This document shows, in pieces, positions 1-64,000 of a stretch of DNA of 64,000 nt. Both the position numbers and the translations under genes were made by a program. Numbering within the stretch: position 1 is the first letter of the stretch; every line of letters starts with the position of its first letter. Source of the stretch: Alphaproteobacteria bacterium (lineage in GTDB: Bacteria; Pseudomonadota; Alphaproteobacteria; GCA-2731375); NCBI GenBank assembly GCA_965232515.1, contig CBDDPY010000002.1, positions 4,096,001-4,160,000 of the forward strand, in the 5' to 3' direction. The notes beneath the pieces were generated by a model. The model was not told the origin of the DNA and did no database searches. It saw only the letters and a program-made list of their open reading frames with translations.

Positions 1-1
1 C

Positions 2-919
2 GATCATCCGACCGACCGGTCGAGTCATAGCGCGCCGACGCCGCGCGGCGGCGGTATCGCCATCATGGCGACGCTTCTGCTGATCTGGGGCGTCGTCGCC
101 GTGGCCGCATCGGCGCGCCCGACCGGCATCGCGATCGTTTTGTTCGCCGCCGTCGGCCTGAGCGCCCTCTCATTCATCGACGACCTGCGCGGCCTGCCCG
201 TCATCACCCGCCTCGCGGCGCAGGTTGTTGCCGTGGCCATCGGTCTCACCGCCTTGCCGGCCGATATGCCTGTGTTCCAGGGCCTGTTTCAGCCGACGAT
301 GGACCTGCTGCTGACCGCCCTGCTGTGGCTCTGGTTCGTGAACCTGTTCAACTTCATGGACGGTATCGACGGCATCAGCGGCGTCGAGGGCGCGGCCGTC
401 GGAATCGGCGTCATGCTGGTGGCGCTGGTCGGCGGCATTGCCCCGGAATGGGCGCTTTACGGCGTCGCGCTGGCCGGCGCCGTGCTGGGTTTCCTGCGTT
501 GGAACTGGCCGCCGGCGCAGGTGTTCATGGGCGATGTCGGCAGCGTCGGGATCGGCTTCCTCGGCGGCTGGCTGCTTCTCAGTCTGGCGGCATACGGCCA
601 GTGGGTCGCCGCGTTGATCCTGCCGCTCTACTACCTGGCGGACGCCACCATCACGCTGTTTCGCCGTCTGCTGCGCGGCGAACGGGTCTGGCGGGCGCAT
701 CGCAGCCACTATTATCAACGGGCGGCCGAAACGCTGGGCAGCCACGGTGCCGTCAGCCTGGGAATCGCGGCAACCAACGTCAGCCTGGTCTGCCTCGCCG
801 TCTCGGCGGCGGCCGCGCCGGGCTCGCGGGCAACGGCGCTCACGCTCGCAATTGCTGTCACGGCCGGCTTGTTGTGGTATTTCGCATCCCGAACGGACAG
901 GCAGGGCGAAGGCGAATAG
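2..919 (+). CDS. MraY/WecA/WbpL-family polyprenyl-phosphate sugar-1-phosphate transferase (glycosyltransferase family 4), 5'-truncated by window edge
   Basis: Frame is open from position 2 (DHPTDRSSHSAPTPRGGGIAI). Motifs NLFNFMDGIDG, FMGDVGS and AHRSHYYQ; multiple TM helices. Confidence 0.9.
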   Translation, partial: DHPTDRSSHSAPTPRGGGIAIMATLLLIWGVVAVAASARPTGIAIVLFAAVGLSALSFIDDLRGLPVITRLAAQVVAVAIGLTALPADMPVFQGLFQPTMDLLLTALLWLWFVNLFNFMDGIDGISGVEGAAVGIGVMLVALVGGIAPEWALYGVALAGAVLGFLRWNWPPAQVFMGDVGSVGIGFLGGWLLLSLAAYGQWVAALILPLYYLADATITLFRRLLRGERVWRAHRSHYYQRAAETLGSHGAVSLGIAATNVSLVCLAVSAAAAPGSRATALTLAIAVTAGLLWYFASRTDRQGEGE

Positions 920-929
920 CGCCGGAGCG

Positions 930-2846
930 ATGCAGCAACCATACCTGAACAAGCGGATCGCCACCGTTGCGGCGCACGACATCGTCATGGCGGCGCTGTC
1001 GTTCGAACTGGCGATCTGGATCCGCTACTACACCTACGGCGCGCCGCAGTCGTTCGGCTTCCTGTGGGACGGCACGCTGCTGTTCGCCGCCGTCGCCGCC
1101 GTTGTGTTCTGGGCCATGGGCCTCTATCGCGGTATCTGGCACTACGCCTCGCTGTCGGACCTGATGGCGATCATCAAGGCGGTCAGCCTGGCGCTATTGG
1201 TGTTCCTGCCAGTGCTGTTCGTGGTCACGCGGCTGGAGAATTTCCCGCGCAGCGCGATCTTCATCCAGTGGCCGATCCTGGTGTTCCTGCTGGCCGGACC
1301 GCGCCTGCTCTACCGCTACTACAAGGACGGCAACCTGGCGGCGCTGCGCCAGTCACCCAACGACGCGCGCGTGCCGGTGCTGCTGGCTGGCGCCGGCGAC
1401 CGGGCGGAGATGTTCATCCGCGAGATGACCCGCTCGCCGCGCGCCGCCTATCGCGTCGTCGGTATCGTCGACGACAAGCCGCAGCGTATCGGCCGCGACA
1501 TCCGCGGCGTGCGCGTGCTGGGCGATCTGTCGAGCATCGACGAGGTGGCCGCGAAGCTGGCGAAATCCGGCCGGGCGCCGCAGCGTCTGATCATCGCGTC
1601 CAACCGCTATGACGGCGCCACCGTCGGCCGGATCCTGGACACCGCCGACCGCCTGGGCCTGAAACTGTCGCGCATGCCGCGGCTGACCGATTTCGCCAGC
1701 GACGACAACGGCGCCCGCCTGGACCTGCGGCCGATCGATGTGGAAGACCTGCTGGGTCGGCCACAGCAGGTGTTGGACCGCGACGCCATGCGGCGGCTGA
1801 TCGGCGACCGGCGAATTCTGATCACCGGGGCCGGCGGCACCATCGGATCGGAGCTGGCCCGCCAGATTGCCGCCTTCGCGCCGAGCCGCCTGGCGCTGCT
1901 TGAGAATTCCGAGCACGCGCTCTACCGCATCGACCTGGAACTGGACGAACGTTTCCCGGATCTGGACCGGTCGCCGATCCTGGGCGACGTACGCGATCCG
2001 CGCCGCCTGTCGGTGGTGTTCGAGCGCGAACGGCCGGACCTCGTGTTCCATGCCGCCGCCTTCAAGCATGTGCCCATGGTCGAGGCCAATCCGAACGAGG
2101 GCGTGCTGACCAACGTGCTGGGCACCGCAAACGTGGCGGAAGCCTGCCGCAACGCCGGCGTCAGCGCCATGGTGATGATCTCGACCGACAAGGCCGTGAA
2201 TCCCTCGAGCGTCATGGGCGCCACCAAGCGCATCGCCGAGATGGTCTGCCAGGGACTGAGCCTGGGCGGCCACGATACGCGCTATGTGACGGTGCGCTTC
2301 GGCAACGTGCTGGGTTCGACCGGTTCGGTGGTGCCGCTGTTTCAACGGCAACTGGCGGCGGGTGGCCCGATCACGGTGACCGATCCCGATGTCACCCGTT
2401 ACTTCATGACCACGCGCGAGGCCGTCGAGCTGGTGCTGCAGGCCTCGGCCCTGGCGCCCGATGACGATGAGGCCGGCAAGATTCACGTGCTGGACATGGG
2501 CGAGCCGGTGCGCATTCAGGATCTGGCCCAGCAGATGATCCGGTTGGCCGGCCTGAAGGCAGGCAAGGACATCGAGATCGTCTTCACCGGCCTGCGGCCC
2601 GGCGAGAAGCTGACCGAAGAATTGTTCCATGCCAGCGAGGCGCCGGCGCCGACCGGCGCGCCGGGCATCCTGCTGGCCGCACCCCGGGTCATCGACTACG
2701 ACCTGCTGCGGCCGCAGATCGACAAGCTCGCCGCCGCGGCCGAGGCCCGGCGCACCGACGAGACGCTGGCCTTGATCGGCCACCTGGTGCCGGAGTATCA
2801 GGGCGCACCGCCGCCGTCCGCGCGCGCCGGCGCATCGCACCGCTAA
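930..2846 (+). CDS. Membrane-anchored nucleoside-diphosphate sugar 4,6-dehydratase (CapD/WbpM/PglF family)
   Basis: ATG at 930 after GGAG. Four N-terminal TM segments; [54 protein letters not shown]. Confidence 0.93.
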
Positions 2847-2868
2847 AGACCCCGAACCGGAGCCGTCC

Positions 2869-4460
<1,592 letters not shown>

Positions 4461-4464
<4 letters not shown>

Positions 4465-5855
4465 CCGGCGGCGGGCGAGCGCTCCTCGCGGACGGCCAGC
4501 ATCATCAGGCCGCCGACGACCAGGAAGACGACGATGGTGGCGATGCCGATGCGCTGGCTGTTGGCGACACCGGTAACAATGCCGATAACCAGTGGCGCGA
4601 TGAACGCCGTCGCTTTGCCGGAAAGCGCGTAGAGGCCATAGAACTCGCCGATCATCTTAGGCGGCGCCAGGCGCGCCAGCATGGTGCGGCTGGCCGCCTG
4701 GGCCGGTCCGCCGAAGATCCCAATCATCATGCCGAAGACCAGGAATACCTGCTCGGCGAGCGTGCCGAACATCGCCAGCTCGGCCGGCCGTTCGTGCTCG
4801 TAATTCATGACGAACAGCACCGTGTGCCGCTCGAGATTGCCGCCGAGCGGCGTCACCGTGATCGAAACCACGCCCACGGTCGCCACCACCAGGCCGGCGA
4901 CGGCGATCAGGATCGTGCGCTTGGAACCGATGCGGTCGTCGAGCCAGCCGCCGATGCCGGCACCGATAGCAGCGACGATGATCAGAACGATGCCGAAAAT
5001 GCCGAGCTGCGTTGTCTGCCAGCCGAAGATGCCGGCGGCGTAGATACCGCCGAAGGCGAACACCGCAGTCAGGCCGTCGAAATAGATCATCCGCGCCACC
5101 AGGTAGAGCGCGATGTTCTTGTAATGCCGCAATTGCCGCAGGGTGCCGGCGAGCTGCCGCAGCCCGCGGCGCACGGCTTCGCCACGGCCCAGCCCGCTGG
5201 GGCGCGCATCGGGCGTGAACAGGAACAGCGGGATCACGAAGATGACGATCCAGATGGCCGTCAACGGGCCGACCATGCGGTCATGCTCGTGCATTGCTTT
5301 GTCGAAACCAAATAGCGGCACCTCCGGCAGGCTGAACCCGCCGAGGACGATGGCGAGCGCCAGCAGGCCGCCGACATAGCCGAGCGCCCAGGCATAGCCG
5401 CTGAGCCGGCCGAGCCGCTCTTCCGAGACCAGGCTCGGCATCATGGCGTTGTTGAAGACGATCGAGAACTCGGCGCCGATCGAGGCGATCACGATGGTCA
5501 ACAGGATCAGGAAGATGGCGCCGCCGGACGCCCCGGGCAGAGCAAACCACAACATCGTGCAGGCGACGACGCACAAGAGCTGGAACCAGAAGATCCAGGG
5601 CTTGCGCGGGCCGCCGGCGTCCGCGATCGCGCCCAGCACCGGGCTCATGAGCGCGATGACGACGCCGGCCGCGGCCTGGCCGTAACCCCAATACTCCTGC
5701 CCCAGCGTCGGATTGCCCACCACGAAGGAGGTGAAATAGGGCGCGAAAATAAAGGTGGTGACGAGCGTGAAATAGGGCTGGTTGGCCCAATCGAACATCG
5801 CCCAGCTGAACTGCGCCAGGCGGCTCGCGGGCACGGCCGGGGCCGGCGCGCTCAA
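4461..5855 (-). CDS. MFS transporter (Atg22/UMF1-like)
   Basis: [25 protein letters not shown], about 12 TM helices, [17 protein letters not shown] start is uncertain. Confidence 0.88.
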
Positions 5856-5933
5856 CGGCCCACGGTTCCGGTTGCCGGCACTGCGCGGTCGAACGGCATC
5901 GACCGCGTCAGTTGAAACGAATCAGCTTAATCA

Positions 5934-8900
5934 TCAATGGACGATCATCATCCGAATATTGCGATTGGCAAGCGCCAGTTTCGAAATATCGAGGCCGCTG
6001 GCCTCGAAATCGTCCAACATCGTTGCACTGCGGGCGACCGCCGTCTCGTTCTGCGCACACCAGCCGGTGACCGCCTGCTCGCCGCCGGCGCCGTTCGCCG
6101 TGTCGAGCACGATGCGCGTCAGCGCCCGCTGCTGGCCGAACAGATCCTCGACAATGGCGGCGATCGCCGTGCGATCCCAATGGCTTTCGGCATGCAGCAT
6201 CTCCGCTTCGCTGCGCAGCCAATCGAGCCGCAAGCGCTCGCCAAGCACAAAATAGACCCAGCCCACGTCCTCGACCGGCCGGCCGGTGGCGCCGGCCACC
6301 TGCACGATGTCGCAAGCGGCGATCAACGGGTCCAGGCTGGCCACACGGCGGGCAAGATCCTTGGGCACGCCCTGATCGGCGTAGCGCTTGATCCGGACCG
6401 CGAGCGACTTCGCCTCGCGTTTACCCAGCATGGCGTCCAGTCCATCCATGATCTTGGCGATGCCGGGCTTGTATGTATTCAGCACGGTCGCGATGCGCAG
6501 CGGCTGCTCCATGTTGCGCAGCAGCCACATGGTCGTGCGGCGCAACAGGTTGACGCTTTGCAGCATCATCTCGATCTGCTGATCGGCGGGCACCTTGTTG
6601 TCGAGCGCCTCGATGCCATTCCACAGCCGCCGCATGTCGAAGGCGTCGCGCGCCACGGCATAGGCGCGGGCGATGGCGCCGGCATCGCAGCCGGTTTCCT
6701 GCTTGACGTCATGCACAAAGGTGACGCCGGTGCGGTTGACGATCGAGTTGGCCATCACCGTGGCGATAATCTCGGATCGCAGGCGATGCGACATGATCGC
6801 CGACTTGTATTGCTTGCGCAGCGGCCGGGGGAAGTACTTCACCAGATCGTTGGTCAGGTATTCGGATTCCGTCAGGTCGCTGTTCGCCAGCTCCTTGTCC
6901 AACACCATCTTGGCGTAGGCCAGCAGCACCGACAGCTCGGGCCGGGTCAGGCCCTGACCGACGGCGGACAGCTCCTGCACGGTATCGTCGTTCGGCAGGA
7001 ACTCGATCGCCCGGTCGAGCTGTCCGGCGCGCTCCAGCTCGCGCATGAAGCGGGCATGCGGCTCGAGCAGCGCAGGGCCCTGGCTCTCCAGCATGCTGAG
7101 CGCCTGGGTCTGCAGGTAATTGTCGCGCAGCACCAGATCGCCGACCTCGTCGGTCATCTCGGCCAAGAGGCGGTTGCGCTGCTTGCCGGTCATCTCGCCG
7201 TCGGCGACGATGGCGTCGATCAGGATCTTGATGTTGACCTCGTGGTCGGAACAGTCGACGCCGGCGGAATTGTCCACCGCGTCGGTGTTGACCCGGCCGC
7301 CGGCCTGAGCGAACTCAATGCGGCCGCGCTGGGTGCAGCCGAGATTGCCGCCCTCGCCGATTACCTTGCAGCGCAGCTCCGCGCCGTTCACCCGCAGCGG
7401 ATCGTTCGCCCGGTCGCCGACATCGTTGTTGTTCTCGTCGGCCGCCTTGACATACGTGCCGATGCCGCCGAACCAGAGCAGATCCGCATCGGCCTTGAGC
7501 AGCGCGCGCATCAGATCGTTCGGCGTCGCCCGCTCCTGCGACAGGCCGGTCAGCCGCTTGATCTCGGGCGTCAGCGTGATCGATTTCGCCTTGCGGTCGA
7601 AGACGCCGCCGCCCGCCGAGATCAGCTTCTCGTCATAGTCGAGCCATGAGGACCGCGGCAGACCGAACATCCGCTTGCGTTCCTTCCAGCTCTTGGCCGG
7701 GTGGGGATCGGGATCGATGAAGATGTGCCGGTGGTCGAAGGCCGCCAGCAGCCGGGTCTGCTTCGACAGCAGCATGCCGTTGCCGAACACGTCGCCCGAC
7801 ATGTCGCCGACGCCGACAACGGTGAAGTCCGCTTTCTGAATGTCGCGGCCGAGCTCGCGGAAATGGCGCTTGACCGACTCCCAGGCGCCTTTCGCCGTAA
7901 TGCCCATCTTCTTGTGGTCATAGCCGGCGGCGCCGCCCGAGGCGAAGGCATCGCCGAGCCAGAAGCCGTAGTCGATGGCGACCCCGTTGGCGATATCCGA
8001 GAACGTCGCCGTGCCCTTGTCGGCGGCGACGACGAGATAGGGATCGTCATCGTCGTAGCGCATGACGTCCGGCGGCGGCACCACCTCGCCGCCGGCCAGG
8101 TTGTCGGTAACGTCCAGCAGACCGCTGATGAAGGTCTTGTAGCAGGCGACGCCCTCGGCCATGAAGGCTTCGCGGTCGCCGCTTGCCGGCAACCGCTTGG
8201 GCACGAAGCCGCCCTTGCTGCCGACCGGCACGATGACGGCGTTCTTGACCATCTGCGCCTTCATCAAACCCAGTACCTCGGTGCGGAAGTCCTCACGCCG
8301 GTCGGACCAGCGCAGGCCGCCGCGGGCGACCTTGCCGCCGCGCAGATGCACGCCCTCGACGCGCGGCGAATAGACGAAGATCTCTCGGAACGGCCGCGGC
8401 AACGGCAGCTCGGCCACCGCCTGGCTGTCGAACTTCACCGACACATACGACCTCGGCTGACCGTCGTCGCCCGGCCGATAGAAGTTGGTGCGCAGAGTCG
8501 ACAGCACGAGATTGAGGAAGCGCCGCAGAATGCGGTCCTCGTCCAGGCTGACGACCTCGTCGAGCGCGAGCTCGATTTCGCCCGCCAAGGTCTCGGCCCG
8601 CTCGCCCCGCTGGCCCTCGAAATGGGGATCGAAGCGGGTGTGGAACAGCGCCACCAGCAGCCGAGTGATCTTGGGATTGCCGGCGAGCGTGTCCTCGACA
8701 TAGTCCTGGCTGAAGGTCATGCCGGCCTGGCGAAGGTACTTGGCATAGGCACGGATGATGACGACATCGCGCCAGCTCAGACCGGCCCGCATCACCAGCC
8801 GGTTGAAGCCGTCGTCCTCGACCTCGCCGCGCCAGACCTTGTCGAAGGCGTCCTCGAACTTCGCCTTCAGCTCGGCCAGGTCCAGCTCGGCCCCGGTCGG

Positions 8901-10790
8901 ATCCTCCATATGGAAGTCGTGGATCCAGATGTCGTCGGCGCCCTCGGGGTGGGCCAGGAACGGCTCCTCGCTAATCACTCTAAGGCCCATATGCTCGAGC
9001 ATGGGCAGGCAGTCCGACAGCGGTACCGCGGCGCCGGGATGATAGATCTTGAACCGCACCGCGTAGGCCGGATCCTCGATCGAGCAATAGAAGTTCAGCG
9101 CGACGTCGTCGGGTCCGTCGAGCGCCTCCATCTTCTCGATATCGTTCATCGCCAGATCGGCGTTGAAGGCTTCGTTATAGGAGGTCGGAAACGCCTCGCC
9201 ATATTTATGCGCCAGCCGGTTGCCGCCCTCCTCGCCCCAGCGCTCGATCAGCGCGTCGTAGAGATCGTCATGCCAGGAGCGGGCGGCGGCGATCAGCCGC
9301 GATTCGATCTGGGCGTAATCGACCGACTTCGGCGTCTTGCCCGGATCGGTGCCGATGACGTAATGCAGCCGCGCCAGTGGCGCGTCGCTGATCTGGGTGT
9401 AGAAGTTCGACAGCCGGCCGTTGAAGGCGTCGACCAGGATCTTGTCGAAGCGCCGGCGCAGCGTCGTGTTCCAGCGCTCGCGCGGAATGAAAACGATACA
9501 CGAGAAAAAGCGGTCGAACTTGTCCTGCCGGGCGAACAGGCGGATGCGCGGCCGTTCCGCCAAACCCAGAATGCCGGTCGAGATCTGGAACAGCGTGTCG
9601 ACATCGATCTGGAACAGCTCGTCGCGGGGATAGCTTTCCAGAATGTGGACCAGCGCCTTGCCGTCGTGGCTGGAGGGCTCGACGCGGGCGCGTTCCAATG
9701 TCTGCCGAACTTTCCGCCGCAGCAGCGGGATGTCGCGCGGCGTGCGGCTGTAGGCCGACGAGGTGAACAGGCCGATGAAGCGGCGTTCGCCCGTGAGCTT
9801 GCCCTTGGCGTCGTAACGCTTGATCGCCACGTAATCCATGTGCACCGGCCGGTGCACGGTGCCCCGCGCGCTGGTCTTCGAGATCAGCATCAATTCAGGC
9901 CGCTCGAGGAACTGCTGCAGGATCGGCGCCAGACCGCCGCGGCCCGCCGGCCCCACCATCACCGACCGCTCCGACAAGCGCAGCAGGCCCAGACCCGACC
10001 CCTCGACGATCTTCAGATCGTCCTTGCCGTTGCGCTTGCTCAGGCTGTAGTCGCGGCTGCCGAGGAAGGTGAAATGGTTGTCCCGCATCCAGGTCAGGAA
10101 GGCCTTTGTCTCCTCGACCTCTTCCTTTTCCAACGGCGGCGGCGTCTTGGTCAATTCGGCAATCGTGTCGTCAAGGCGCGCCAGGATCGGCTGCCAATCC
10201 TCCACCGCCGACCTGACGTCCTGCAGAACGCCTTTCAGGCCGGTTGCAATCTCGTCCAGAACCTTGGGATCCGACTGCTCGTCGATCTCAACGTGCATGA
10301 CGGATTCGGCGACCGCGCCGGCGTTCCGGCCATTGCCGTTCTTCTTGCCGTCGGTCTCGGCGATGCCGGTGCGGCGCCCGTTGGCGTCCCGGATCACGCG
10401 GATGATCGGATGGATCGTCAGATGAACGACATGACCGCGACGGGTGAGATAGCCGGTAATCGAGTCGACCAGGAACGGCATGTCGTCGTTGACGATCTCG
10501 ACGATCGTATGCGCCGACTTCCAGCCATGCGCCTCGACCCGAGGATTGTAGACCCGGACACGGGCTTCGCCCGATTTGCGCTGTTCGGCGAACTTCCAAA
10601 TCGCCAGCGCCGCGCCGTACAGGCTGTCGACGGGAAATTCGAGCACGTCTTCCGGCGCCAACCGCTCGTAGAACCTGGCCACGAATGTCTGAATATCGCC
10701 GGCATCTTTTGCGGCCATGCGACCGCGAACCTGGCCGATGACCTGTTCCAGTCGCTCGGCCTTCTCCTGATACGCGCGCATCGACTGCAT
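5934..10790 (-). CDS. Large (about 1600 aa) NAD-specific glutamate dehydrogenase (GDH2 type)
   Basis: DDMPFLVDS, GGLRWSDRREDFRTEVLGLMKAQMVKNAVIVPVGSKGGF, AADKGTATFSD, GYDHKKMGITA, DNSAGVDCSDHEVNIK. ATG 10790 chosen for its GAGGGA RBS. Confidence 0.96.
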   Translation of the reverse strand: MQSMRAYQEKAERLEQVIGQVRGRMAAKDAGDIQTFVARFYERLAPEDVLEFPVDSLYGAALAIWKFAEQRKSGEARVRVYNPRVEAHGWKSAHTIVEIVNDDMPFLVDSITGYLTRRGHVVHLTIHPIIRVIRDANGRRTGIAETDGKKNGNGRNAGAVAESVMHVEIDEQSDPKVLDEIATGLKGVLQDVRSAVEDWQPILARLDDTIAELTKTPPPLEKEEVEETKAFLTWMRDNHFTFLGSRDYSLSKRNGKDDLKIVEGSGLGLLRLSERSVMVGPAGRGGLAPILQQFLERPELMLISKTSARGTVHRPVHMDYVAIKRYDAKGKLTGERRFIGLFTSSAYSRTPRDIPLLRRKVRQTLERARVEPSSHDGKALVHILESYPRDELFQIDVDTLFQISTGILGLAERPRIRLFARQDKFDRFFSCIVFIPRERWNTTLRRRFDKILVDAFNGRLSNFYTQISDAPLARLHYVIGTDPGKTPKSVDYAQIESRLIAAARSWHDDLYDALIERWGEEGGNRLAHKYGEAFPTSYNEAFNADLAMNDIEKMEALDGPDDVALNFYCSIEDPAYAVRFKIYHPGAAVPLSDCLPMLEHMGLRVISEEPFLAHPEGADDIWIHDFHMEDPTGAELDLAELKAKFEDAFDKVWRGEVEDDGFNRLVMRAGLSWRDVVIIRAYAKYLRQAGMTFSQDYVEDTLAGNPKITRLLVALFHTRFDPHFEGQRGERAETLAGEIELALDEVVSLDEDRILRRFLNLVLSTLRTNFYRPGDDGQPRSYVSVKFDSQAVAELPLPRPFREIFVYSPRVEGVHLRGGKVARGGLRWSDRREDFRTEVLGLMKAQMVKNAVIVPVGSKGGFVPKRLPASGDREAFMAEGVACYKTFISGLLDVTDNLAGGEVVPPPDVMRYDDDDPYLVVAADKGTATFSDIANGVAIDYGFWLGDAFASGGAAGYDHKKMGITAKGAWESVKRHFRELGRDIQKADFTVVGVGDMSGDVFGNGMLLSKQTRLLAAFDHRHIFIDPDPHPAKSWKERKRMFGLPRSSWLDYDEKLISAGGGVFDRKAKSITLTPEIKRLTGLSQERATPNDLMRALLKADADLLWFGGIGTYVKAADENNNDVGDRANDPLRVNGAELRCKVIGEGGNLGCTQRGRIEFAQAGGRVNTDAVDNSAGVDCSDHEVNIKILIDAIVADGEMTGKQRNRLLAEMTDEVGDLVLRDNYLQTQALSMLESQGPALLEPHARFMRELERAGQLDRAIEFLPNDDTVQELSAVGQGLTRPELSVLLAYAKMVLDKELANSDLTESEYLTNDLVKYFPRPLRKQYKSAIMSHRLRSEIIATVMANSIVNRTGVTFVHDVKQETGCDAGAIARAYAVARDAFDMRRLWNGIEALDNKVPADQQIEMMLQSVNLLRRTTMWLLRNMEQPLRIATVLNTYKPGIAKIMDGLDAMLGKREAKSLAVRIKRYADQGVPKDLARRVASLDPLIAACDIVQVAGATGRPVEDVGWVYFVLGERLRLDWLRSEAEMLHAESHWDRTAIAAIVEDLFGQQRALTRIVLDTANGAGGEQAVTGWCAQNETAVARSATMLDDFEASGLDISKLALANRNIRMMIVH

Positions 10791-11240
10791 CGCTGGGCGT
10801 TCCCTCAGTGCCGTTTGCGCGGGCTCTCCAGCCGCCCCCATCGCGCCCTATTTCACCGGTCGCGCAAACGTAAACAAAAGCTTACTCGTTTCACGTTACG
10901 ATACAATGCCAGCGGCAAGGTGTACCGAAGGTTAACTTTCCCAACCCGATCCGTAGTCGTTGACGCGCCTGACAACCGCGGGCGAAACTGCGGTGTCATA
11001 TCGCAGAACAAATCATAGAAAGCGGCAGCAGGGGGAAGAAGCAAGGAAACGCCGGGGTCGTGCCCAGGCAGCCACGGTCGCATCGGCGGTTCCCCGCCCC
11101 TGCGGCCGCCGTGGCCGCATGCCCGATCTCGCCGACCATCAGCTTTTTTAGTTTGGGCGGCGCGCCAGCACGCCAAACCGTGGAAGCGGGTATCGCCGCC
11201 ACGACGACTGGCGCCCGAAAACAATGCGAGGAGAGAAACC

Positions 11241-12596
11241 ATGGCGGTGACCGATCACGTAAACCTCGATCAGTTCATGGAAGGCCTGAAGCGGCGTAAT
11301 CCGGGCGAGACCGAGTTCCACCAGGCGGTCTACGAAGTGGCGGCGAACGTCTTCGACTACATCGAGGACAAGGAGATCTATCACGCGCAGCAGATCCTGC
11401 GCCGGATCGCCGAGCCGGATCGGATCATCATCTTCCGCGTCTGCTGGGAAGACGACAACGGCAACATCCGGGTCAACCGCGGCTATCGGGTGCAGAACAA
11501 CAACTCCATCGGCCCCTACAAGGGCGGCATCCGGTTCCACCCCAGCGTCAACTTGAGCATTCTGAAGTTCCTGGCCTTCGAGCAGACCTTCAAGAACAGC
11601 CTGACCGGCCTGCCCATGGGCGGCGGCAAGGGCGGTGCCGATTTCAACCCACGGGGCAAATCGGACAACGAGGTGATGCGCTTCTGCCAGTCCTTCATGA
11701 CCGAGCTGCACCGGCATGTGGGCGAGGACGTCGACGTGCCGGCCGGCGATATCGGCGTCGGCGCCCGCGAGATCGGCTACATGTTCGGCCAGTACAAGCG
11801 GCTGGAGAACCGGTTCGTCGGCGTGCTGACGGGCAAGGGCATGGAGTTCGGCGGCAGCCCGATCCGCACCGAGGCCACCGGCTACGGCACGGTCTACTTC
11901 ATGCATGACATGCTGGCCGTGAAGAAGGACGCGATCGACGGCAAGAACTGCCTGGTCTCGGGCTCGGGCAACGTCGCAACCTACGCCGTCGAGAAGATCA
12001 ACCAGCTCGGCGGCAAGGTCGTCACGCTGTCGGACTCGTCCGGCTATATCTATGACAAGGACGGCATCGACGACGACAAGCTGGCCTATATCGTCGATCT
12101 GAAGACCGTGCGCCGCGGCCGCATCGAAGAAGCGGCGAAGGAATTCAAGTGCGAGTTCCATGCCGGCAAGCGGCCCTGGGAAGTACCCTGCGACCTCGCG
12201 TTCCCGTGCGCCACGCAAAACGAGATCAGCACCGACGAAGCCAAGCTGCTGATCAAGAACGGCTGCATGGGCGTGTCCGAAGGTGCCAACATGCCGACCG
12301 AGCAGGACGGCATCCACGCCTTCACCAATGCCAAGATCCTGTTCGCGCCCAGCAAGGCGGCCAATGCCGGCGGCGTCGCCGTCTCCGGCCTGGAAATGAG
12401 CCAGAACAGCGCCCGGATCACCTGGAAGGAACAGGAGCTGCAGGACCTGCTGCGCAACATCATGCAGGGCATCCACGACAATTGTCAGGAATACGGCGCC
12501 GAGGCCGGCAGCGACTATGTCGACTATGTGAAGGGCGCCAACATCGCCGGATTCATCAAGGTCGCCGACGCGATGATTGCCTACGGCGTGGTCTGA
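11241..12596 (+). CDS. gdhA: Hexameric NADP-type glutamate dehydrogenase
   Basis: GPYKGGIRFHPSV, GGGKGG, DVPAGDIGVG, RTEATGYG, GSGNVA, EGANMP, NAGGVAVS; GAGGAG RBS. Confidence 0.96.
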   Translation: MAVTDHVNLDQFMEGLKRRNPGETEFHQAVYEVAANVFDYIEDKEIYHAQQILRRIAEPDRIIIFRVCWEDDNGNIRVNRGYRVQNNNSIGPYKGGIRFHPSVNLSILKFLAFEQTFKNSLTGLPMGGGKGGADFNPRGKSDNEVMRFCQSFMTELHRHVGEDVDVPAGDIGVGAREIGYMFGQYKRLENRFVGVLTGKGMEFGGSPIRTEATGYGTVYFMHDMLAVKKDAIDGKNCLVSGSGNVATYAVEKINQLGGKVVTLSDSSGYIYDKDGIDDDKLAYIVDLKTVRRGRIEEAAKEFKCEFHAGKRPWEVPCDLAFPCATQNEISTDEAKLLIKNGCMGVSEGANMPTEQDGIHAFTNAKILFAPSKAANAGGVAVSGLEMSQNSARITWKEQELQDLLRNIMQGIHDNCQEYGAEAGSDYVDYVKGANIAGFIKVADAMIAYGVV

Positions 12597-12618
12597 GCGC
12601 CCGCCGGCAAGACCTTTC

Positions 12619-12651
12619 GGGCCGCGCCGGAATGGCGCGGCCCTTTTCTTT
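12619..12651 (+). terminator. Intrinsic terminator after gdhA
   Basis: GGGCCGCGCC-ggaat-GGCGCGGCCC followed by TTTTCTTT. Confidence 0.85.
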
Positions 12652-12730
12652 GCCCGGGCCCCGCGATTCAAGTAGAAGACGAGCCGTCCCGCCGCGTTTC
12701 GGCGGCCGTTCGGATCGGTCCCTCGGATTC

Positions 12731-13555
12731 ATGCGTCGTCTTCTCCTCGGCATTATCGGCCTGCTTATCGCCTGCCAACCGGTGCGGGCCGAGCAGAAGC
12801 CGCTGTTCGAGTTCGGCGTCGTCGGCGGGGCCGGCTACGTGCCGAACTATCCGGCCTCCGACGAAAGCAGCGTCGAGGCCATCGCCCTGCCGTATTTCGT
12901 CTATCGCGGCGAGATCATTCGCGCCGGCGACCGCGGGCTGGTGCGCGGCCGGCTCATCCGGCGGCGAAACGTCGAGCTCGACATTTCGCTGAGCGGCTCG
13001 TTCTCGACCGATTCCGACGACAACGACGCCCGTCGGGGCATGCCGGATCTGGACTATCTGGTCGAGGTCGGGCCGCGGCTGCAACTGACGCTGGCGCGCG
13101 CCGAACGCTGGGCCAAGCTGGAGTTGGAGTTGCCGCTGCGCGCCGTATTCTCGACCGACCTGTCGAGTATCGATCATCGCGGCTTCGTCTTCGCGCCCGA
13201 GCTTGCCTATCAGCACGAGAATCTGCTGCAGACCGGCACGCAATTGAAGCTCAGCATTGGCGCCAAGTTCGCCGACGAGGAGCTGCAGGACTATTTCTAC
13301 GAGGTCGACGACCGCTTCGAGACATCGACACGGCCAGCATTCGAAGCCGACTTCGGTTATCTCGGCAGCCGGTTGCAGCTGCTGGCGTCGCGGCCGTTCG
13401 GCAAGCGCTTCAGGGCTTTCGCGGGCGGCGCTATCGACCTGCATCAGGGCGCGGCGAACGAGGACAGTCCGCTGTTCCGCGAAGATGTCACTTATTCGGT
13501 CGGAATCGGCCTGATCTGGTCGTTCTATCACTCCGACCGCACCGTCGACGAATAG
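12731..13555 (+). CDS. MipA/OmpV-family outer-membrane protein
   Basis: Signal peptide; VPNYPASDE..ALPYFVYRG, RRGMPDLDYLVEVGP, NEDSPLF; amphipathic beta strands. Confidence 0.85.
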   Translation: MRRLLLGIIGLLIACQPVRAEQKPLFEFGVVGGAGYVPNYPASDESSVEAIALPYFVYRGEIIRAGDRGLVRGRLIRRRNVELDISLSGSFSTDSDDNDARRGMPDLDYLVEVGPRLQLTLARAERWAKLELELPLRAVFSTDLSSIDHRGFVFAPELAYQHENLLQTGTQLKLSIGAKFADEELQDYFYEVDDRFETSTRPAFEADFGYLGSRLQLLASRPFGKRFRAFAGGAIDLHQGAANEDSPLFREDVTYSVGIGLIWSFYHSDRTVDE

Positions 13556-13729
13556 CACCGGCGGTCGTTGGGCTCGACCCAACGTTGACACATGCCCGTC
13601 ATGCAACGCTCACAGAAGTGCTCGCGGACCGATGCCAGCTAAGTGTCATTGCAGGCGCCGCCGCTGGCGACAAGGCGGAGACGGCGACGACGCCCGTTCC
13701 CAGCGGCCCGCAATTCGAAGGAGGTGCAG

Positions 13730-13984
13730 ATGAAGAAGCTGATCGCAAGCCTTGCCGCCGCAACGTGGCTAATGGCCGCCGGCGCCGCCTTTGCCGAAGA
13801 GGCGAAGGGCACTGTTCAGGCAATGGATGTCGACACCCGACTGATCATGCTGGACAACGGCGACACGTTCCGCGTCGTCGAGGGCACGCCGATGGCGGAT
13901 CTGAAACCCGGCGACGAGGTAACGGTGTCCTACGAGATGCAGGGTGGCGAGAAGATCGCGCTCGACATCAAGCTCGAACAATAA
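13730..13984 (+). CDS. Small secreted DUF1344-like (OB-fold) protein
   Basis: GGAGG RBS; signal peptide ending AFA; GTVQAMD...IMLDNGDTF...LKPGDEVTVSY. Confidence 0.75.
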   Translation: MKKLIASLAAATWLMAAGAAFAEEAKGTVQAMDVDTRLIMLDNGDTFRVVEGTPMADLKPGDEVTVSYEMQGGEKIALDIKLEQ

Positions 13985-13995
13985 GCCGCCTCGCG

Positions 13996-14043
13996 AAAAA
14001 CCGACCGGCCGCACGCCACCTGGTGTGCGGCCGGTCTGGTTTT
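13996..14043. terminator. Bidirectional terminator between convergent genes
   Basis: AAAAACC-GACCGGCCGCAC...GTGCGGCCGGTC-TGGTTTT: long stem flanked by A and T runs. Confidence 0.75.
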
Positions 14044-14048
14044 CGACG

Positions 14049-14837
14049 CTAACAAGACGAGAGAGAGATACGCTCCGACAACAACTCGCTGTAACCGCTC
14101 CGACGGAGAAAGCAGCCGATCTCGGTCGACGGGATAACAGTGGTTTCGCCGGCGATCGGCAGCTTCAAGCTGCTGTCCGCCGACCCGGACAGCGCCAGTT
14201 CGGCCGTGCGGTAGCCGCGCACGACGCCGGTCAGACCGCCGGTTGCCTGATCGAAGACGCCGCCACCGCTCATGCCGTAGCTGACGGAAGCGTCAATCAG
14301 ACGAACGGGGCCGGAAATCGGCACACGGTCGTGAAGGCCGGTCTGCCAGGTAATCTGGCTGACCACGCCGTTCACGACCGTGCGGGCCCGCCCCCACGGA
14401 AACGCCACGACCCAGACGCCGTCGCCGAGCACAGACGACGACTGAAACTCGATCGCGGACAAACCCAAATCGCTTGCCGACAGCAACGCCAGGTCGGCAT
14501 CCAGGTCCATCGCCAACACCTCGACGGGGACCCGGTCGCCGTGCAGCGGCCGTGCGGCATAAATCGATTGCGTGACCACCGGCTTCAGCAGATGCGCGGT
14601 GGTCAGAATTATTGTGCGGTCCGTCTTCGGATCGACGGCGATCACGACCGCCGAGCCGGCCCGCCGGCCGCCGCCCTCACGCTCGGTGAAGAGCTGGACG
14701 GTGCTGGCGAGCGACGTTTCGATGATGTCCGTTCGGCGGTCGATGGCGTCGCCGCGCTCGGCAACGTCGCCGGTCTCGTTCGTCGAGACGCAACCGACCA
14801 GCAGACTGGCCATCAGAAGCGCGCCGAAAAACCGCAT
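14049..14837 (-). CDS. Trypsin-like serine protease, probable lipoprotein
   Basis: Lipobox LVGC; catalytic triad contexts LTTAHLL, ADLALL, GMSGGGVF. Confidence 0.85.
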   Translation of the reverse strand: MRFFGALLMASLLVGCVSTNETGDVAERGDAIDRRTDIIETSLASTVQLFTEREGGGRRAGSAVVIAVDPKTDRTIILTTAHLLKPVVTQSIYAARPLHGDRVPVEVLAMDLDADLALLSASDLGLSAIEFQSSSVLGDGVWVVAFPWGRARTVVNGVVSQITWQTGLHDRVPISGPVRLIDASVSYGMSGGGVFDQATGGLTGVVRGYRTAELALSGSADSSLKLPIAGETTVIPSTEIGCFLRRSGYSELLSERISLSSC

Positions 14838-14903
14838 CGAAAACCGCCTCTACCTCATGAAAACCGTCCGGCAGGACAGCGGTTAACAATTGCTTCGGTT
14901 TGG

Positions 14904-14918
14904 TAAAGATTTGGTTAA
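14904..14918 (-). promoter_or_regulatory. CtrA-like box upstream of the protease gene
   Basis: Minus strand TTAA-CCAAATC-TTTA (one mismatch to TTAA-N7-TTAA), plus a GTTAAC half-site at about 14882. Confidence 0.45.
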
Positions 14919-15634
14919 TTTGTCGGTCGGATCGATGTCGCGGGGCCCAGCGAAGCCGATCGGCCACCGCTTATCTCGGTGATCAGTTTGCGCTTGATCG
15001 CACGCGCAAAATCGGCGGAATCGTCGGCCGTCTGCAGGAACGCCCCGGGCCCGCCGATCAGATTCTCGGCGTAATAGCTGTCGAGATCGGATTCCTCTTC
15101 CAGGATCGCCAAACCATTCACCGTCACGCCGGCCGCCACCGCCTGACCGCGGGCCAGCACCGGCGCCGTACCGACGTTGGCCCGACCGTCGCCGGACACA
15201 TCGATGACCTGCCGCTGGCCCTGGAAGTCGTTCGCCGCCAGGGCGGCGAGACCGAACAGCACAGCGTCGCCGAGCGCGGTGCCGCCGGCCCGCACCCGGC
15301 GAGGCGCGGCGTCGATGCGGTCGGCAAACGCGGCCGCGCTCGCCGTATCCTCGACAAGCGCCCAATCGACCAACACGGCCTGGGCGCCGACGCCCGACCA
15401 CTGGACCAAGCTGACCGCGATGCCGCGCGGCGTGGCGGCGCGAATTGCGGCGGCAACGGAGGGATCACGGAACGCGGCGGCGAGACCCTGCATTTGCAGG
15501 CTGTATTCCTGATACCGCACGCTGGCCGAGGCATCGACCGCCAACACCAGCTCCAGGTCGACGCTGCGGGCCGATGCCTGGCCGCCCGCCAAGATGGCGC
15601 AGAGCTGCAAAACGATGATCAACGGCCGAAACAC
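14915..15634 (-). CDS. DUF1194 (vWA-like) secreted protein
   Basis: VDLELVLAVDASASV (MIDAS-like), VIDVSGDG, VTVNGLAI, VIGGPGAF-type motif, F..AI.RKL..EIS. Confidence 0.88.
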   Translation of the reverse strand: MFRPLIIVLQLCAILAGGQASARSVDLELVLAVDASASVRYQEYSLQMQGLAAAFRDPSVAAAIRAATPRGIAVSLVQWSGVGAQAVLVDWALVEDTASAAAFADRIDAAPRRVRAGGTALGDAVLFGLAALAANDFQGQRQVIDVSGDGRANVGTAPVLARGQAVAAGVTVNGLAILEEESDLDSYYAENLIGGPGAFLQTADDSADFARAIKRKLITEISGGRSASLGPATSIRPTN

Positions 15635-15693
15635 GGCCCCGAACCTAGCGCACGACGGTCAGCAAGTCTGCCTGGAAGGAACGACGTCAGCCG

Positions 15694-17661
15694 TCAGTGC
15701 GAGACACGCCCGCGGCTTTGCCATGCCTGGCGCGCCGTCGGCAACCGCAGCAGGCCAAAGCCCAGCAGCGCGGTCAGCATCAACAACAGGCCGTTGGGCT
15801 CGGGGATCAGAATCGCGGGATCGCCCGGCGGGTCGGGATCGGGAAACGGATTCGGGCCTGGTCCGGGGCCAGGGCCTGGGCCAGGACCCGGGCCAGGATC
15901 AACGGGCGCGCCATTCACGAAAAGCCCGTTGACGCTGCCGCCAGAGTCGTCGCTGCTCAACAGATTGCCCGTCAGGTCGAAGTGCAACAACTCGCCGCCG
16001 TCCGCCAGACTGCTGATCCACAAGGTGTCGTCGAACGGATCGTAGGCCAGCCCGGCAAGCGCGTCGGCGCCGAGCCCGGTCGAAATCTGACTGAGGGCGT
16101 TGCCGTCAAAATCGAAAACATAGACGTCGCCATCGAGGAACGAGCCGACGAACAGCGCGTTGCCGTCGGTGTCCAGACCGGCGATACCGAGCGTATCGGT
16201 GACCTGCAGCGTGATGCTGTTCAGCAATGCGCCGTCGGTGCCGTATTCCTGAATCAGGTTCTGATCAAACAGGCCCGCCAGCAGGTTCGTTCCGTTATTG
16301 CCCAGCGCCTCGATGCCACTGCCGCCGAAATAGAACGTCGACGTGCCGAAACGTGGATCGACGGCCGCGATGCCGTGGGTCCGGTTAGCAACGTAGAGTT
16401 GATCGTCGAGTACGGTGAGACCGCTGTTGCCGGCTATGCCGGTCGACTGGTCCAAACCGCTGACGGCGCCACCCTGACGATCGAAGGCCGTCAGCCGCTG
16501 CAGATCGCCGACCAGCTGCACGCCCAAGACCGATCCCTGGGGCGGCTCATAGGCCGCGAAATCGCCGAACCCACCCGAAACGTTGCCGTTCTGGTTCGAC
16601 GGGCCCGAGGCAATCGATTGCACGTTGGCGAAGGTATTGCCGCTGACGTCGGACGTCACCGGCGTGCTGTTGCGTACGGCGCGCCCAGGGACGGCGTCGT
16701 TCAGGAAGGTGTTGTCCTGAATCGTCAGCGCGTCTTGCGCATAGGTCGGCGTCCCGTTGCCCCGGTATTGATAGTTGACGATGCTGCGGTTGATGCTGCG
16801 CGGATTGCCCTGGGCGTCACGCTGGATGAAGGTGTTGCCCTCGACCGTGCCGACGCCGCCTTCGGTGATGTCGACGCTATAGCTCGGCACCTCGCCGGGC
16901 GGCCCGTCGCCATCCTCGAACGTGTTGTTCTGGATAGTCGTCGTTTTTGCCCGACTCTTGACGTGATGGCCGACCCGCGTCGCCTCGAAATAGCTGTTGG
17001 TGACGGTCAGGCTGTTGACGTTGTTGGCGTAGATCCCATGCGTCGCGCCGCCGCCGAAACCATTGCGCTCGAACCGCGAACCGTCGATGTCAATGTTGGT
17101 GCTATCCTGGTCGTTCGCCAGGATACCGTCCTCGTTGTCGTGGAAATAGCTGTTTCGGACGGTCAAATTGCCGTTCTGCATGCGGATGCCGGCGCCGTTC
17201 CGCGAGGGAACCTTGGCGCCGGAGAATTCGATGTTTTCGATATAGACATCGGGCGCGGCGCCCTTGGTCCCGACAACGAGAATGCCCTTGCCGGACTCCA
17301 AACGACCGCCGGGTCCCTGGTCCGCCTTCAGATGGACGCGACCGCCGACGCCGATGATCCGCACGTCGCGGCGAATGGTGGCGAAGTTGTTGACGTAGGT
17401 GCCGGCGCGGACGCAGATCGTGTCGCCGGCTTGTGCCGCGTCGACGCCGGACCTCAATGTCGTATGCGCTTCGCCAGCACCGACCCAGAGAATATTGCCG
17501 GACGGCGCGTTGCACGACGAACCTGACGTCGGCATCGCCAAGGATTCGGACGGCGTTACCGCAGAAAACAGCGCAACTATCACAAGAACTGGCAGCCAGA
17601 TGGAGTCGAATACGCGAACGCCAAAATGGCAGCACTGCGCCAACCGCAGTCTGTTACTCAT
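15694..17661 (-). CDS. PEP-CTERM surface protein with right-handed beta-helix and a propeller-like repeat domain
   Basis: N-terminal hydrophobic signal; RNGAGIR, NEDGIL, HGIY, GHHVKSRA beta-helix motifs; Gly-Pro linker; C-terminal IPEP, TM helix and Arg residues. Start uncertain. Confidence 0.8.
   Translation of the reverse strand: MSNRLRLAQCCHFGVRVFDSIWLPVLVIVALFSAVTPSESLAMPTSGSSCNAPSGNILWVGAGEAHTTLRSGVDAAQAGDTICVRAGTYVNNFATIRRDVRIIGVGGRVHLKADQGPGGRLESGKGILVVGTKGAAPDVYIENIEFSGAKVPSRNGAGIRMQNGNLTVRNSYFHDNEDGILANDQDSTNIDIDGSRFERNGFGGGATHGIYANNVNSLTVTNSYFEATRVGHHVKSRAKTTTIQNNTFEDGDGPPGEVPSYSVDITEGGVGTVEGNTFIQRDAQGNPRSINRSIVNYQYRGNGTPTYAQDALTIQDNTFLNDAVPGRAVRNSTPVTSDVSGNTFANVQSIASGPSNQNGNVSGGFGDFAAYEPPQGSVLGVQLVGDLQRLTAFDRQGGAVSGLDQSTGIAGNSGLTVLDDQLYVANRTHGIAAVDPRFGTSTFYFGGSGIEALGNNGTNLLAGLFDQNLIQEYGTDGALLNSITLQVTDTLGIAGLDTDGNALFVGSFLDGDVYVFDFDGNALSQISTGLGADALAGLAYDPFDDTLWISSLADGGELLHFDLTGNLLSSDDSGGSVNGLFVNGAPVDPGPGPGPGPGPGPGPNPFPDPDPPGDPAILIPEPNGLLLMLTALLGFGLLRLPTARQAWQSRGRVSH
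15819..15900 (-). repeat. In-frame Gly-Pro tandem repeat linker (DPGPGPGPGPGPGPGPNPFPDPDPPGDP)
   Basis: Degenerate 6-bp periodicity using synonymous codons, immediately before the PEP-CTERM signal. Confidence 0.85.
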
Positions 17662-17856
17662 TTGCAAAGTCTTTTTCCGTCAACAGTTACCGGGAATTGA
17701 AAGACCGGTACGCATTAGACGATTGCGAAGGACGGAATACTCGTAGCCATTCGGTGCCAATATGATGACCGGCCTCGCCACTGTGCTGTCACAGGCCTGG
17801 CGGCACCGACATGAGCGTGACGGACCGGTCGCCGACAGGGCCGACCGGCCGCGGAT

Positions 17857-18693
17857 TCAACCAATCAGCTTGGCGTAGTCGTCCAGCAGGGGGAGCACGG
17901 TGTCGCGATCGGCGGACGGCAATTCAAGCAGGGCGCGGCTGATACCAGCCTCGCGATAGCCGTCGAGGACAGCCGCGTCCGCCGGCGCGCGGAAGACTGT
18001 GACCGAGAGCGTCGACATATCGCGACCGTTCGCTTCCGCCATGTTGCGCAGCCGGGTCATGCCGTCGTTCGGATCGAAGGCATAGTTGGCGCGTGGGAAC
18101 CAGCCGTCGCAGAATTCGACGACCCGCCGCAGCGTATGGTCGGTCTCGCCCCCGAGGACGATCGGCGGATGCGGCTGCTGTGCCGGCTTGGGCCAGGACC
18201 AGATCGGATCGAAATTGACGAACTCGCCGTGGAATTCGGCGTTCTCCTCGGTCCAGATCGCCTTCATGGCTAGGACGTTTTCACGCAACAACTTGAAGCG
18301 GGTTTTGTACTCGGCGCCGTGGTTTTCCATTTCCTCGACATTCCAGCCGCCGCCCATACCGAAAACGAAACGTCCGCCCGACAGCAGATCCAGGCTGGCG
18401 ATCGACTTCGCCGTGACAATGGGGTCACGCTGCGGCACCAGGCAGATGCCGGTGCCGAGCTTCAACGTCGTCGTCACCCGCGCCGCGAACGCCAGCGCCA
18501 CGAACGGATCATGCGTGTGCGAATAGTGCTTCGGCAGATCGCCGCCGCCCGGGAACGGCGTGCGCCGACTGGCCGGTATATGCGTGTGCTCCGGCAGGAA
18601 TAGGGAATCGAAGCCGCGGCTCTCGAGCTCGGGCGCCAGCTCGTCGGTGCGAATGCTGTAGTCCGTGGCAAAGATAAAGACACCGATATCCAT
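17857..18693 (-). CDS. LLM-class (luciferase-like) oxidoreductase, probable F420-dependent Rv2161c-like family
   Basis: EHTHIPASRRTP, LGTGICLVPQRDPIVTAK, GWNVEEMENHG, PKPAQQPHPPI. Confidence 0.85.
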   Translation of the reverse strand: MDIGVFIFATDYSIRTDELAPELESRGFDSLFLPEHTHIPASRRTPFPGGGDLPKHYSHTHDPFVALAFAARVTTTLKLGTGICLVPQRDPIVTAKSIASLDLLSGGRFVFGMGGGWNVEEMENHGAEYKTRFKLLRENVLAMKAIWTEENAEFHGEFVNFDPIWSWPKPAQQPHPPIVLGGETDHTLRRVVEFCDGWFPRANYAFDPNDGMTRLRNMAEANGRDMSTLSVTVFRAPADAAVLDGYREAGISRALLELPSADRDTVLPLLDDYAKLIG

Positions 18694-18912
18694 GACGGCT
18701 CCTTCTGATCAGATCTGGCGGGCGGGAACGCGCACGCGGCCGAACGATATTAGACCGGAGCACAGGCGGCGCGTCCACGACAACCGGCGCACTCGGGCGC
18801 GGCGCGTCACCGAATTGCCACGCGGAAGTCGGTTGTCGCCGGCGGCGCGATCGGGCGGAATGATCGGGCCTCTACTCCATTGTGTGGCCAGGGGGCAGCG
18901 GCCCGCCTTTGC

Positions 18913-20328
18913 TCAAGCCCGTCGGGCGGGCCGCTCTTTCTCCCCGAGCTCGATCCCCGACCAGTCCTGCAGCCGCAGGCTGCGAACCTGCACCGCCTGT
19001 CCGAACCCTTTGACGTCGTGCATCACTGGTTCCGCAAAGCCCGCCGTCAGTACCCGCGCCGCGTCCGACGCCTCCCGCCGCAGGCCGGTCTCGAAATCGG
19101 CGCTGATAACGATGTCGCAGCCAATCGTGCGGGTCAGGCCTTGTATCCGGCTGGCGAGATTGACGGCGCTGCCGACGGTTACGAACGCCATGTTCCGATC
19201 GTTGCCGATATCGCCCATGACCAGCGATCCGTAGTGCAAGCCGATGCCCATGCCGAGCGGCGGCAGGCCCCGCGCCCGACGGTCGGCATTGAGGTCATCG
19301 AGCGCGGCGAACATGGCCTGTGCACAGCATATGGCATGACAGCAATCGTGCGAGCCCGCCCGCGGCGTGCCGAACGTCGCCATCACGGCGTCGCCGATAT
19401 ACTTCTCCAGCGTCCCGCCAAAGGCGAAGATCTGCCGCTCCATGGCGCCGTGGAACTCGCGCAGGACGGCCAGCACATCGGTCGCCGGAAGATCTTCGGT
19501 CAAGCTGCTGTAATCCCGCAGATCGGCAAACAGGACGGCGGCCGCGATCTGATCGGCGTCGCCCAACGGCACGTCCCGGCTGGCCAGGCTGTCGATGACC
19601 GTCGGCGAGAAATAGCGCGAAAGGTTGCCACGCTGCCGCTCGATGCGGGCGGCCTGCAATGCGACGCGACGCATTCGAGCGACAACGAATGCCGCGCCGA
19701 CGGCGACGATCATGAGTATCACGGCTTCCTGGGACCAACGCTCGAGCTCGAGGTATTCGGGCCGCAGCATGAACAAAAGCTGGTCGAGGTCGGTCATGTC
19801 ATCGTGAAGGTCGACCTCTGTGACGACACCCGGCAGCTGCACCAGATAGCTGACGACCGTTGCCCACGCGATAAGTATGCAGCCCGCGAACCAGACAAGC
19901 GCCCAGGGCGAAAAGTAAAGAATTGAAAACAGCAGCAGCAGGAACCCGTAGACGAACGTCGGCTCCCGCGATACCAGCGCCGGGTACTGGCGGACCATCG
20001 TGTCATCCGGCCAGGGCATGAGCGAGAGCGTCATCAGCATCGTGATGTCGACAGCGATGAAGACGTATTTCGGCCAAGCCCAATCGAGCTTCCGCCAGAC
20101 CATGATGAGTTGACACAGACCCACAGGCGCGAAGGCCAGATGCACCAGCGCGTCCATACGCCGTTCGGCCGGCGAGTCCCCGGGCTCGAAGTCGATCAGA
20201 TAGAACACGATCAAGACGCCGAACCGCAGCATGACCGAGAGCAGCAGCGCCCGACGCGCCTCGGCTTCATAGAGCGCGCGAACGCGCCCCTCGCTTCTCG
20301 ACGCGGTGCGTTTAGGCCAGATCCGCAC
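18913..20328 (-). CDS. Membrane-bound class III adenylate cyclase
   Basis: About 6 TM helices, then LSRYFSP, FADLRDYS, EKYIGDAVMA (ATP-specifying Lys), VTVGSAVNLASR. GTG start overlapping the crp stop is inferred. Confidence 0.88.
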   Translation of the reverse strand: MRIWPKRTASRSEGRVRALYEAEARRALLLSVMLRFGVLIVFYLIDFEPGDSPAERRMDALVHLAFAPVGLCQLIMVWRKLDWAWPKYVFIAVDITMLMTLSLMPWPDDTMVRQYPALVSREPTFVYGFLLLLFSILYFSPWALVWFAGCILIAWATVVSYLVQLPGVVTEVDLHDDMTDLDQLLFMLRPEYLELERWSQEAVILMIVAVGAAFVVARMRRVALQAARIERQRGNLSRYFSPTVIDSLASRDVPLGDADQIAAAVLFADLRDYSSLTEDLPATDVLAVLREFHGAMERQIFAFGGTLEKYIGDAVMATFGTPRAGSHDCCHAICCAQAMFAALDDLNADRRARGLPPLGMGIGLHYGSLVMGDIGNDRNMAFVTVGSAVNLASRIQGLTRTIGCDIVISADFETGLRREASDAARVLTAGFAEPVMHDVKGFGQAVQVRSLRLQDWSGIELGEKERPARRA

Positions 20329-21046
20329 CGTTCGCCAATCTTTCCAACGCGCGGCGGTCGGTAATGACGACATAGCCGTCATCGATCTCGATGACGCCCC
20401 GCTGACGAAGCCCCTGGAGCCTGCGGTTCACTTTCTCGCGCGAGGCGTCGACCATCTGGCCCAGATCCTGTTGCGACAGCCGCAGCTCGATCCGCACGCC
20501 CGCCGGGACCGGCCGCCCGTAGCTATCGGCCATCAGCAACAGACGTTTGGCAAGGCGGCCCTCGAGATCGAGAAAAGCGGCGTCCTCGATCAGCGCGCTG
20601 GTCCAGCGCAGCCGTTCGCACAGCAACGCCACGATGTGACGGGAGAGGTCAGGGCTCTTGTCCAGCAGCGGTAAAAAGTCGCGCCGCCGCAACAGGACGA
20701 CGTCAAGCGGCCCCTTGGCGACGGCATTCGCGGTGCGGGGCCGGCCGTCGAGCAGGCCGATCTCGCCGAAAATCTCGCCCGGCCCCAGCAGATTGAGCAG
20801 AATTTCCTTGCCCGCCGCCGAAAGTACGGAGATCCGCACTTGGCCGCTGGCCACCGCCAACAGGCCGTCAGCCTCGTCTCCCTTGGAAAACAGCAGTTCG
20901 CCGTTGGCGTAGCGCTTCGACACCGCCAGATCGATGATCCTGCACAGCAGGTCTTCCTCCAGCCCGGCAAACAGGAAGCTGCCGCGCAGCAATGCCGACG
21001 CCGACTGCGCGGCCGCCGGATCGGGCCTTGTATCGCTCGCCAGCAT
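20312..21046 (-). CDS. Crp/Fnr-family transcriptional regulator (cNMP-binding)
   Basis: FGEIGLLDGRPRTANA cNMP pocket; HTH SQQDLGQMVDASREKVNR. ATG 21046 preferred over the longer ORF. Confidence 0.92.
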   Translation of the reverse strand: MLASDTRPDPAAAQSASALLRGSFLFAGLEEDLLCRIIDLAVSKRYANGELLFSKGDEADGLLAVASGQVRISVLSAAGKEILLNLLGPGEIFGEIGLLDGRPRTANAVAKGPLDVVLLRRRDFLPLLDKSPDLSRHIVALLCERLRWTSALIEDAAFLDLEGRLAKRLLLMADSYGRPVPAGVRIELRLSQQDLGQMVDASREKVNRRLQGLRQRGVIEIDDGYVVITDRRALERLANGADLA

Positions 21047-21085
21047 GCACCCATCCAGATAACGGAAACGGCGCGCGTTCGACCG

Positions 21086-21101
21086 TGTTACCCGGGTCAC
21101 A
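21086..21101. promoter_or_regulatory. Crp-type binding site between divergent crp and mipA genes
   Basis: TGTTA-CCCGGG-TCACA, 9/10 match to TGTGA-N6-TCACA. Confidence 0.65.
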
Positions 21102-21158
21102 TCGCGCGGTCGTCGATCAAGCTTTTCTGCCTTCATCGGGACATGATGGAGACAGCAA

Positions 21159-21989
21159 GTGCAATCAATAGCATCTCAGTGCTCGGCGGCAACAATCTCG
21201 GCGATTCTGCTTTTCGCGGCGGTCATATCGACCCCATCTGCCGGCGCGGCGGACACCATGGCCGAAACAAAGAACGGCGCGGCCGGAAAGGGGTTCTGGC
21301 AGGATTTCGACTTGACGGTCGGCGGCGCGGCGGGCGTGGCGCCCGCATATGAGGGCGCCGACAGCTACGAAGCCGTCGCTTTGCCGTTCTTCGAGCTGAG
21401 CTGGCGCGACAGGATCTTCGTGGGCTTGGACGGCATTCGCGCGCTGAACCCGTTAACCGAGAATATCCGGATCGGACCGCTGCTGAGCTATGACGGCGGC
21501 CGGGACGAAGACGACGACGACGATCTTGACGGCCTCGGCGACGTCGACGGCTCAATCACGCTCGGCGTCGTCGCCGAGGTCGAATTGGGGCCGTATCAGC
21601 TTGGCGCCCGTGTCGAGAAGGCAATCGACGGCCATACCGGTTGGCTGGCGGCGCTGTCGGCAAGCCGCAACTTCCAGCTCTCGGAGCGGCTGAACCTCAG
21701 TCTCGCGCTGGAGACCAGCCTCGCGGACGAGGATTACATGAGTGATTTCTTCGGCATCACCGCGCTGCAGTCGGAGCGGAGCGGGCTTTCGCGGTTCGAC
21801 GCCGATGCCGGTTTCAAGGACGTCGGCGTCAGCCTGAGCCTGAACTATGCCCTGACCGACAATTGGCTGCTTTTCGCGAGCGCCGGCTACGCGCGCCTGG
21901 TTGGCGACGCGGCCGACAGTCCACTCGTCGAGGACCGCGGCTCGGCCGATCAATTCAGCGCCATGGTGGGCGGCGGTTACCGGTTCTAA
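21159..21989 (+). CDS. MipA/OmpV-family outer-membrane protein
   Basis: Signal peptide; APAYEGAD, DEDYMSDFFGI, LVGDAADSPLV; C-terminal YRF barrel signature. Confidence 0.9.
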   Translation: MQSIASQCSAATISAILLFAAVISTPSAGAADTMAETKNGAAGKGFWQDFDLTVGGAAGVAPAYEGADSYEAVALPFFELSWRDRIFVGLDGIRALNPLTENIRIGPLLSYDGGRDEDDDDDLDGLGDVDGSITLGVVAEVELGPYQLGARVEKAIDGHTGWLAALSASRNFQLSERLNLSLALETSLADEDYMSDFFGITALQSERSGLSRFDADAGFKDVGVSLSLNYALTDNWLLFASAGYARLVGDAADSPLVEDRGSADQFSAMVGGGYRF

Positions 21990-22031
21990 GCCGGCCGCCC
22001 GTCCCTAACCGCAACCCAACGGGAGATCGAG

Positions 22032-22229
22032 ATGGAACGGACACCTTTCGAAACGCCCAGGCGCCATCCGCGGCGCGACCTGCTTCGCACGGCGTTGTTG
22101 ACCGCCTTTCTGACCGCCGTGATGACGGGCGCTATCTTGCTTGCGGCGTCGGCCAGCCGGGCCGACGTTGCTTGCGTCGCAGCGCCAACAGACTGCAATG
22201 CAGGGAACAGCGACTCGGTTCGCTACTGA
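22032..22229 (+). CDS. Small hypothetical exported/membrane protein (65 aa)
   Basis: GGGAG RBS; RRDLLR followed by a hydrophobic helix and ASRA; two Cys in the C-terminal tail. Confidence 0.5.
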   Translation: MERTPFETPRRHPRRDLLRTALLTAFLTAVMTGAILLAASASRADVACVAAPTDCNAGNSDSVRY

Positions 22230-22280
22230 CGGCCGGCCCGTCGTACTGTGACCGCAATGGGTCACTAAGAATTGCAAAAG

Positions 22281-22296
22281 TGTGTCATAGATCACT
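22281..22296. promoter_or_regulatory. Second Crp-like box upstream of the PAS histidine kinase
   Basis: TGTGT-CATAGA-TCACT (8/10) in an AT-rich intergenic stretch. Confidence 0.4.
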
Positions 22297-22473
22297 ATCT
22301 CGGAGGTATCTCCGGAGATAACATGAAGAGGGTGAAGTATTTCGCTCGCTAGCCGCGGCATAGCGCATGGCGGGGACATTGAGGGCAGCTGCAGGCCATA
22401 GGCCTCGACCCGACGGTCAAGGCACTTCATCGCGCTGGGCCGGACGCGGTGTGTACTGCTGCGTGCGATCGCC

Positions 22474-24399
22474 ATGACCGCCGACCGCGCCGAACGTTCG
22501 AACGGATTACCGGCCTCGCGGCTGACGCGCATCCTCGCGTTCGACAACCCCGATCAGTTCGATAGCGCCATCAATATGGCCGAGGTGCGGCGCGAGCAGA
22601 TGATCTCGCTCAGCCGCCAGTCACCGATCAACGCTGTGGTCTGCATCGGCATCTCGATTGCCGCCGGGGCCGTGCTGTGGAACAACGCGCCGCCGGTCCA
22701 CATCATCGGCTGGATGGTCGTGGTCTGGGGCCTGTCGCTGCTGCTGTTCGACAATTGGCGGCGCTATCGTCAACGGCAGCTGCAAGGCGTCAGCGAACGC
22801 GGACCACGTAAGGCGACGATCTCGTCGCTGCTGCACGGCCTGACCTGGGGCAGCACGATCGTGCTGTTCTTCCCCACCGTGCCGCAGACCCATCAGCTGA
22901 TGCTGGTCATTATCGTGACCGGCATGTCGGCCGGCGCCTCGACAACGCTTGCGGCCATTCCGGCGGCCGCGGCGGCGTTTATCCTGGGCTGCCTGCTGCC
23001 CGGCATCGGCTATTTCTTTGTGCAGGACGATCCGGTCTATCTGGCCATCGCCACAATGGGCCTGATTTTGATGCTGGCGATGCTGATGTCGACGCGCAGC
23101 GTCTATACATCGTTCATCGACAGCATCCGGACCAAGATGGAAAACGCCGCGCTGCTGGCGCAGTTCCAGAACGAACGCAGCGAATGGCTGCAGATCTCGG
23201 ATACTTCGGAAGCATTCGCGCTGTTCGACTCCGATGATCGCCTGTTGCTGTGGAACGAGAACTATCGGCGCATGCTCTCGCTGCCGGAGGCGGCGATGGT
23301 GCGCGGCGCCGAACGCCGGCCGCTGCTCCGCCAAGGCGCCGCGCCGGCCGACGGCAGGAGTCCAGACGACTGGATCGAGACCCAGCTGAAGCTGCACGAG
23401 ACGCCGGGCCAACCCGTGATCGAGCAACTTTCGAACGGACGCTGGCTGCGCAGCAGCGCCCGCCGCACCAAGAACGGCCGGACCGTGTCGATCCACGTCG
23501 ATATCACCGAGCTGAAGGACCGCGAGAACGCCCTGTTGCAGGCGCACCAGGAATTGGCCCGTCGTTCGGCCGAGGTGCAATCGGCCTACGACCAGCTCGA
23601 AGACCAGCACCGCAAACTGGAACAGGCGCGCCAGCACCTGATCGCGGCGCGCGACGAAGCGCTGCGGGCGAATTGGGCCAAGTCCGAGTTCCTGGCCAAC
23701 ATGAGCCACGAGTTGCGCACCCCGCTGAACACCGTGCTGGGTTTCTCGCAAGTGATGGAAAGCGAGATGTTCGGGCCGCTGGGCAACCCCCGATACGCCG
23801 AGTACTCGAAGAACATCTACGACAGCGGCGCCCATCTGTTGGATCTGATCAACGATATTCTCGACCTGTCGAAGGTCGAGGCCGGCAAGCTGGAGCTGTC
23901 GCGGCAACCGGTGCGGATGAACGACCTGATTGCCGCCTGCCGGCCGTTGGTCGTAGGCGAGGCCCAACGCGCCGGCGTGCGTCTGGTGTTCCAGGGCGAC
24001 TGCGAAACCTGGCCGGAGCTGAGCGCTGACGAGACCAAACTCAAGCAGATCCTGCTGAACCTGCTGTCGAACGCCATCAAGTTTACGCCGCGCGACGGCA
24101 GCGTTTCGATGACCACACGGCGCACCACCGACGGTGACTTCGAATTCGCCGTGACGGACACTGGAATCGGCATGCGGCCGGAGGACATTCCCAAGGTGCT
24201 GGAGCCGTTCCAGCGCCTCGAATCCGCCCACAACACCAAGTATCCCGGCACCGGCCTCGGCCTGCCCTTGTCAAAGGCGTTGATCGAGCTGCACGACGGC
24301 AGCCTGCGGATCGAGAGCACGCTCGGCAAGGGCACGACCGTCACGGCCGCCCTGCCGGCGGCGGCGGCGCTTGACGCCAAGGCGCAGCACGAAGCCTGA
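22474..24399 (+). CDS. Membrane sensor histidine kinase with PAS-fold domain (PleC/DivJ-like kinase core)
   Basis: 5-6 TM helices; FALFDSDDRLLLWNENY PAS_7-like; KSEFLANMSHELRTPLN, NLLSNAIKFT, DTGIGM, GTGLGL. Confidence 0.92.
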   Translation: MTADRAERSNGLPASRLTRILAFDNPDQFDSAINMAEVRREQMISLSRQSPINAVVCIGISIAAGAVLWNNAPPVHIIGWMVVVWGLSLLLFDNWRRYRQRQLQGVSERGPRKATISSLLHGLTWGSTIVLFFPTVPQTHQLMLVIIVTGMSAGASTTLAAIPAAAAAFILGCLLPGIGYFFVQDDPVYLAIATMGLILMLAMLMSTRSVYTSFIDSIRTKMENAALLAQFQNERSEWLQISDTSEAFALFDSDDRLLLWNENYRRMLSLPEAAMVRGAERRPLLRQGAAPADGRSPDDWIETQLKLHETPGQPVIEQLSNGRWLRSSARRTKNGRTVSIHVDITELKDRENALLQAHQELARRSAEVQSAYDQLEDQHRKLEQARQHLIAARDEALRANWAKSEFLANMSHELRTPLNTVLGFSQVMESEMFGPLGNPRYAEYSKNIYDSGAHLLDLINDILDLSKVEAGKLELSRQPVRMNDLIAACRPLVVGEAQRAGVRLVFQGDCETWPELSADETKLKQILLNLLSNAIKFTPRDGSVSMTTRRTTDGDFEFAVTDTGIGMRPEDIPKVLEPFQRLESAHNTKYPGTGLGLPLSKALIELHDGSLRIESTLGKGTTVTAALPAAAALDAKAQHEA

Positions 24400-24499
24400 T
24401 AAAACAACGCCGCCGGTCGGTCGGGGCCGACGCCGATACCGATGCCAAATTCAGCAAATGCCGATAGAGTCCTGCCATGAGTCCAGGGGGAGGCAAGAC

Positions 24500-25525
24500 A
24501 TGACGGCGTTCGAACAACGGGTCTTAGGCCGCACCGGCGTCGCCGCCAGCGTATTCGGCATTGGCGGCGTCGGTCTCGGCGAACGGCTGGAACGGATCGA
24601 GGAGGCGACGGCCGTGGCCACGGTGGAAGCCGCCTACGATCAGGGCGTTCGCTATTTCGATACCTCGCCCTGGTACGGGCATGGCCTCAGCGAGCACCGG
24701 ATGGGACACGTACTGCGCAACCGGCCGCGCGAGGACTTCGTGCTGGCGAGCAAGGTCGGCCGCGTCTTCTTCCGGCCCGACGCGCCGCAGTCTTACAGGC
24801 CCGAGGTATGGGCCGGCGGCCTGCCGTTCGACTATCGGTTCGACTACAGCGCCGACGGCATCCGCCGATCCTATGAGGACAGTTTGCAGCGGCTGGGCAT
24901 GAACCGCATCGATCTGCTGCTGGTGCACGATCTTGATCTGCGCTTTCACGAGACCGATGCGCGCATGGACCAGCACATCGCGGACCTCGATGCCGGCGGC
25001 GGCTGGCAGGTTCTGGCCGACATGCGGGACCGTGGGGAAATCCGCGGCATCGGCTTCGGCATCAATTTCACCGGCCTGATCCCGCGTTGGCTCGATCTGT
25101 TCGATCCCGACTTCTTTCTGGTGGCCATGCCCTACACGCTGCTGGACCAGGATGCGTTGGACGAAGACCTGCCGCGCTGCGCCGAGCGCAACGTCGGCAT
25201 CGTCATCGGTTCGGTCTACTCATCGGGAATCCTCGCCACGGGCGTCAGTGACAGCGCGGTCTACCGCTACGGCGCGCCGCCGGCCGAGGTTGTCGAGAAG
25301 GTGCGCGGCATCGAGGCGGTCTGCGTCCGTCATAACGTGCCCATGCGCGCCGCCGCGCTGCAGTTCCCGCTGGGACATGACAGCGTCGCGGCGATCATTC
25401 CAGGGGCGATCTCGCCGGCACAGGTGCTGGAAAACGCCACCCTGATGAAACAGCCGATCCCGGGCGATTTCTGGGCAGAGCTGAAGGCCGGCGGCCTGCT
25501 CCGCGACGACGCGCCGACACCCTAG
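24500..25525 (+). CDS. Aldo/keto reductase (D-threo-aldose 1-dehydrogenase-like)
   Basis: GGGGAGG RBS; YFDTSPWYGHGLSE, SKVGR, FDYSADGIRRS, LLVHD, AAALQFPL. Confidence 0.88.
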   Translation: MTAFEQRVLGRTGVAASVFGIGGVGLGERLERIEEATAVATVEAAYDQGVRYFDTSPWYGHGLSEHRMGHVLRNRPREDFVLASKVGRVFFRPDAPQSYRPEVWAGGLPFDYRFDYSADGIRRSYEDSLQRLGMNRIDLLLVHDLDLRFHETDARMDQHIADLDAGGGWQVLADMRDRGEIRGIGFGINFTGLIPRWLDLFDPDFFLVAMPYTLLDQDALDEDLPRCAERNVGIVIGSVYSSGILATGVSDSAVYRYGAPPAEVVEKVRGIEAVCVRHNVPMRAAALQFPLGHDSVAAIIPGAISPAQVLENATLMKQPIPGDFWAELKAGGLLRDDAPTP

Positions 25526-25551
25526 ACCGGACGGCCGGAGCCAAGCCGCGC

Positions 25552-26586
25552 ATGGCAATTCGACTGACCTATGGCAGCCGCCAGCAATTTCGCCACCGCG
25601 ACCGGGACATCACCATCCGCGGCCAGATCGCACCGCTGACACCGCCGACCCGGCGCGCGGTCTATCGGCTGAACGACGGCCCGGAAACGCCGTTCTATGT
25701 CGAGGCGATCGCCGACGATGGCATCGACTGGGTCAATGGCTACAAGGACTCGCCGGCCGAGCTGCGTTGCCGCGAGCTGGGCGAATTCGCCATCGAGCTG
25801 CCGGTTGAGACCGGCGCCCTGCGCGCGGGCGAGAACCGCGTGGAGATCGACGTCATGGACGCGGCCGAGCAGACAGCCCGCGCCGACATTCTGCTCGTCT
25901 GGGATCCGACGCCGCCGCCTCTGCCGCTCGATCTGCGGGACCTGAGCGGTTTCGACGACATTCAGGCCGTCGGCCAGGTCATCAATGGCGCCTTCGACCT
26001 CGACCGCGATCAGAACCTGATCCGGTCACGCGCGCCCGTCGCGCCGGACGCATTCATCATCCTGGGCGGCATGCATGGCAGTCAGGAAGCGACCTACGCC
26101 GTGCGATTTACCGACTTCACGGGCGTGAAGTGGCTGGGGCTGGCCGATTTCTTCGCTGGCATGGAGGAGGGCACGCCGCCGCGCGGCATCAAGGTCGGCT
26201 GGTCCAGCGCCGGCATGGCGACCTTGAACCCAAACGGCGAGGCCCGCAGTTTCATCGCCTGGGGCGACCATTCGGGCGGCGCCGATGAATGGGTGGTCGT
26301 GACGGACCCGCCGAAGCGCTTTGCCGTCGAGCGCCAGCAACGCTATCGCGTCCGCCACCAGGTGCGGTTTGAAGACGGCGTCACGACGGTGCGGTTCCGA
26401 ATCTGGCCTGAGGGCGCGAGCGAGCCCGACGACTGGCTTGTCGAAGAGTCCGACCGGCTAATTGCCAGCCACCTGCCGCGGCATGAGCGAGCCGCATTTG
26501 GTCTGTTTCAGCATTCCGGAATGCCGATCGAGTGGTCCGATATCCTGGTGACGACCCTTGGGTCGGATCAGGACTTGCAATCGTAG
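25552..26586 (+). CDS. Hypothetical beta-rich protein (possible lectin/concanavalin-like C-terminal domain)
   Basis: Coding-like codon usage, 26 nt after the AKR gene; C-terminal YRVRHQV...FRIWPEGASEPDDW motif. Function unknown. Confidence 0.7.
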   Translation: MAIRLTYGSRQQFRHRDRDITIRGQIAPLTPPTRRAVYRLNDGPETPFYVEAIADDGIDWVNGYKDSPAELRCRELGEFAIELPVETGALRAGENRVEIDVMDAAEQTARADILLVWDPTPPPLPLDLRDLSGFDDIQAVGQVINGAFDLDRDQNLIRSRAPVAPDAFIILGGMHGSQEATYAVRFTDFTGVKWLGLADFFAGMEEGTPPRGIKVGWSSAGMATLNPNGEARSFIAWGDHSGGADEWVVVTDPPKRFAVERQQRYRVRHQVRFEDGVTTVRFRIWPEGASEPDDWLVEESDRLIASHLPRHERAAFGLFQHSGMPIEWSDILVTTLGSDQDLQS

Positions 26587-26804
26587 AAGAAACGCACGCG
26601 AGCGAAGCTATCGGGCTCGGTGTCAACCAGCTTGGCCCGGCGCTGGAATTGCCCGCAGTGTTCGCTCGCGGCTACGTCCGGCGGGCTGCTGGGAAACTCG
26701 AAGGCGCGGATGGTCACCTGCGTCTCGTTGCCGTCCACGACCTGTGGTCCGCCGCAGCCCGCAATCAACAGGGTCAAACCGACACATATCAGCGGCTTAC
26801 GCAT
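26568..26804 (-). CDS. Small lipoprotein
   Basis: GGGAG RBS; lipobox IAGC; AxxHCxxFxRxA motif and C-terminal YDC. Confidence 0.7.
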   Translation of the reverse strand: MRKPLICVGLTLLIAGCGGPQVVDGNETQVTIRAFEFPSSPPDVAASEHCGQFQRRAKLVDTEPDSFARVRFFYDCKS

Positions 26805-27412
26805 CTCGCACTCCCAATCGGTGGCGCCGCGCCGATATTGGCCCGCCCGCGCGGCGCAGACTAGCGCATCGGTACAGCCCTCGCCAATTTTGGATATCAG
26901 TCGCCATTAAGATATCGGGCGACGCCAGACATCAAAATGCCACAGAAATGGTCGTTGCGGATTATCGAGCGGCTGCGGCTCAATGGCATCGCCATTAGCG
27001 CCCCCCTCTTCGCGTTGATGGTGGCGGCCCGTCTGATTGCCCGAACCTTAGCAGGCGGGCCGCCCGAACTTCCTCGGCGCTGCCGGCTGGCCCGGCGGCG
27101 GCGAAGCGATTCGTCCGCTGCCACAATTTCTGCAAATTTCGCGGCTAAAAGAACCCTGTCGGACCAAAAGCCTGGCAGAAATCGCCTGATTTTGGCCAAA
27201 GTCCTCGCCGGCAAATGTTCCGTTTTTTGGGATCAATTACCGAAAAGCGCCGGAACCTGGAAGTAATGCCGAGGAAAACCGATCGGACTGTGTCGAATCT
27301 GCCGCACCCACGGCGAAATTATGGTCGAACTGTGATTTCGGTCACTCCCGAAAAGCCATTTTGCGGCCATCTTATGCGCAAGACAACGGCCATGGTCGTA
27401 GCGAGGGCTCCG

Positions 27413-27598
27413 ATGATTACAATCAATCCGCAACCGGCGCTGAATGCTCAATTGCCGTCAGTGGACCGGACCGTCACCGGTACGGTCGAGGAGAAACAGG
27501 ATACGGCTGCGCTCGACTCTCTGGACATGACGCTCACCGAACTCGACGATCTCCTTGAGGATCTGCCAGAGGATTTCAACGGCATCCTGGTGTACTGA
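27413..27598 (+). CDS. Small acidic hypothetical protein (about 61 aa)
   Basis: GAGGG RBS before ATG 27413; very acidic C-terminus (LDSLDMTLTELDDLLEDLPEDF). Alternative start at 27374. Confidence 0.45.
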   Translation: MITINPQPALNAQLPSVDRTVTGTVEEKQDTAALDSLDMTLTELDDLLEDLPEDFNGILVY

Positions 27599-28242
27599 TT
27601 CGCTGCACCGACCGGTTCTGAGCCGCAGATTTATCGATAACCCAGCCGCGTACGGCCACCGATTGGAAACCGGCCGAACGACGTGATTACGCCTCGATCG
27701 ACGTTTGACCTTCCAACATGTCCGCTGTGACAAATTCGTGGCGGACCGCGAGGCGCGCCGTCTGCCGAGGTCGGACCTTATCGCGGGTGAGACCCGCGCG
27801 ACGTTAACCATAACGATCCGGGGTTTTCGTTGCCTTCGATCAGATTAGCGATCGCTCACGCTAAACAACAGCCGCCACTTAACCTAAACAGTGTGACTAT
27901 TTTGAGAGAATCCGTTCGTTTATTTCACTATCTTTTGTAGAGAATGCAGAAAATCATTTCGCTGATTGTAACATAAAAAGTTCACAAACCCGAATATCTC
28001 AGATAGACTGATGAGCACCACATGTTGATTAACCTTGTATGGAAAGTCGCTTAAGCATTTTTGGAAATATCTTCAATTCTCAATATAGAGAAAATGGAGA
28101 TTAAGCGAACTTTCTCGGCAAGGGTTGCCGTTTATTGAATTTCGTTAACTCTTGATCGAAAACATGTGACGAATGACAACGAATAACCTTGCCATCACCC
28201 GATACAACATCCCGGTCAGGATGTTGTTCGATGTGGGTGTCC

Positions 28243-29268
28243 ATGGACGCACTGAAGTTTGACGGTTCCGCGCAAGGACGCCCGACCTCGGTGTTACAGC
28301 ACAAGCAAATAGACGTGCCGGAACAGCTCCGCGACGGACGCTGGGTTAGGACCCTCGGCCTCGCGCTGTTTGCCGGTCTACTGATATCGCCGTGGACGAT
28401 GGCCGGCGCGGTTGCGCCGGCCGAGCCAAGTGCCCAGGTCGTGCACGGCGGACAAGGCGCGGCCATCGCCGACATCGCCCATCATCGGCGCTTTGCGGAA
28501 GCCGACGCAGCCGACAGGACGTTCGGCTTCGATGGCTCGTCGATGCGTTCACCGCTGATATCCGCGAAGATTGCAAATCAAATCGCCAAGCTCGAAAAAG
28601 CCGTGCACGTGAACCCGCGCAACGCATCGGCCTGGAACAACCTCGGCCACCTCCGGCTGCGGACCGGCGATGTGGAAGGGGCGAAGCGGGCCTATCATTC
28701 AGTGCTCAAGCTCGGCCTGTATCACGGCAATCGCGAGGTTCAGGCCGCCGCCTACGCCAACCTCGGCATTGTCTACAAAAGCAGTGGCGATCTCGACCGG
28801 GCGAAGGTCGCCCACCAGAAAGCACTGAAGCTGAACACCCGCATCGGTCGACGCGACCGCATGGCAGATGCCTATATCAATCTCGGCGTCATCCACCAGG
28901 CCAAGGGCGACTACGATGAAGCCATCGACGCGCAACTGAAGGCGTTGACGATCAACAAGCAACTTGGCAACCGCGCGGGCATGGCGAACGCTTATGGCAA
29001 TCTGGGTGTGATCTACAAGCTGACCGGCGATCTGCTCAAGGCCGAAACATCGCTCACAAGCTCATTGACGATCAAAGAGCATCTCGGCGATCAAGAGGGC
29101 GTCGCAAAGGCCCATGCGAATCTCGGCTCAATCTATCAGTCCCGCGGCAATATCGGCGAAGCCTGCCGGCTATGGTCGCGCGCCTACAACGAGTTCACCG
29201 CGGTCAACCACAGGCAGTGGGCCAACGTGGTCCGTTCCTGGATGTCCGAAGCGAATTGTCGTCGCTAA
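28243..29268 (+). CDS. Tetratricopeptide-repeat protein with N-terminal hydrophobic segment
   Basis: Repeated A..Y.NLG..Y...GD...A units (about 5-6 TPRs). Start uncertain. Confidence 0.85.
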   Translation: MDALKFDGSAQGRPTSVLQHKQIDVPEQLRDGRWVRTLGLALFAGLLISPWTMAGAVAPAEPSAQVVHGGQGAAIADIAHHRRFAEADAADRTFGFDGSSMRSPLISAKIANQIAKLEKAVHVNPRNASAWNNLGHLRLRTGDVEGAKRAYHSVLKLGLYHGNREVQAAAYANLGIVYKSSGDLDRAKVAHQKALKLNTRIGRRDRMADAYINLGVIHQAKGDYDEAIDAQLKALTINKQLGNRAGMANAYGNLGVIYKLTGDLLKAETSLTSSLTIKEHLGDQEGVAKAHANLGSIYQSRGNIGEACRLWSRAYNEFTAVNHRQWANVVRSWMSEANCRR

Positions 29269-31118
29269 CCAGCAACGGCGGGCGGCAACGCCGAGGTTGA
29301 CGGTTCGGTTTCGACGACGGGGAGTTCGTCGGCCGCCAACGTCTCTTTCCTCAGCAAGTCTCGGGCGCCGCGTTCGAGATGATCCCGTCGCGCCGCGAGA
29401 ATGGCCGTTGCCCGGTCAAAGGCTTGTCCGACAAGCGTCTTGACGGCGCAATCGATCTCGCGCGCCGTCGCCTCGCTGTAGAGGCGCCGTTCCAATGTGG
29501 GCCCGCCGGCCGGCGCGTCCAGCAGCGTCGACTGTTCGCGCTCGTAGGTCATCTGCCCGAGATCCGCGTCCATGCCGTAGCGGGTAACGATGCCGCGCGC
29601 AATGTCGGTCGCTTTGCTGAGATCGTCCGCCGCGCCCGTCGAGAGATTACCGTATACAAGCATCTCCGCCGCCCGGCCGCCCAGCAGCACGGCCATCTTG
29701 TTCTCCAGCTCCTGCTTGGTCATCAGGTAGCGGTCTTCGGTCGGCCGCTGAATGGTGTAGCCGAGCGCGCCGATGCCGCGCGGAATGATCGACACCTTGT
29801 GGATCTTGTCGGTTCCCGGCAATGAAAGCCCGACCAGCGCATGACCCATTTCGTGGTAGGCCACGATCTCCCGCTCGAGCGGATTGAGCAGACGGTTGCG
29901 CTTTTCCAGACCAGCGACGATGCGCTCGACGGCCCGGTTGAAGTCCTCCATCGACACTGCATCGCCGCCGCGCCGGGTCGCCAGCAACGCGGCCTCGTTC
30001 ACCAGGTTCGCCAAGTCGGCACCGCTGAACCCCGGCGTCAGGGCGGCGAGCGCGGCGACATCGACATCCTCGGCGAGCTCGACCTTGTTCAGGTGCACGT
30101 GCAGGATTTGCTCCCGGCCCTGCCGGTCTGGCCGATCGACCAGCACCTGCCGGTCGAAGCGACCGGCCCGCAGCAAGGCGGGGTCGAGAATCTCGGGCCG
30201 GTTCGTCGCCGCCAAGAGAACCATGCCTTCGGCCGTCGGATCGAAGCCGTCGAGTTCGGACAGAAGCTGGTTGAGCGTCTGCTCCTTCTCGTCATGCCCG
30301 CCGAGTCCCGGAAAGCTGCCGCGCGCCCGGCCAAGCGCATCCAGTTCGTCGATGAAGATAATGCAGGGCGCCTGCTTGCGCGCCTGCTCGAACAGGTCCC
30401 GAACCCGCGCGGCGCCAACGCCGACAAACATCTCGACGAACTCCGAGCCGTTGATCGAGAAGAACGGCACACCGGCCTCGCCCGCAATGGCCCGGGCCAG
30501 GAGTGTCTTGCCCGTGCCCGGCGGTCCAACTAGCAGCACGCCCTTCGGGATCCGCGCGCCAAGCCGGCCGTAGGTCCGCGGATCCTTCAGGAAGGCGACC
30601 ACCTCCTGAAGCTCCTGCTTCGCTTCGTCGACGCCGGCGACATCGTCGAACGTCACCTTGGTGTCGGTTTCGACATAGACCTTGGCCCGGCTCTTCCCCA
30701 CCGACATCAAACCGCCGCCGAAGCCCTGCTTTTCGGCGAGACGCCGAATCACGAACATCCAGATACCGACGAAAAACAGCACCGGCAGTATCCAGGACAG
30801 GATCTCCTTCAAGACCGTCTGCTCGGTGGCGCCGGTGACCGTGACACCGTATTCCGCCAGGTCTTCGGCCAGGTCAGGGTCAACCCGGCGGGCATAGACC
30901 CAGGTCTTGCCGCCATCCATCGGCTGTTTCAGCCGGCCTTCGATCAGGGTTTCGCTGACGATAACCTCGGACACCCGGTCGTCGGCCAGGAACTGCTGAA
31001 ATTCGCTGTAGGGGATGACCTCGACCTGGCGGGCCTGCTGCCACCAGGACTGAAACAGGCTGATCAGGAAGACCGCGACGACGACATACCAAATGTTGAA
31101 CTTGGTTTTGCCTTCCAT
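29265..31118 (-). CDS. ftsH: ATP-dependent zinc metalloprotease FtsH (probable additional paralogue)
   Basis: Two TM helices; [37 protein letters not shown]; GGAG RBS before [10 protein letters not shown]. Confidence 0.95.
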
Positions 31119-31264
31119 GGCCACTCCAGCCAATCGCTTCGCTTCCGCAATGGCGGAAAGCGACAATAATAGATCGGCAAGCGCGCCTTCGGATTGACCT
31201 CTATCAGTCACCGCCGCAACGGCGCCAGGCCAAACCGAGCCGTTCGTTTCCGATTGGCAAGGCC

Positions 31265-31365
31265 CAAAAGGGGTTCCGCCCGCGGCCGGGCGACCGCGGG
31301 CGGATGTCGGAAACTCAGGTTACTATCGGGAGGGACATGACTATCACTAGGGACAGTGATGAGAT
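31265..31365 (-). ncRNA. Putative small RNA with two UGUCCCU motifs and a 3' terminator
   Basis: Minus strand: hairpin ATCACT-gtccct-AGTGAT, then TGTCCCTCCC, an 11-bp stem TCCGCCCGCGG/CCGCGGGCGGA, and CCCCCTTTT; CtrA-like box just upstream. Confidence 0.5.
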
Positions 31366-31380
31366 GGTGAACCGATATGG

Positions 31381-31395
31381 TTAACAAATGGTAAA
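31381..31395 (-). promoter_or_regulatory. CtrA-like box
   Basis: Minus strand TTTA-CCATTTG-TTAA(CCAT). Confidence 0.55.
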
Positions 31396-31498
31396 CGCCT
31401 GACCTAAAAATGCCCCAGGCGGAAAAATGGCTGGCGGATTCTCAACAAATGACCGACGAGGCCCGATTTGGGCTCTTCGCGGGACCGCGGATGGGTAA

Positions 31499-31513
31499 TT
31501 AACCCTAATTTAG
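31499..31513 (+). promoter_or_regulatory. CtrA-like box upstream of a small membrane ORF
   Basis: TTAA-CCCTAAT-TTAG. Confidence 0.4.
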
Positions 31514-31566
31514 TTCAGGAATGTCACGGTGGAGCCGGCAAACTAGGATCTGGCAACTCCCGCCGG

Positions 31567-31689
31567 ATGCAATTCAGGCTCTCAGTCGTGGAACTACCGA
31601 AGGCCCGCCGCAAGTTGCAGATCGCCTTTTGGCTAGCTCTGTGGCTGGCGTCGGTCAGCGGCTTGATCTTTCTCTACATGACCGGCTGA
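31567..31689 (+). CDS. Putative 40-aa single-TM protein
   Basis: MQFRLSVVELPKARRKLQIAFWLALWLASVSGLIFLYMTG: basic patch followed by a TM helix. RBS is weak. Confidence 0.4.
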   Translation: MQFRLSVVELPKARRKLQIAFWLALWLASVSGLIFLYMTG

Positions 31690-31703
31690 CGATTCGCACG
31701 CCG

Positions 31704-32768
31704 TCAGGCCACAGCCGATGACGCGCTCCTGCTCGCAGTCCGTTCGTCAATTACCTCCTGCGCCATCCGGTCGGCGGCGACGCTGGTGGGAATCGAATCT
31801 GTTTCCGACCGCGTGAAAACCCTCAAGCACGTCTCGTAGATCGCCGCTACCCGCCGCTCGACGGCATTACGCGGCGCCCCGCTCCGATCGCTCAGACTGC
31901 TGAGCAGACCGCCGGCATTGGCGACATAGTCCGGAACATAGAGGATGCCGCGATCGGCCAACGCAACGCCGAGCCGGTCCTCGGCCAACTGATCGTCGGC
32001 GCCGCCACAAACGACCTTGGCGTTTAGTGCCCGAACCGTCGTCTCGGTCAGCACCTCGCTTTCCAAGCAAGGCGCGAGGATATCGACGTCCAGGCGATAG
32101 AACTCGTCCAGCGACACAGGAACCACACCATAGGCCCCGGCCGCCTGCGCCAACGCGACCTCGTCGCGATCGGCCGCGAAGACATCGGCACCGTCGGCGA
32201 TCAGATGCTTGCAGAGATGCCAGCCGGTGCCGCCGATGCCGAGAACGGCCACGCGCAGGCCGGTCAGTTGGCGGCGGCCCAGACGGAAGACGGCGGCGGC
32301 CCGGATTGCCTGATAGACCCCGAAGCCGACCGCCGGCGCTGCCTCGCCGCGACGGCCCGGCAGGTCAACCACATGCGTGGTCTGCCGCCGGATCACCGAC
32401 ATGTCGTCCAGGGTGAGGCCAACGCCCCGGCCGCACACGTAAGCCCCGCCCATACGGTCGACGGCCCGTCCGAAGGCCTTGAGCAACGCCTCCGACTTGT
32501 CCCGCGCCGGGTCACCGATAACCATTGCCGCGCCACCGCCCATCGGCACGTCGGCCAGCGCGCATTTATAGGTCATGGACCGGCTGCGCCGCAGCACCTC
32601 GGACAAGGCGTCGGCCGGCGCCTCATACGGCTGCATACAGACGGCGCCACTGGCCGGTCCGAGCACTGAACTGTGAATGGCGATGACGGCGCGAAGGCCG
32701 GCGGCCGGATCGGTTATGAAGCCGACGAACTCATGATCGGCGAACTCGGGTCGTTCGAACACCAGCAT
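31704..32768 (-). CDS. Leu/Phe/Val dehydrogenase-family protein with degenerate active site
   Basis: GLRAVIAIHS..LGPA, MTYK, GIGGTG, DILAPC, GILYVPDYVANAGG; has GGGA where GGGK is expected. Confidence 0.88.
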   Translation of the reverse strand: MLVFERPEFADHEFVGFITDPAAGLRAVIAIHSSVLGPASGAVCMQPYEAPADALSEVLRRSRSMTYKCALADVPMGGGAAMVIGDPARDKSEALLKAFGRAVDRMGGAYVCGRGVGLTLDDMSVIRRQTTHVVDLPGRRGEAAPAVGFGVYQAIRAAAVFRLGRRQLTGLRVAVLGIGGTGWHLCKHLIADGADVFAADRDEVALAQAAGAYGVVPVSLDEFYRLDVDILAPCLESEVLTETTVRALNAKVVCGGADDQLAEDRLGVALADRGILYVPDYVANAGGLLSSLSDRSGAPRNAVERRVAAIYETCLRVFTRSETDSIPTSVAADRMAQEVIDERTASRSASSAVA

Positions 32769-32836
32769 GACGGCCCTCCCAAACCAAGCAGGTCAGTCAT
32801 AGCACCGCATCCCGCGGCGGCGCTGTGAAGCCCGTC

Positions 32837-34000
32837 TCACGTCAAGGCGCGGCGCACGCGGGCACCGATGCCGGCCAAACGCTCGGTCGGTTCGTTGCTG
32901 AAGGCCAGTCGGACATAGCGATTGCCATGCGTCTCGCCCCAATTTGTCATCGGCATGACGGCGACGTGGCCCAGCTCCAGGAGCCGCTGCGCGGCCGCGG
33001 TGGCGTCGTGCCCCATCGCCGCCACGTCCAGCAGCATCGACCAGCCGCCGGCCGCCGGAATCAACGGCAGTCCGTCGAGTTCGGCCACGATGACGTCACG
33101 GCGACGTTGCAACTCGGCGACCGCTGCCGTGAGATCCGCGTCCGCCGCATGCAATGCCGCGGCCGCGGCGGCTTGGGCGATGCCCACCGGCACCGCGACA
33201 TCCGACATGGAGACCCGGCCGAGGTCGGGCATGACCCGCGCCGGACCGACAATCCAGCCGACACGCCAGCCGATCATGCGGTATTCCTTGGACATCGAAC
33301 CGACGGTGATCGTGCGTTCGGCCATCCCGGACAGCGCGGCGGGGTGCAGATAGGGACGGCCGTCGAACAGAATCCGTTCCATCGCGGCGTTGTAGATCAG
33401 CCAAAGCCCGCGTTCGTGGCAGAGCTCGGCGATCACCCGCCAGTCATCGGCCGACAATACGGCGCCAGTCGGCATGGCGGGGTTCATCAGGAACATGGCC
33501 CGGGTACGCGGTCCGATGGCCGCCCGCAACGCCGTCTGGTCGAGCCGCCAACCGTCTTGTGCCGGCACCAGGGGCACGCAGCGTGGCACGCCGCCACTCA
33601 GACGCACGCGGTTCAGCATGCCGATATCCGTCGGATCGGTGACAACGACCTCGGCCCCTGTCGGCACCAGCGCCATCAGGGCAATCAGACAACCCGACAT
33701 GCCGCCCGCCGTCACCACACAGTTCCGTTCGGCGTCGTAGTGATGGCCGGACAGCATGCCGACATGCCGCGCGATCGCCTGACGCAGGCCGAACTGGCCC
33801 AGAAACGGCAGGTATCGGTTCGCGCTGGCCTCGTCCACGGCGGCGCGGGTCGCCGCGACGGCCACCGCCGGCGGTCGCAGATCGGTATTCAGGTTCTCCA
33901 GACGCAGCAGATCGGGATGTTCGGCGGCGGCCCGGTCGGCCGCCGCGCCGACGGTGTCCAGGCCTAGCGGCCGGATATGTTGCAATCGCTCGACATCCAT
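32837..34000 (-). CDS. PLP-dependent aminotransferase class I/II
   Basis: LRLENLNTD, MNPAMPTG, GSMSKEYRMIGWRVGW, YVRLAFS; GGGAG RBS before ATG 34000. Confidence 0.9.
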   Translation of the reverse strand: MDVERLQHIRPLGLDTVGAAADRAAAEHPDLLRLENLNTDLRPPAVAVAATRAAVDEASANRYLPFLGQFGLRQAIARHVGMLSGHHYDAERNCVVTAGGMSGCLIALMALVPTGAEVVVTDPTDIGMLNRVRLSGGVPRCVPLVPAQDGWRLDQTALRAAIGPRTRAMFLMNPAMPTGAVLSADDWRVIAELCHERGLWLIYNAAMERILFDGRPYLHPAALSGMAERTITVGSMSKEYRMIGWRVGWIVGPARVMPDLGRVSMSDVAVPVGIAQAAAAAALHAADADLTAAVAELQRRRDVIVAELDGLPLIPAAGGWSMLLDVAAMGHDATAAAQRLLELGHVAVMPMTNWGETHGNRYVRLAFSNEPTERLAGIGARVRRALT

Positions 34001-34230
34001 CGACAATCTCTCCCGGCCGGACCCGACCCGGGCACGCAAGTCCTCTACGTACGGGTTAAGGCAAACAGATGCAGGCACGGCGGCCGTACCGAAATAGGCG
34101 GCAGCGGTTTCCATCGGATGTCGGCCCAGGACGAAAAGTGTTTCGATTGTTTCCGACGGACGCGCGCTGGGCGCGCACCGAGCGTTCAACAAGCCGGCAA
34201 GATCCGGCGAGCCTTCGAAGGAGCATTTGC

Positions 34231-34854
34231 ATGTACAAGCTGTACTGGTCGCGAAACACCGGCGCCTTCGCGCCCCAGGCCATGCTCGAGGAGATCGGCG
34301 CCGGCTACGAGAAGATTGTCGTCGATACCCATACCGACGCCCACCGCACGGCCGCGTTCCTGGCGGTCAATCCCATGGGCCAGATCCCGGCGCTGGTGTT
34401 GCCGGACGGCACGCTGCTGACCGAATCGACGGCCATAGTGCTGCAGCTCGGCGACCGTCATCCCGAGGCCGGACTACTGCCGGCGATCGGCAGCGCCGAG
34501 CGGGCGGCGCTCTACCGCTGGCTGCTGTTCATGTCGACGAACATCTACGACGCGGCGCTGCGTTACTATTACAGCGACCGCTACACCACCGATTCCAATG
34601 GCGCCGACGGCGTCAAGGCAGCCGCCGTCCGGGACATGGACCGCCATTGGGCGATCCTGGCGGCCGCGCTGACCACCGGTCCGTACCTGCTGGGCGATCG
34701 GTTCGGCGCCGGCGACATTTATCTGACCATGCTGGCCACCTGGCATCCGGACAGGGCGCGGCTGTTCGCCGAGCAACCATCCATCAAGGCCGTCTTCGAT
34801 CTCGCGGCGGCACGACCCGCGATCGCCAAGGTGCTGGCCGAACATGCGGGCTAA
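34231..34854 (+). CDS. Glutathione S-transferase family protein
   Basis: GAAGGAG RBS; FLAVNPMGQIPAL, LTESTAI, PYLLGDRF.AGDIYL. Confidence 0.92.
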   Translation: MYKLYWSRNTGAFAPQAMLEEIGAGYEKIVVDTHTDAHRTAAFLAVNPMGQIPALVLPDGTLLTESTAIVLQLGDRHPEAGLLPAIGSAERAALYRWLLFMSTNIYDAALRYYYSDRYTTDSNGADGVKAAAVRDMDRHWAILAAALTTGPYLLGDRFGAGDIYLTMLATWHPDRARLFAEQPSIKAVFDLAAARPAIAKVLAEHAG

Positions 34855-34864
34855 TTGTTGGCTT

Positions 34865-35010
34865 GGAGGTGAAGGTGGCGGGCGGGAGCACGCAGCCGGT
34901 CGGTGGCCGTGCCAAAAGGGGGAGTGGGGGGTCACCTTTCACCCGGCCAACCGGCCCGATACCCACGGTCTCCCGCCGCGCCATATGAACGACAGACGTT
35001 CATCTCTCTC
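34865..35010. ncRNA. Putative structured RNA (long imperfect hairpin, C-rich loop on minus strand)
   Basis: Nested pairings GGCGGGAG/CTCCCGCC, GCCGGTTGGCCG/CGGCCACCGACCGGC and GAAAGG/CCTTTT closing the loop TGACCCCCCACTCCCC; TTGACC upstream on the minus strand. Confidence 0.4.
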
Positions 35011-35339
35011 GTGCTACGGGGGTCGCAACAACGCCCCGCGCAGGTCAACAGGTAAGGCGGCGAGTTTTCTGCTTTGTGTCCGGCGGGGCCGGATAAGGTT
35101 TCAATTGTTTCAGTGGCGGGCCGACAGCGCCGGATTTCATCCCCAAAACGGTGCCGTGGGCGGCGCCCGCGGGCATCCCCCAGGATCGTCGCGAAACATC
35201 TGTTACCAAAATCCAGATATCGAGAAATCGGCCTGAAATCTGACCTCCCTATCTAAGTGGCCTTAAGAGACGTGCGGCGTGGCCGACCGGCGCGGAAAAC
35301 AGCCGGCGGCCCAACCGCACTTGAGAGGAGAACAAGGTC

Positions 35340-35663
35340 ATGTCCGCCTATTTCGATATGGACCGAAATGGCAACCCGAATGGCACGGCGCGAGCCCCGT
35401 TCATGGAGCTGGTGGCGCCGTTTCAATTCATCGCCGACGGTCTGATCGCCGGCATCAATTATGCCGTCGACACCACGCATAAGGCTTCGATCGAAGCCGC
35501 CAAGCGCCGCCGGGCGCGTCAAACCATCGACCGGCTGCAACGGCTCGACAACCATATGCTTCGCGACATCGGCATCAACCGCAGCGACATAACGCGGATC
35601 GGCTTCGAGGCCAGCAACACCGACGACGGTGTCTGGCGGCATCCCGGCCGGTCCGGAAAGTAA
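35340..35663 (+). CDS. DUF1127-domain protein
   Basis: GAGGAG RBS; RRRARQTIDRLQRLDNHMLRDIGINRSDI. Confidence 0.88.
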   Translation: MSAYFDMDRNGNPNGTARAPFMELVAPFQFIADGLIAGINYAVDTTHKASIEAAKRRRARQTIDRLQRLDNHMLRDIGINRSDITRIGFEASNTDDGVWRHPGRSGK

Positions 35664-35883
35664 CGCCTGTCGTGGGTGTCGATGGGAACAGGCGGTCGTG
35701 CCGCACATTTGAACGGCACGGCCGCTTTCGGTTGCACGGCGATATCGGTTTGGGGGCGGCACGCTGACGGCGGCCGCAAGGCCGGTATTCCTGAACTAGA
35801 CAAGGGACGGTATTAGAATGACCATGGAGATCGCACCTGTGTTCGCCCCCTCGGGCCACACACGGGAAGACAGCAGGGACGAG

Positions 35884-36606
35884 ATGGCGACAAAGACGCG
35901 TATTCTGGTCGTCGACGACGAAGCCGACATTCGCGAAACCCTCGACGACTACTTGAAGATCCACGACTTCGAGGTCACGGTCGCCGACGGCGGCGAGGCC
36001 GTGCGGCAGCTCATCGAGGACGGCGCCGAAATCGACGTGGTCCTGCTGGACATCAACATGCCGGGCGAGGACGGCCTGTCGCTGGCGCGATTCCTGCGCG
36101 AACGCGCCGATGTCGGCATCATCATGCTGACGGCCGTCGGCGAAACCGTCGACCGCATCGTCGGCCTGGAAATGGGCGCCGACGATTATCTGGTGAAGCC
36201 GGTCGACCTGCGCGAGCTGCTGGCCCGGATCCGGGCCGTGACGCGGCGGCTGCAGGCGGAAGCCGAGGCCGAGCCCGCGGCCGGCGACGGCACCGAGGAG
36301 ATCGCCTTCGGCCGCTGCCGGCTGAACCTCGACTCGCGCAAGCTGTTCGACGCCGAGCGCAACGAGATCCCGATCACCAGCATGGAATTCGACCTGCTGA
36401 AGGCCTTCGCCGACCATCCGAACCGGGTGCTGAACCGGGACCAGCTGCTGGACCTGGCGCACAACCGGGACTGGGAGCCGTTCGACCGCAGCATCGATAT
36501 CCGCATCGCCCGCATCCGGCGCAAGCTGGAGGTCGATCCCAGCAAGCCGGAGGTCATCAAAACAGTTCGCGGCGCCGGCTACATCTACGTCCCGCCCGGC
36601 CGCTAA
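35884..36606 (+). CDS. OmpR-family response regulator (no adjacent kinase)
   Basis: ILVVDDE, LLDINMPGEDG, GADDYLVKP, DRSIDIRIARIRRK, IKTVRGAGY. Confidence 0.95.
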   Translation: MATKTRILVVDDEADIRETLDDYLKIHDFEVTVADGGEAVRQLIEDGAEIDVVLLDINMPGEDGLSLARFLRERADVGIIMLTAVGETVDRIVGLEMGADDYLVKPVDLRELLARIRAVTRRLQAEAEAEPAAGDGTEEIAFGRCRLNLDSRKLFDAERNEIPITSMEFDLLKAFADHPNRVLNRDQLLDLAHNRDWEPFDRSIDIRIARIRRKLEVDPSKPEVIKTVRGAGYIYVPPGR

Positions 36607-36621
36607 GCGTTTAGCGCCGGT

Positions 36622-37023
36622 TCAATCTTCCAGATAGGCCGTGCATTTCAGCTCGACCCGCAGGCCCGGCATCGAGAAGCGCTTCACCTCGAAGCCGGTC
36701 CAGGTCGGGTAGTTGCGGACCATGTAGCGGTCCTTGACCTGCATGAACAGCGGCAGGTCGGTCATGTCGGTGTGGTAGGAGACCAGCTCGACGACATCGT
36801 CGAAGCCGGCGCCGGCCGCGTCCAGGACCAGCTTCACGTTCTCGAAGGCTTGCGCGAACTGCGCTTCCGGATCCTCGATCACATTGAGGTCCCGGTCGCG
36901 GCCGACCTGGCCGGCGATGTAGAGGTGATTGCCGACCCGCACGCCGGGCGCGTAATGGTAAGTCTCGTAGATGTTCTCCATGCCCGGCGGGATGATGGTC
37001 TGTCGCTTGGCCGGCATCGGCAC
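36622..37023 (-). CDS. RidA/YjgF-family protein (non-canonical Rid subfamily)
   Basis: YAPGVRVG, LYIAGQVG, YPTWT, LRVELKCTA. Confidence 0.88.
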   Translation of the reverse strand: MPMPAKRQTIIPPGMENIYETYHYAPGVRVGNHLYIAGQVGRDRDLNVIEDPEAQFAQAFENVKLVLDAAGAGFDDVVELVSYHTDMTDLPLFMQVKDRYMVRNYPTWTGFEVKRFSMPGLRVELKCTAYLED

Positions 37024-37030
37024 GCTCCCT

Positions 37031-37807
37031 TCAGTTGGCGGTGATCCGCAGGTTCTCGGCGTACTGTGTCATGGCAGCCGAGATGATGATCTTGTCCGTG
37101 CCGACCACGAAGCAGCGCACACCGCGTTCGTACCATTCGCCGAGCTGCCGCCGCGCCTCGACCGGATTGGGGTCGAAGACCGGCATCATCACCGGCACGC
37201 CCTGCTCCTGCGCGCGTCGGACCATGTAGTCGACGGCGTCCTGCACTTCGGCGCGGCGGTAATCGCCCTCATAACCGAGCGACACCGACAGGTCGAATGG
37301 GCCGATCAGGAAGCCCATGACATCGGGCACCCGGACGATGTTGTCGAAATCGTCGAGGCCGGCCTGGGTTTCGACCAGCAGCACGACGCCGGTCTCGCTT
37401 TCGACCCGGCGCACATAGCTCTGCCAGTCGCGGATGAAATGCCCGCCCGCCCGAACACAGGGGCAGGCGCCACGATTGCCGCGCGGCGCGAAGCGGCTGG
37501 CGCCGACGGCGATCTCGGCGTCTTCCTGCGAGCCGACGCCCGGAATGACGACGGCCGTGGCGCCGGCGTCAAACGCCTTGGTGATCATCACGGGATCGTT
37601 GGCCGGCAGGCGAATGGTCGGCGTGGTGCGGACGGCGTCGCAGGCCCGGAACATGTTTTCCGCCGTCTCCAGACCGAAATAGCCGTGCTCGGCATCGACG
37701 ATGGCGAAGTCGAAACCGCTGAGCCCAATCATGTCGACGATCTCGGCGCTGGCGACCTGGGCCCAGGTGCCCAGCACCAGGCGATCGGGTTCGAACAGAT
37801 GGGTCAT
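37031..37807 (-). CDS. HpcH/HpaI-family class II aldolase
   Basis: GFDFAIVDAEHG, FAPRGNRG, LVET, IGPFDLSVSLG. Confidence 0.9.
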   Translation of the reverse strand: MTHLFEPDRLVLGTWAQVASAEIVDMIGLSGFDFAIVDAEHGYFGLETAENMFRACDAVRTTPTIRLPANDPVMITKAFDAGATAVVIPGVGSQEDAEIAVGASRFAPRGNRGACPCVRAGGHFIRDWQSYVRRVESETGVVLLVETQAGLDDFDNIVRVPDVMGFLIGPFDLSVSLGYEGDYRRAEVQDAVDYMVRRAQEQGVPVMMPVFDPNPVEARRQLGEWYERGVRCFVVGTDKIIISAAMTQYAENLRITAN

Positions 37808-37829
37808 CTCTCAGTCTCCCTTCAGCGGT

Positions 37830-39857
37830 TCAATCGCGATAGCAGACGGCCTCGACCGCCGCGGCGATGTCGCGGCCGTCGGGCATGTAGTCGCGCTCCA
37901 GCCGGTCGTTGTAGGGCACCGGCATGTCGGGCGCGCCGACCCGCCCCACCGGCGCGTCGAGCCAGTCGAAGGCCTGCTCCATGATCGTCGCGGCGATCTC
38001 GCCGCCGATGCCGCCAAAGCGCACGGCCTCGTGCACGACGACGGCGCGGTTCGTCTTCTTCACGCTCTCGACGATGGTGCCCATGTCCAACGGCTTGACC
38101 GTGCGCGGATCAATGATCTCGACGGAAATACCCTGTTTCTCCAGCCGGGCGGCGGCCTGCTCGGCACGTTCGACCATGGCCATCAGGGCCACAACGGTTA
38201 CATCCGTGCCTTCGCGCACGATGCGCGCCTGCCCCGGCGCGATCTCATAGGCCGCTTCCGGCACCGGCGCCTCGCCGCCCAGATAAAGCAGCTTGTGCTC
38301 CAGGAACACGACCGGGTTGTCGGAGCGGATCGCCGCCGTCATCAGGCCCTTAGCGTCGTAGGGATTCGACGGCGCATAGACCTCGAGCCCCGGCACGTGC
38401 GCGAACCAGGCCTCGAGCGATTGACAATGCTGGGCCGCGAGACGGATGCCGGCGCCCTGCGGCCCGCGAAACACGATCGGCACCTTGGCGGCGCCGCCCA
38501 GCATGAAGCGGGCCTTGGCGGCCTGGTTGACGATGGCGTCCATCATCAGCGAGACGAAATCGAAGAGCTGGATCTCGACGATGGGCCGCAGACCGCGCAA
38601 AGCCGCGCCGACGCCGCAGGCCGAGATCGCGCCTTCGGAGATCGGGGTGTCGCGCACGCGCTCCGGCCCGACCGCGTCGCGCAGGCCCACCGTCAGGCCG
38701 AAGATCCCGCCGATGGCCGAGACATCCTCGCCGATCAGGATCACGCGCTCGTCCCGCTCCATCTCCTGCCGGAACGCCTCGTTGATGGCCTGCACATAGG
38801 TGAGTGTGCGTTCGTCCGGCGGCGGCGCGGCCGCGATCTCGCGGGCCGGCGCCGTCACCTTCGTGCGCGCGGTTTCGATGTCGGGCTCGGGTTGCGCCGC
38901 GGCCCAGTCGATGGCGGCCTCGACCTCGTCCTCGACGCTGCCGACCATGGCCTCGTAGTCGGCTTCGGCCATGCCGCCGGCCGATATCGCGCGGTCGCGC
39001 AGCCGGATCAGCGGATCGGCCGACTTCCAGCCTTCCTCCTCGGCCTCGCCCCGGTAGCTCGGCAGGTTGGCGCGCATGGAATGGTCGTCCCAGCGATAGG
39101 TCAGCGCCTCGATCAGCGACGGCCCCTTGCCGGCCCGCGCCCGCAGCGCCGCCCGCTCAACCGCGTCGAACACGGCCATGGCATCATTGCCGTCGACGCG
39201 AGCGTTGGCGACGCCGTAGCCGTCGGCGCGCGCCGCGACGGACGGTCCGGCGGTGACGCTGGCCGACGCCGTCGACAGGCCGTACTGGTTGTTCTCGCAG
39301 AAGAAAATCAGCGGCAGCGACCAGACCGCCGCCAGGTTCATGGCCTCATGAAAGATGCCCTCGTTGGCGGCCCCGTCACCGAAGAAGGCAATGCCGATGG
39401 CGCCCGTGTCCTTCAGCTTCTCGGCCAGCGCCGCGCCGGTGCCGAGCCCCATGCCGGCTCCGACGATGCCATTGGCGCCGAGGATATTCGCCTCGAAGTC
39501 GGCGATGTGCATGGAGCCGCCGAGCCCGTAGCAATAGCCCTCGGCCTTGCCCATCAGTTCGGCGAACATGCGGCGCATGTCGGCGCCCTTGGCCAGCGTG
39601 TGGCCGTGTCCCCGATGATGCGTCAGCAGAAAATCACGCGGCTCCAGCGCCCGGCACGCGCCGACGGCAATCGCCTCCTGTCCCACCGAGGAATGCGCCG
39701 TGCCCTTGATGACACCGCTCAGGAACAGCTCCTTGGTCCGCGTCTCGAACCGGCGGATGCGCAGCATCAGGTGCAGCATTTCCTTCAGGTCGTCCGGACC
39801 CAGGCGATTGCCGGGCGCGGGTTCAGAGACGGATTGCAGAACGCTGACATCGGACAT
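37830..39857 (-). CDS. Fused TPP-dependent dehydrogenase E1 alpha/beta
   Basis: HRGHGH, GGSMH, GDGAANEG...ENNQYG, then GEDV, DTPISE, AAQHCQS, DAPVGRV, all in one frame. Confidence 0.93.
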   Translation of the reverse strand: MSDVSVLQSVSEPAPGNRLGPDDLKEMLHLMLRIRRFETRTKELFLSGVIKGTAHSSVGQEAIAVGACRALEPRDFLLTHHRGHGHTLAKGADMRRMFAELMGKAEGYCYGLGGSMHIADFEANILGANGIVGAGMGLGTGAALAEKLKDTGAIGIAFFGDGAANEGIFHEAMNLAAVWSLPLIFFCENNQYGLSTASASVTAGPSVAARADGYGVANARVDGNDAMAVFDAVERAALRARAGKGPSLIEALTYRWDDHSMRANLPSYRGEAEEEGWKSADPLIRLRDRAISAGGMAEADYEAMVGSVEDEVEAAIDWAAAQPEPDIETARTKVTAPAREIAAAPPPDERTLTYVQAINEAFRQEMERDERVILIGEDVSAIGGIFGLTVGLRDAVGPERVRDTPISEGAISACGVGAALRGLRPIVEIQLFDFVSLMMDAIVNQAAKARFMLGGAAKVPIVFRGPQGAGIRLAAQHCQSLEAWFAHVPGLEVYAPSNPYDAKGLMTAAIRSDNPVVFLEHKLLYLGGEAPVPEAAYEIAPGQARIVREGTDVTVVALMAMVERAEQAAARLEKQGISVEIIDPRTVKPLDMGTIVESVKKTNRAVVVHEAVRFGGIGGEIAATIMEQAFDWLDAPVGRVGAPDMPVPYNDRLERDYMPDGRDIAAAVEAVCYRD

Positions 39858-39878
39858 GACGATCGAACCCCGTTGTTA

Positions 39879-41195
39879 TCAGCCGTAAGCCAGCGTCGGC
39901 AGCCAGAGCGCGATCTGCGGGAACGTCGCGACCAGCACCAGCGCCAGCACCTGCAGGCCGATGAACGGCCATTGCGCGGCGAAGATGTCCTGCAGCGTCA
40001 CCTCGGGCGGCGCCACGCCCTTCAGGTAAAAACAGGCCGGGCCGAATGGCGGCGTCAGATAGGCGATCTGCATGGATAGGTTGAAGAGAATGCCGAACCA
40101 GATCGGATCGTAACCCAGCGCCTGCAACGTCGGCAGGAAGATCGGCATGGTCAGGAACAGGATGCCGATCCAGTCGAGGAAAAAGCCGAGCGCGATGAAG
40201 ACCAGGATCATCGTCGCGATGATGATGGTCGGTTCGGTCGAGACGCCGGCCAGCGCGGCCTTGGCGAAGGCGATGCCGCCGAGCAGGTTGTAGACACCGA
40301 TCAACGCGTTGGTGCCGAACACCAGCCAGAACACCATGCCGCAGGCCTTCAGCGACTGGATCAGCGCCTCGCGGATCATCCGGAACGACAGCTCGCGTCG
40401 GACCCAGGCCGCGAGGATGGTGCCGACCACGCCGACGGCGGCGGATTCGGTGATCGAGGCGAAGCCGGCATAGATCGAGATCAGCACCGAGCCGGCGACC
40501 AGCAACGGCAGGGCGACGCCTTTCAGCAGCGCCAGCTTCTCGGCCAACGGCATGTCGCGGTCAGCGACATCGACGGGCGGGCCGAGCACCGGGTTCAGAC
40601 GGCAGCGGACGAGAATGTAGACGACATAGAAACTGGCCAGCATCAGGCCCGGCAGCACCGTTGCCAGGAACAGGTGCGAGATCGAGACCTGCGCCGTGAT
40701 GCCGTAGAAGATCAGGATGATTGACGGCGGGATCATGGTGCCGAGCGAACCGCCGGCGGTGATGGTGCCGATGGCCAGGCGCTTGTCGTAACCCAGCTTC
40801 AGCATCTGCGGCAGCGCCACCAGGCCCAGCAGCACGATCTCGCCGCCGATGATGCCCGTCGTGGCGCCCAGGATCACGGCGACGCCGATCGTGATCACCG
40901 CGACGCCGCCCTTCAGCTCGCCGGCCCAGACATGGAAGGCGCGGTAGAGATCGCGGGCCACGCCCGAACGCTCCATGATCGAGGCCATCAGCACGAACAT
41001 CGGCACCGCGACCAGCGCGAAGGAACCGAGGAACTCGGCCGTGCGGCTGCCGAGGATGAACAGGCCACCGGTACCGAAATGCGTCACCGCCAGCACCACG
41101 GCGATGGCGCCCGAGACGAAAGCGAGCGGCACGCCGATCATCAACAGGCCGACCATGGCCAGCACGATCAGCAGCGACAGCGTGCCGATGTCCAT
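39879..41195 (-). CDS. dctM: TRAP transporter large permease
   Basis: AVPMFVLM, GGSLGTMIPPS, YDPIWFG, LTPPFG; ATG overlaps the dctQ stop (TGATG). Confidence 0.93.
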   Translation of the reverse strand: MDIGTLSLLIVLAMVGLLMIGVPLAFVSGAIAVVLAVTHFGTGGLFILGSRTAEFLGSFALVAVPMFVLMASIMERSGVARDLYRAFHVWAGELKGGVAVITIGVAVILGATTGIIGGEIVLLGLVALPQMLKLGYDKRLAIGTITAGGSLGTMIPPSIILIFYGITAQVSISHLFLATVLPGLMLASFYVVYILVRCRLNPVLGPPVDVADRDMPLAEKLALLKGVALPLLVAGSVLISIYAGFASITESAAVGVVGTILAAWVRRELSFRMIREALIQSLKACGMVFWLVFGTNALIGVYNLLGGIAFAKAALAGVSTEPTIIIATMILVFIALGFFLDWIGILFLTMPIFLPTLQALGYDPIWFGILFNLSMQIAYLTPPFGPACFYLKGVAPPEVTLQDIFAAQWPFIGLQVLALVLVATFPQIALWLPTLAYG

Positions 41196-41713
41196 CAGTC
41201 GGTCTTGCCGTCTGCGGTGCGCGACCGGAACAGCAGCCAGAGCTGACGGAGGATGACGATCAGGAACAAAACCGCGCCCAGCAATAATGCGAACTTCACG
41301 AAAGCCGGCGCCGGCGTGTTCCACGAGGTGCCCGACCGCTCGGGTGTCCAACTGCCGTTGGCGGCGAACCTGAACAGCGTGCGCTGCGTGATCGACCACA
41401 TCGCCACCGCGAGGCCGCCGAGATAGATCGTGCCGGCAATCAGACTGACAAACTCAGCCAAGCGGCGACCGCGCCGCGGCATGCGGTCGGCCAGGAACGT
41501 GATGCGCATGTGCGACCGGTCGGCCATGCAATAGGCGCCGCCGAAGATGAAGGCGACGGCCGCGACGATGCCGGCCAGTTCGTGCGCCCAGAATGTCGGC
41601 GCGTTCAGCCCGTAGCGAACAGCCACCTCGTAGGCCATCATCACGGCGATCGCCAGAAAACCCCAGGCGAGGCCGTGGCCGACGGCGAGTGCAAGGCGGT
41701 CAATCCAGCGCAA
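41195..41713 (-). CDS. dctQ: TRAP transporter small permease
   Basis: YEVAVRYGLNAPTFWAHE, HMRI; 4 TM helices. Confidence 0.9.
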   Translation of the reverse strand: MRWIDRLALAVGHGLAWGFLAIAVMMAYEVAVRYGLNAPTFWAHELAGIVAAVAFIFGGAYCMADRSHMRITFLADRMPRRGRRLAEFVSLIAGTIYLGGLAVAMWSITQRTLFRFAANGSWTPERSGTSWNTPAPAFVKFALLLGAVLFLIVILRQLWLLFRSRTADGKTD

Positions 41714-41747
41714 CGTTTTGCGCCCCCTGTCGTGGCCGAACGGCGAA

Positions 41748-41770
41748 GGGGCGCGGCGTCACCGCGCCCC
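41748..41770 (-). terminator. Intercistronic hairpin after dctP (stabiliser or partial terminator)
   Basis: GGGGCGCGG-N5-CCGCGCCCC. Confidence 0.55.
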
Positions 41771-41790
41771 CGCACATTCGCTAACCGTAC

Positions 41791-42795
41791 TCAGAGCAGG
41801 CCGATCTTGGCCATATACGCCTTGTGGCTGTCGACGATCGCCTGGGCCTCGCCGCTCTTGGCGCCCCAGTCCTTCCACACATCGAGCAGCATGGTCCGGA
41901 ACTTCGCGGCATCGGCCTCGCCGAACTCGATGAGGGTCACGCCCAACTCGTCGACAGCCTTCTTGGTCGCCGCGGCGTCTTCGGCGGTCAATGTCGACTT
42001 CAGGGTCGCCGACAGTTCGTTGCAGGCGGCCTCGAACTTCTGTTGGGCATCGGCCGACAGGCCGTCCCACTTGGCCTTGGACACCGACATCTCGGTCACG
42101 GCCATCGAATGCCGGGCCAGGATCGAGTATTTCGCCTTGTTGTGCATGCCGAGCGCGACATTGAGGCCGATATTGGCGAGGTCGGTCGCGTCCAGCACGC
42201 CGGTCTCCAGTGCGTTCACGGACTCGCCGACGCCCATGGTCACAAGCGACGCGCCCGCGCGCGTCAGCAGGTCCGACGGCGTGCCGCCCGGCGCCCGCAT
42301 CTTCAGGCCCTCGAAATCCTCGACCGATCGGATCGGCTTGGTCGATGGGATCTGCTCGGGCGGCCAGTAAATCGAGCAGATGAAGTGCAGGTCGTATTTG
42401 GCGTAGAGCTCGCGCGCGAGCTTCAGACCGCCGCCCTCGGTGAACCAACCGTCGCGCATTGCCGAATCGGGATAGGCCGCGAGCGTGTCGCCGAGCACCG
42501 CCATCGCCGGATCCTTGCCGGCGAAATAAGTCGGCGCCGTGTACTGACCGTCGAGCAGGCCGTTCTGGATCGCATCGATGGTTTCGGTCGCGCCGACCAC
42601 GGCCCGGCCCGGCAGCACGGTGATATCGACCTCGCCGTTGGTCGCGGCTTTCAGGTCGGCCGCCATGGCTTCAAACGCCTTGGTGGTCGACGCGTTGGCG
42701 CCGAGAAAGGTCTGCATCTTGAAGCTTTCGGCCTGCGCCGCGCCGGCCACGAGCACGGCGCACGCGGTCGCCAGCAGAGTGTTCCTGATATGCAT
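41791..42795 (-). CDS. dctP: TRAP transporter substrate-binding protein
   Basis: Signal peptide AQA; KPIRSVEDFEGLKMRAPG with the conserved Arg; ALETGVLDA. Confidence 0.92.
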   Translation of the reverse strand: MHIRNTLLATACAVLVAGAAQAESFKMQTFLGANASTTKAFEAMAADLKAATNGEVDITVLPGRAVVGATETIDAIQNGLLDGQYTAPTYFAGKDPAMAVLGDTLAAYPDSAMRDGWFTEGGGLKLARELYAKYDLHFICSIYWPPEQIPSTKPIRSVEDFEGLKMRAPGGTPSDLLTRAGASLVTMGVGESVNALETGVLDATDLANIGLNVALGMHNKAKYSILARHSMAVTEMSVSKAKWDGLSADAQQKFEAACNELSATLKSTLTAEDAAATKKAVDELGVTLIEFGEADAAKFRTMLLDVWKDWGAKSGEAQAIVDSHKAYMAKIGLL

Positions 42796-42840
42796 GTTGT
42801 CCTCCCTGTTCGGATGTCCGATTTGATTTTTCGCCGTTCC

Positions 42841-43722
42841 CTAGGCCGCCATGCCGAGGATCTCCCGCGTTTCGTCGAGCGTCGCGACCTCGCGACCCAG
42901 CGCTTCGGCCTGTTCTCGGACGATCCGGATCAGTTCGGCGTTCTTGGGATTGCCGATGTTGGAATAGGGGTAGTCGCCAAGCCCGATGGAGATGTGACCG
43001 CCCTCGCGGATGATCTTCTCGGACAGCTTCAGCAGGTCGCCGTTGAAGTTGCAGACCGTCCACTCGATCCGCTTGTCCTGTGGCAGGAAGGCGGTGTGCG
43101 CATCGAGCCCCTGCGGCGTGCCCGGATGCCCCGCCAGCATGATGCCGTCGGTCAGGCAAAAGCACATGTAGGCCGGCTCGGGGATCAGACCCATGTCCAT
43201 GAAGGCGACCGACTGACGGGTAAAGCTGACGTTCCAGGACACCAGATACTGCTTCAGGCCGGCGGCGGTGATGTGTTCCGCGAAATACTCCAGCGTCTCG
43301 GTGTCGTTCCGGTAGACCAGATCCTTGGTGTCGTAAGCAGTTTTGCCGGGATTGTACCAATCGACATTGACGCTGCCCATGTCCATCGGCGCGAAGTCTG
43401 GCCGGGTGCGTGGATCCTGCGCCATGGTCATGACGTTGTGCAGCCGCTCCTCCGGACCGGCGCCCAAGGTCACGTAGCCGAGCGTCGGGTGAATCAGGAT
43501 GTCCGACATCTCATGGATCCGGCGCATCGTGTCCTGATAGGTCCCGAGGCGATGGTCGGGCGAGCCGTCGTCGTTGCGCGCATGGAAATGAACGATGGTG
43601 GCGCCTTCTTCGCGGCATTCCGCGGCCGCGGCGGCAATCTCGGCCGGCGTCCAGGGCACGTGCGGGTTCTCGGACCGCATCATGTATTCGTTCACGCGCG
43701 CTTCGATGATCAGCTTCTGCAT
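42841..43722 (-). CDS. Beta-keto acid cleavage enzyme (BKACE/DUF849, Kce-like)
   Basis: NPHVPWTPAEIA, GATIVHFHAR (Zn HxH), DMGSVN, GGHISIGLGD, NAELI, ATLDETREILG. Confidence 0.92.
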   Translation of the reverse strand: MQKLIIEARVNEYMMRSENPHVPWTPAEIAAAAAECREEGATIVHFHARNDDGSPDHRLGTYQDTMRRIHEMSDILIHPTLGYVTLGAGPEERLHNVMTMAQDPRTRPDFAPMDMGSVNVDWYNPGKTAYDTKDLVYRNDTETLEYFAEHITAAGLKQYLVSWNVSFTRQSVAFMDMGLIPEPAYMCFCLTDGIMLAGHPGTPQGLDAHTAFLPQDKRIEWTVCNFNGDLLKLSEKIIREGGHISIGLGDYPYSNIGNPKNAELIRIVREQAEALGREVATLDETREILGMAA

Positions 43723-43746
43723 CCGTGCCTCCCTTGGCCATCGCTC

Positions 43747-43893
43747 AAGATATATATATCTTTCGAATTTATGGCATATGTAATGATATATACGGTCAGT
43801 GAGTCAAGGATCTCATAATTCAAGGTTACGCACGCCTGGCAAACCGACCGAAGCAACACGGTTGGGTTGGCTCGTGAATAGGTATATATATAC
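43747..43893. promoter_or_regulatory. AT-rich divergent promoter region with TATATATA palindromic operators
   Basis: Perfect palindromes AAGATATATATATCTT (43747-43762) and GTATATATATAC (43882-43893); partial copy TGATATATAC (43784-43793). Confidence 0.65.
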
Positions 43894-43899
43894 AGTCTT

Positions 43900-45555
43900 A
43901 TGACCGAGGCCCGCGACGATACGACGAAGCGGTTGGCGGCGGCGGAAGCCCGTATCGCCGAGCTGGAATCGCGGCTGCAATCGACATCACCGGCAGATCC
44001 AGTGCTGCCCGTGTCGGAAGAGCTGTTCCGGCGCATTCTCGATCGCCTGCCCGGCAATGTCGTGCGCCGGGTTCTGCATGCCGACGGCCGCATCACTTAT
44101 CCGTTTGTCAGCGAGGGACTGTACGAAACCTTCGGCATCAAGCCGGAAGCGGTCACCGGACAGGGCGATGCCCGGTTCGACTGGATTCACCCTGACGACC
44201 GCGATGCCTGGGTGGCGGCCCTGCACCACTCGGCCAGGACCCTGACACCGCTGGACTACGAGAACCGCGTGATGTCGCCCGGCGGCGAGATACGCTGGGT
44301 GCGCTCGCTCGGCAAGCCGCAGCGCTTGCCGTCGGGCGACGTCGTCTGGGACGGCATCGCGCTCGACGTGACCGACCGGCGCGCGGCGGAGGAGGCCATG
44401 CGCGCGGCCAAGGACGAAGCCGAGCAGGCCAATCAGGCGAAGTCGAAGTTTCTCGCCGCCGCCAGTCACGACCTGCGTCAGCCGCTGCAGTCGCTGCGCT
44501 TCCTGCTCGCGGCGACCACGGCGCAGGCCCGCGACGACGGTGTGCTCGCCAATCTCGACCGCATGACGCACTGCCTGGACTCGCTCGACGGCATCCTCGA
44601 GGCGCTGCTCGACATCTCCAAGCTGGACGCCGGCGTGGTCACGCCGACAACAGGCCCGATCCCGGTCGCCAAGCTGTTCCGGCGACTGGAGCGGGAGTTG
44701 GCGCCGCTCGCCGAAGCCAAGCGGCTCGACCTGCGGGTCATGCACAGCGGCGCCGTGGCGGCAAGCGACGCCGCGCTGCTGGAAACGATTCTGCGCAACC
44801 TGCTGTCGAACGCCATCAAGTATACCGAGACCGGTCGCGTGCTGATCGGCTGCCGTCGGCATGGTGATGGCCTGCGCATCGTTGTTGCCGATACCGGCAT
44901 CGGCATCGCGCCGGCGCAACAGCAGGCGATCTTCGAGCCATTCCACCAGATCGACAATGTCGCGCGCGATCGCAGCATGGGGCTGGGCCTGGGGCTTGCC
45001 ATCGTCGCCCGGGTGGCGCAACTCCTGGGTCACGAGATCGGTCTGTCGTCGGCGCCGAGCCGGGGCGCCCGGTTCTGGATCGACGTACCACGCGCGGCCG
45101 CGACGGATCGGGGTCATGACGACGCCCGGTCCGCGGCCGCGCCCGCGACCGTCGTCGACGCCATCGCCGGCGCCCGGGTGCTGTTGGTTGAAGACGAAGC
45201 CATGGTGGCTGAATCCGTGCGGCAATTGCTGCAGACCTGGGGTTGCCAGGTGAGCGCGGCCATCGACACGGCGGCGGCGCTGGCGGCAACCGCTGCATCG
45301 GCCGACGCGCCCGACCTCATCATCGCCGACTACCGGCTGCCCTGCGCCGCGCGTGGCAGCGATGCGATCGGCGCCGTGCGCACCCAAACCGGCCGCGACA
45401 TCCCGGGTATCATCCTGACCGGCGATACGGCGCCCGAACGCCTGCGCGAAGCACAGTGCAGCGGCTATAACCTGTTGCACAAGCCGGTGCGGCCGGCGCG
45501 GCTGCGGGCGCTGATGAACCTGTTGCTGACCGACCGACACAGTGGAGTCCCTTGA
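43900..45555 (+). CDS. Cytoplasmic PAS hybrid histidine kinase/receiver
   Basis: IHPDD PAS_3 domain; FLAAASHDLRQPL, NLLSNAIKYT, GLGLGL; C-terminal receiver ADYRL...HKPV. Confidence 0.93.
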   Translation: MTEARDDTTKRLAAAEARIAELESRLQSTSPADPVLPVSEELFRRILDRLPGNVVRRVLHADGRITYPFVSEGLYETFGIKPEAVTGQGDARFDWIHPDDRDAWVAALHHSARTLTPLDYENRVMSPGGEIRWVRSLGKPQRLPSGDVVWDGIALDVTDRRAAEEAMRAAKDEAEQANQAKSKFLAAASHDLRQPLQSLRFLLAATTAQARDDGVLANLDRMTHCLDSLDGILEALLDISKLDAGVVTPTTGPIPVAKLFRRLERELAPLAEAKRLDLRVMHSGAVAASDAALLETILRNLLSNAIKYTETGRVLIGCRRHGDGLRIVVADTGIGIAPAQQQAIFEPFHQIDNVARDRSMGLGLGLAIVARVAQLLGHEIGLSSAPSRGARFWIDVPRAAATDRGHDDARSAAAPATVVDAIAGARVLLVEDEAMVAESVRQLLQTWGCQVSAAIDTAAALAATAASADAPDLIIADYRLPCAARGSDAIGAVRTQTGRDIPGIILTGDTAPERLREAQCSGYNLLHKPVRPARLRALMNLLLTDRHSGVP

Positions 45556-46190
45556 TGCGGGTGCTGATCGCCGACGACCACAGTCTGTTCCGCGAGGGAC
45601 TGGAGCAGTTGCTGATGCAACTCGACGCCGACATGACCTTTGCGCATGCCGCCGATCTGGCCGAGGCAGAGGCGGACCTGCGCGCGGCGGAGGACGACTA
45701 CGACCTTGTCATCATCGATTGGCGCATGCCGGGCATGGACCGGCCCGGCGCGTTCCGGCATTTGCGCGAGACCAGACCCGACACGCCCGTCGTTGTGATT
45801 TCAGCCTCGGAGGAACCGGCCGATATCGAGGCCGCCATGCAGGCCGGCGCCTCCGGCTATATCCCGAAGTCCTCGAACGCACAGGTCACGTTGGGCGCGT
45901 TGCGGTTGATCCTCGACTCCGGCGGTATCTACGTGCCGCCGTCGCTGCTAAGAAACGGCCAGGACGCGCCGGAGACACCGCCGCCGACACGCCGCGACGG
46001 CCGGCCGGTTCTGACCCGACGTCAGGTCGAGGTGTTGCGCCTCATCGCCGATGGCAAATCGAACCGCGAAATCGCCGCGGCGCTCGACATCACCGAAGGC
46101 ACCGCCAAGGTGCACGTCGCGTCGATCATGAAATCGCTGGGGGTGCGCCGGCGCGCCGACGCGGTGATCCGGGCTGCCGCCATCCTCTGA
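45555..46190 (+). CDS. NarL/LuxR-family response regulator
   Basis: VLIADDH, DWRMPG, LTRRQVEVL...SNREIA...TAKVHV; TGATG coupling with the kinase. Confidence 0.93.
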   Translation: MRVLIADDHSLFREGLEQLLMQLDADMTFAHAADLAEAEADLRAAEDDYDLVIIDWRMPGMDRPGAFRHLRETRPDTPVVVISASEEPADIEAAMQAGASGYIPKSSNAQVTLGALRLILDSGGIYVPPSLLRNGQDAPETPPPTRRDGRPVLTRRQVEVLRLIADGKSNREIAAALDITEGTAKVHVASIMKSLGVRRRADAVIRAAAIL

Positions 46191-46205
46191 CGGTCAGCCG
46201 CGCCG

Positions 46206-47771
46206 TCAGTCGTCGTCCGACTCGTCGTCGCTCCAGTCCGCCGTCGAGACGCGGCCGCGTTCGGCGCCGGTGTCGTCATCGACACAGACCATGCTGACGT
46301 CATAGCCCCAAAGCCGGCGGGCGTGTTTCAACACCTCGTCGCGGGACTTTTCGGCCAGCGGAATGCCCTTGCGCATGGCATGACGCAGATGCAGCTGACG
46401 GTCGCGTTTGAGATCGACGTCGATGACCTGGATATCTGGATCGATGACGCCGGGATCGTAGCTGCGGGCCAGCATCTCGCGCACCTGCCGGTAGCCGTCC
46501 TCGTCGTGAATGCCGGACACCATGAGATGGCTGTCGTCGGCATCGTCGGTCAGCGCGAACAGCTTGAACTCGCGGATCAGGCGCGGGCTTAGATATTGCA
46601 GGATGAAGGATTCGTCCCGGTAATTGGCCCAGGCATCCTTCAAGGTGCCGCGCCAGTCGCCGTTGCCGGCGATCTCGGGGAACCATTCCTTGTCTTCCGG
46701 CGTCGGCTCCATGCACATGCGCTTGATGTCCTGCATCATCGAGAAGCCGAGCGCATAGGGATTCAGGCCGGAATAGCGCGGGTCGTCGAAGTCGGCCTGG
46801 AACACCACGTTGGCGTGGCTGTGCAGGATCTCCAGCATGGTGCCTTCGGTCAGCAGGCCGCGGTCGTACAGCTCGTTGGCGATGTAGTGGTGCACGAAGG
46901 TGGCGCAGCCCTCGTTCATCACCTTCGTCTGACGCTGCGGATAGAAGTACTGCGCGATCGTGCGCACGATCCGCAGCACCTCGCGCTGCCACGGCTCCAG
47001 CACCGGGCTGTTGCGCTCGATGAAGAACAGCACGTTCTCTTCCGGCAGCTTGTGCTGCCGCATGCGTTCGGCCAGCTCCTTCTCCAGCTCGGTTTCCTGC
47101 GCGCCGTCGTGCAGTTGCGGCACCGTGCGCCAGAGATCGCTGAAGGTGCGGTCCTTGTAGTCCTGGGCTTCCTGGGCCCGCGCTTTCAGCTCGCGGCTGG
47201 TCAGCTCGCGCGGCCGGCGATAGCGGAACACCGCCTGATCCATCAGCGCATGCGCGGCATCGAGCGTGTCCTCGACCGCCTCCATGCCGGCCTTTTCCTC
47301 GCAGGTGGCGATGAAAGCCTTGGCGTACTGGAAGTAGTCGAGCACGCCGTCGGCATCGGTCCACTGCCGGAAAAGGTAGTTGTTCTTGAAGAAGTGGTTG
47401 TGGCCGAAGGCGGCGTGCGCCATCACCAGCGTCTGCAGCGCCATGGTGTTCTCTTCCATGACGTAGCTGATGCAGGGATTGGAGTTGATCACGATCTCAT
47501 ACGCCAGGCCGGTATAGCCCTTGCGGTACATCTTCTCCTCGCGGGCGAAGCGCTTGCCGAAGGACCAGTGCGGGTACATCAACGGCATGCCCAGCGAGGA
47601 ATAGGCGTCCAGCATCTGCTCGGACGAGATGATTTCGATCTGATTGGGATAGACGTCGAGGCCGAGGTCGTTCAACGCCACGTCCTCGATCGCATCGAAG
47701 GCGGCCGACAGCCGTTCGAAGCTCCAATCGGGCTCCTCGAACAACGGCTGCGTCTTACGCTTGGCGCCCAT
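46206..47771 (-). CDS. spoVR: SpoVR-family protein (YcgB)
   Basis: YPNQIEIIS, HWSFGK, AYEIVINSNPC, HAAFGHNHFFKNN, TKVMNEGCA. Confidence 0.95.
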   Translation of the reverse strand: MGAKRKTQPLFEEPDWSFERLSAAFDAIEDVALNDLGLDVYPNQIEIISSEQMLDAYSSLGMPLMYPHWSFGKRFAREEKMYRKGYTGLAYEIVINSNPCISYVMEENTMALQTLVMAHAAFGHNHFFKNNYLFRQWTDADGVLDYFQYAKAFIATCEEKAGMEAVEDTLDAAHALMDQAVFRYRRPRELTSRELKARAQEAQDYKDRTFSDLWRTVPQLHDGAQETELEKELAERMRQHKLPEENVLFFIERNSPVLEPWQREVLRIVRTIAQYFYPQRQTKVMNEGCATFVHHYIANELYDRGLLTEGTMLEILHSHANVVFQADFDDPRYSGLNPYALGFSMMQDIKRMCMEPTPEDKEWFPEIAGNGDWRGTLKDAWANYRDESFILQYLSPRLIREFKLFALTDDADDSHLMVSGIHDEDGYRQVREMLARSYDPGVIDPDIQVIDVDLKRDRQLHLRHAMRKGIPLAEKSRDEVLKHARRLWGYDVSMVCVDDDTGAERGRVSTADWSDDESDDD

Positions 47772-47809
47772 ACCTAACCTGCCTCCGTCCGTTGCCGGCG
47801 GGCCACCGC

Positions 47810-49120
47810 TCAGACCTGCTCGACCTGCTTGGCGAACAGTTCGCGGAAAGCCGGATAGATGTCACCGGGCTTGGCGATGCGCTTCATTTCGAAGTTCTGC
47901 CATTGCTCCTTCACGGTCCGATAGGCCTGCCACAAGGCCGCGCCGGACTCGGAATCGCCGAACAGGCCCATCTCGCGCTCGTCGATGATCTCGACATAGG
48001 TGAAGTACTGGCAGACCGGCATCAGCTCCTGATGCAGCAGGGCGACGCAACGTTCACTGTCGCCGGAGAAGTTCTCGCCGTCCGACGCCTGGGCGGCATA
48101 GATGTTCCAGGTGTCGGTCGGATAGCGGTCGGCGACGACCCCGGCCATCTCGCGCAACGCCGTGCTGACCACCGTGCCGCCGGTCTGCGGGCTGTAGAAG
48201 AAGGTTTCCTCGTCAACCTCGGAAGCTTCGTGCGTATGCCGGATGAAGACGACGTCGACATGCTCGTAGCGGCGCTTCAGGAACATGTGCAGCAGCACGA
48301 AGAAGCGCTTGGCCAGATCCTTTTCGCGCTGCCCCATGGAGCCGGAGACGTCCATCAGGCAGAACATGACGGCGTTGGTGTTCGGCTCGGGCCGTTGTTC
48401 GTTATAGCGGTAACGCACGTCGAACGGATCGATGAAGCCGACGACCTTGCGCCGCCGCTCGAGCCCCTCGAGCTCCTCGATCAGCGCTTTCAGCTTTTGC
48501 TCGTCCTCGTCGGTCCGGCCGGTCTTGGCCTCCAGCGCCGTAATCTGCCGGCGCAGGTCCTCGAGCGTCGAGTTCTTCGGCCGGGCCAGCGCGATTCGAC
48601 GCCCCAGGCTATTGCGCATGGTGCGCGCGACATCCAGGTTCGACGGGTTGCCGACCCGGCTGAAACCGGCACGATGACGCGTGAAAGAGACGATCTCCTT
48701 CAGCGTCGTCTTGACCAGGTTCGGCAGCTCCAGATCCTCGAAGAACAGATCCAGGAATTCCTCGCGCGACAGCGCGAACTGGAATTCGTCCTCGCCGTCG
48801 CCCTGGTCGGTGGCCTTCTTGCCGCCACCACCCTCGCCCTGTTGCGGCTTCGGGATGCGGTCGCCGGTCTCGAACTCCTTGTTGCCGGTGAACACCCGCT
48901 CGCGGATGCCGCCCTTGCTGCTGTGACTGAAGCGCGGCTCGCCGATGCCCTTGGTCGGGATCGTCACGGTCTCGCCACTGGCGACATCCGTGATCGAGCG
49001 GTCCCGCACCGACTTGTTGACGACCTCTTTGATCTGGGCGCGGGCCCGTCGGATAAAGCGCTGGCGGTTGCCCAGGCTTTTGCCCTTGGGATTTTGCCGC
49101 CGATCGATGAACTGGTGCAT
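47810..49120 (-). CDS. yeaH: YeaH/YhbH-family (DUF444) protein
   Basis: IDRRQNPKGKS..NRQRF, FCLMDVSGSM, GGTVVS, AQASDGEN. Confidence 0.95.
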   Translation of the reverse strand: MHQFIDRRQNPKGKSLGNRQRFIRRARAQIKEVVNKSVRDRSITDVASGETVTIPTKGIGEPRFSHSSKGGIRERVFTGNKEFETGDRIPKPQQGEGGGGKKATDQGDGEDEFQFALSREEFLDLFFEDLELPNLVKTTLKEIVSFTRHRAGFSRVGNPSNLDVARTMRNSLGRRIALARPKNSTLEDLRRQITALEAKTGRTDEDEQKLKALIEELEGLERRRKVVGFIDPFDVRYRYNEQRPEPNTNAVMFCLMDVSGSMGQREKDLAKRFFVLLHMFLKRRYEHVDVVFIRHTHEASEVDEETFFYSPQTGGTVVSTALREMAGVVADRYPTDTWNIYAAQASDGENFSGDSERCVALLHQELMPVCQYFTYVEIIDEREMGLFGDSESGAALWQAYRTVKEQWQNFEMKRIAKPGDIYPAFRELFAKQVEQV

Positions 49121-49135
49121 GGCCTCTGGCCGGGC

Positions 49136-51070
49136 TCAGCCCGCCTTATTCACGCGCATGTACCATTCGACGAGACGCCGGACCTGACGCTGGGTGTAGC
49201 CGCGCTCGACCAGACGCGAGACGAAGTCGTTGTGTTTCTTCTCCGTTTCGCTGTCCTTCTTCGAGCCGAAGCTGATCACCGGGAGCAGATCCTCGACCTG
49301 ACCGAACATCCGTTTCTCGATGACGTCGCGCAGCTTCTCGTAGCTGGTCCAGGACGGGTTCTTGCCGTCGTTCTGGGCCCGCGCACGCAGCACGAACTTC
49401 ACCACCTCGTTGCGGAAGTCCTTCGGATTGGCGATGCCGGCCGGCTTTTCGATTTTCGCCAGCTCGGCGTCCAGCACCTCGCGGTCGAACAGCTGACCGG
49501 TATCCGGATCCTTGTAGTCCTGCTCCTCGATCCAGGCATCGGCATAGGCGATGTAGCGGTCGAACAGGTTCTGCCCATACTCGGTATAGGATTCGAGGTA
49601 GGCCTTCTGGATCTCGTTGCCGATGAACTCGGCATACTTCGGCGCCAGGTCGGCCTTGATGAACTCGAGGTACTGGTCCTCTGTCTCGCGCGCGAACTGC
49701 TCGCGCTTGATCGCCTGCTCCAGCACATACATCAGATGCACCGGGTCGGCCGCGACCTCCTCGATGTCGTGGTTGAAGGTCTCGGACAGCACCTTGAAGG
49801 CGAACCGCGTGCTGACGCCGGTCATGCCTTCGTCGACGCCGGCCGCGTCGCGGTATTCCTGCATCGACTTGGCCTTCGGGCCAGTGTGCTTCAGGTTCTC
49901 GCCGTCATAGACCCGCATCTTGGCGTAGAGCGTCGAGTTCTCGTGCTCGCGCAGGCGCGTCAGCACGCTGAAGCGGCTCAGGATTTCGAGCGTTTCCGGC
50001 GCGCAGGGCGCGTCGCCGAGCTGACTTTCCCGCAACAGCTTGTGATAAATCTCGGCTTCCTCGGTGCCGCGCAGACAATAGGGCACCTTGACCACGGAAA
50101 TCCGGTCGAGGAAGGCCTCGTTGTTCTTGTTGCTCTTGAACTGCTGCCATTCGGCCTCATTCGAGTGCGCCAGGATGATGCCCTGGAACGGGAAGGCGCC
50201 AAAGCTCTCGGTGCCGAGATAATTGCCTTCCTGCGTGGCGGTCAGCAGCGGGTGCAGCACCTTGATCGGCGCCTTGAACATCTCGACGAATTCCAACAGT
50301 CCTTGAGTCGTTCGGTTCAGGCCGCCGGAGAAGCTGTAGGCGTCGGGGTCGTTCTGGCTGAAATGCTCGAGCTTGCGGATGTCGAGCTTGCCAACCAGGG
50401 CGGAGATGTCCTGGTTGTTTTCGTCGCCGGGTTCCGTCTTGGCGACGCCGACCTGACGCAGCTTCGACGGCATCATCTTGACGACGGCGAACTTCGAGAT
50501 ATCGCCGTCGAATTCGTCCAGGCGCTTGACCGCCCAGGGCGACATCAAGCCATTTAACCGGCGCCGCGCGATACCGTACTTGTCTTCAAGCAGATCGCCC
50601 ATGCGCGCCGGATCGAACAGACCGAGCGGCGATTCGAACACCGGGCTGACCTGATCGCCGGCTTTCAACACGTAGATCGGGTTCTTTTCCATCAGCAGCT
50701 TCAGACGCTCGGCCAGCGTCGATTTGCCGCCGCCCACGGGGCCGAGCAGATAAAGCACCTGCTTGCGCTCTTCGAGGCCCTGCGCGGCATGCTGGAAGTA
50801 GCCGACGATCCGCTCGATCGTCTGCTCCATGCCGTAGAAGCCGCTGAATGCGGGATAGCGCTTGATGGTTCTATTGAGGAAAATGCGGCCCAATCGCGAG
50901 TCCGAACTGGTGTCGATCAGTTCAGGTTCGCCGATGGCGTCGATCATGCGTTCCGCCGCCGAGGCGTACATCAGGGGGTGGTCGCGGCACCCGAGCAGAT
51001 AGTCGTGCAGACTCATCTCCTCGGAGGCTTCACGCTGATAATTTTCCGAATATGCTTCGAAAACGTTCAT
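49136..51070 (-). CDS. prkA: PrkA/YeaG-family AAA serine protein kinase
   Basis: LLGPVGGGKS, EPGDENNQDIS, EFVEMFKAPIKVLHPLL, VRRLVEWY. Confidence 0.96.
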   Translation of the reverse strand: MNVFEAYSENYQREASEEMSLHDYLLGCRDHPLMYASAAERMIDAIGEPELIDTSSDSRLGRIFLNRTIKRYPAFSGFYGMEQTIERIVGYFQHAAQGLEERKQVLYLLGPVGGGKSTLAERLKLLMEKNPIYVLKAGDQVSPVFESPLGLFDPARMGDLLEDKYGIARRRLNGLMSPWAVKRLDEFDGDISKFAVVKMMPSKLRQVGVAKTEPGDENNQDISALVGKLDIRKLEHFSQNDPDAYSFSGGLNRTTQGLLEFVEMFKAPIKVLHPLLTATQEGNYLGTESFGAFPFQGIILAHSNEAEWQQFKSNKNNEAFLDRISVVKVPYCLRGTEEAEIYHKLLRESQLGDAPCAPETLEILSRFSVLTRLREHENSTLYAKMRVYDGENLKHTGPKAKSMQEYRDAAGVDEGMTGVSTRFAFKVLSETFNHDIEEVAADPVHLMYVLEQAIKREQFARETEDQYLEFIKADLAPKYAEFIGNEIQKAYLESYTEYGQNLFDRYIAYADAWIEEQDYKDPDTGQLFDREVLDAELAKIEKPAGIANPKDFRNEVVKFVLRARAQNDGKNPSWTSYEKLRDVIEKRMFGQVEDLLPVISFGSKKDSETEKKHNDFVSRLVERGYTQRQVRRLVEWYMRVNKAG

Positions 51071-51707
51071 GACCGTCCTCCATCAATGGGTGAACGGGTC
51101 GATCGCCAAACTACGGCCGCGCAAAGCATTGCAAATATGTCCTCTTCAGCCTCTCGTTCCTCGCTCTTCCTCCCCCGGTGTCCCAAGTTGTGCATTTGCC
51201 AATTCTTGGCTTATGTCACCCTGCTTTTGTTTGACCCTTCTTAAATGTAGCGTCTCATTGGAACACGGCTACCCTGGTCCATTCAAATTTTCATCACGCA
51301 TTAGCGGTCGGTTGTGCGCCAACCAAGGCGGCGCGCCAATCGCAACCGAAAGATGCAGAGAAAGATTTGACGCACGAAATCAACGGGTTGATCCGCCGGT
51401 CTTGAGGCGGCGTCGAACGCCGGATTGACTCGACCGTCGCGGCGACGTGCAGGCGTCGGCGTGTAATCAATTCGTCATCATTGCAAGCATGCAACACACA
51501 ATCGCGGTGATTCGCCGTCTGGCGCTGGGTTTCGTTGGCGCGCGACGAATTTTCTGCTGCAACGATCTTGGCTGTTTGGGGATGCGAACCGGCGGTGATA
51601 TCTCGCCGCGCGCCGTCATCGGCATCGAGCCGCGGCGCGTCGTGTCGAGATATGTCGTCTGCGTATCGCATTTTTTCCCTAGCCAATGAAGTGTCGTGCC
51701 GGAGTGC

Positions 51708-51726
51708 TTAAATAACGGTTAACCAT
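51708..51726 (+). promoter_or_regulatory. Perfect CtrA box
   Basis: TTAA-ATAACGG-TTAACCAT, about 175 bp upstream of the nucleotidyltransferase start. Confidence 0.65.
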
Positions 51727-51899
51727 GTCACTAAATTCGAGAATATGATCGCCAACGCGTAGATGTGATGCGTCAACCGCCGTCCTAACAATTACGCGGC
51801 ACTGTCGATGTCGATCCGAAAAAGTCGACATCGATCGCAAGTGAAGCAGGACAATTTGGGAGGTCCGGGCGGCGATCAGATGGCGGGGATTTGCGTTCG

Positions 51900-53216
51900 A
51901 TGAAACATCAGCGCCCGGAAGATCTGCGGCCCGAGATCGCGCTGCTGCTGGCCTGCGCCCGAAGTACCTACGACGACGACGCCAGGGCGCGTATTGCCGG
52001 CCTGTTGCGAACCCCGCCGGACTGGACCTACCTGGTGCAAACCGCGATCGATCACGGCGTTTCGCCGCTGTTGTGTCGGGCCATGCTGCAGGTATTTCCC
52101 GATGCCGTGCCTGATGATGTGCGGGCGGCCGCAGGAACGCATCTCGACGATAATGACGCCGACAACCGTTCGCGTACATCTGAGCTGTTGCGCATCCTTG
52201 CGGCGCTGGCGCAACGGAACATTCCGGCCATTCCGTTCAAAGGCCCGGCCGTGGCCGAACGGATCTACGGCGACTTGTCGCTGCGGCGGTTTCGCGATCT
52301 GGACTTCTTGCTTCGCGAATCCGACATCGACGCCGCGCTCGACGTGCTGCGGCAACTGGATTATCCGACCGAGACCGGCTTCGTCTCGGCGCGCGATCCA
52401 GCCTTTCGCCTGACTCCGGCGCAAACCCAAGCGTTCCGCGACTATGCCGGCGAGTACATCTTCTACAAACGCGACCAAAGCGTGGTGATCGAGCCGCACT
52501 GGCATTTCGCGCCCGCCACCTTGAGCGTCGACATCGACTATACGGCGTTGTGGCGCCGGACGTTCGATGCCGACCTGGCCGGCGCAACAGTCCGCACGCT
52601 GACGCCCGAAGACGAATTGCTGGTGCTTTGCGTCCACGGCTCGAAGGAAATCTGGACGCGCCTGCAATGGATCTGTGACGTCGCCGAACTGATCCGCGCC
52701 TATCCCGGCCTCAATTGGGTCGCAACGCTGCAGCGGGCCGAACGGCAGGGCTGCGAGCGCATGCTGTTGCTGGGACTGTCGCTGGCGCATCGGTTGCTGC
52801 AGGCGCCGTTGCCGCCGACGGTGCGCAAGCTGACCGAGCAAGCGGCCGTAAACGTGCTGGTGCGGGATGTCGAACGCGCGCTGTTCGCCGACCGCGACGC
52901 GCCGACGTCGATCTATTCGGTGTCACTGTTCCGGGTTCGGATGCGCGAAAGACTGCGCGATCGTTGGCGTTACGTCTGGCGCACGATCACCACGCCGCGC
53001 ATTCAGCATTTCGAGATGGTCGCCTTGCCGGATGCGTTGTTCTTCGGCTACGTGCCGGTCAAGCTCGTACACGACTATGTGCTGCTGCCGCTCTGGCTGC
53101 TGGCCAAGCGGGTGCGCGCGGCCATCCTGTCGACCGCAAATCGACCCGTGCAGGAACCGGTGGCCGACCGGACGCCGCCGCCGCGTGACGGCCGACGTCC
53201 GGTTAAACCAACCTAA
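51900..53216 (+). CDS. Nucleotidyltransferase, NTP_transf_5 family (type found in lasso-peptide and HPr-rel clusters)
   Basis: DWTYL...AIDHGV.PL; FKGP..A..IYGD..LRRFRDLDFL (DxD); IEPHW; LCVHGSKE.W.RLQWICDV. Confidence 0.9.
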   Translation: MKHQRPEDLRPEIALLLACARSTYDDDARARIAGLLRTPPDWTYLVQTAIDHGVSPLLCRAMLQVFPDAVPDDVRAAAGTHLDDNDADNRSRTSELLRILAALAQRNIPAIPFKGPAVAERIYGDLSLRRFRDLDFLLRESDIDAALDVLRQLDYPTETGFVSARDPAFRLTPAQTQAFRDYAGEYIFYKRDQSVVIEPHWHFAPATLSVDIDYTALWRRTFDADLAGATVRTLTPEDELLVLCVHGSKEIWTRLQWICDVAELIRAYPGLNWVATLQRAERQGCERMLLLGLSLAHRLLQAPLPPTVRKLTEQAAVNVLVRDVERALFADRDAPTSIYSVSLFRVRMRERLRDRWRYVWRTITTPRIQHFEMVALPDALFFGYVPVKLVHDYVLLPLWLLAKRVRAAILSTANRPVQEPVADRTPPPRDGRRPVKPT

Positions 53217-53223
53217 CGCGGCG

Positions 53224-53403
53224 TCAGACCTGACCGTTTTGGCCGTACGGCACCGTGGCCGTGCCGGCCGCGGCCTGCTTGGCCTTGGCCGAAAGCAGCA
53301 ACGCGACAGCCGGTGCCGTCGCCGCGGCGACGCCTGCCTTTTTCAGGAATTTCCGACGGTCGCTGTCATGCGACGTCTCGGGGGTCTTTTTGCTGTCCGA
53401 CAT
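53224..53403 (-). CDS. 59-aa twin-arginine-leader peptide, putative RiPP precursor
   Basis: GAGGAG RBS; MSDSKKTPETSHDSDRRKFLKKAGVAAATAPAVALLLSAKAKQAAA-GTATVPYGQNGQV; dedicated sigma54 promoter. Confidence 0.8.
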   Translation of the reverse strand: MSDSKKTPETSHDSDRRKFLKKAGVAAATAPAVALLLSAKAKQAAAGTATVPYGQNGQV

Positions 53404-53532
53404 AACGTTCTCCTCACCATTACTTTTGTTGTTTTGGCTTCTCGGCAATACGCGCCAAAAAAACGCTGCACGATCCGATTGCAAGGTCCAGCACAGCTCC
53501 AAACCAAACCCAACAACATCAAGTACTGAAAC

Positions 53533-53548
53533 AGCAATTTCCGTGCCA
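53533..53548 (-). promoter_or_regulatory. sigma54 (-24/-12) promoter of the peptide gene
   Basis: TGGCACG-GAAA-TTGCT: exact consensus with the obligatory GG-N10-GC spacing. Confidence 0.85.
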
Positions 53549-53600
53549 ATACAATTAACCTCAAAAATGCCGGATTTCTGGATTTTGGCAAAGGTGCGAC

Positions 53601-53636
53601 TGTAAAGAATTCCGACAATCGTCGGTATTCTTTACA
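53601..53636. promoter_or_regulatory. Inverted repeat: candidate enhancer-binding-protein site and/or terminator
   Basis: TGTAAAGAATTCCGAC-aatc-GTCGGTATTCTTTACA (15/16 pairs), about 80-115 bp upstream of the predicted start site; overlaps the GMC stop codon. Confidence 0.65.
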
Positions 53637-55179
53637 TGGCGTCGCGATTCAGATGTTCAGCAAGGCGAAGCGCGAGCGCCACCAACGTCAGCGTCGGATT
53701 TGAGCAGCCTGCGGTCGGAAACACGGCACTGCCCGCGACATAAAGGTTGCCGATACCATGCACGCGGCAGTTCGCATCGACCACGCCCTGCCGCGGGTCA
53801 TCATGCATTCGCAAGGTGCCGATGTGGTGGCCGCTGTTGACCGAGCGGCGCAACCAGGTTTCGCTGCTGACATCGACCTGCACCCGACCCGTGCCGGTTC
53901 GGCCCGCCTCGAGGCCGATAAGTTCGTGGGTCCGGCGAATGCTCCGGACCTCACGCTCGCCCAAACGCCAATCGACCCGCGCCTGGCGCAGGCCGAGGCT
54001 GTCTCGGGTATCGGCAAGCGTGACACGGTTGTCCGGGTTCGGCGCCGGCTCGACGCGGCTGTGGAAGTTAAGGAAACCGACGGGCGGGCGGCCGCCGACG
54101 ACTTTGCGGAACAACGCGCGCCCGACACCGTCAATATCGCCGGCGACATTGCGGACATGCGCGCCCAGATCTTCGGGCAGGCTGCCGTCGCCAACGGCGT
54201 CGACGATCGATTTCAACGACGCCACGCCGGCGGAGCGCTGGCCGACGGCCTGCAGCACGACGGTGATGTTGAGCAGCTCCTCCCGGCGTTGTACGCCGGC
54301 CGGCAGGATCAAGATGCCGTGGAACCTGCGATCGACGTCGTAGGCGCGCACGGCCATATCCGGGTCGCTCGGCGCCATGCGGCTTGAGGCCAGCAGCCGA
54401 TGGTCGGTGAAGAAGCGCCCGACGAGATCGCCGCCGTTGCCGAGACCGCCACGCCGGCGCCGGTCCGACAACAGCATCAACCGCGCGTTCTCGATGGCGC
54501 CACAGGCCAGGACGTAGCGATGGCCGGTCACCCGGAAACCGATGCCGGAAAGCGTGGCGCACCGCAGTCCGGTCGCCCGCGCGGCCGTGTCATCGGTCTC
54601 GATCTCGACGACGTTGGCGTGCAGATAGACCGTCACGTTGTCGGCGCGAACCAGATCTTCCCGATAGGCCTGGCCGAAGCGCGTCGGCGGACCCCGCCGA
54701 TAGATCCCGGTCTGAATTCGCGCCGGATCGAACGGCAACGGCGCATCGTCATCCTGGCCGGGCCAGGAGGAATTGCCGTAATCGAATGAACCGGTCTCGC
54801 AGATCGCTTCGGCGCGCCGATAGTAGGGAACCAGCGCGTCGCGGCCGAACGGCCAACCGCTATGCGGCACCCAGGGACGCGCCTCGAAATCGATCTCGTC
54901 AAAGGGACGGCAATTGCCTTCCCAATGGTTGGTGCTGCCGCCGAAGTAGCGCAGGCGGGTGGCGTCCAGCGGATCGTATCTGTCATCGACGACCTCGCCG
55001 GCATAGAGTGCCTGGGTCTCGGCCGCGAACTCGAAGCCGCCGCTTTCCAGCACGACCACGCGATGCCGGGTGCCGGCCAGTTCACGGGCGATACTGATCC
55101 CGGCCGCGCCCGCGCCGACGACAACGATATCGGCATCGATGATGGTGCCCGCCGGCAGGCTGCGCGCGTCGAGGATCAA
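53632..55179 (-). CDS. GMC-family FAD-dependent oxidoreductase
   Basis: VVGAGAAG, FGGSTNHW, LACGAIENARL, VGRFFTDH, HHIGTLRM, GVVDANCRVHG, SNPTLT; TTG start abuts the upstream TAG. Confidence 0.92.
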   Translation of the reverse strand: MILDARSLPAGTIIDADIVVVGAGAAGISIARELAGTRHRVVVLESGGFEFAAETQALYAGEVVDDRYDPLDATRLRYFGGSTNHWEGNCRPFDEIDFEARPWVPHSGWPFGRDALVPYYRRAEAICETGSFDYGNSSWPGQDDDAPLPFDPARIQTGIYRRGPPTRFGQAYREDLVRADNVTVYLHANVVEIETDDTAARATGLRCATLSGIGFRVTGHRYVLACGAIENARLMLLSDRRRRGGLGNGGDLVGRFFTDHRLLASSRMAPSDPDMAVRAYDVDRRFHGILILPAGVQRREELLNITVVLQAVGQRSAGVASLKSIVDAVGDGSLPEDLGAHVRNVAGDIDGVGRALFRKVVGGRPPVGFLNFHSRVEPAPNPDNRVTLADTRDSLGLRQARVDWRLGEREVRSIRRTHELIGLEAGRTGTGRVQVDVSSETWLRRSVNSGHHIGTLRMHDDPRQGVVDANCRVHGIGNLYVAGSAVFPTAGCSNPTLTLVALALRLAEHLNRDAM

Positions 55180-56361
55180 CTACTCGAGCGCCCGGATCAG
55201 CGCAACGGCGTCGTCGAGAGACGACATCGGCAGCGCATAACACTCGACGCCGGCGGCCCAATCGACCATCGCCTTGACGCGCTCGACGTTCAGCGGCGCC
55301 GGGATCGCCAAGCACTCGTCCATCATCCGGTGCAGGGCGGCCACCTTGCCGATCGGTTCCAACGCCGTTTCGGCATCGGCCGCATAGCGCGGGAAGATCA
55401 GGCGACGCACGGGCTGCGCCGCATTTGACGTGGGCCGCATGTCGGCCGGCGGCGACAGGTATCGCACGACCTTGCCGTCCCCGCGGTGGTGCGTTTTCAA
55501 GTCGGCGAGTTCGGGATAATAGGGCGTCATCAGATCCCAGCCCTCGCGCTTGAAGCACATCGACAGCGGCACGGGCACGGCCTGGAACGTGGATTCCGAC
55601 AGCAGCGCGACTTCGTCGGAGAAGTACTTGAACCCTGCGCGGCAGAGCGCGGCCGTCAGCGACGACTTGCCGCTGCCGGGCGCGGCGGGCAGCAGCGTGC
55701 AGGCCCGACCGTCACTGACCACGCCGGCGTGGATATTCAAAAAGTAGTCGGCGCCGCGCAGTGACAGCTGCCAAATCAAGCCCTTCACGATCGGCGCCAG
55801 TTGGTCGTAACGCGCGCAGCGGCAAAACGGTGATTGGTCGAGATAGATCAGATGCCCGTCGCGGGTCGCCACGATGTCGACCAAGCTGTCGGCCGGCGCA
55901 GTCGCAACGGCGAGATGCGCGATCGCCGTATGGACCCATTCGATCTGCGCCGGCTCGTTGCAACGCACCTCGACGCGATGATCCAGCAGCGCATAGTGCC
56001 GGCGCTCGGCGCTTGGCACGGCCGCGAACGGCGGCAGGCCGCCATCCGCTTCGAGCGCCGGCGGCGCGGGCACTTCCGGCTCGCGTGGATTGGCGCCCTG
56101 CAACAGACCCAGCGTGCGCCACTGCGCCAGGATATCGGCCACATGCCGTTCGGCCTCGCTGTCGGCGAAGCCGAACGTCGCCGACATCGCCGTCGCGATC
56201 GCCGCCGGTGAGACGCCTTCCTCCAACTGGCACCAAACATAGGTCGCCGTCGTGTTGAGCGCGTAGATCTCCTGCGCCGCGTCGGCGTAGAGCAGCCCTT
56301 CATCACCGAGGATGAAGAGATGCACGTCGTCGCCTGGTCGAACCGCCGCGGTCACGGGCAC
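55180..56361 (-). CDS. PqqD/RRE domain fused to an HPr-kinase-related P-loop kinase
   Basis: N-terminal GDEGLLY...IYALNTTATYVW..L...IA..M...F...A...V...L.....GLL (PqqD fold); C-terminal IHAGVV, PGSGKSSL, YFSDEVALL, LIFPRY. GTG 56361 follows GGGAG. Confidence 0.88.
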   Translation of the reverse strand: MPVTAAVRPGDDVHLFILGDEGLLYADAAQEIYALNTTATYVWCQLEEGVSPAAIATAMSATFGFADSEAERHVADILAQWRTLGLLQGANPREPEVPAPPALEADGGLPPFAAVPSAERRHYALLDHRVEVRCNEPAQIEWVHTAIAHLAVATAPADSLVDIVATRDGHLIYLDQSPFCRCARYDQLAPIVKGLIWQLSLRGADYFLNIHAGVVSDGRACTLLPAAPGSGKSSLTAALCRAGFKYFSDEVALLSESTFQAVPVPLSMCFKREGWDLMTPYYPELADLKTHHRGDGKVVRYLSPPADMRPTSNAAQPVRRLIFPRYAADAETALEPIGKVAALHRMMDECLAIPAPLNVERVKAMVDWAAGVECYALPMSSLDDAVALIRALE

Positions 56362-56572
56362 GCTCCCGCCATTTCTTGGTTTTTCGCTCCGGCCCAACCT
56401 AATAGGCCGGAGAAGCTTGTAAATAGGCTAACGGCCGAGCCATTCGGCGCGGTGGCGACAAACGCAATCGTGATTTGGTCCGGCGCGACACGATCGGAAA
56501 AGATATCGCTCAGGCGGGGCCGGGCGAAGGTGGCGGCGGCATGTCCGTTGCGACCGTAGATGGGACCTGATC

Positions 56573-56908
56573 ATGAGAGCTTGGAAATTCTCGCCTGTCA
56601 TCCTCATGGCCCTTGCCCCGTTCGGCGACGGCGCGCTCGCGACCGGCGACCGCGATGCGCGGGCCTGTCTCGACGCCAGCCGATCGCACGTCGAGCGGCT
56701 GCCAGTACAAAGCGGCGACGTCACCGGCGTCACCATTGTCCCGCGCTTGGATCTGCATCGCGAGGGCCCGTATCTGGTCGGCTACGAAGCCTATGTCAGG
56801 CTGCAATCGTGCACCGGCTCACTGGTCCTTAACCTGAACGAGGACTGCAGCTTCCGCGACGCCTACACCCGTGGCGCCTGCAAGATCCAGGGCCTGCCGG
56901 ATTACTGA
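56573..56908 (+). CDS. Small secreted protein with 4 Cys
   Basis: Signal peptide ending ALA; YVRLQSC.GSLVL.L.EDC....YTRGAC.I.GL. Confidence 0.7.
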   Translation: MRAWKFSPVILMALAPFGDGALATGDRDARACLDASRSHVERLPVQSGDVTGVTIVPRLDLHREGPYLVGYEAYVRLQSCTGSLVLNLNEDCSFRDAYTRGACKIQGLPDY

Positions 56909-57819
56909 GACGGCGGGTCCAGCCAGTCCAGGACCAGGCGGCGGCTGATCGAGTCGGCCGGCGGCAGAATCAGATCGCCGGCGTCGACGGCGGGGCCGAT
57001 CTCGTCGCGATGATACCAATCCGCCTCGGCGATCTCCTCGCCGTCGACCTTGATGTTGGTGGTCAGCGCCGTCGCGGTAAAGCCGACCATCAGCGACGAG
57101 GGAAACGGCCAGGGCTGAGAGGAATGATAACGGACCTCGCCAACCTCGATTCCGGTCTCCTCCGCCACTTCGCGCCTGACGGCATTCTCCAGACTCTCGC
57201 CGGGCTCGACGAAGCCGGCGATCGTCGAGCGACGCGGCCTCGGCCAGATCCGCCGACGCGCCAGCAGGCACCGGTCGCCGTCCGTCACCAGCATGATCAC
57301 CGCGGGGTCGGTGCGCGGAAAATGCAGCTTGCCGCATGTCTTGTCCTGGCAACGGCGCACATGGCCGGCGCGCTCAGCCCTCGTCGCCGTGCCGCAGGCG
57401 CCGCAAAAGGCGTGCGTGGCATGCCAATGCGCCAGACCGCGGGCCAATGCCAACAGAGCAGCGTCGCGGTGCGCCATGTCCATGGCGGCATCGCGCAGAT
57501 CGACCAGACGGCCGTCCGCCAGCAATCCGTTTTCGGCGTCATCGATGTCCGACAGGTCGATGGCGAAATGCGCCGTCTCGCCGTCCACGCCGAGCAGCAT
57601 CGGCACGCGCTTCTCCAACAGCGGCGCGACGGTTTTCAGCGCGAGGCCGATCGGCCGGGGCCGCGTCTCCGCGCTGATGAAATTCTTCAGCCGCCAAAGC
57701 GGGTAAAACCGGCTGCCGGGATCCGACAGCTTGGCGTTGACCCAGTCCGGATCCTCGCGGGCCGCGGCGGCGCGGTCCCAGGCCGGGTCGACGTAATGAT
57801 TGTCCCGAGGACCCGGCAT
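56902..57819 (-). CDS. nudC: NAD(H) diphosphatase
   Basis: FCGACG zinc ribbon, FPRTDPAVI, Nudix box AGFVEPGESLENAVRREVAEETG, SQPWPFPSSLM. Confidence 0.95.
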   Translation of the reverse strand: MPGPRDNHYVDPAWDRAAAAREDPDWVNAKLSDPGSRFYPLWRLKNFISAETRPRPIGLALKTVAPLLEKRVPMLLGVDGETAHFAIDLSDIDDAENGLLADGRLVDLRDAAMDMAHRDAALLALARGLAHWHATHAFCGACGTATRAERAGHVRRCQDKTCGKLHFPRTDPAVIMLVTDGDRCLLARRRIWPRPRRSTIAGFVEPGESLENAVRREVAEETGIEVGEVRYHSSQPWPFPSSLMVGFTATALTTNIKVDGEEIAEADWYHRDEIGPAVDAGDLILPPADSISRRLVLDWLDPPSQ

Positions 57820-57820
57820 C

Positions 57821-58450
57821 TCAGGACGCATCCGGGTTGATGCCGGCGGCCATCGCCATGCGCACCAGGTGCGAGAGGCTCTTGGCCTGGGTCTTCTCCA
57901 TCACGCGGGCACGGTGGTTCTCCACGGTGCGCGGGCTGATGCCGAGCTCGTAGGCGATGATCTTGTTCGGCTGACCGATCACCAACTTTTCCAGGACCTC
58001 CCGTTCGCGCGGCGTCAGCTGCTGCAGACGCGCCGCGACTTCATCCGAACGCCGGTCGCTGGCAACGGCAGCCGTTGGCGGCGGCGCCGTGAGCGCGGCC
58101 TCGATCCGCTCCAGGATGGTCTCGCCGTTGAACGGCTTTTCGATGAAGTCGGCGGCGCCGGCCTTCATCGCCTTGACCGCCAGCGGCACATCGCCGTGGC
58201 CGGTGATGATCAGCACGGGCGGCGGGCGGTCGATCTTCTGCAGGCGCTGCAGGATGGAGATGCCATCCATGTCGGGCAGGCGGACGTCAAGCACGATACA
58301 GGCGGCATCCGACGGATCGAAGCCGGCGAAAAACGCGGCGCCCGAGGCAAAGGTGGCGATCCGCCGACCGATACCTTCGATCAGCAGCGTCAGCGAGTGC
58401 CGGATCGATTGATCGTCGTCGACGACATAGATCTTGTCGGCGTCCGACAT
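57821..58450 (-). CDS. FixJ-family response regulator
   Basis: YVVDDD, LDVRLP, ITGHGDVPLAVKAMKAGAADFIEKPF, LTPREREVL, ISPRTVENHRARVMEK. Confidence 0.95.
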   Translation of the reverse strand: MSDADKIYVVDDDQSIRHSLTLLIEGIGRRIATFASGAAFFAGFDPSDAACIVLDVRLPDMDGISILQRLQKIDRPPPVLIITGHGDVPLAVKAMKAGAADFIEKPFNGETILERIEAALTAPPPTAAVASDRRSDEVAARLQQLTPREREVLEKLVIGQPNKIIAYELGISPRTVENHRARVMEKTQAKSLSHLVRMAMAAGINPDAS

Positions 58451-58579
58451 GTCTGTTCCCTCCCGGCGGCTCGCACTGCTCCGACCCCCATTCGTCATCG
58501 TCACCGACGGCGCTGCCCCTAGCCCGTCTGGGTAAGATTACGCAGGTATTATCCCCGATTCATCCCGTTAATCTGAATC

Positions 58580-58725
58580 GCTATTTACTTCCTTGGGCGC
58601 CGGGCATTCGGACCTTTCCCTCCCGCCCGGTTGCCCATGTTGCGTAGAACGGGTTCCAGAATTGCGACCCCCAGTTCGGTAGCCCGTGGTTGCGGCGGTT
58701 CCTTGGAACCGCCGCTTCTTTTTTT
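58580..58725 (+). ncRNA. Putative three-hairpin small RNA (or attenuator) with a CU-rich anti-SD loop
   Basis: Hairpin GGGCGCCGGGC...TTTCCCTCCC...GCCCGGTTGCCC, a second hairpin ACGGG...CCCGT, then a terminator; no plus-strand CDS upstream. Confidence 0.55.
58692..58725 (+). terminator. Strong intrinsic terminator
   Basis: GCGGCGGTTC-cttg-GAACCGCCGC followed by TTCTTTTTTT. Confidence 0.85.
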
Positions 58726-58859
58726 GACCACGCCATGCCGCCGCGCCTGATGCAGGCTATTCGCCCAAATAGACATACGAAATATGTCGACAAAATCGTC
58801 GGCTTATTGCTGTTATGCTCAAAGTGACAACGTTAGACACAATAATAAGGGGGATTGCG

Positions 58860-59324
58860 GTGCGGTTTTTCGCGGTTCTTTTCATCGCCGTTACGATGCT
58901 TGCCGGTCCTGTTGTCATTGGCACGGCCAAAGCACAGGACGCAACCATCGGGCACATCAAGTCGGTCAAGGGCGAGGCCAAGGCGATGCGCGCCGGCGGC
59001 GACGTGGCGCTCGCCGTCGGCGATCCGGTCTATCGCGAAGATGTGCTGGAAACCAGCACCGGCGGCGCGCTCGGCGTCATCTTTCTCGACAACACGATCT
59101 TGTCGCTCGGGCCGCGGACGACGGTCACGCTGCGCGATTACGAATTCGAGCCGGCGACGGAAAAGATCTCGTTTCTGGCCAGGATCACGCGCGGCACCCT
59201 GCTGTACGTGTCCGGCGTGATCGCCAAGCTGTCCCCCAGCGCGGTCTCGATCGAAACGCCGGTCGCCACGGTCGCCGTCCGCGGCACCCGCTTCCTGGCG
59301 CAGGTCAAGGACGACGGCGGCTGA
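58860..59324 (+). CDS. Secreted stand-alone FecR-domain protein
   Basis: Signal peptide AKA; IGHIKSVKG, GDPVYREDVLET, FLDNTILSLGP, IETPVATVAVRGT. Confidence 0.88.
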   Translation: MRFFAVLFIAVTMLAGPVVIGTAKAQDATIGHIKSVKGEAKAMRAGGDVALAVGDPVYREDVLETSTGGALGVIFLDNTILSLGPRTTVTLRDYEFEPATEKISFLARITRGTLLYVSGVIAKLSPSAVSIETPVATVAVRGTRFLAQVKDDGG

Positions 59325-59384
59325 CGCCGCGATCGCCGACAAATCCGTCTATCGCAGGTTATTGAATTGGGGGATGCGTATCCG

Positions 59385-60008
59385 ATGAGCCGACATATCC
59401 GGACTCCCGCACGGCCGCTCGGCACCCTGTTGCTGATGTTGTGCCTGCTACCGGCCTGCAGCCGGCTGAACGACAACCTTTTCGTGCTGCTGGAAGACGC
59501 CGACGGCCAGGTCGGCTCGATCGAGGTCTCGAACGACAGGGGCAGTCAGACCATCGACCAGACCGGCCAGGCGGTCGCCCTGCGCAGCGCCAACAGCACG
59601 CCGAGCGACGTATTCACCGTATCGCAGGACGATATCGACGAACGCTTCCGCGACGCGCTCGCCGCCGAGCCTGAAAAGCCCGTCAACTTCGTGCTCTACT
59701 TCAAAACCGGCAGCACCGACCTGCGGTCTGAATCGGCCGAACAATTGCCCCAGGTGCTGCAGGTCATCGCCAACCGGACGGCGCCGATCGTCGCCGTGGT
59801 CGGCCACACCGACACCGCCGGTTCGGCCCGCATCAACGCCGCGCTCGCGCTGGACAGGGCGCAGGAAGTGGCGAAGATCCTGACCGGCATCGGCATTCCC
59901 GCCGACCGCATCGAGATCACCTCGCACGGCGAGAACAATCTGCTGATCCCCACCGACGACAACGTCGCCGAGCCGCGCAACCGGCGGGTCGAGATTACGG
60001 TTCGCTAG
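59385..60008 (+). CDS. OmpA-C (peptidoglycan-binding) lipoprotein
   Basis: Lipobox LPAC; FVLYFKTGS, VVGHTDTAG, SHGENN, EPRNRRVEITVR. Confidence 0.92.
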   Translation: MSRHIRTPARPLGTLLLMLCLLPACSRLNDNLFVLLEDADGQVGSIEVSNDRGSQTIDQTGQAVALRSANSTPSDVFTVSQDDIDERFRDALAAEPEKPVNFVLYFKTGSTDLRSESAEQLPQVLQVIANRTAPIVAVVGHTDTAGSARINAALALDRAQEVAKILTGIGIPADRIEITSHGENNLLIPTDDNVAEPRNRRVEITVR

Positions 60009-62094
60009 CGCCACCGGCCGGCACCGTAAAGCGGAACTCGGTGCCGCCGCCGGGCGCGTCGGTTGCCCACAGATGGCCGTCATGGGCCTCGACGATCGAG
60101 CGGCAGATCGCCAGGCCCAGGCCTAATCCTTTCGACTTTGTGGTGACGAACGGCTCGAACAGGCGCTCCTTCAACTCGTCGTCGAGCCCGCTGCCGGTGT
60201 CGCCGACCGCGACCTCGATGGCGCCATCGGGCGTCGCGGCGGTCGCGAGGCTGATACGCCGGACCGGCGCGCCGTCCATGGCCTGAACCGCGTTGCGGAT
60301 CAGGTTGACCACGACCTGCTGGATCTGAATGCGGTTGACCATCGCCGGCGGCAGGCCCTCGGCCAGGTCGCTGATGAACGCGACATCCCGCGACATGGGC
60401 TCCGACAGCGCCAGCTCGGCGGCCTCCATGACCACGGCATTGACGTCTTCCGGATGGCGCGAGACCTCACCCTCATCGACGAGCTCGCGCAGGCCGCGGA
60501 TGATGCCGGTCGCGCGTTCGGCATCGCCGCTGATCTGGCGCAGGGTATCACCGACCGGCCCCGATGACTGGCCGTTCTGCCGCTTCAGGGCGTTCCGGGC
60601 GGCGTCGGCATAAACCATGATCGAGGTCAGCGGCTGGTTCAGCTCGTGCGCGATGGCCGACGAGAGCTGGCCCATGGCGCTTTCCCGCGCGGCGTTCTGC
60701 AGCTCGGTTTGCAGCTGCCGCAGCTCGACCTGGCGCGCCCGGTCGCGCAGCGCGGCATTGAGCGCCAGCGCCTGCCGCCGCCGCTCCTCGCCGATCAGCG
60801 CGCTGCTCACCAGCGTCAGGAAGATCAGCAGCGCGGTGGCGACGGGGTAGGTCGCGTCCAGCAGCAGGCGGAGCTCGGCATAGCTGAACCAGGACGCCGC
60901 CAGCGTGCCGGAAACCAGCGTCAGGAACAGCAGGATGGACCAGCGCGCCTTCAGCAACGGCTGGCATATGACCAACAGCAGGCCGATGGCGATAGCGGCC
61001 AGCAGCTCCAACGCCCCGGCGAAGTTCGCCGGCCGGTGCAGCGCTTGGCCTGAGAGGATGTTTTCGACCGCCTGGGCGTGGATCTCGACGCCGGCCATCG
61101 AGGCGCCGACCGGCGTCGCCGCGATATCCAACAGACCTGTCGACGTGGTGCCGATCAGCACGATCTTGTCCGCGAACCGCGCCGGCGCCACCGCGCCGCG
61201 CAGCACCGCCGCCGCCGACACGAAGCGGTCGGCGTCATGCCGCGAAAAGTTGATCCAAAGCCGGCCCCGCTGATCGGTCGGCACCGAAAGCCGCCCGACG
61301 CCGACGCCGCTGACGCCGGCGACATCGGCGTCGACCGTCAGCAGGTTCTCGCCCAGCCGCACGCGCAGCACCTCGAGCGCGAAGGCCGGCCGCATGGTCT
61401 CGCCAACCAGCGACAGCAACGGCAGCCGGCGCAGCACGCCGTCGCGTTCCAGGTCCAGGCTGACGATGCCGCGGCCGGTCGCCGCGTCGGCCAGTTCGTC
61501 GATGCTGCGCAGCAGCCCGGCATAGGCCGGCACGAACGGCGTCGGATCGCCTCGCAGGATAACCGGCGTCGCCGGCAGATCGACGGTCTCCTCCGATGCC
61601 GGACCGCCCGGTCGGACGGCGATGCCCATCACCACCGGCGCGCGTCGGAAACTCTCGGCCAGAACGGCATCGTTCGACGGCAGGGCCGCGAGCCGCTGCC
61701 GCGTGGCGGCATCAAGGCCGGGCAGGTTCTTGACGAGACTCTGCGGCGACAGCCGGTCGCGCTCCGAGAACAGGATATCGATGCCGATGACGCTGGCGCC
61801 CTGCGTCGCGATGGTCGATATCAGCTCGGCCATGACACCGCGCGACCATGGCCACTGCCCCAATTCGGCAAGACTGGCGTCGTCGATGTCGACGATGACC
61901 ACGGGCCGCTGGTCGACATGGCGCGGTTGGATTTCCTGATAGAAATCGAAGAACCGGACCCGGGCGCCCTCGATCGGCGCCGGATCGACAATGCGCAGCC
62001 CCGTCAGAGCGATCAGCAACAGCAGCGCGACCCAACGCGGTCGCCACCAAGACGTGGCGACGGGTGTCAGATCGTCAGGTTCGTCAGACGCCAT
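59995..62094 (-). CDS. CHASE2-domain sensor histidine kinase with FixL-type transmitter
   Basis: VVIVDIDDASL..LGQWPWSR, DGVLRR, DKIVLIG, GVEIHAQ; 3 TM helices; AIAHELNQPL, NLIRNA, FVTTK..GLGLGLAICRSIVEAH. Confidence 0.93.
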   Translation of the reverse strand: MASDEPDDLTPVATSWWRPRWVALLLLIALTGLRIVDPAPIEGARVRFFDFYQEIQPRHVDQRPVVIVDIDDASLAELGQWPWSRGVMAELISTIATQGASVIGIDILFSERDRLSPQSLVKNLPGLDAATRQRLAALPSNDAVLAESFRRAPVVMGIAVRPGGPASEETVDLPATPVILRGDPTPFVPAYAGLLRSIDELADAATGRGIVSLDLERDGVLRRLPLLSLVGETMRPAFALEVLRVRLGENLLTVDADVAGVSGVGVGRLSVPTDQRGRLWINFSRHDADRFVSAAAVLRGAVAPARFADKIVLIGTTSTGLLDIAATPVGASMAGVEIHAQAVENILSGQALHRPANFAGALELLAAIAIGLLLVICQPLLKARWSILLFLTLVSGTLAASWFSYAELRLLLDATYPVATALLIFLTLVSSALIGEERRRQALALNAALRDRARQVELRQLQTELQNAARESAMGQLSSAIAHELNQPLTSIMVYADAARNALKRQNGQSSGPVGDTLRQISGDAERATGIIRGLRELVDEGEVSRHPEDVNAVVMEAAELALSEPMSRDVAFISDLAEGLPPAMVNRIQIQQVVVNLIRNAVQAMDGAPVRRISLATAATPDGAIEVAVGDTGSGLDDELKERLFEPFVTTKSKGLGLGLAICRSIVEAHDGHLWATDAPGGGTEFRFTVPAGGASEP

Positions 62095-62164
62095 ACGGAG
62101 TGTCGCCTGCGACGCGCCGACACGGCCGTTACCGTGGGTGCGGGCGTCGCGCGGGTCGATGCCG

Positions 62165-62356
62165 TCAGCCTGAGTTCTGCAGGTCGGCGATCTTCTTGTC
62201 GGTGTTGTACTGGCTGAGCGCGTAGACCGCCCAGATCGCGGCCGGTACCCAGCCGATCAAGGTGATCTGCAGGATCAGGCAGATGACGCCCGCAATCGGG
62301 CGACCGATCGTGAAGAACAGCAGCCACGGCAGTAGCAAGGCGATAAGAAGTCTCAT
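62165..62356 (-). CDS. YqaE/Pmp3-family small membrane protein
   Basis: MRLLIALLLPWLLFFTIGRP..G.ICLILQITLIGWVPAAIWAVYAL; GGAG RBS. Confidence 0.88.
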   Translation of the reverse strand: MRLLIALLLPWLLFFTIGRPIAGVICLILQITLIGWVPAAIWAVYALSQYNTDKKIADLQNSG

Positions 62357-62473
62357 GATCTCACTCCGGTCGACCCACCGAGCAATGAGAAAGCGACACA
62401 GTCGTCGCCTCGCGCGCCGCAGCCCGGTTCGTAATCGCAACACGCCCGGTCATATGACCGGCCGAAAATCCAT

Positions 62474-62516
62474 GCCGGCGCGGACGGCGGCCGTCAATGC
62501 CGCCGTCCGCGCCGGC
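62474..62516 (-). terminator. 18-bp perfect hairpin downstream of the OmpA gene
   Basis: GCCGGCGCGGACGGCGGC-N7-GCCGCCGTCCGCGCCGGC. Confidence 0.7.
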
Positions 62517-62522
62517 TTGAAT

Positions 62523-63410
62523 CTACTCGAAGATGATTTCGACGCGCCGGTTCTTTTCTTCCGGCTGCCCGTCGGCCGTCACCCGAAGCGGCTCGCGCTC
62601 GCCCTTCGGCTGTATCAGCAGCTTGTCCTTGGGCACCAGACCGCCGACCAGCATCTGCTCGACCATCTCGGTGCGCATTGCCGAGAGCTTCTCGTTATAA
62701 GCCGCCGAACCGGCACGATCGGCATGCCCGGTGACCCGGATGCTGGCCGGCTTGGCGAGCTGATAGTCGGCGATCGCCTGGTTGAGGATCTCACGCGACT
62801 TTGCGGTCAGCTCCGCGCTATCAAGATCGAAGAAGACGATGTACATGCCGTCGACGTCCGGCTTCGGCGCGGCCGCCGGGGCCGGGGCCGGTTGCGGCTT
62901 GGGCGCGGCAGCGACCTGCGCCGCCGGCGCCACGGCCGCCGTGACCTGGGCCATGGCTTGCTCGAAATCAGCGCGGCAGCGCGCGATATCGTCCGGCTGG
63001 AAGTTCTCTTCCTGCTCCTGCATCCAGCAGTCGAACATCACCTGCGCCCGGGCGGCCTGATCGGGAATCGTGTCCTTGGCGCCACGCCCATAGGCTTCGA
63101 TCAGCTGCTGCCGTGCGTCGGCCAGGTCGCCCTCCGTGCCTTGCGGTAGGTTGCGGGCATCCATGGCTTCCGGATCGACTCCGCTGCCGGACCCGGCGGC
63201 GGTCGCCCGCATGGCGAAGGTATCGGAATCCTGATAATCGCCCTCGGCAAACTCGGATTTCGCCAGATCGATGTAACCCGCGTACAGGCCACGCTCGAAA
63301 TCCGACCCGCCGGCCGAGACGCGCTCCGCATTCTGCAGTTCCATGCCAGCGCAGGCGGCAAGCGATAGCATTGCCATGCCGGCGACTGTCGTTCGTAAAA
63401 TGGTCTTCAT
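62523..63410 (-). CDS. OmpA-family lipoprotein (helical N-domain, Pro/Ala linker, OmpA-C)
   Basis: Lipobox LAAC; AQVMFDCWMQEQEEN.QPDDIA.CR; VFFDLDS, GHADRAG, NRRVEI. Confidence 0.9.
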   Translation of the reverse strand: MKTILRTTVAGMAMLSLAACAGMELQNAERVSAGGSDFERGLYAGYIDLAKSEFAEGDYQDSDTFAMRATAAGSGSGVDPEAMDARNLPQGTEGDLADARQQLIEAYGRGAKDTIPDQAARAQVMFDCWMQEQEENFQPDDIARCRADFEQAMAQVTAAVAPAAQVAAAPKPQPAPAPAAAPKPDVDGMYIVFFDLDSAELTAKSREILNQAIADYQLAKPASIRVTGHADRAGSAAYNEKLSAMRTEMVEQMLVGGLVPKDKLLIQPKGEREPLRVTADGQPEEKNRRVEIIFE

Positions 63411-63525
63411 TGGTCATCCCCTCGCTAGTGGTAAGCGACCCCCGTCTCCGATTGGCTCTCCGATCGACGGCGACTTCCGACGCTCGCCATCGTCCGGTCT
63501 AAAACGCTCAGGTTTCGGGCGGCTA

Positions 63526-64000
63526 TCAGCCCGCCGCCGCCTGCGCCATATGCACAACACGCTGCGGAAAGGGGATCTCGATGCCATCGGCGTCGAGCCG
63601 TTCCTTGATCGCCTTGGTCATATCGAACTTCACCGCCCAATAATCAGCGGCATTGCACCAGACGCGTACAATCAGGTTCACCGAACTGTCGCCGAGCTCG
63701 CCGACCACCACCATCGGTTCCGGATCGTTGAGCGCACGATTGTCGGCATTGATCACTGACCGGACGGCGGTCATGGCCTTGCTGATATCGTCGCCGTAGC
63801 CGATGCCGATCAGAAAATCGACGCGGCGCTGTGGGTGGAAGCTGTAGTTCATGACCGACGAGCCCCAGACCGCGCTGTTCGGGATCAGGATCTGAATGTT
63901 GTCGGGCGTGGCCATCTCTGTGACGAACAGCGAGATCGCCTTGATCGTGCCGGCATGGCCGCCGGCCTCGACATAGTCGCCGACCTTGAACGGGCGGAAC
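63526..64000 (-). CDS. mscS: Small-conductance mechanosensitive channel, 5'-truncated by window edge
   Basis: FRPFKVGDYVEAGG..G.I..I.LF.T, IPNS, ELGDSSVN, GIEIPFPQR. Confidence 0.92.
   Translation of the reverse strand, partial: FRPFKVGDYVEAGGHAGTIKAISLFVTEMATPDNIQILIPNSAVWGSSVMNYSFHPQRRVDFLIGIGYGDDISKAMTAVRSVINADNRALNDPEPMVVVGELGDSSVNLIVRVWCNAADYWAVKFDMTKAIKERLDADGIEIPFPQRVVHMAQAAAG

Follow-up and report, generated by a model that had tools for sequence, protein, structure and literature searches.

A conserved twin-arginine-type peptide beside an RRE-kinase fusion and a nucleotidyltransferase in Alphaproteobacteria

Background

Do a kinase fused to a peptide-binding domain, a nucleotidyltransferase, a flavoenzyme and a very short peptide, encoded side by side in an alphaproteobacterium, make up a peptide-modification system of their own, or does each of them serve something else? 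The question is raised by a locus in a 64,000-nucleotide stretch of genomic DNA (the window), in which a sequence-only reading had seen four contiguous genes and had linked the peptide, which carries a twin-arginine motif, to the kinase and the transferase.

Enzymes of these types are known as tailoring enzymes of lasso peptides, as that reading had stated and as the literature bears out: according to a review (PMC8498205), an HPr-kinase homologue phosphorylates a precursor Ser in paeninodin and pseudomycoidin, and in the latter a nucleotidyltransferase related to NTP_transf_5 adds a hexose to the phospho-Ser. Linear polyphosphorylated peptides (LPP) are encoded by lppA-K-B-S-D-N in Paenibacillus alginolyticus (Popov et al. 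2026, PMC13381572); as reported there, LppK polyphosphorylates Ser3 of the core, beside the leader cleavage site of a signal-peptidase-like enzyme, and rejects Ser-to-Thr and Ser-to-Tyr variants. The same paper calls LPP restricted to Bacillota, and a term search of its text for twin-arginine, Proteobacteria and Pseudomonadota found none of the three words.

Layout of the locus

ORF calling on the window confirmed all four reading frames where they had been placed (Table 1), and both junctions of the sequence-only reading can be read in the DNA: the GMC gene starts with TTG directly after the TAG stop of the kinase gene, and the stops of the NTP_transf_5 and peptide genes are 7 bases apart. 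One database copy of the fusion begins 14 codons further in. The flanks, about 5 kb on each side, carry prkA/DUF444/spoVR and NUDIX/LuxR-type regulator/FecR/OmpA/CHASE2 kinase genes.

Table 1. Features of the locus; positions are counted from the first letter of the window
Feature	Position	Strand	Evidence
NTP_transf_5 nucleotidyltransferase, 441 aa	51891-53216	+	PF14907 E 1.8e-57
Precursor peptide, 59 aa, short-core subtype (termed A here)	53224-53403	-	ORF, homologues, leader HMM
Candidate acceptor stretch T48-A-T50-V-P-Y53	53245-53262	-	Pro+19 position; tentative assignment
PAVALLLS, peptide residues 31-38, predicted RRE docking strand	53290-53313	-	conservation, complex model
Twin-arginine motif RRKFLK, peptide residues 16-21	53341-53358	-	conservation, TIGR01409
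AT-richer spacer between GMC and peptide genes, 228 bp	53404-53631	-	sequence read
Short terminator-like hairpin in this spacer	53612-53625	-	consensus scan, weak evidence
GMC-family FAD oxidoreductase, 515 aa	53632-55179	-	PF05199 E 2.6e-22; DAO E 9.7e-14
PqqD(RRE)-HprK-like kinase fusion, 405 aa	55180-56397	-	PF05402 and TIGR04352
HprK-like P-loop kinase domain, fusion residues 187-404	55186-55839	-	TIGR04352 E 7.3e-30
Walker A G241-S-G-K244-S of the kinase	55663-55677	-	motif in fusion
RRE (PqqD) domain, fusion residues 40-99	56101-56280	-	PF05402 E 2.3e-9

The fused kinase and the transferase

The profile searches proposed at the outset gave matches to PF05402 and PF14907; the HprK-related TIGR04352 matched as well, although its 104 bits fall short of the 200-bit threshold. 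The PqqD part likewise scored 19.7 bits against TIGR04353 (cut-off 35). The fusion has at least 294 clusters of homologues at E <= 1e-10, among them fusions of the kinase to glycosyltransferases. Across 117 sequences G241, G243, K244, G255, D261 and K283 are invariant, and so are the P-loop and the Asp of the S-D-E/D motif. The RRE profile of the family matches those of the lasso proteins TbiB1 (5v1u, E 1.3e-10), TfuB1 (6jx3) and PbaB1 (9x90) and that of the LPP protein LppB (9x8z, E 0.0014); by sequence, the RRE of the fusion is related to lasso and LPP RREs.

The transferase has a DxD motif (D136/D138), both residues of which are invariant in 110 homologues, and its AF2 model (pLDDT 94) has ANT(2'')-Ia, MenT1 and LnuA as nearest solved folds; fusions to methyltransferases occur among its homologues. 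It is probably a second tailoring enzyme. As to its donor, its only studied relative transfers a hexose, not a nucleotide, onto phosphate (PMC8498205), and LppN was without activity in its sole published test, as the LPP paper has it (PMC13381572).

A conserved partner peptide

Twenty loci from 20 genomes, each with a PqqD(RRE)-HprK-like kinase fusion, were compared. NTP_transf_5 adjoins the fusion in 17 of them (ten Pfam-confirmed, seven by 37-46% identity), and 15 carry a homologous peptide. The kinase of a sixteenth genome stands alone, the transferase and peptide genes of that genome lying on a different contig, where they converge like those of the window; four short or partial loci yielded no peptide. 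Three tandem peptide copies occur in locus L056 and two each in L058 and L059, with varying cores. Sugar-nucleotide enzymes lie near 4 of the 20 loci. The proposed link of the peptide to kinase and transferase is upheld by these counts: short RR-leader peptides recur beside the homologues, and the observation that would have spoken against it, homologous loci devoid of any similar peptide, was not what the comparison returned. The comparison supports assigning the 59-aa peptide to these two enzymes as their conserved partner.

The leader common to these peptides is RRxFLxxxGxxAxxxPxV/I..LLL. In the 18 locus peptides RR is invariant and F and L are kept in at least 90%; in a pooled set of 138, F is found in 137, L in 135 and the conserved Pro in 134, and R, R, F, L, G and P each in at least 134. 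The window peptide has a leader score of 59.2 bits; for the remaining Tat-type proteins encoded in the genome the best is 22.5 bits. The leader is kept position by position, more than a generic Tat signal requires. The Tat-signal model TIGR01409 (TAT_signal_seq) matches the window peptide (RRKFLKK) at 17.6 bits, above its cut-off of 16.7, and TatC is encoded in the genome. In most peptides an AxA stands shortly ahead of the conserved hydroxyl residue treated next.

Nineteen positions after the conserved Pro, 137 pooled peptides have S in 126 cases, Y in 2 and T in 1, and among the locus peptides 12 of 19 have S, T or Y exactly there, that of L038 stopping five residues short. T50 of the window peptide occupies this position, with Thr in place of Ser, and is the candidate acceptor, T48 and Y53 being the alternatives.

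A structure model of RRE and peptide, one of the checks proposed, placed the leader on the RRE: fusion and peptide scored 0.83, and the best of three controls 0.02. Of 80 solved complexes 58 attain that mark, as do 2 of 110 mismatched pairs; as RRE-leader complexes have already been solved, mere likeness to them may explain the high score. Between runs at least 69% of contacts agree, partner pLDDT is at least 64, and peptide residues 31-38, a stretch within the signal-like hydrophobic region, are predicted to pair with fusion residues 42-51 on the RRE sheet (expected error 0.5-0.8 A). Residues 50-53 of the modelled peptide touch the kinase domain; the P-loop is not among the residues listed as touching the peptide.

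The GMC flavoenzyme

By its domains the flavoenzyme is a GMC oxidoreductase: PF05199 (GMC_oxred_C) matches it at 80.3 bits and PF00732 (GMC_oxred_N) at 21.6 bits, marginally short of the 23 bits required, and its residues 17-47, the FAD-binding Rossmann start, are matched by DAO and NAD_binding_8. It has no signal peptide of its own. Its nearest solved relatives are the catalytic subunit of FAD-glucose dehydrogenase (6a2u_B/8hdd) and the large subunit of fructose dehydrogenase (7w2j), which match its C-terminal 140 residues (E 5e-25 to 2e-19). The small subunits of these dehydrogenases carry a Tat signal. Outside cassettes, each of ten orthologues examined is flanked by a gene for a small protein whose N-terminus bears an RR motif, these partners being stop-to-stop frames of 135-253 codons, whereas the copies in the window and in genome G128 lack such a partner and abut cassette genes instead. 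Within the 20 loci the GMC gene abuts a cassette gene in three and lies about 3.5 kb off in a fourth. The caution of the sequence-only reading, that its membership rested on coupling and position, was right: this GMC family occurs mostly away from the cassette, of which the enzyme is an occasional accessory.

Comparison with known systems

The absence of lasso genes from the window, claimed at the outset, is confirmed. Transglut_core3 (PF13471), the lasso B2 protease, has no match in the 7.39-Mb genome (96% complete), and none of the ten genome-wide matches to Asn_synthase (PF00733), the lasso cyclase type, falls inside the window; the suggested search of the rest of the genome thus gave no B2 gene and these ten matches. 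No protease, cyclase or exporter gene lies in the roughly 5 kb that flank the cassette to the left and right, and neighbour clustering of the 20 fusion loci gave no conserved dedicated peptidase or exporter, and no LppS- or LppD-type gene among the conserved neighbours. That the cassette works without lasso genes is supported by these gene contents. A further difference from paeninodin and pseudomycoidin is the acceptor, a C-terminal Ser in those peptides and here a candidate internal residue at a fixed distance from a leader motif.

The likeness to LPP, as far as that system is described in PMC13381572, is closer. Both are lasso-free and combine one or more precursor peptides with an RRE, an HprK-like kinase and an NTP transferase, the PF14907 protein being the presumed counterpart of LppN; a cluster of either kind encodes one to three precursors, conserved at the N-terminus and variable at the C-terminus; and the hydroxyl that is modified in LPP lies just past a signal-peptidase-type cleavage site, as would the predicted acceptor here, which follows AxA. 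The sequence-only reading had proposed a linear phosphopeptide class; its lasso-free character stands, and the class itself already has a published Gram-positive precedent in LPP. Unlike the discrete LppB, the RRE here is the N-terminal domain of the kinase; the leader shares only PxV with the LPP leader YxxPxVLxHQxIxFETxxS; the archaeal-type SpI-like peptidase LppS and the MsbA-like exporter LppD have no equivalent within about 5 kb; and the host is an alphaproteobacterium rather than a member of the Bacillota.

The three enzyme types of the cassette are also those of the HPr-rel-A system. That system (NCBIfam TIGR04352 kinase A and TIGR04353 PqqD-family chaperone) is not known to have been characterised. 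In the canonical copy that the same genome contains, the kinase scores 365 bits, PqqD is a protein of its own (110 aa), NTP_transf_5 is present too, and at the head stands a Cys-rich protein of 218 aa that bears an RR signal. In the window, by contrast, kinase and PqqD are fused and both fall below the family cut-offs, and the candidate substrate is the 59-aa peptide.

A proposed mechanism and its alternatives

The reading that I regard as fairly probable is that of a self-contained peptide-modification cassette; given that the peptide stands beside the peptide-binding kinase and the nucleotidyltransferase in many Alphaproteobacteria, it is most likely a Gram-negative relative of LPP. The RRE of the fusion would grip the peptide through the PAVALLLS stretch of the leader, as model and conservation suggest, and docking would hold a hydroxyl some 19 positions further on at the fused P-loop kinase, where it would be phosphorylated. 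NTP_transf_5 would then extend the phosphate with a sugar or a nucleotide from a nucleotide-activated donor, and at the window locus the cytoplasmic GMC enzyme might, in what is the weakest step, oxidise the added group. The leader would double as a twin-arginine signal, the modified peptide leaving via the Tat pathway and being trimmed by the general signal peptidase after AxA (AAA, residues 44-46); these two would take over the roles that a dedicated SpI-like peptidase and an ABC pump have in LPP clusters. Several observations speak against this reading: the Thr at the position where Ser prevails, given that LppK rejects Ser-to-Thr variants; the P-loop missing from the modelled contacts; the few peptides that pass the Tat-signal model; the L038 peptide, which is too short to reach the acceptor position; the four loci that yielded no peptide; the inactivity of LppN; the GMC gene in only 4 of 20 loci; and the kinase score below the HPr-rel-A threshold.

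It is unlikely, though the least so among the alternatives, that the Tat-like sequence is only an RRE docking site, its twin-arginine likeness being a by-product, and that the modified peptide stays inside or exits otherwise. The hydrophobic region is kept residue by residue, with Pro and then V/I, much like the docking motif [Y/W]xxPx[L/V] given for lasso and LPP leaders (PMC13381572), which YVAPAV of the L038 peptide and FVAPAV of locus 3 of the same genome fit exactly; moreover, the Tat-signal model reaches E <= 0.01 in only 5 of 18 peptides. However, the invariant RRxFL is the Tat consensus itself, which a docking motif would have no reason to copy, AxA follows the hydrophobic stretch in most peptides, and the 20 loci offer no conserved exporter or peptidase. 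Somewhat less probable still is that the two enzymes work on something else, for instance a larger protein or the precursor of a polysaccharide, and that the peptide is a regulator or scaffold instead of the product: although locus 3, a related cassette, sits among glycosyltransferases, LPP clusters are said to sit in capsule loci (PMC13381572), and the canonical HPr-rel-A locus is headed by its Cys-rich protein and not by a peptide, this would leave aside the fusion of the kinase to a peptide-binding module, the constant spacing between the docking motif and the conserved hydroxyl, and the tandem peptide copies, which with their varied cores resemble precursor genes.

For so short a gene, in a GC-rich genome where spurious frames abound, one might suspect that the 59 codons form an ORF by chance and that the enzymes are orphans, but this can hardly be entertained, and was rejected: a leader HMM from related loci, run against 120,753 six-frame ORFs of the genome, found the window peptide at E 1.2e-15 (next 3.6e-4), the database clusters matched at E <= 0.001 number at least 1366, homologues recur in the fusion loci, and GGAG, a ribosome-binding site, lies 7 nt before the ATG. 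The flavoenzyme brings up a last possibility, that the peptide serves the GMC dehydrogenase as a subunit carrying the Tat signal, as the small subunit does in FAD-glucose dehydrogenase, with kinase and transferase as unrelated neighbours. The multi-subunit nature of its nearest solved relatives, the RR-motif partners of all ten non-cassette orthologues, and the lack of such a partner at the window copy, where the 59-aa peptide is all that stands alongside, speak for it; it is nonetheless very improbable, for the peptide leader matches nothing in those ten loci (E <= 0.1, 1.5-kb flanks), the peptide is far shorter than the usual partner frames, and homologues of it accompany kinase and transferase where a GMC gene is absent, as in L056 (49-53% identity).

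The four genes and their surroundings

The sequence-only reading had described four contiguous genes, and database searches recover all four with the junctions that it gave: the start codon of the GMC gene, TTG, directly joins the kinase stop TAG, and the transferase and peptide genes converge with 7 bases between their stop codons. The kinase part of the fusion, in which a PqqD-type RRE precedes an HprK-like kinase, matches TIGR04352 at E 7.3e-30 and with 104 bits, below the 200-bit cut-off; the peptide scores just above the cut-off of the Tat-signal model TIGR01409 (17.6 against 16.7 bits), and GGAG lies 7 nt 5' of the ATG of its gene. One flank of the cassette (fusion, NTP_transf_5 and small peptide) is formed by prkA/DUF444/spoVR, which showed no association with the cassette in the other loci, and the other by a NUDIX enzyme, a LuxR-type regulator, FecR, OmpA and a CHASE2 kinase.

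A consensus scan returned a single promoter-like site, which is on the wrong strand, and sites were not more numerous than in shuffled sequence. Three RNA-seq libraries filed under a different organism name contain contigs that match the locus (window 51800-56500) at 95-99% identity and span portions of all four genes at a word depth of 2-6; they are contigs with possible DNA carry-over and therefore no evidence of transcription, and they indicate that a near relative of the window organism occurs in those samples.

Features of the locus, of the related sets in its own genome (G000) and of selected relatives (L, compared loci; P, database proteins; G292, another genome)
Feature	Position or handle	Strand	Description
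prkA / DUF444 (yeaH-like) / spoVR-like	46206-51070	-	complete operon adjoining the cassette
NTP_transf_5	51891-53216	+	PF14907, E 1.8e-57
Peptide gene	53224-53403	-	59 codons; RRKFLKK and a 17-residue hydrophobic stretch
GMC flavoenzyme	53632-55179	-	PF05199
Fusion	55180-56397	-	405 aa; PqqD residues 40-99 (PF05402), HprK-related P-loop kinase residues 187-404
Third set	G000:C2:5678668-5682461		PqqD/kinase/NTP_transf_5 and a glycosyltransferase, among glycosyltransferase genes
Third-set peptide	5680977-5681168	-	55 aa, RREFMRK...FVAPAV...AAAQASNQS; between kinase and glycosyltransferase
Canonical HPr-rel-A set	G000:C2:6231479-6234568	one strand	HprK_rel_A kinase (365 bits), 110-aa PqqD, NTP_transf_5, 218-aa protein at the head
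Tandem fusions in G292	L061 8852-11411		two tandem RRE-kinase fusions, one B-type peptide, NTP_transf_5, GDP-mannose 4,6-dehydratase
Fusions with other tailoring domains	L073 5055-7190; P0246, P0247, P0257, P0303, P0315; P0096, P0098; L029

Linkage of the peptide with the enzymes

Matches of any kind to the fusion at E <= 1e-10 occur in 30 of 401 genomes of the class, a tally that includes a kinase-only match in the unpublished genome G270; about a dozen are full-length, and only a small minority of the sampled genomes carries a full-length relative. A pattern search from the single fusion protein gave one distant relative only, and the pattern scan for relatives was built on an alignment of 4 sequences. 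The comparison set comprises 20 fusion loci from 20 genomes; L066, L067 and L069 duplicate L056, L057 and L028, and L029, a 744-aa glycosyltransferase-fused relative from genome G012 (25% identity), is left out of the locus counts.

That the peptide belongs with the RRE-kinase and the nucleotidyltransferase, as had been proposed from the sequence, is supported by this comparison. NTP_transf_5 adjoins the fusion in 17 of the 20 loci (10 Pfam-confirmed, 7 assigned by 37-46% identity to the window protein), and in 15 of the 20 there is a small homologue of the window peptide, with three tandem copies in L056 and two each in L058 and L059. In L071 one peptide copy is cut by the contig end, and a frame in L068 (E 0.0096, no RR) is not counted as a peptide. 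Four loci lack the peptide. Three of these are contigs of 4.6-6.7 kb, and the fourth is that of G031, a genome whose transferase (44.6% identity) and peptide (E 4.7e-16) sit together on another contig, convergent exactly as in the window.

As a control in the window's own genome, the leader HMM was run on 120,753 six-frame ORFs and has one strong match, the window peptide itself (E 1.2e-15), and the next matches, at 3.6e-4 or worse, are ordinary Tat-type proteins. In a large protein database the fusion profile has at least 294 matching clusters (E <= 1e-10) and the peptide profile at least 1366 (E <= 0.001); among the 120 peptide-profile matches listed, those with a name are all called 'hypothetical protein', and a Pfam domain is absent from every one of the 120. 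Annotation of the enzyme trio goes no further than 'PqqD family chaperone', 'nucleotidyltransferase family protein' or 'hypothetical'.

Anatomy of the peptide

When 138 pooled peptides are anchored on RR, the near-invariant positions are R, R, F (137), L (135), G (135) and P (134). A hydrophobic LLL is followed by A-x-A, then by a hydroxyl position and usually by G; among 137 pooled peptides the residue after A-x-A is S in 126, Y in 2 and T in 1. This position corresponds to the conserved Pro +19, where S, T or Y stands exactly in 12 of 19 locus peptides, and 17 of the 19 have one within Pro+17 to Pro+20. In the window peptide it is occupied by T50, with T48 and Y53-G54 as alternatives. The constant distance between docking motif and hydroxyl suggests a simple ruler mechanism.

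Two subtypes can be told apart, a short-core one (A: window, L056, L057, L070-L075) and a longer one (B) with a conserved Gly/Asn-rich core, which predominates among the database matches. In B peptides the core GNNGFGNGGGDGVPGNSG..SPNA.QK..D.VR follows a YAxAxSG junction (P0121-P0240; L058, L059, L061, L062, L064), and these proteins of about 90 aa make up a large unannotated family. In the kinase tree the loci with long-core (B) peptides cluster at only 86/75 support, the deep nodes being open. No NCBIfam family covers any of 18 locus peptides, and the generic Tat model at E <= 0.01 finds 5 of the 18.

Predicted docking of the leader

The sequence-only reading had suggested modelling the RRE together with the peptide. 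Complex prediction with the full fusion (117-row alignment) and the peptide (18 rows) places the leader on the RRE, with scores of 0.83, 0.84 and 0.83; the best control has 0.02. A mark as high as that of the fusion and peptide was also obtained for 58 of 80 solved complexes and for 2 of 110 mismatched pairs. The runs have at least 69% of their contacts in common, and the pLDDT of the partner is at least 64. The best-defined predicted contacts join PAVALLLS (peptide residues 31-38) to fusion residues 42-51, inside the PqqD domain. Further along, peptide residues 45-47 and 50-53 would touch residues 206, 210, 221, 307 and 352-369 of the kinase domain; the P-loop is absent from the contacts listed. 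Because RRE-leader complexes have already been solved, and the fusion profile matches the RREs TbiB1, TfuB1, PbaB1 and LppB, the score may be regarded as showing likeness to such complexes rather than as proof of binding.

Relation to lasso and linear phosphopeptide systems

Lasso precursors of the paeninodin type are phosphorylated at their C-terminal Ser by HPr-kinase homologues; in pseudomycoidin this phosphate is further extended with one or two hexoses by a nucleotidyltransferase (PMC8498205). One candidate substrate considered for the enzymes described here is a lasso peptide made from another part of the genome. The window had been said to hold neither an Asn-synthetase-like cyclase nor a B2 protease, and a search of the whole genome (7.39 Mb, 96% complete) agrees: all 10 Asn_synthase matches lie outside the window, and Transglut_core3, the lasso protease, has 0 matches. 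The lasso candidate is rejected because the genome has no B2 protease. The same genome has three PqqD/kinase/NTP_transf_5 sets, the window's included; the protein at the head of the canonical HPr-rel-A set is Cys-rich and carries the RR signal RRRLLKG.

The closer parallel is with the linear polyphosphorylated peptides (LPP; Popov et al. 2026, PMC13381572), whose lasso-free clusters occur in Bacillota, to which their authors restrict them. The LPP kinase places up to four phosphates on core Ser3, Ser-to-Thr and Ser-to-Tyr variants are not phosphorylated, and the transferase was inactive (PMC13381572). Unlike that system, the window cassette has its RRE fused to the kinase, has a Tat-like leader and has neither a dedicated peptidase nor a pump within about 5 kb; it is probably an LPP-type cassette with these three differences. 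The main text of PMC13381572 does not contain the terms twin-arginine, Proteobacteria, Pseudomonadota or Gram-negative, and its supplementary data might list other phyla; a literature search found no published description of a proteobacterial form of the cassette, nor a published case of a general Tat signal also serving as RiPP leader.

Linkage, conservation and the model support the earlier view of the locus as a lasso-free peptide-modification system with the twin-arginine peptide as its putative substrate. The modification chemistry, the way out of the cell and the part played by the GMC enzyme are inferred. A joint reading, tentative and on the whole rather unlikely in its entirety, is that the Tat signal doubles as RiPP leader, its hydrophobic core being read by the RRE; that the enzymes act on the peptide before it leaves the cytoplasm, at a residue shortly after the signal-peptidase site; that the general Tat pathway and signal peptidase replace pump and protease; that the class is widespread in Proteobacteria, as the cluster counts for fusion and peptide would suggest; and that, in GMC-bearing loci, the flavoenzyme may attach to the modified peptide and be exported by means of the peptide's signal. 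If the view of a peptide-modification system holds, an enzyme trio with generic annotations would gain a candidate substrate and hence a direct assay, the LPP family of 2026 would reach from Bacillota to Proteobacteria, and a general Tat export signal also acting as RiPP leader would have a natural case.

The GMC enzyme

Caution about the membership of the GMC gene, voiced from the sequence, proved well placed. Such a gene occurs in 4 of the 20 loci and adjoins a cassette gene in three: the window, the G128 locus L060, whose enzyme is 50% identical and lies directly 3' of the transferase, and L057, where a member of a different subfamily ends 3 bases before the kinase start; in L058 it is about 3.5 kb away. 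GMC orthologues (39-48% identity) occur in many genomes without the fusion. Among solved structures the GMC enzyme comes closest to the catalytic subunits of FAD-glucose dehydrogenase and fructose dehydrogenase, and the window peptide was considered as a carrier subunit of the GMC enzyme. Outside cassettes, all 10 loci compared (L078-L087) have next to the orthologue a small protein that bears an RR motif at its N-terminus, and the pair looks like a two-gene dehydrogenase unit; these partners are mutually homologous (stop-to-stop frames of 135-253 codons), belong to no Pfam family and are missing beside the GMC copies of the window and G128. The cassette peptide leader is found at 0 of these 10 loci within 1.5-kb flanks, and the carrier-subunit role is rejected, since the orthologues have small partners of their own. 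Found in few cassettes, common without the fusion and partnered differently elsewhere, the GMC enzyme is therefore a recruited accessory rather than a core part of the cassette, and the peptide not its usual small subunit.

Kinase, transferase and variable accessories

Kinase residues G241, G243, K244, G255, D261 and K283 are invariant over 117 sequences, and D136 and D138 of the transferase over 110. A sequence search of NTP_transf_5 against solved structures gave no match. The transferase model (pLDDT 94) has as its nearest folds the small-molecule O-nucleotidyltransferases ANT(2'')-Ia and LnuA together with MenT-type nucleotidyltransferases, the phospho-alcohol transferase FKRP standing lower in the list; a nucleotide-activated donor is therefore likely on the modelled fold, which does not fix the group transferred.

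Accessories vary by locus, with PlsC-type acyltransferases in 3 loci and sugar-nucleotide epimerases or dehydratases near 4. Among the relatives there are also proteins of about 700 aa in which NTP_transf_5 is fused to a SAM methyltransferase, and others in which the RRE-kinase is fused to a PF11397 glycosyltransferase.

Follow-up and report, generated by a model that had tools for sequence, protein, structure and literature searches.

A short Tat-signal peptide encoded beside a PqqD-kinase fusion and a nucleotidyltransferase is a probable precursor of a modified peptide

We analyzed a window of 64,000 nucleotides from an alphaproteobacterium and found that a gene of 59 codons at 53224..53403 on the minus strand probably encodes a precursor of the RiPP type, in which a Tat signal of 46 residues doubles as the leader and which would be modified, exported by Tat, and putatively cleaved. 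We put the probability of this reading at roughly 60%. The product is a probable modified-peptide precursor because members of its family have, as neighbors, genes for a peptide-binding kinase and a nucleotidyltransferase.

The gene begins at an ATG at 53403 and ends with a stop codon at 53224-53226, and its product is MSDSKKTPETSHDSDRRKFLKKAGVAAATAPAVALLLSAKAKQAAAGTATVPYGQNGQV (translation of 53224-53403, minus strand). An earlier note on this DNA had described a strong ribosome-binding site, a D-R-R-K-F-L-K-K motif, an h-region, a QAAA sequence, and a 13-residue tail with two Thr and one Tyr, and inspection of the primary structure revealed each of them. The Shine-Dalgarno sequence GAGGAG (53410..53415, minus strand) is separated from the ATG by a 6-nt spacer. 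Residues 1 to 46 (53266..53403, minus strand) have the layout of a Tat-type signal: an n-region, D-R-R-K-F-L-K-K at residues 15 to 22 (the arginine pair being residues 16 and 17), an h-region at residues 23 to 38 (AGVAAATAPAVALLLS), and a c-region, AKAKQAAA, which carries K40 and K42 and ends in A44-A45-A46, with QAAA at residues 43 to 46. The stretch D-R-R-K-F-L-K (residues 15 to 21) matches the Tat motif type S/T-R-R-x-F-L-K, and the weakly hydrophobic h-region, basic c-region, and AxA site for signal peptidase I all are present. On the AxA rule and the family alignment, signal peptidase may cleave after A46; A39-K40-A41 is an alternative AxA. The remaining residues, 47 to 59 (GTATVPYGQNGQV; 53227..53265, minus strand), form a variable tail, the putative core, and the last of them is Val. 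The supplied list of open reading frames starts this frame at a TTG at 53502, giving 92 aa, which the note had called an overextension; the three closest homologues (59 to 62 aa) begin at MSD, and the 59-aa start is favored for this reason.

The NCBIfam model TAT_signal_seq (TIGR01409) matched the peptide marginally, at 17.6 bits against a cutoff of 16.7 (E = 0.0035), and a search of the same genome identified TatC (241.9 bits). No Pfam family was found in the peptide. Because the TAT_signal_seq score is above its cutoff, relatives occur in hundreds of clusters, and TatC is encoded in the genome, the open reading frame is beyond chance, and it is a genuine gene. Membership of TIGR02811 (formate dehydrogenase region TAT target) also was considered and was rejected, as the score of 18.7 bits, from the signal region only, is far under the cutoff of 48.45.

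In order to define the family, a profile built from nine peptides was searched against 1.84 billion representatives. This returned 850 clusters at an E value of ≤1e-3 and 111 at ≤1e-10, and no curated NCBIfam family or Pfam model covering them was found; judged by these matches, the peptide family is large and so far unnamed. The best 150 of the 850 members are 49 to 156 aa long (median, 68). The note had held that homologues continuing into a long domain would make this gene a truncated remnant, and the homologues lack such a downstream domain, 138 of the best 150 being no longer than 100 aa. Lengths above 110 aa are confined to 7 of these 150. Among the long forms, P0055 and P0091 bear a Peptidase_S74 domain, and a Pfam scan of P0121 found no family; the tail of P0035 is similar to that of P0121, and P0111 is extended at its N terminus.

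Conservation in the family is concentrated in the leader. Mean pairwise identity among 90 aligned members was 0.705 over residues 16 to 38 and 0.42 in the c-region, compared with 0.138 in the tail and 0.173 in the n-region; the high leader identity is partly built in, because the 90 sequences were drawn from matches to a leader-based profile. Both arginines, F19, and P31 are invariant in these sequences, the Leu of the motif is found in 0.97 and the Lys in 0.81, and a basic c-region residue is common, with Lys at position 42 in 0.68. At an E value of ≤0.01, TAT_signal_seq matched 34 and TIGR02811 matched 51 of the 90. AxA was present in 199 of 210 nonredundant members.

The tails are hypervariable, with classes rich in Cys, in His, in Gly-Ser, and in Lys. 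Their lengths range from 1 to 50 residues (median, 19), and these values are rough because the simple cleavage rule, where two AxA sites exist, sometimes picks the earlier one, and the window peptide is such a case. At three loci (L077, L079, and L081) the tail has only 1 to 8 residues, which fits the term "core peptide" awkwardly and is a point against the precursor reading. A Ser/Tyr-Gly pair occurs within the first 15 tail residues of 119 of the 210 members, whereas 500 shuffles of each tail gave a mean of 48.5 (standard deviation, 5.3; maximum, 61); Y53-G54 of the window peptide coincides with this position.

The note had anticipated paralogues that keep the leader and vary in the core. 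This did not hold in the genome of the window, where the sole match at an E value below 0.01 was the gene itself and the remaining matches (E ≥ 0.03) were signal regions of longer proteins, a result that counts against the precursor reading; it did hold in other genomes, in which tandem arrays with differing tails were found. Three copies were present in G267, on contig 61 of G120, and at L026, five at L032, and two each in G218, G293, and G289. Thus, the family has the features of RiPP precursors, namely, short products in which the leader is conserved and the core varies, often encoded in multiple copies, and the window genome has a single copy. Relatives were found in Alphaproteobacteria and Acidobacteriota records. 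A sample of 401 genomes gave 5 with the peptide at an E value of ≤1e-8; all were of the same class, so this sample is uninformative on other classes. It is conceivable that the frame is a chance open reading frame or the decayed N terminus of a longer Tat substrate, being short and without a Pfam family, but the strong ribosome site, the 850 related clusters of similarly short length, the tandem arrays, the relatives in both Alphaproteobacteria and Acidobacteriota, and the conserved neighbors described below contradict this, and we regard it as almost certainly wrong.

We also analyzed the genes adjacent to the peptide gene. The gene at 55180..56397 (minus strand) encodes a fusion of a PqqD domain, which is an RRE, to an HprK-related P-loop kinase (405 aa from a TTG); the database version of this protein, with 391 aa, implies a start at 56355. 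The fusion matched PF05402 (2.3e-9) and TIGR04352 (7.3e-30), the latter at 104 bits against a cutoff of 200, and it scored 19.7 bits against TIGR04353, for which the cutoff is 35. On these scores the window kinase belongs to a family that is related to, but separate from, the HPr-rel-A system. That system (TIGR04352 and TIGR04353) also pairs an HprK-related kinase with a PqqD family chaperone; it differs in that the PqqD and kinase parts are fused in the window. To our knowledge, the description of HPr-rel-A includes no Tat-type peptide. Across 52 kinase sequences, neither the P-loop G-S-G-K nor D247/E248 varies. A sequence search of solved structures returned no match for the kinase and none for the second neighbor, a 441-aa NTP_transf_5 nucleotidyltransferase (PF14907, 1.8e-57) encoded at 51891..53216 on the plus strand. 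The latter gene is convergent with the peptide gene, with 7 bp between the stop codons. Its structural model had a pLDDT of 84.9, and the nearest structures in a Foldseek search were ANT(2'')-Ia, LnuA, and MenT1 (target-normalized TM of ~0.6; E values of 2e-3 to 3e-2), which are enzymes of the Pol-beta type and transfer a nucleotide to a hydroxyl group; no match reached an E value of ≤0.001, and the likeness is therefore weak.

These neighbors recur in the family. Within 5 kb of 40 loci, the PqqD-kinase was encoded at 22, NTP_transf_5 at 17, either of the two at 24, an MNIO enzyme at 5, and a GMC oxidoreductase at 3; at the 12 loci flanked by 3 kb or more on each side, the corresponding numbers were 8, 8, 8, 1, and 3. 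One locus (L081) had been picked via its kinase, and without it the PqqD-kinase was found at 21, NTP_transf_5 at 16, and either at 23 of 39. L015, which is the same place as L067, was left out of the counts. The loci are not independent, as several come from one genome (G120 and G204) and there are near-identical sets (L023/L024 and L034/L035/L037). Neither enzyme was within reach at 16 of the 40 loci, many of which are on short contigs. Four of the 12 well-flanked loci (L067, L069, L072, and L078) also had neither, so that the enzyme neighbors are not universal, and this too was counted against the precursor reading.

Cooccurrence was assessed in 401 genomes of the class, all of them searched for both genes. 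The peptide was found in 15, the kinase (E ≤ 1e-50) in 12, and both in 10; the 15 include a weak match in G134 that lies inside a 623-aa frame and probably is an ordinary Tat protein. Almost the entire fusion is covered by 10 of the 12 kinase matches; the other two start farther in, one in G266 and one in G419, where a contig end cuts the match. An 11th genome with both is G152, whose kinase gene is closely preceded by three divergent peptide copies in tandem. Counting any kinase match gave 31 of the 401 genomes, including the unpublished G262. Taken together, the peptide is encoded beside a putative modifying enzyme that bears an RRE (PqqD-like, PF05402) at 22 of 40 loci and shares a genome with it in 10 of 12. 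In G218 the kinase was not found at an E value of ≤1e-20, and the peptides of that genome are flanked by transposases, a further point against the precursor reading. No full-length kinase was found in 40 relatives of the genome searched, which indicates that the cluster is patchy among its kin; in one of them (G012) there was a cut match (query residues 18 to 388; 27% identity) that reaches the PqqD part, and the other matches covered the kinase half only.

To further examine the relationship between the kinase and the peptide, their complex was modeled. The model passed with a score of 0.78, which expresses the confidence of the model, compared with 0.00 for the best of three controls; 58 of 80 solved complexes attained the mark applied, as did 2 of 110 mismatched pairs (approximate counts, as own alignments were used). 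Three runs had at least 75% of contacts in common, with a partner pLDDT of at least 63. The predicted contacts with the lowest error pair kinase residues 28 to 37, a strand of the PqqD domain, with peptide residues 31 to 38 of the h-region in antiparallel orientation, which supports binding of the h-region by the PqqD domain of the kinase in the model. The predicted interface includes the invariant N34 and A37 of the kinase and P31, A32, A34, L35, and L36 of the peptide, which are invariant or nearly so; predicted PqqD contacts extend over peptide residues 12 to 47, and R16 and K18 to L20 touch as well. The model did not put tail residues 48 to 59 at the active site of the kinase. RRE-leader complexes exist among solved structures, and the pass may partly mirror them for this reason. 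The note had proposed that the arginine pair serves both as RRE recognition site and as export signal. At the family level, a leader with a dual role agrees with the neighbors, the cooccurrence, and the model, whereas the best contacts fall on h-region residues 31 to 38 and not on the arginine pair. Its suggestion of a cytoplasmic modification of the peptide is likewise backed at the family level by the conserved PqqD-kinase and NTP_transf_5 neighbors, the cooccurrence, and the model.

The same data bear on the possibility that the product is an unmodified small peptide, exported by Tat or retained in the membrane, with the PqqD domain serving only as a chaperone or regulator and the kinase and nucleotidyltransferase acting elsewhere. 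Modification of the peptide is an interpretation, loci with neither enzyme in reach exist (many on short contigs), and there is the weak likeness to formate TAT targets in the window peptide and in 51 of 90 members, although the score of the former is far under its cutoff. The fusion of an RRE to a kinase, the tight adjacency, the cooccurrence, and the passing interface model point instead to the peptide as a substrate, and we consider the unmodified peptide unlikely.

Tat proofreading chaperones such as TorD, DmsD, and NapD bind the signal peptides of the proteins they serve and delay export until maturation. The present system resembles them in that a cytoplasmic protein would bind a Tat signal, and a gating role for the PqqD-kinase may be drawn from this likeness. 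The chaperones have another fold and act on cofactor-enzyme cargoes, whereas here the binder would be an RRE fused to a modifying enzyme.

Directly upstream of the peptide gene, and in the same orientation, is a gene for a GMC-family FAD oxidoreductase (53632..55179, minus strand; 515 aa), the start of which abuts the kinase stop. The FAD-binding motif begins at residue 17, and the protein thus has no signal peptide. Catalytic subunits of glucose and fructose dehydrogenases are exported with small subunits that carry a Tat signal, and the FAD glucose/fructose dehydrogenases therefore share with this locus a Tat signal on a small partner next to a signal-less GMC-type enzyme. It could be argued, as the note did in proposing that the peptide piggybacks the oxidoreductase across Tat, that the 59-aa protein carries the GMC enzyme, as a minimal counterpart of those small subunits. 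The kinase and nucleotidyltransferase then would be unrelated or regulatory. The best solved relatives of the GMC enzyme are indeed such catalytic subunits (glucose dehydrogenase, 8hdd and 6a2u, E of ~5e-25; fructose dehydrogenase, 7w2j, E of 1.7e-19), but the match is limited to ~140 C-terminal residues. L066 also has a signal-less GMC enzyme adjoining the kinase and the peptide, but it aligns with the window enzyme only weakly and locally (38 bits across 88 residues). Of the 40 loci, only 3 have a GMC gene within 5 kb, whereas the kinase is encoded that close at 22 and NTP_transf_5 at 17. Unlike the dehydrogenase small subunits, the peptide has no folded domain after its signal; with no Pfam domain it has no small-subunit fold, and a mature part of 13 residues leaves little surface on which a stable complex could form. 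The strong conservation of the h-region is accounted for by its predicted contact with PqqD. Piggybacking therefore fails as the logic of the family, and we consider it highly improbable, although it may still apply at this one locus; from these comparisons we read the GMC enzyme as an accessory rather than a core component.

A further alternative is that the peptide gives rise to a small molecule, a cofactor or signal, in which only the Ser/Tyr-Gly pair matters, with processing like that of PQQ or mycofactocin and the GMC enzyme as partner dehydrogenase. PQQ and mycofactocin are made from Tyr-containing peptide ends. The Ser/Tyr-Gly pair is the sole conserved feature of the tails, some of which are very short, the cluster contains a PqqD-type domain, and the window GMC enzyme has a subthreshold match to the mycofactocin dehydrogenase MftG (58.6 bits; cutoff, 387). 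However, no radical-SAM or other cross-linking enzyme was found in the window cluster or among the recurrent neighbors, the GMC enzyme is rare in the family, and hypervariable tails in several classes, with tandem copies that differ, are typical of diversified peptides. We think this origin improbable.

Of known systems, the bufferins are similar in several respects. As described in the main text of PMC11626156, bufferins are MNIO-modified RiPPs whose precursors have a Sec signal peptide; the proposed course here is alike in its cytoplasmic modification, general export and signal peptidase, and periplasmic product, and an MNIO enzyme adjoins some members of the present family (5 of 40 loci). 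According to the same text, the bufferin signal is dispensable for modification, whereas the h-region is the predicted recognition element here, and the folded domains of bufferins have 60 to 70 residues, compared with tails of 1 to 50. In addition, the signal in the present family is of the Tat type rather than Sec, and its core enzymes are the PqqD-kinase fusion and NTP_transf_5 rather than an MNIO. Precursors of DAG-RiPPs and of the chryseobasin type, as far as the main text of PMC13056109 describes them, likewise co-opt a housekeeping signal-peptide pathway; unlike the present family, they have Sec/SPII or SPI signals, MNIO modification of a C-terminal CPACGMG, and leader-independent recognition.

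The enzyme pair itself has a counterpart in the tailoring of lasso peptides. According to the review PMC8498205, HPr-kinase homologues phosphorylate a Ser hydroxyl of the precursor and a nucleotidyltransferase then adds hexoses to the phosphate; for paeninodin and pseudomycoidin, the same pair, an HprK-like kinase and a nucleotidyltransferase, is found beside the precursor, and the kinase acts on a hydroxyl of the linear precursor. No lasso cyclase or leader protease was found in the window cluster, which comprises the peptide, the GMC enzyme, the PqqD-kinase, and NTP_transf_5, and, unlike lasso systems, the window RRE is fused to the kinase and the leader is a Tat signal. Lasso phosphorylation as described in PMC8498205 is on a C-terminal Ser; this rule was rejected for the window peptide, which ends in Val. 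Among the 210 family tails, 30 have Ser as their last residue.

The local DNA context was examined as well. The spacer between the GMC and peptide genes (53404..53631, minus strand; 228 bp) is of lower G+C content. A weak terminator-like hairpin lies at 53612-53625, directly after the GMC stop, and a promoter scan of the spacer found no sigma-70-like site on the strand of the peptide gene. An Rfam scan of 53000-53900 gave two matches, both far under their gathering scores, and these were dismissed. G+C content dips at two spacers (51000-51600 and 53400-54000), and the profile showed no clear island signature. RNA sequencing contigs from three libraries of a strain 95 to 99% alike covered all 30 bins in X1, with a summed word depth of ~0.4 to 8, and pieces reach 52820-53284 and 53455-53837; DNA carryover is possible, and the contigs were set aside as evidence of expression because they reveal no transcript, strand, or level.

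For the precursor reading we infer a course of events that extends from binding in the cell and the chemistry, with the residue modified, to Tat export, cleavage, and the role of the GMC enzyme. In the cytoplasm, the PqqD domain fused to the kinase would take up the h-region of the signal as an added beta-strand, and this grip would keep the signal off the Tat translocase, as TorD- and DmsD-type chaperones do. The kinase and NTP_transf_5 then would modify a hydroxyl of the tail, here most likely that of Tyr53 in the Ser/Tyr-Gly pair, to give a phospho-, nucleotidyl-, or phosphoglycosyl-peptide. Such use of Tyr would be atypical for a P-loop kinase of the HprK type. At the window locus, the GMC oxidoreductase may oxidize the appended group further. 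Once released, the precursor would be exported via Tat, and signal peptidase I would cleave after A44-A45-A46 to leave a modified 13-mer in the periplasm.

More tentatively, and at rather less than even odds, the family may represent the first natural RiPP class with a Tat-signal leader, in which an RRE-kinase reads the h-region and gates export, the housekeeping Tat system and signal peptidase do the work of a dedicated transporter and protease, and the products are periplasmic O-phospho-, nucleotidyl-, or glycosyl-peptides of ~4 to 30 residues, oxidized by the GMC enzyme in the window variant. No natural Tat-leader RiPP was found in the literature searched outside subscription journals and supplements, and the word "Tat" is absent from the main text of PMC11626156, PMC13056109, and PMC12452194, which deal with signal-peptide RiPPs and the MNIO landscape; the supplementary figures of the first two may list signal types.

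If the precursor reading is true, a large unannotated precursor family would be gained, with 850 representative clusters that have no Pfam or NCBIfam model, and genome mining could make use of its invariant leader. The PqqD-fused HprK-like kinases and NTP_transf_5 (PF14907), both orphan enzyme families, would acquire a substrate; we know of none for them outside lasso-peptide tailoring. Tat export is posttranslational, and a signal-binding protein can gate it. The use of Tat for a 13-mer then would be explained, because gated posttranslational export leaves time for cytoplasmic chemistry, and Tat would be a third housekeeping route for RiPP maturation, beside Sec/SPI and lipoprotein/SPII.

We inspected both strands around the peptide gene. 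It lies on the minus strand, where 59 codons run from an ATG at 53403 to a stop at 53224-53226, with a ribosome site (GAGGAG, 53410-53415, minus strand) 6 nt ahead of the start. The product comprises a polar n-region of 15 residues, the twin-arginine segment D-R-R-K-F-L-K-K followed by the stretch AGVAAATAPAVALLLS, the c-region AKAKQAAA, and the tail GTATVPYGQNGQV, which contains two Thr and one Tyr. The automatic ORF list places the start of this frame 99 nt farther upstream, at a TTG, giving 92 aa. The three closest homologues are 59 to 62 aa long and begin with MSD, and the 92-aa call is a wrong extension, as the earlier note had said; its description of the gene (ribosome site, twin-arginine motif, h-region, AxA site, and 13-residue tail) agrees throughout with the sequence and the homologues. 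The peptide narrowly passed the NCBIfam Tat-signal domain (17.6 bits against a cut-off of 16.7), a Pfam search with it returned no family, and TatC was found in the same genome.

A word-based search with the peptide returned eight short relatives. A profile built from the sequences of this search was run against 1.84 billion representative proteins and gave 850 matches at E<=1e-3 and 111 at E<=1e-10. It also was positive in 15 of 401 genomes of the class (E<=1e-5), and five genomes of a second sample of 401 were positive at E<=1e-8. The gene and its family are almost certainly genuine. A chance ORF was ruled out by the 850 profile matches, the matches in 15/401 genomes, and the recurrent neighbors. 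Named records come from Alphaproteobacteria and one Acidobacteriota assembly. Among the best 150 of the 850 members, lengths were 49 to 156 aa (median, 68); 138 were no longer than 100 aa and only seven exceeded 110 aa, which speaks against a truncated remnant whose homologues continue into a long domain. A Peptidase_S74 domain (a self-cleaving intramolecular chaperone) comes after a short tail in two family members, P0055 (149 aa) and P0091 (142 aa); P0035 and P0121 have another C-terminal extension in common, and scanning of P0121 gave no Pfam family. When 90 members were scanned individually, no curated NCBIfam family covered them; 34 matched the generic Tat-signal domain, and 51 matched "formate dehydrogenase region TAT target" weakly, under its cut-off. 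The protein atlas held only unnamed clusters of 50- to 71-aa proteins.

Mean pairwise identity in a 90-sequence alignment of family members was 0.173 for the n-region (residues 1 to 15), 0.705 for the twin-arginine motif and h-region (16 to 38), 0.42 for the c-region (39 to 46), and 0.138 for the tail (47 to 59); the set was taken from leader-profile matches, so that the high leader identity is partly built in and the low tail identity is not. R16, R17, F19, and P31 were invariant in this alignment, and an AxA site followed the h-region in 199 of 210 nonredundant members. Tails were short with Ser-Gly or Tyr-Gly, Cys-rich, His/Gly-rich, Lys/Arg-rich, or built of Gly-Ser repeats. Their sole recurrent feature was a Ser-Gly or Tyr-Gly pair in the first 15 residues, present in 119/210 members versus a mean of 48.5 (standard deviation, 5.3; maximum, 61) in 500 within-tail shuffles; in the window peptide this pair is Y53-G54. 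The paralogues with a shared leader and variable tail that the earlier note expected are lacking in its own genome, which has a single copy, and were found in other genomes, where tandem copies with differing tails are common (three in genome G267, three on one contig of G120, five at locus L032, three at L026, and two each in G218, G293, and G289). The G218 peptides are located among transposases. At the alphaproteobacterial locus L067 (the same as L015), two tandem peptide genes (7995-8404) sit between IS110-type and rve-type transposase genes, with no kinase or NTP_transf_5 gene nearby and no kinase in that genome at E<=1e-20; this pair may be mobile or may have been orphaned. Tandem copies at L081 (1206-2084), L079 (51-933), and L077 have tails just 1 to 8 residues past AxA (e.g., TSAG, SV, or R), so that the released cargo would be almost absent, which sits poorly with a core peptide of the classical kind. 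A subfamily (L071, L072, L073, L076, and L078) has the diverged leader RRxFLAxCGKFAxxTPP and, atypically, a conserved tail motif, GNNGFGNGGGDGxPGxSG; it adjoins the kinase and NTP_transf_5 in L071, L073, and L076 and not in L072 and L078.

All-versus-all ORF clustering of 39 loci revealed two dominant neighbor families, a fusion of a PqqD domain (a peptide-binding, or RRE, domain) to an HprK-related kinase and NTP_transf_5, and a third, smaller one, the MbnB/TglH/ChrH (MNIO) enzymes. No dedicated protease or transporter family recurred in this clustering, which is consistent with export through the general Tat pore and cleavage by signal peptidase. Neighbors were then counted as profile matches within 5 kb, at 40 loci and at the 12 of these flanked by 3 kb or more on each side. 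The PqqD-kinase was found at 22/40 and 8/12 loci, NTP_transf_5 at 17/40 and 8/12, either of them at 24/40 and 8/12, and MNIO enzymes at 5/40 and 1/12. L081 had been selected via its kinase; without it the first three counts are 21/39, 16/39, and 23/39. Both enzymes are absent near four well-flanked loci, so the link is not universal. The kinase profile, run on the same 401 genomes as the peptide profile, matched at E<=1e-50 in 12, of which 10 also carry the peptide, at a distance of at most about 2.5 kb in at least eight. In an 11th genome, G152, three divergent peptides whose tails have 4 to 5 residues are encoded just upstream of the kinase. In five loci (L017 [8211-9521], L027, L034, L035, and L037) the MNIO gene lies 3' of the peptide gene and the tails are Gly-Ser- or Cys-rich; in the last three, a longer PqqD-kinase (about 470 to 530 aa) follows. 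Outside the window, the same genome has a second HprK-related kinase gene (L014; contig C2, 6232588-6233226) that matches the kinase half only (query residues 190 to 404, 31% identity), without the PqqD part; about 19 further genomes among the 401 carry similar genes for the kinase half alone.

In the window, the PqqD-kinase fusion (405 aa; 55180-56397, minus strand, as for the peptide gene) matched PF05402 (2.3e-9) and TIGR04352 (7.3e-30; 104 bits, under the cut-off of 200). Its stop is abutted by a GMC oxidoreductase gene on the same strand (515 aa; 53632-55179), whose product lacks a signal peptide, since the FAD motif sits at residue 17. The earlier note had offered as an alternative that the peptide carries this signal-less enzyme through Tat. 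Hitchhiking has real precedent, but it fails as the logic of the family, with a GMC gene at only 3/40 loci (3/12 well flanked) and no small-subunit domain in the window peptide, and we consider it unlikely, although conceivable at this one locus. A second, unrelated GMC in the same position at L066 hints that these enzymes may have a real accessory role. The NTP_transf_5 nucleotidyltransferase gene (441 aa; 51891-53216, plus strand; PF14907, 1.8e-57) is convergent with the peptide gene across a gap of 7 bp. The spacer between the GMC and peptide genes is 228 bp, with reduced G+C; directly 3' of the GMC stop is a short, G+C-rich hairpin (53612-53625) whose tail is T-rich on both strands; it may make the peptide gene partly independent of the operon upstream. 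Divergent from the kinase gene is a 111-aa ORF (56573-56908, plus strand) with a hydrophobic, signal-like N terminus, four Cys, and coding-like third-position G+C; it matched no Pfam family and was not found again at other loci. An ordinary conserved gene pair lies immediately upstream of the cluster (47810-51070, minus strand), in which the gene for a PrkA serine protein kinase (644 aa; PF08298 and PF06798) is followed by that for a DUF444 protein (436 aa).

A complex of kinase and peptide was modeled from self-made alignments of 52 and 90 rows, respectively. It scored 0.78, passing a mark reached by 58/80 solved complexes and 2/110 mismatched pairs, which is rough here given the self-made alignments; the best of three controls, with no other Tat signal among them, scored 0.00. 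RRE-leader complexes exist among solved structures, so part of this pass may reflect likeness. At least 75% of contacts were common to three runs, with a partner pLDDT of at least 63. The lowest-error contacts pair kinase residues 28 to 37 with peptide residues 31 to 38, antiparallel. The Pfam PqqD match spans residues 26 to 85 in the numbering of the folded 391-aa kinase, placing the interface inside that domain. The predicted interface includes kinase N34 and A37, invariant in the 52-row alignment, and peptide P31, A32, A34, L35, and L36, invariant or nearly so; R16 and K18 to L20 are additional predicted peptide contacts. Such contact with PqqD would explain the unusual conservation of the h-region. 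The earlier note proposed that the leader is both RRE recognition site and export signal. This is the best reading and is partly supported, with the emphasis shifted: the h-region, rather than the arginine pair, is the main predicted contact. The model does not place the tail at the kinase P-loop.

The P-loop and acidic residues are kept in all 52 aligned kinases. The NTP_transf_5 model (pLDDT, 84.9; pTM, 0.84) shows a weak likeness (E values of 2e-3 to 3e-2; target TM-scores of about 0.6) to ANT(2'')-Ia, LnuA, and MenT1, transferases of the Pol-beta type whose reaction places a nucleotide on a hydroxyl. A phosphonate paper was among the literature matches listed for PF14907. The sole studied pairing of the kinase and transferase types is in lasso peptides; there, the linear precursor is phosphorylated on a Ser hydroxyl by the kinase, and hexose is then attached to this phosphate by the transferase (PMC8498205). 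By analogy, the Ser or Tyr of the conserved pair would be O-phosphorylated and would then receive a nucleotidyl or glycosyl group. The nearest solved relatives of the window GMC are sugar dehydrogenases and pyranose oxidases, and it could oxidize an appended sugar. Tat export is posttranslational and tolerates short hydrophilic cargo. An RRE bound to the signal would withhold it from Tat until modification is complete, like TorD-/DmsD-type chaperones, which would answer the earlier puzzle of a 13-residue cargo. A cofactor-type product has in its favor the PqqD domain, a faint likeness to MftG, and the Tyr-Gly pair, and against it the diversity of the tails and the absence of cross-linking enzymes; possibly, too, the product is a small Tat peptide that stays unmodified. 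We give the full proposed mechanism of RRE-gated modification and Tat export a probability of roughly 0.6.

Two routes are known by which RiPP precursors use housekeeping signals, Sec/SPI (bufferins, PMC11626156) and lipoprotein (PMC13056109). The bufferins differ from the system proposed here in that their signal peptide is described as dispensable for modification (PMC11626156). The word "Tat" is absent from the main texts of both papers and of an MNIO landscape paper (PMC12452194), and the main text of the last also lacks "kinase" and "PqqD." Full-text literature searches for RiPPs bearing Tat signals or twin-arginine motifs gave nothing relevant, as judged partly on titles and abstract openings. 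Against this literature, the family probably represents a RiPP-type system of a known kind in a new arrangement: a Tat signal would be the leader that the enzyme reads, and a fused RRE-kinase would be the core enzyme.
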